Origin: a virus
Lineage: Duplodnaviria; Heunggongvirae; Uroviricota; Caudoviricetes
Virus record (IMG/VR): IMGVR_UViG_648276668_000010
Length of the DNA stretch: 10,074 bases
Strand: one strand, 5' to 3'
The notes beneath the pieces are model-generated. The model saw only the letters and a list, made by a program, of their open reading frames with translations, was not told where the DNA came from and searched no databases. Shown here one piece after another: positions 1 through 10,074 of this stretch. The stretch's first letter is position 1; each line of letters opens with the position of its first letter. Both the position numbers and the translations under genes were made by a program.

Positions 1-2
1 AT

Positions 3-371
3 GGTGACGCCATTCAGGCAACAAAAGCGGCTGCGGCAATCCGTAAAATCACGATTGAAGCAAACCAGACCGCTGATTTTGAAGATAATGACTTCAGCGG
101 CAAACGCTCCCTGATGGAATCTGTCGAAGCGAAGACCAAAGACATTATGCCAGTGGCATTTGAATTTAAATGCGTTCCGTTTGAAGGTCTGAAAGAACGT
201 CCGTTTAAATTACGCCTCAGCATTATCACTGGCGATCGTCCTGTACTGGTTCTGCGCATTATTCAGCTGGAAGCGGTGCAGGAAGATATGGCTAACGAAT
301 TTCGTGATCTGCTTGTTGAGAAATTCAAAGACAGCAAAGTAGAAACCTTTATTGGTACTTTCACCGCCTGA
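3..371 (+). CDS. C-terminal part of a phage protein (5' end outside window); by synteny upstream of yfdR possibly YfdQ-like
   Basis: Frame 3 is open from position 3 to the TGA at 369-371 and gives a protein-like translation (…[43 protein letters not shown]…FIGTFTA). A strong hairpin follows. Identity inferred from position only. Confidence 0.55.
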
Positions 372-383
372 TTTCATTACTGC

Positions 384-405
384 AAATGCCCCTGCGGGGG
401 CATTT
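384..405 (+). terminator. Probable intrinsic (possibly bidirectional) terminator hairpin after the upstream phage gene
   Basis: Perfect inverted repeat AAATGCCCC-tgcg-GGGGCATTT: 9 bp stem, 4 nt loop, GC-rich core flanked by A/T runs, 13 nt after the stop at 371. Confidence 0.5.
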
Positions 406-498
406 ATGGAAACGTAATTAACTCAATAATCACCGGATGGTGAGGGCTTCCTTTTACCCAAACTCAGCGCGGTGCAGCGCATATACGTGGAGAACAAA

Positions 499-1035
499 AT
501 GTCATTTATTAAAACTTTTTCCGGGAAGCATTTTTATTATGACAAGATAAATAAAGACGACATCGTGATTAACGATATCGCGGTTTCCCTTTCAAATATC
601 TGTCGCTTTGCCGGTCATCTTTCTCACTTCTACAGTGTCGCCCAACATGCGGTGCTTTGCAGCCAGCTGGTGCCGCAGGAATTTGCTTTTGAAGCGTTAA
701 TGCATGATGCAACAGAAGCGTATTGCCAGGACATCCCCGCACCACTGAAACGCCTTCTTCCTGACTATAAACGGATGGAAGAAAAAATAGATGCAGTAAT
801 CCGTGAGAAATACGGGTTACCTCCTGTTATGAGCACGCCAGTGAAATATGCCGATCTCATTATGCTGGCAACCGAACGCCGTGATCTCGGGCTTGATGAT
901 GGCTCTTTATGGCCTGTACTGGAAGGTATCCCGGCAACAGAGATGTTCAAAGTTATTCCACTGGCACCGGGCCATGCCTACGGGATGTTTATGGAACGCT
1001 TCAACGAGTTATCGGAATTACGCAAATGTGCATAA
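499..1035 (+). CDS. yfdR: HD-domain phosphohydrolase, YfdR-type 5'-deoxynucleotidase (178 aa)
   Basis: ATG at 499 preceded by GGAG (cgtGGAGaacaaaATG). Translation MSFIKTFSGKHFYYD…HD…ELRKCA has a His/Asp-rich HD-type core (…HLSHFY…MHDATEAY…). Length 178 aa matches YfdR as I recall it. The ORF-track start at 472 is 9 codons upstream and lacks an RBS. Confidence 0.8.
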   Translation: MSFIKTFSGKHFYYDKINKDDIVINDIAVSLSNICRFAGHLSHFYSVAQHAVLCSQLVPQEFAFEALMHDATEAYCQDIPAPLKRLLPDYKRMEEKIDAVIREKYGLPPVMSTPVKYADLIMLATERRDLGLDDGSLWPVLEGIPATEMFKVIPLAPGHAYGMFMERFNELSELRKCA

Positions 1036-1904
1036 CTCATGTAGTTAGTTTTTCTGGCGGGAGAACATCCGCATATCTTGTTCACCTGATGGAAGAACAA
1101 AGAAAGGCTGGCAATAACGTCTGCTACATCTTTATGGATACCGGTTGCGAACATCCGCTGACATACCGCTTTATCCGGGAGGTTGTAAAGTTCTGGGACA
1201 TACCACTAACTGTGTTACAAGTCGATATAAATCCTGAGCTTGGGCAGCCAAATGGTTATACAGAATGGGAGCCAAAGGATATTCAGACACGAATGCCGGT
1301 GCTTAAACCGTTTATGGACATGGTTAAAAAGTACGGCACGCCATACATCGGCGGCGCGTTCTGTACTGACAGGCTAAAACTCATCCCTTTCACGAAATAC
1401 TGCGATAACCATTTCGGGCGAGGTAATTACATCACATGGCTGGGTATTCGTGCAGACGAACCCCGTAGGCTGAAACCGAAATCGGGCGTCCGGTATCTTG
1501 CCGAGCTGTCAGATTTTGATAAGTCGGATGTTATCCGGTGGTGGCGAAAACAACCTTTTGATTTGCAAATCCCGGAGCATCTCGGGAACTGTGTTTTCTG
1601 CATCAAAAAGTCAACGCAAAAGCTGGAGCTTGCATGTAAAGACGAACCAGGTCTGATGCGAGTTTTTAATGAGCTGGTTACAGGCAAACACGTCAGGGAT
1701 GGTCATCGCAGAACAGGTAAAGACATTATGTACCGTGGTCACCTGACGCTTGACGGAATTGCCAGAATGTCTGCCAACAGCGACTACAGAAATTTGTATC
1801 AGGCGATGGTACAGGCCAGGCGATTCGATACCGGTTCGTGTTCAGAGTCATGTGAAATCTGGGGTGATCAATTGGAATTGGAATTCGAAGAGGTAGGGGT
1901 ATGA
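1026..1904 (+). CDS. Phage PAPS-reductase-like PP-loop ATP pyrophosphatase family protein (lambda NinC-like), 292 aa
   Basis: N-terminal PP-loop motif VVSFSGGRTS in MCITHVVSFSGGRTSAYLV…, typical of the PAPS reductase / N-type ATP-PPase fold. Start ATG at 1026 overlaps the yfdR stop by 10 nt. The longer ORF from 909 would overlap yfdR by 127 nt and is less likely. Confidence 0.7.
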   Translation: MCITHVVSFSGGRTSAYLVHLMEEQRKAGNNVCYIFMDTGCEHPLTYRFIREVVKFWDIPLTVLQVDINPELGQPNGYTEWEPKDIQTRMPVLKPFMDMVKKYGTPYIGGAFCTDRLKLIPFTKYCDNHFGRGNYITWLGIRADEPRRLKPKSGVRYLAELSDFDKSDVIRWWRKQPFDLQIPEHLGNCVFCIKKSTQKLELACKDEPGLMRVFNELVTGKHVRDGHRRTGKDIMYRGHLTLDGIARMSANSDYRNLYQAMVQARRFDTGSCSESCEIWGDQLELEFEEVGV

Positions 1905-2245
1905 CAACCGAAATTAACTACCATGCACTGCTTGAGCGCGCACGGAATAAAGTGCAGAGCATTGATTTCGCCTTAACACAGAGTGCATTCGCTGAGATTC
2001 GCGCTGAGCTTGAAAATGATTTAGAACTGGCACGGATTGCACTGGCATCTCTGGAAGTTGAGCCAGATGAACGCGCAGCCTATGAATTATTTATGGAAAA
2101 GCGTTTCGGTAAAACAGTCGATCGTCGGAGAGCAAAAAACGGCGATAACGAATACATGGCATGGGATATGACTCTCGGTTGGATCGTCTGGCAGCAACGA
2201 GCTGGTATCCGTTTTTCAACAATGTCACAGCAAGAGGTGAAATAA
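1901..2245 (+). CDS. Hypothetical small phage protein (114 aa)
   Basis: ATG at 1901 overlaps the upstream TGA (ATGA coupling) and is preceded by GAGGTAGGGG. Acidic/helical-looking translation with no motif I recognise. Confidence 0.6.
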   Translation: MTTEINYHALLERARNKVQSIDFALTQSAFAEIRAELENDLELARIALASLEVEPDERAAYELFMEKRFGKTVDRRRAKNGDNEYMAWDMTLGWIVWQQRAGIRFSTMSQQEVK

Positions 2246-2337
2246 TGGAGCCATACAGCCTCACACTCGATGAGGCCTGTCAGTTTCTTAAAATATCCTG
2301 ATCTACCATCGCCGTCATAGAGCGTATTTTTATTACC

Positions 2338-2353
2338 TGATTTGCAGGTTCGA
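2338..2353 (+). other. tRNA T-arm-like fragment (TTGCAGGTTCGATTCC) just upstream of torI
   Basis: Contains the conserved tRNA T-loop motif GGTTCGATTCC with a 5' T-stem half GCAGG, but the 3' T-stem half is not complementary (CCCTA), so it is not a functional tRNA. Confidence 0.35.
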
Positions 2354-2376
2354 TTCCCTATTCGGAGATAGCACTC

Positions 2377-2577
2377 ATGCAACACGAACTACAGCCTGAT
2401 TCACTGGTTGATTTGAAATTCATCATGGCTGATACTGGCTTTGGTAAAACCTTCATCTATGACCGGATTAAGTCAGGCGACCTGCCAAAAGCCAAAGTTA
2501 TCCACGGGCGAGCAAGATGGTTATATCGTGACCATTGTGAATTCAAAAATAAGCTCTTAAGCCGCGCCAATGGGTAA
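2377..2577 (+). CDS. torI: TorI: KplE1 prophage excisionase / recombination directionality factor and Tor operon inhibitor (AlpA-like HTH, 66 aa)
   Basis: 66-aa product MQHELQPDSLVDLKFIMADTGFGKTFIYDRIKSGDLPKAKVIHGRARWLYRDHCEFKNKLLSRANG, which I recognise as TorI. GGAG lies 10-13 nt upstream of the ATG. Sits directly beside the att core, as expected for an RDF. Confidence 0.85.
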   Translation: MQHELQPDSLVDLKFIMADTGFGKTFIYDRIKSGDLPKAKVIHGRARWLYRDHCEFKNKLLSRANG

Positions 2578-2649
2578 AATAGCGGGTAAAATATTTCTCA
2601 CATCTAAAAAACACCATTCCAATCAATCCCCTGCTGCTTCAAGTAGATG

Positions 2650-2665
2650 TCTGCAGGGGACACCA
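2650..2665 (+). repeat. Prophage attR core: duplicated 3' end of tRNA-Arg (argW), TCTGCAGGGGACACCA
   Basis: The sequence ends in the acceptor-stem/discriminator/CCA signature of a tRNA 3' end without the rest of the tRNA, 73 nt after torI. This matches the argW 3' end as I recall it; the exact core length needs alignment. Confidence 0.6.
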
Positions 2666-3024
2666 TTTATCATCCCCCTCGCAATAACCCACTTACAATC
2701 AGTGAGTTATCTTAAAATCCTTAGTATAGTCAACCAGTACTTCGATATGTGAACGCAAATCATCATGCATTCGTGAACTTAACTGGAAACCTCCCCCATT
2801 CGATGTCAAAATGACTACCCCAATAAGTTGCCAATAATCAGGCTAATCAATACGGGTCAGTCTTGCTGGTCAGTGATCATAAAAATGTCACCTCATATTA
2901 GACTCAGCAAATAATTGTGTCGATTAAACATACTACCTTCAGCATAACCGTTCCTGAAAAATTATTATATTCAGTAATCTGAATAAATTACTGGCCTGCT
3001 ATTTTTCTTAGCAACCATATTTAG

Positions 3025-3068
3025 CAGCAAGCCAGCAAATCTGAATGATTACAGATGCTGGCCTGCTG
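3025..3068. repeat. 12-bp inverted repeat (CAGCAAGCCAGC … GCTGGCCTGCTG, one G-U wobble, 20-nt loop) in the 3' flank of the Skp-like gene; the motif CTGGCCTGCT also occurs as a direct copy at 2991-3000
   Basis: Read directly from the sequence. Lies 35-78 nt beyond the Skp-like stop on the minus strand. Could be a terminator-like or mRNA-stabilising stem-loop, or protein-binding sites. Confidence 0.45.
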
Positions 3069-3102
3069 AATCTCCCTTCTGGAAATCGTCAGAATCTAGT
3101 GA

Positions 3103-3555
3103 TTACTTACTTTGTTCTGGTTTCTCTTCATTCTTATTGTGCACTTCCACTTTGGGTAATTTATTAAAAACCAGATTTTCTTTTTCAACCAGAGTCATGA
3201 CTTCTTTGGTGATTTCAGCTGACTCGTTATGCGCAAGCACAACACCTGAAGACAATACGGCAATATTTTTAGGATTGTCTTTTCTCCATGTGCCTATGGC
3301 ATTATCTATCGCACGGGATAACACCATTTTTGCGCTATTTTCCTCAATAACATATTGTCGTTCCAGTTTTTGTCTGGCATCAAGAAGCAGCGCCTCTTTA
3401 TTCGCGTTATCTGCGAATGTTTTTTGCGCATCCTCATATCCTTTTTCAAGAATACTCTTAACCTCATTCAGATGCTTTTTGGCCATGTCTCCGGCGGTAG
3501 ACTGATTATAAATAGCATCGATATTAACAACTGCAATTTCTTTTGACTTTTTCAT
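3103..3555 (-). CDS. Skp/OmpH-family periplasmic chaperone-like protein (150 aa) with no in-frame signal peptide
   Basis: Translation aligns by eye to mature E. coli Skp at both ends: KEIAVVNIDAIYNQ vs DKIAIVNMGSLFQQ, and IAVLSSGVVLAHNESAEITKEVMTLVEK vs [28 protein letters not shown]. The encoded protein starts at MKKSKE with no hydrophobic leader, and a stop lies 16 codons upstream in frame. Markedly AT-rich compared with the adjacent autotransporter. Confidence 0.7.
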   Translation of the reverse strand: MKKSKEIAVVNIDAIYNQSTAGDMAKKHLNEVKSILEKGYEDAQKTFADNANKEALLLDARQKLERQYVIEENSAKMVLSRAIDNAIGTWRKDNPKNIAVLSSGVVLAHNESAEITKEVMTLVEKENLVFNKLPKVEVHNKNEEKPEQSK

Positions 3556-3620
3556 ATAAAAACACCAGTAAGTACAATCAGCAACAGCAGCACTACTGCA
3601 TTAACAACAGAAAATTTCAT
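3552..3620 (-). CDS. 22-codon hydrophobic mini-ORF (MKFSVVNAVVLLLLIVLTGVFI), signal-peptide-like, overlapping the Skp-like start as ATGA
   Basis: Minus-strand ATG at 3620-3618 and TGA at 3554-3552, whose TGA shares two bases with the Skp-like ATG (3555-3553). Has a basic N-terminus followed by a 13-residue hydrophobic core. No strong RBS. May be the displaced signal peptide of the Skp-like gene or an independent small membrane peptide. Confidence 0.35.
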   Translation of the reverse strand: MKFSVVNAVVLLLLIVLTGVFI

Positions 3621-3647
3621 TACAGAACTCATTATGACAACCCTGAG

Positions 3648-3672
3648 GTGGCAGGAGGTCCCCTCCTGCCAC
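3648..3672. promoter_or_regulatory. GC-rich perfect stem-loop (GTGGCAGGAGG-tcc-CCTCCTGCCAC) between the autotransporter stop and the mini-ORF/Skp-like genes
   Basis: 11-bp perfect inverted repeat with a 3-nt loop, 8 nt after the autotransporter stop codon (3680-3682). No U-tract follows on either strand, so it is not a canonical intrinsic terminator; more likely an attenuator or RNA-stability element. Confidence 0.5.
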
Positions 3673-3679
3673 TGTGTGA

Positions 3680-6600
3680 TTAGAATATATATTTAATACC
3701 CAGCATTGCCTGGGCATCACTGTACCCTTTATCGCCAGCCTGAACACCAACATTGCCCCAGACACTCAGGTTATCTGACAATTTACCCTGAACACCCGTT
3801 TTGACTTCAGCAATATTTGTAGCTCCGTCCTGACTGAGTGCCGTATTATCCATTTTGACACCCCAGCTCCGTGTATTATGGATCCAGTTAACTTCCACAA
3901 ATGGCTCAAACTGATGCGCCTTATTATCATCAGACGCACTCTTACCTTTCAGGTAAGTTCTGACGCCCAGACGACTCTGGATATTACCGTCTCCGCTGAG
4001 CTGAACTTTCGTGCCATTCTTCTCCGTATGCTCACTGGCTCTTACATTCATCCACGTGATCTGGGACTGCGGCTGAATATACCAGTCATAGTGGCTACCC
4101 TGGCTACCGATAAATTCGCCGGCTTTAAAGGTATAACCCGCTTCCACTGAACCGGTAAATCCACGGGATTTCCAGGACTCCGCAGCCAGTTTTTCACCAT
4201 TAACGGTATTATTAAACCATCCGTACTGGATCCAGGTATCGACATAAGCCCCGTTGTCATTACCGTCATTCTGCTGCCACGTTCCGTATAAACCGGTGCT
4301 GTATCCATTGATCGCACCTTTAGATTTATATCCCGAAAGCGAGGATGTCGTGGAACTCTTCTCATTTCCATAACCGGCCATAATCCCCAGTTGCAGACGG
4401 TCCTGACCGTCAGTCCATTGCGCAATGCTGCCACCCAGTTGCACAACATAACGGTTACTTTGCGTATTCAGCTGTGAACTGCTGTCCTTCCAGCGATTAT
4501 GACCGCCGATATGACGCATCCACATACTTGTTGCTTTCTTCTCACCAGTAAACACATCGGTATAGTAAGTTTCCCCCTCACGATCGTGCATTCTGATGTT
4601 GAACAGCGTGTTGGCTGCCGCTATGTTCGCAATATAAGAGCCCGCTTCCGGACGATAGACCTTCTGTACAGGTTTATCCGGCGTGGGGTGTGGCTGTGGC
4701 TGCGGTTGTGGCTGCGGCTGCGGTTGTGGTTCTGGCGGCAATTCAGAACGCAGATACCAGTTACCGTCAGTACCACCCGCATTACCTTTATGCAGGAAAT
4801 ATTCCCATGCCCCTGCCACCGCACGGTTCTGCAGTCTGAAGTTACCGTCAGAATGCCCACCGACATGCACAATCTCAATGCCGTCAGCGGTCTGAGCCCC
4901 CTGGCCCCGGACATTATTCACCACCACGCCGGTATCACCGGAGGTGTTACCCGTGACAATCAGTTTGTCAGTGGCAGAAGTATCATCCCCCAGCACGGTA
5001 TTGATAATTAACGTACCGCCACCGGTGTAATCGCCATTTACGGTCAGGGTATTTCCTGTCTTACCACCGGCCAGACGAATGACGCCGGTATTGGTCAGTG
5101 AACCAACCGTAAAATTGCTCGCCTCTGCCGTTTCATAACCTGAGAGAGCATTCAGTGATGCCAGTGTTCCCTGGTTATTAACCTGACCCGAAACGGTCCC
5201 CAGCCCACTCAGTGTGCCGCCATTAAGAACATGAATGTTTTTGGATCCTGACAACGTCGCACCAGCGGCACGGGTGACTGAATCATCACCGACAATCAGA
5301 ACGCCATTCTCAACCGTGGTATCACCGGTATAAGTCAGCTCATGATTAATAATCAGATTACCCGCCCCCTGTTTCACCAGAGCGCCGGAGCCAGTAATAT
5401 CATTCTTCAGTAACCAGTTTCCACTGGCGGTAAGCCAGGTGACACCATCACTGTCAATCAGCCCGGTGCCCAGGTGTTTTTCATCTGAAGCCCGCAGAGC
5501 AGCATCTTTCTGCACACGGAATTCACCGCTGAAATTACTGTTATCCCCGGAAAGCGTCAGATCAGTGGTGTTCAATATACCCACTGAACCTTCTCCGGAA
5601 AGCGATTTACTCAGGTTACTGCTGACTCCGCTACCGTCGGCGATATCAATCGCCAGGCGATCACTAAGGCTTTCAAAGCTGATGGAACCCTGGCTTCCCA
5701 GCCCCTGTGCGCCGTTCATTTCAACCAGCGCCCCCTGGGTAAGGCTGGCATTACCGGTAAACCCGATATTGGTGCCATGTACCGTCAGGTCGCTGCCCGT
5801 GACAGCCAGCGTTCCCTCACCGGACAGCACGTTGTTTTCAATGACGCCACCATTATCATCGCCCGGCTGACGCTGCGTGCCGCTGACCGTTAGCACACTA
5901 CCGCTATCAAGCTGAATGTGCGATCCCGTTTCTGTCTGCAGTACACCGACAGTCTGGCTGTATCCGTTTGTTCTGAAGACGGCATTGCTGGCGACGTTCA
6001 GATTACCTGTTGCGCCAAGAACATTGTCATTTGCCATCTGTAATGTGCCGCTGCGCACCAGCGTATCCCCGGTATAGTTATTACCGCCGTTAGACAGTGT
6101 GACAACCTGCCCCGCAGCTTCGATGGCCAGATCCCCTGCCCCCGTTAACTGTGCGCCAAGATCTGTCTGCAGTCCTTGGGCATTCGCTCTCGGTGTCAGC
6201 ACCAGCGCTTTATCACCGGTTCCCTGTAAATCCAGCGACTTCAGCCCATAGCCTATGTACAGTCCGTCACCTTTAATCCCGTCGGAGCTTCCCAGCAGCT
6301 TATAGTCATAATTTCCCTGAGCTACAACTTCACCGCCCTGAGTGACATCAAACGTCTGACTGTGAGAAATAGCCTGCCCGTTTTCATCCACCAGTTGCAG
6401 TTGCCCGCCAGTACCGGTGACGGTACCCGCTGCATTCACCAGTGTGACCAGGGTCTGCGCATCATCCTGCTCCAGCAAATTCTTACGGGTATCAACAGCC
6501 GGAATATCATTAATCACTTCATCTGGCATGGTGACCTGAATTGTGCCTTTCCCCCGAATATCCAGCGTACCTGCAGCAGAGGTTTCAATACTGTTGCTGG

Positions 6601-10074: not shown

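Follow-up and report, generated by a model that had tools for sequence, protein, structure and literature searches.

Right end of an argW prophage beside the separate, published UpaE island of Escherichia coli

Two described systems of Escherichia coli meet in the DNA analysed here. The phage DNA can be compared with KplE1 (CPS-53) of E. coli K-12, for which a duplicated 16-nt core, CTGCAGGGGACACCAT, and the function of TorI in KplE1-type recombination have been published; the torI-att module is common to HK620, Sf6, CUS-3 and others (PMC2951348). The chromosomal DNA can be compared with the interval between argW and dsdC, a locus that has been called hypervariable (PMC8787464, citing Moritz & Welch 2006) and in which an island is listed as PAI-CFT073-argW (PMC7545054). 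This island carries upaE. According to the published description of the system, UpaE is a 271-kDa surface adhesin active in biofilm formation, extracellular-matrix binding and kidney colonisation, ipuR and upaE form a two-gene operon, and the invertible promoter ipuS flips ipuR-upaE transcription on and off (PMC6083910).

The whole stretch of DNA that was analysed (the window) is 10,074 nt long and matches E. coli HYM1 and T-HYM1 (from duck) across all 10,074 bases. The window and HYM1 differ at three positions only: a single substitution, and a one-base length change in each of two homopolymer runs. The window is the right end of an argW prophage beside the separate, published UpaE island, and this arrangement is an ordinary one: the att core, the TorI/IntS module, the hypervariable argW-dsdC interval and the upaE/ipu island have all been published already. 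A common phage family has landed beside a known island, and the finding as stated matters little in itself. It is of use for annotation, where the prophage boundary should be placed at 2651-2666 and all sequence to the right of it assigned to a chromosomal island.

The prophage arm and its attachment core

Positions 1..2650 are the right arm of a KplE1/CPS-53-family prophage, with all genes on the plus strand. The HYM1 RefSeq annotation places here the 3' part of yfdQ (1-371), yfdR (499-1035) and a hypothetical gene (1901-2245). Between the latter two lies a PAPS-reductase-family gene (1026-1904) with a Pfam PAPS_reduct match over 1026-1901, and the arm ends with torI (2377-2577), a 66-aa ORF encoding the excisionase, or recombination directionality factor, of the KplE1-type module. 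The torI gene reads toward the adjoining attR, and its product has the same protein accession, WP_001163428.1, in the annotations of HYM1, K-12, A42 and 0H26. The other end of the prophage is outside the window; in HYM1 it consists of an intact argW, the duplicated core (attL) and the adjoining intS, with 37,889 bp from the attL core to the attR core. The HYM1 prophage contains genes for gtr-type O-antigen modification, a contractile tail, an HK97-type head, lysis and regulation.

KplE1 of K-12 has the same 16-nt core, the same TorI protein and the same 73-nt distance between torI and the core, and it also has intS next to argW at its other end. In contrast to KplE1, which is a 10.2-kb remnant, the prophage described here, of ~37.9 kb, is full length and includes genes for head, tail, lysis and regulation. 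On its bacterial side, attR borders on the upaE island here and on dsdC in K-12. Strain A42 carries a lambdoid prophage with unrelated early genes that joins the window sequence at ~2327 and abuts the same island; the torI-att module is all that these different phages share. In strain 0H26, 'plasmid unnamed 4' (NZ_CP081786.1) is a circular record of 39,448 bp in which torI, 73 nt, the core and intS are contiguous, as in an attP. It seems to represent an argW phage, either excised or replicating, whose genome was taken for a plasmid at assembly. As a circle of a related phage with the same module, it is indirect evidence that the prophage may be able to excise by means of IntS and TorI.

The attR core CTGCAGGGGACACCAT was found as an exact 16-mer at 2651..2666 on the plus strand, in a single copy in the window and with its first base 73 nt past the torI stop codon. 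By chance, with up to three mismatches allowed, a mean of 0.09 matches was obtained per shuffle. The core comprises the final 15 nt of argW and the next base, and it is identical in K-12, HYM1 and attP. Homology of the window to K-12 extends no further than 2666, and that between the window and island-bearing, prophage-free strains begins at 2651, extending back into tRNA-Arg in those strains. The core and the homology breakpoints thus agree on the prophage/chromosome boundary, which an earlier note on this sequence had likewise drawn 73 nt past torI. The same note had placed the core at 2650-2665; its match to the 3' end of argW holds, but the position was one base too far left, as position 2650 is T in the window and C in argW. 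A search of the whole window by ARAGORN returned no tRNA gene, because only the 15-nt 3' tip of argW is present, as fits an attR.

A second piece of argW, a 16-nt copy of its T arm (TTGCAGGTTCGATTCC), is located within the prophage at 2342..2357 on the plus strand, 20 nt upstream of the torI start. Its exact match in the window is unique, and 200 shuffles gave no match even at two mismatches. In argW, the last base of TTGCAGGTTCGATTCC overlaps the att core, and a 31-nt stretch of argW is accordingly found in the window as two pieces with one base (C) in common, 293 nt apart and with torI inside the intervening DNA (2358-2650). TTGCAGGTTCGATTCC is kept both in KplE1 of K-12 and in the lambdoid prophage of A42, which is unrelated, and it may be what is left of an old att site, or belong to the torI promoter or the attR arm. 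Inside the attR arm, a tandem direct repeat, GGGTAAAATA-GC-GGGTAAAATA, was observed at window positions 2572-2593, where it overlaps the torI stop codon. Judged from its sequence, this repeat may be a candidate binding site for a recombination protein.

The argW-dsdC island

HYM1 is the nearest complete genome, and its island has the order ompH-like gene, upaE, ipuR, ipuS, ipuA, ipuB, followed by dsdCXA, with a size of ~12.3 kb (12.26 kb). In Nissle 1917, which has no prophage at this site, the order is yfdC, argW, a 436-nt spacer, an OmpH-family gene, upaE, ipuR (HTH), ipuA, ipuB and dsdCXA, and the left junction of Nissle is common to CFT073, ABU 83972 and ATCC 25922. The annotation of A42 likewise has upaE, ipuR, ipuA and ipuB in the interval before dsdC. 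The island has the same position, gene order and sequence as PAI-CFT073-argW, with the genes annotated UpaE, IpuA and IpuB, and the CFT073 left junction from yfdC/argW to the 436-nt spacer is an exact match to that of Nissle. The argW of CFT073 and Nissle is free of any prophage; here one lies between argW and the island.

The left end of the island is at 2667, the first base past the core and one base beyond the tRNA 3' end. At this base the sequences diverge, with CCTTGT... in K-12 and TTATCA... in the island. At the right edge, K-12 and the island strains become homologous again at HYM1 locus position 34827, within the last codons of dsdC. The alignment to K-12 and other strains that the earlier note proposed therefore defines both insertion end points, the core and the last codons of dsdC, between which ~12.26 kb stands in place of 108 bp of K-12 sequence. 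The note had also named dsdC as the neighbour expected at this locus in K-12, and what comes after the core in K-12 is indeed 108 bp of unrelated DNA that leads to dsdC. Similarity between the 108-bp K-12 spacer and the right end of the island was not significant, as 35 of 500 shuffles scored as high.

The E. coli genome has a GC content of ~50.8%. The island as a whole is at 43.5% and its ipuR-ipuB segment at 33%, with dsdCXA at 48.5%. Within the window, the block-by-block comparison that had been proposed gave 38.3% for the spacer, 37.2% for the ompH-like gene and 50.4% for the part of upaE that is present.

The spacer (2667..3102), which belongs to the island, runs for 436 nt from argW/attR to the 3' end of the ompH-like gene. 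It holds no gene and no noteworthy ORF, in keeping with its earlier description as ~440 bp of AT-rich non-coding DNA. In prophage-free island strains the spacer is contiguous with argW at 98.9-100% identity, and the window and Nissle spacers are 99.3% identical. Six-frame translation of the spacer, tblastn with the genes found behind the Skp-like gene in the other contexts of the module, and blastn against these contexts uncovered no gene remnant, and an Rfam scan of 2200-3800 with E up to 1 gave no match. Read on the minus strand, the right-hand ~160 nt of the spacer make up a strongly structured 3' trailer just past the stop codon of the Skp-like gene, and the minus-strand fold of 3105-2940 has a z of -5.75. 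Three copies of a CTGGCCTGCT-type motif are present in this part of the spacer (2991-3000, 3025-3037 and 3056-3068), two direct and one inverted, and they make the long hairpins of the trailer.

Relation of the island to the prophage

The distribution of the island and of the phage module was counted in 5426 complete E. coli genomes. In 253 of them (4.7%) the OmpH-like gene occurs together with the upaE 3' end, far from the presence in essentially all related genomes that the earlier note had named as the mark of a conserved core locus. The junction from yfdC/argW to the spacer is contiguous, with the island present and argW unoccupied, in 186 genomes (Nissle, CFT073 and 184 others). The torI-core-spacer junction, in which the island lies beside a torI-type prophage, was found in 36 genomes, and two or more unrelated phages are involved. 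In 2386 genomes (44%) the core is joined to dsdC as it is in K-12, and 1616 genomes contain torI-module sequence. As the island abuts the module in only 36 of these 1616, ~1,580 torI-module genomes are without it. With 253 genomes carrying the island, 186 of them free of the prophage and 36 with it, island and prophage therefore assort independently. The island is accessory, and it is neither core genome nor phage cargo. The separate islet that the earlier note had suggested at this locus is thus the known argW-dsdC island.

The direct adjacency of the two blocks could also be read to mean that the prophage carries the adhesin/chaperone block about with it as cargo, whether as a moron or as flanking DNA acquired by imprecise excision. 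A deposited sequence, 'Escherichia phage GER2' (MG710528.1), seems to speak for this, as the entry contains the whole island and has UpaE labelled as a tail fibre. However, the 88-kb deposit runs 13.3 kb into the chromosome: positions 1-13291 are chromosomal, include the whole upaE island and a complete argW, and match Nissle at 99.3%, and the phage DNA begins on the 5' side of argW. As the start of the record is Nissle-like chromosome, its boundaries are too wide. At least one public "phage genome" therefore wrongly takes in the island, with ipuA labelled 'integrasse' and UpaE mislabelled as 'long tail fiber proximal subunit', and its correction is a further use of the boundary given here. 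Carriage of the island on the flank of the prophage, which the earlier note had offered as a second option, is also refuted by the att core, which divides the two blocks exactly and leaves the island outside; by the 186 genomes in which the island lies beside an unoccupied argW; by the ~1,580 torI-module genomes that lack it; and by the two unrelated prophages that abut it. We consider this origin to be extremely improbable.

It is less improbable, but still unlikely, that site-specific recombination placed the island in tandem, or 'stacked', at argW as an integrative element of its own, which has since lost its integrase and distal repeat. The left edge of the island is the first base past the att core, its GC content is low, and the same gene module is found on other mobile replicons, all of which would suit such an element. 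The first six nt of the spacer (TTATCA) are moreover the right flank of attP, such that identity with attP extends over 22 nt here compared with 16 nt in K-12. This 6-nt match is weak evidence, and Nissle reads CTATCA at the same place; the match is a small hint of an old att-related origin and too short to carry weight. Classical tRNA-integrated genomic islands have a distal repeat of the tRNA 3' end and an integrase adjacent to the tRNA, and neither was found in the argW-dsdC island. A second copy of the core with up to three mismatches was sought on both strands of the HYM1, Nissle, A42 and K-12 loci, covering ~27 kb right of the core in HYM1 and ~20 kb in Nissle and A42, and only the expected copies were found. 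The recombinases annotated in the HYM1 and Nissle islands are IpuA and IpuB alone, two FimB/E-like invertases of 190-210 aa located at the end far from the tRNA, and we found no integrase of the phage or P4 type. The right edge lies inside the dsdC 3' end and has no repeat. The att-like repeat or integrase remnant expected beyond the autotransporter was thus looked for and not found, which speaks against tRNA-directed stacking. A very unlikely origin, in our view, is that the Skp-like/upaE block is ancestral core DNA deleted from most E. coli, K-12 included. The dsdCXA and yfdC genes do flank the block in every strain examined, and the 108-bp spacer of K-12 bears the marginal resemblance to the island right end noted above. 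Against this, the block is present in 4.7% of complete genomes compared with 44% for the K-12-type junction, its GC content of 33-44% is below that of the genome, and homologous modules are found in unrelated contexts, in Salmonella diarizonae and in P1-like phage-plasmids.

We regard it as highly probable that two independent accessory elements meet at yfdC-argW/dsdC, the island having come first and the phage later. The DNA left of 2651 belongs to a ~38-kb prophage with a KplE1-type IntS/TorI module, which entered the 3' end of argW by site-specific recombination at its 16-nt core and so produced the attR at 2651-2666. Right of the core is the native chromosome of the lineage, which in this case is the argW-dsdC island and not the K-12 arrangement. 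The island, as a low-GC, replacement-type variable segment, would already have been present when the phage arrived, an order suggested by the distribution. Two further parts of this account, an extended operon and a holdase, are ones that we infer from the conserved gene pairing, the ~47-nt spacer with its hairpin, the structured trailer and the Skp-like predicted fold. The ipuR-upaE transcript would run on through the hairpin into the Skp-like gene and end in the trailer facing argW, and the Skp-like protein would serve as a periplasmic holdase for the 270-kDa UpaE precursor.

The Skp-like gene and its autotransporter

The Skp/OmpH-like gene is located at 3103..3632 on the minus strand and encodes 176 aa in related strains. 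In HYM1 it is annotated as an OmpH-family "membrane protein". Pfam OmpH (PF03938) scores 24.7-26.3 bits with the protein against a curated cut-off of 32.4, and it matches 7 of 7 homologues with a best E-value of 1.9e-6. A sequence search of the PDB gave no match, and an hhalign profile comparison with E. coli Skp did not reach significance. The fold predicted for the protein resembles that of Skp, with a strand, a long helical hairpin, strands and a helix, and the best structural matches of the predicted model are OmpH-like and Skp chains. By prediction, therefore, the protein shares with Skp (OmpH/HlpA) a small beta body and a long alpha-helical hairpin, although the sequence similarity is marginal. 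The N-terminus, to judge by its residues, looks like an uncleaved hydrophobic anchor and not a typical cleaved signal peptide.

Skp is a general periplasmic holdase for outer-membrane proteins and autotransporters, and skp is a housekeeping gene in the bamA-skp-lpxD cluster. Unlike skp, the Skp-like gene is accessory and always adjoins an autotransporter gene. Its family is narrow, comprising E. coli, other Escherichia and Salmonella diarizonae only. A one-genome-per-species scan with the 150-aa Skp-like protein confirmed no relative, because a single-sequence query reaches close relatives only.

The 3' four-fifths of upaE occupy 3680..10074 on the minus strand, with the gene extending past the window end; it encodes a phase-variable AIDA-type autotransporter adhesin and is named UpaE in RefSeq. 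Its product matches the Pfam families Autotransporter beta-domain (E 1e-39), AC_1 (1.9e-26) and PATR and the NCBIfam model autotrans_barl (2.2e-119). The domains of a type Va autotransporter, namely the C-terminal beta-barrel translocator, the autochaperone domain and passenger repeats, are thus present, and the earlier identification of the gene as an autotransporter stands. Between the upaE stop and the ompH-like start is a 47-nt spacer that holds a perfect 11-bp, G+C-rich hairpin, GTGGCAGGAGG-N3-CCTCCTGCCAC (3648..3672, minus strand). As the hairpin has no U tract, it is probably an RNA element between the genes and not a terminator. It was also found at ~9960-9985 of locus L006, ~9756-9780 of locus L008 and ~13961-13985 of pAPEC201602 (L011); it is kept in variants of the P1-like plasmids, and in Salmonella diarizonae it is present with one mismatch.

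The autotransporter and Skp-like genes are paired in several other settings. In S. diarizonae, genes for a recombinase and a GerE regulator come first, then that for a 2632-aa autotransporter, and last that for a homologue of the Skp-like protein with 63% identity. P1-like IncY phage-plasmids and related contigs carry PapI/PapB-type regulators, an autotransporter of ~2640 aa and a homologue with 75-79% identity, followed by phd/doc, lpa, pac (pacAB), c1 and cre. In one such plasmid, pAPEC201602 (IncY, 102 kb), the region 4795-15183 contains a UpaE-like autotransporter as two split ORFs and the Skp-like gene. In E. coli, on the P1-like plasmids and in Salmonella alike, ~47 nt separate the autotransporter gene from the Skp-like gene and contain the same hairpin. 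The regulatory front end varies: the E. coli argW island and S. diarizonae have the IpuA/B invertible promoter with a LuxR-type regulator, and in the P1-like phage-plasmids PapI/PapB-type regulators take the place of the ipuS switch. Remote homologues (31-33% identity) are encoded downstream of autotransporter genes on two plasmids of Yersinia ruckeri. On one of these the homologue is directly behind the autotransporter gene; on the other, ~1.8 kb of decayed sequence lies between split S6-peptidase autotransporter genes and the homologue. The autotransporter gene, the conserved 11-bp hairpin and the Skp-like gene may together constitute a cassette that is joined to different front ends in different contexts.

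The recurrence of this pairing across replicons suggests a dedicated chaperone. We propose tentatively, as a possibility that falls somewhat short of probable, that the Skp-like protein is such a chaperone, possibly anchored in the inner membrane, and that it moves with giant autotransporter genes as a two-gene cassette. UpaE expressed from a plasmid reached the surface of K-12, and that plasmid, as far as it is described, did not include the Skp-like gene (PMC6083910). A dedicated chaperone would therefore be at most helpful and not essential. The published text that describes the ipuR-upaE operon makes no mention of a downstream Skp-like gene, and the word 'chaperone' occurs 0 times in it (PMC6083910); in the literature searched, we found no description of a client-linked Skp paralogue of this kind. 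If confirmed, this would be a dedicated periplasmic chaperone for a 270-kDa adhesin, for which the conserved pairing is a lead and not a result.

Both homopolymer changes that distinguish the window from HYM1 fall in this gene pair. In the Skp-like gene, the A run at 3558-3562 is A5 in the window and A6 in HYM1, Nissle and A42, and the shorter run splits the N-terminal hydrophobic segment from the 150-aa body. In upaE, the A run at 10011-10018 is A8 in the window and A7 in the same three strains; the longer run breaks the upaE frame, and the ORF restarts at 10069. The A5 and A8 changes are either homopolymer sequencing errors or a real inactivation of both genes.

Follow-up and report, generated by a model that had tools for sequence, protein, structure and literature searches.

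The window, which is the whole stretch of 10,074 nucleotides that was analysed, carries on its minus strand a 150-aa Skp-like ORF beginning directly at the mature domain (its N-terminus reads MKKSKEIAVVNIDAIY), and a small hydrophobic ORF overlaps its start in another frame. The question raised by this locus is whether the two ORFs form a genuine arrangement, in which a chaperone of a periplasmic family is made without an export signal, or whether they are the pieces of one broken gene. The first-pass annotation had described both ORFs, the overlap of the TGA of one with the ATG of the other and a run of five T at the junction, and all of these were present in the window as described (Table 1). 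The mini-ORF can also be read in a form of 22 codons with its initiating ATG at 3620 on the minus strand, and its stop shares bases with the Skp-like start codon (3553–3555) in the sequence ATATGA. The zero-frame codons at this junction are GGT GTT TTT ATA TGA. Insertion of one T into the T5 run changes the reading to ...LTGVFYMKKSKE..., which is identical to the protein encoded by other genomes.

Table 1. Coordinates of the features of the split locus and its surroundings in the window.
Feature	Position	Strand	Remarks
Whole upaE-linked Skp/OmpH-like gene	3103..3632	minus	530 nt in the window; 531 nt (176 aa) elsewhere
Skp-like ORF, 150 aa, start MKKSKEIAVVN	3103–3555	minus	3' fragment without leader; its ATG corresponds to Met27, a conserved internal residue of the full protein
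Hydrophobic mini-ORF, 26 codons, MSSVMKFSVVNAVVLLLLIVLTGVFI*	3552–3632	minus	5' fragment, N-terminal export or anchor segment; out-of-frame TGA at 3552–3554
T5 homopolymer, frameshift site	3558–3562	coding strand minus; A5 on plus	T6 in nearly all other genomes
Intergenic stem-loop GTGGCAGGAGG-GGA-CCTCCTGCCAC	3648..3672	minus	between the upaE stop and the Skp-like start
3' 6.4 kb of upaE (phase-variable autotransporter adhesin)	3680..10074	minus	from the annotation of matching genomes; gene runs off the contig end
Second homopolymer indel, run of 8 against 7	10011..10018	minus	7 in 243 of 244 complete genomes; shifts the upaE frame near codon 549

The same gene was searched in the complete genomes of E. 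coli. The locus was matched in 253 of 5,426 genomes, directly downstream of the gene annotated as "phase-variable autotransporter adhesin UpaE," and each full-length match among the matches listed was 802 nt long against the 801-nt query. T-HYM1, C4, CB6837, SMS-3-5, and Nissle have T6, and the alignment puts the lone gap of the window in the T-run; this one-base gap was the sole difference in the Skp-like gene between the window and the nearest complete genomes. When an 82-nt query containing T6 was used, it was found exactly in at least 238 of the 249 complete E. coli genomes with the locus. The T6 form is one unbroken ORF of 172/176 aa (MSSVMKFSVV…GVFYMKKSKE…) annotated as a single CDS of 519/531 nt, and the 176-aa protein from these genomes begins MSSVMKFSVVNAVVLLLLIVLTGVFYMKKSKEIAVVN. 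The names given by PGAP to the intact CDS are "OmpH family outer membrane protein," "membrane protein" or "hypothetical protein," and the intact orthologs include WP_024234612.1 (T-HYM1), WP_000100045.1, WP_001587277.1, and WP_000100043.1 (Nissle 1917). These orthologs occupy the same place after upaE with a DNA identity of 98–99.9% over 801 nt, and in T-HYM1 the mature protein sequence is identical to that of the window; they differ from the window in having T6 and a continuous ORF in place of T5 and a split one. The in-frame export signal is present in the T6 form and in the orthologs but absent from the 150-aa ORF of the window, which starts at Met27. The expectation of the first-pass annotation that one extra T would fuse the two ORFs was borne out in at least 238 of 249 complete genomes, which have T6 and an unbroken ORF, and the ortholog comparison it had proposed, looking for a precursor of about 173 aa, yielded the continuous 172/176-aa ORF. 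At the level of sequence, these comparisons showed the two overlapping ORFs to be the halves of one conserved gene that falls short by 1 nt.

How a shortage of one base could generate the whole arrangement can be laid out from the intact gene. The 176-aa protein would consist of a short N-terminus followed by a hydrophobic segment of about 20 residues leading into or across the inner membrane, a conserved Tyr-Met-Lys-Lys junction, and a Skp-type domain predicted to have a small beta body and a hairpin arm of helices. In the window the T6 lying within GTT TTT TAT (Val-Phe-Tyr) stands as T5, so that the leader reads ...V F I stop and its TGA lands on the ATG-A of the conserved Met27-Lys28, giving both the apparently "coupled" ATGA and the seemingly leaderless 150-aa ORF.

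The origin of the missing base was examined in the source of the window. Among public assemblies, precisely this 150-aa product is recorded for a single one (GCA_000176615.2, scaffold GL884220.1, E. coli TA143), and the window was found to be exactly one contig bounded by two N-gaps in this draft scaffold. E. coli TA143 is a Tasmanian-devil isolate, and its genome came from a Broad Institute project (PMC4422515). Across its 10,074 nt, the window differs from the nearest complete genomes (T-HYM1/HYM1) at three places, which are one substitution (1966) and two homopolymer indels. Relative to T-HYM1 the two indels are opposite in sign, one being the T6 to T5 deletion and the other a 7 to 8 insertion in upaE. 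The Broad drafts of E. coli, including TA143, were presumably pyrosequenced. Of 244 complete genomes searched with a longer query, A10 alone had the 8-run, and its upaE carries the annotation "frameshifted." Such a pattern, with two oppositely signed homopolymer indels and a single substitution in a draft contig bounded by gaps, is the signature of homopolymer miscalling; the draft-quality sequence differs from its relatives almost only by run lengths, as is the case in homopolymer artefacts. In this respect the window matches the class of homopolymer errors and frameshift pseudogenes seen in pyrosequencing or long-read assemblies, where 1-nt changes are confined to homopolymers of ≥6 nt, and it has no feature that sets it apart from this class. 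A homopolymer-length miscall in the gapped draft contig of TA143 is, in our assessment, the probable cause of the split, and TA143 itself probably carries the normal gene. The homopolymer sequencing error and the frameshifted pseudogene, the two mundane ones among the alternatives listed by the first-pass annotation, both gained support.

Shortened or otherwise altered runs were also found outside TA143. A census of complete genomes with a 45-nt T5 query for which T6 offers no seed detected T5 in 3 of 251 genomes, namely SC406, C10, and C11, of which C10 and C11 have a diverged allele. Both the Skp-like gene and upaE are annotated "frameshifted" in SC406, and the T5 copy of C10/C11 is additionally truncated by an IS66 element. 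SCU-124 has T8 and A4 in place of T6 and A5 with both genes annotated frameshifted, and such a change in adjoining runs is a typical base-calling pattern. SC406 and SCU-124 are the other complete assemblies in which a full-length copy is length-shifted in the T-run, and the frameshift of upaE in both was counted for an artefact. In addition, a 154-aa allele (P0176) with a replaced 5' end was present on 13 contigs.

A more distant case came from an ortholog of about 50% identity (P0029), which is split at the homologous run and has T7 where T8 is needed. Its leader MKLSIFNWLFLALLILISGFFI runs into a stop that overlaps the ATG of MKKDQS, and T8 would give ...SGFFYMKKDQS. This ortholog was found on two contigs (L010 and L011) of identical sequence from the consecutive sequencing runs SRR23684527/8, and a homolog search for more relatives of the lineage, made with the hypothetical fused L010 protein, returned only the split protein itself. 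Because breakage recurs at the T-run in L010/L011, SC406, and C10/C11, the run is a recurrent hot spot, and this suits real slippage mutations as well as miscalls. The recurring event, which is breakage at a Phe-rich homopolymer, fits both, as such a run is a hot spot for the two alike. The run being one base short also in SC406, in the diverged C10/C11 allele and in the homologous run of L010/L011 was counted against a miscall. Similarly counted was the fact that both genes of one functional pair are hit, which is compatible with a locus that is truly decaying.

A genuine strain-private -1 frameshift (T6 to T5) that inactivates the gene in TA143 is accordingly a possible explanation, to which we give tentative and minor credence. 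Under such a mutation the export segment would be uncoupled from the Skp-like domain, reinitiation at the overlapping ATG could at best give a 150-aa product confined uselessly to the cytoplasm, and, together with a real upaE frameshift, the adhesin module would be decaying in TA143. Homopolymers are real mutational hot spots. Disrupted alleles exist elsewhere, such as the T5 copy truncated by IS66 in C10/C11 and the 154-aa allele on 13 contigs, the L010/L011 gene was broken at the same site in two separate runs, and a hit in both partner genes would be expected after the loss of one of a functional pair. Set against these are the one substitution and two frameshifting homopolymer indels in 10 kb with respect to the nearest relatives, a ratio far from that of spontaneous mutation in mismatch-repair-proficient E. 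coli, the gapped draft nature of the contig, and the occurrence of the exact allele in no other assembly.

Whether the split or the T-run itself is conserved was checked in diverged orthologs. The hydrophobic N-terminus was found in frame in Escherichia sp. E2593 (76–79% identity) and Salmonella enterica subsp. diarizonae (63%), and likewise in Logan contigs at 42–43% identity. The junction codons are all in frame and without a T-run, and read GGT GTT AAT TAC in Salmonella, GGT GTT ATT TAT in Escherichia sp. E2593, and, in the two Logan contigs L014 and L015, GGT TGG TTT GTT and GGA GCA CTT TAT, respectively. As the T-run is missing from these four in-frame ortholog lineages, the tract is not a conserved signal. 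Judged from these alignments, the hydrophobic mini-ORF is no chance ORF; orthologs with as little as 42% identity have it conserved as the N-terminus of the same protein. No relatives were found in the one-genome-per-species contigs by two scans, one with the protein and one with the clade alignment; the Skp-like ortholog clade is accessory and absent from the species representatives.

These observations bear on the idea that the T-run is a functional switch, which acts either through phase variation by slipped-strand length change or through a -1 ribosomal slip on GUU UUU AUA. In the latter case, with tRNA-Phe in the P site and the rare AUA in the A site, a -1 slip would give the wild-type V-F-Y-M at a low level. 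Such a slip on the T5 allele would restore exactly the wild-type protein, length variants are found repeatedly among independent alleles (TA143, SC406, C10/C11, SCU-124, and the homologous run of L010), and the adjoining upaE is itself phase-variable, though by means of an invertible promoter (PMC6083910). Against a switch, the tract is short (5–6 nt) and invariant in length across at least 238 of 249 genomes, it is missing in the four in-frame ortholog lineages, and the variant assemblies carry other frameshift annotations too. An X XXY YYZ heptamer for tandem slippage is absent, and a tract of 5 nt falls short of the ≥8 nt of a long one. Frequent tract-length polymorphism was not found among the complete genomes, T5 being confined to 3 of 251 and T8 to one assembly with other frameshifts, and no slippery tract was conserved among the orthologs of Salmonella, Escherichia sp. 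E2593, L014, and L015. Contingency loci of surface genes in Neisseria, Haemophilus, and Campylobacter similarly have a homopolymer near the 5' end of a gene related to surface structures, with length variants that switch the frame. In contrast to those loci, the tract of the Skp-like gene is short (T6), hardly varies between strains and is missing from orthologs. If a switch did operate, a dedicated UpaE chaperone would be turned on, off or down, adding a second control beside the invertible promoter of upaE, and the breaks at one and the same codon in TA143, SC406, C10/C11, and the L010 lineage would be explained. On balance, we consider a functional switch very improbable, and the slippage-dependent expression offered by the first-pass annotation found no footing in the in-frame orthologs of Salmonella, Escherichia sp. 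E2593, and the two other lineages, from which the T-run is absent.

The overlap of the stop and start codons was examined in the clade alignment. Met27 was found to be invariant, and Tyr-Met-Lys (TAT ATG AAA) is conserved at the junction. The ATGA overlap arises because this conserved TAT ATG AAA is read after a -1 deletion, and any -1 deletion in the leader reads through to the TGA within ATG-A. The same geometry in L010 is therefore not independent evidence of design, as it is forced by the conserved Tyr-Met-Lys. Designed translational coupling was rejected for this reason, and the mini-ORF as an independent ORF with its own stop was not conserved, being separate only in frameshifted assemblies. 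A two-gene design, in which a stand-alone membrane peptide of 22–26 aa (type-I-toxin-like) would be translationally coupled to a leaderless cytoplasmic Skp-like protein, is suggested only by the geometry of a mini-ORF stop overlapping the next start in the window and in L010. It is scarcely credible given that essentially all other genomes and the diverged orthologs have the mini-ORF joined in one frame to the Skp-like domain, that an N-terminal export signal is found in nearly every family member examined, and that the ATGA overlap is a by-product of TAT ATG AAA read one base out of frame. The coupled membrane peptide envisaged at first thus lost its ground, with the T-run missing from in-frame orthologs and the ATGA overlap carrying no independent weight. 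The special two-ORF reading as a whole fell by the outcome that the first-pass annotation had itself named as fatal to it, which is a single ordinary ORF, and such an ORF exists in other genomes.

The nature of the intact protein was also addressed. The Pfam family OmpH (PF03938) matched the 150-aa ORF at 24.7 bits (E 3e-5) against a gathering score of 32.4, and scores for the protein were in the range of 24.7–26.3 bits (E 3e-5 to 9e-6), with only the N-terminal half of the profile covered. A Pfam match to DUF1993 was dismissed as sub-threshold. The NCBIfam search with the protein gave nothing meaningful, and no Skp match came from searching the PDB sequences with either the protein or a six-sequence profile. 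When hhalign was run against an approximate E. coli Skp sequence, it aligned 18 columns only, placing EIAVVNIDAIY against KIAIVNMGSLF in the first strand of the mature part. Since the comparison with solved Skp by sequence fails, the family link was made by fold. The profile of six orthologs detected 215 cluster representatives of 160–200 aa at E <= 0.001, and an alignment of 66 sequences was assembled from the 6 members of the ortholog clade and 60 distant relatives. Pfam OmpH was matched by 63 of these 66 at E <= 0.01, the best value being 4.9e-11.

The AlphaFold2 model obtained with the 66-sequence alignment had a pLDDT of 92.6 and a pTM of 0.78, and consisted of a helix (3–27), a strand (32–36), two helices (46–72 and 79–119), and a further strand (123–128). 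The small beta body with an inserted helical hairpin that defines the Skp fold was found in this model. In a Foldseek search against the PDB, ranks 1–10 were all Skp/OmpH-like with probabilities of 0.99–1.00, the next match having E ~2; they include Skp (1SG2 and 1U2M), the Caulobacter OmpH-like 4KQT, and SkpA of the type 9 translocon (8GL8). Comparison thus showed that the intact protein is Skp-like and that its family is exported. The "Skp-like" label of the first-pass annotation was weak by sequence (24.7 bits against 32.4) and was confirmed by fold through AlphaFold2 and Foldseek. The protein has the predicted fold and the export requirement in common with Skp (HlpA/OmpH; 1SG2, 1U2M), the general periplasmic holdase of E. 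coli, but the identity is 16–18%, the query-normalised TM-scores of 0.44–0.55 are moderate, and the Pfam score stays below the gathering threshold. Furthermore, skp is located in the bamA-skp-lpxD cluster, whereas the upaE-linked gene lies in an accessory island beside one particular autotransporter.

The N-terminal segment was compared across the same alignment. By inspection, nearly all of the 66 sequences have a hydrophobic export segment at the N-terminus; a lipobox-like motif was picked up by regex in 29 of 66, a few of them seemingly spurious, and most others resemble signal-peptidase-I substrates. The 215 OmpH-like representatives, of lipoprotein or signal-peptide type, share the same full-length domain of 160–200 aa, nearly all with an export signal. 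The lipobox (L-x-G/A-C), found in about half of these relatives, is absent from the Escherichia/Salmonella clade, in which L-T-G-V or F-I-G/S-V, without a Cys, takes the place of the L-x-G-C of relatives. Inspection of this clade also revealed no conserved small-x-small cleavage site, and a basic KKSK follows the hydrophobic segment. Because of these two features, an uncleaved signal anchor would be no less likely than a cleaved signal peptide, going by sequence features, and the label "Sec signal peptide" may be too specific for the segment. In contrast to Skp, the upaE-linked protein has no A-x-A site past the hydrophobic segment and may stay anchored in the membrane.

The gene neighbourhood was found to be kept in distant relatives. 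In Salmonella, the order of a tyrosine recombinase, a LuxR-type regulator, an autotransporter of ~2,630 aa, and the Skp-like gene is retained, and in L010 and L014 the Skp-like gene likewise lies behind an autotransporter or a very large autotransporter-like gene. The paper on ipuS-ipuR-upaE describes a two-gene ipuR-upaE operon and leaves the Skp-like gene unmentioned (PMC6083910). The stem of the intergenic stem-loop is retained in five diverged loci with compensatory changes in 6 of the 15 predicted pairs. Skp has a known role with autotransporters. Taken with the fold and the gene neighbourhood, this role makes a dedicated periplasmic holdase for UpaE the most likely function of the gene. 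The exported and probably membrane-tethered Skp-like holdase would escort the 2,637-aa UpaE, encoded immediately upstream, across the periplasm.

The finding on the split itself carries very little weight, amounting to a homopolymer discrepancy of one base such as annotation pipelines already flag as "frameshifted." With at least two homopolymer discrepancies in this draft contig, its other ORF oddities merit equal suspicion. The split arrangement is no biological feature worth pursuing, and the intact upaE-linked gene is a reasonable small project. This gene, uncharacterised, confidently Skp-folded and probably membrane-tethered, and positioned behind giant autotransporters of the UpaE/BigA type in Escherichia and Salmonella, is a modestly useful by-product of the analysis. 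If it encodes a client-specific chaperone, it would provide a tractable example of a periplasmic escort dedicated to a type V secretion substrate, and could account for the variable surface display of UpaE when upaE is expressed alone.

The homopolymer that splits the Skp-like gene in the window (T5 versus T6 at plus-strand 3558–3562) was found to be altered in other loci as well. In E. coli SCU-124 (locus L020, about 650–690), T8 followed by A4 takes the place of T6 and A5. The annotation of this "complete" genome marks upaE as well as the Skp-like gene as frameshifted, and the site illustrates base-calling errors at the very run that is shortened in the window. An ortholog of roughly 50% identity from an AT-rich organism (locus L010) is also split in two (2761–2829 and 2826–3257). 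The split site is the homologous Phe-Phe-Tyr run, with T7 present and T8 needed, and the ATGA overlap is the same as that of the window. Locus L011 is identical to L010. The split ortholog is present in two consecutive sequencing runs, and no relatives of this lineage were found in the homolog search.

The window also carries a second homopolymer discrepancy. The upaE gene on the minus strand contains a run of eight at 10011–10018, which is seven in the nearest genomes and in 243 of 244 complete genomes, and the longer run results in a frameshift near codon 549 of 2,637. Strain A10 is the only other strain with the 8-run among these complete genomes, and its upaE is annotated as frameshifted. 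The window (1–10074) corresponds exactly to one contig flanked by N-gaps on either side in the draft scaffold GL884220.1 of E. coli TA143 (GCA_000176615.2); the high-coordinate gap cuts upaE and the low-end gap cuts yfdQ.

The region adjoining the Skp-like gene (1–3100) is a KplE1/CPS-53-like prophage end containing yfdQ, yfdR, a PAPS-reductase-family gene and torI, and this arrangement is common to TA143, T-HYM1, 300033 and C4. Nissle, SMS-3-5 and CB6837 have a tRNA-Arg and yfdC in its place, and no tRNA was detected within the window. The sole substitution relative to the nearest complete genomes is at 1966, which is T in the window and G in T-HYM1 and 300033.

Coordinates of the Skp-like loci and of other window features
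Feature	Sequence	Coordinates	Strand	Remark
114-aa hypothetical gene	window	1901–2245		contains substitution 1966
Skp-like gene	window	3103–3632	minus	
Skp-like gene	L012 (Salmonella)	9001–9540		
Skp-like gene	L010	2761–3257		
Skp-like gene	L014	4001–4543		
Stem-loop	window	3648–3672	minus	perfect 11-bp stem between upaE stop codon and Skp-like gene start

The stem-loop lacks a T-tail and is conserved in E. coli, Escherichia sp., Salmonella and two distant loci, with compensatory changes in 6 of the 15 predicted pairs. It may have an intercistronic role in processing, stability or attenuation.

The Skp-like gene is an uncharacterised partner of UpaE/BigA-type giant autotransporters that is conserved across genera, and it is not mentioned in the paper on the ipuS-ipuR-upaE module. 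A 154-aa E. coli allele (P0176), which belongs to the cluster of the window's protein and was found on 13 short contigs, starts with MRPSLYAYKEIAVVN and has unrelated sequence in place of the export segment. Its 5′ end is probably an insertion or deletion junction, and some lineages would therefore carry a genuinely leaderless allele. In the protein family (alignment A4; P0032–P0094), about half of the distant relatives are lipoproteins with an L-x-G/A-C motif. Because the Escherichia/Salmonella clade has Val in place of the lipobox Cys, followed by Y-M-K-K, the alignment suggests that in this clade a transmembrane signal anchor has replaced the lipid anchor.
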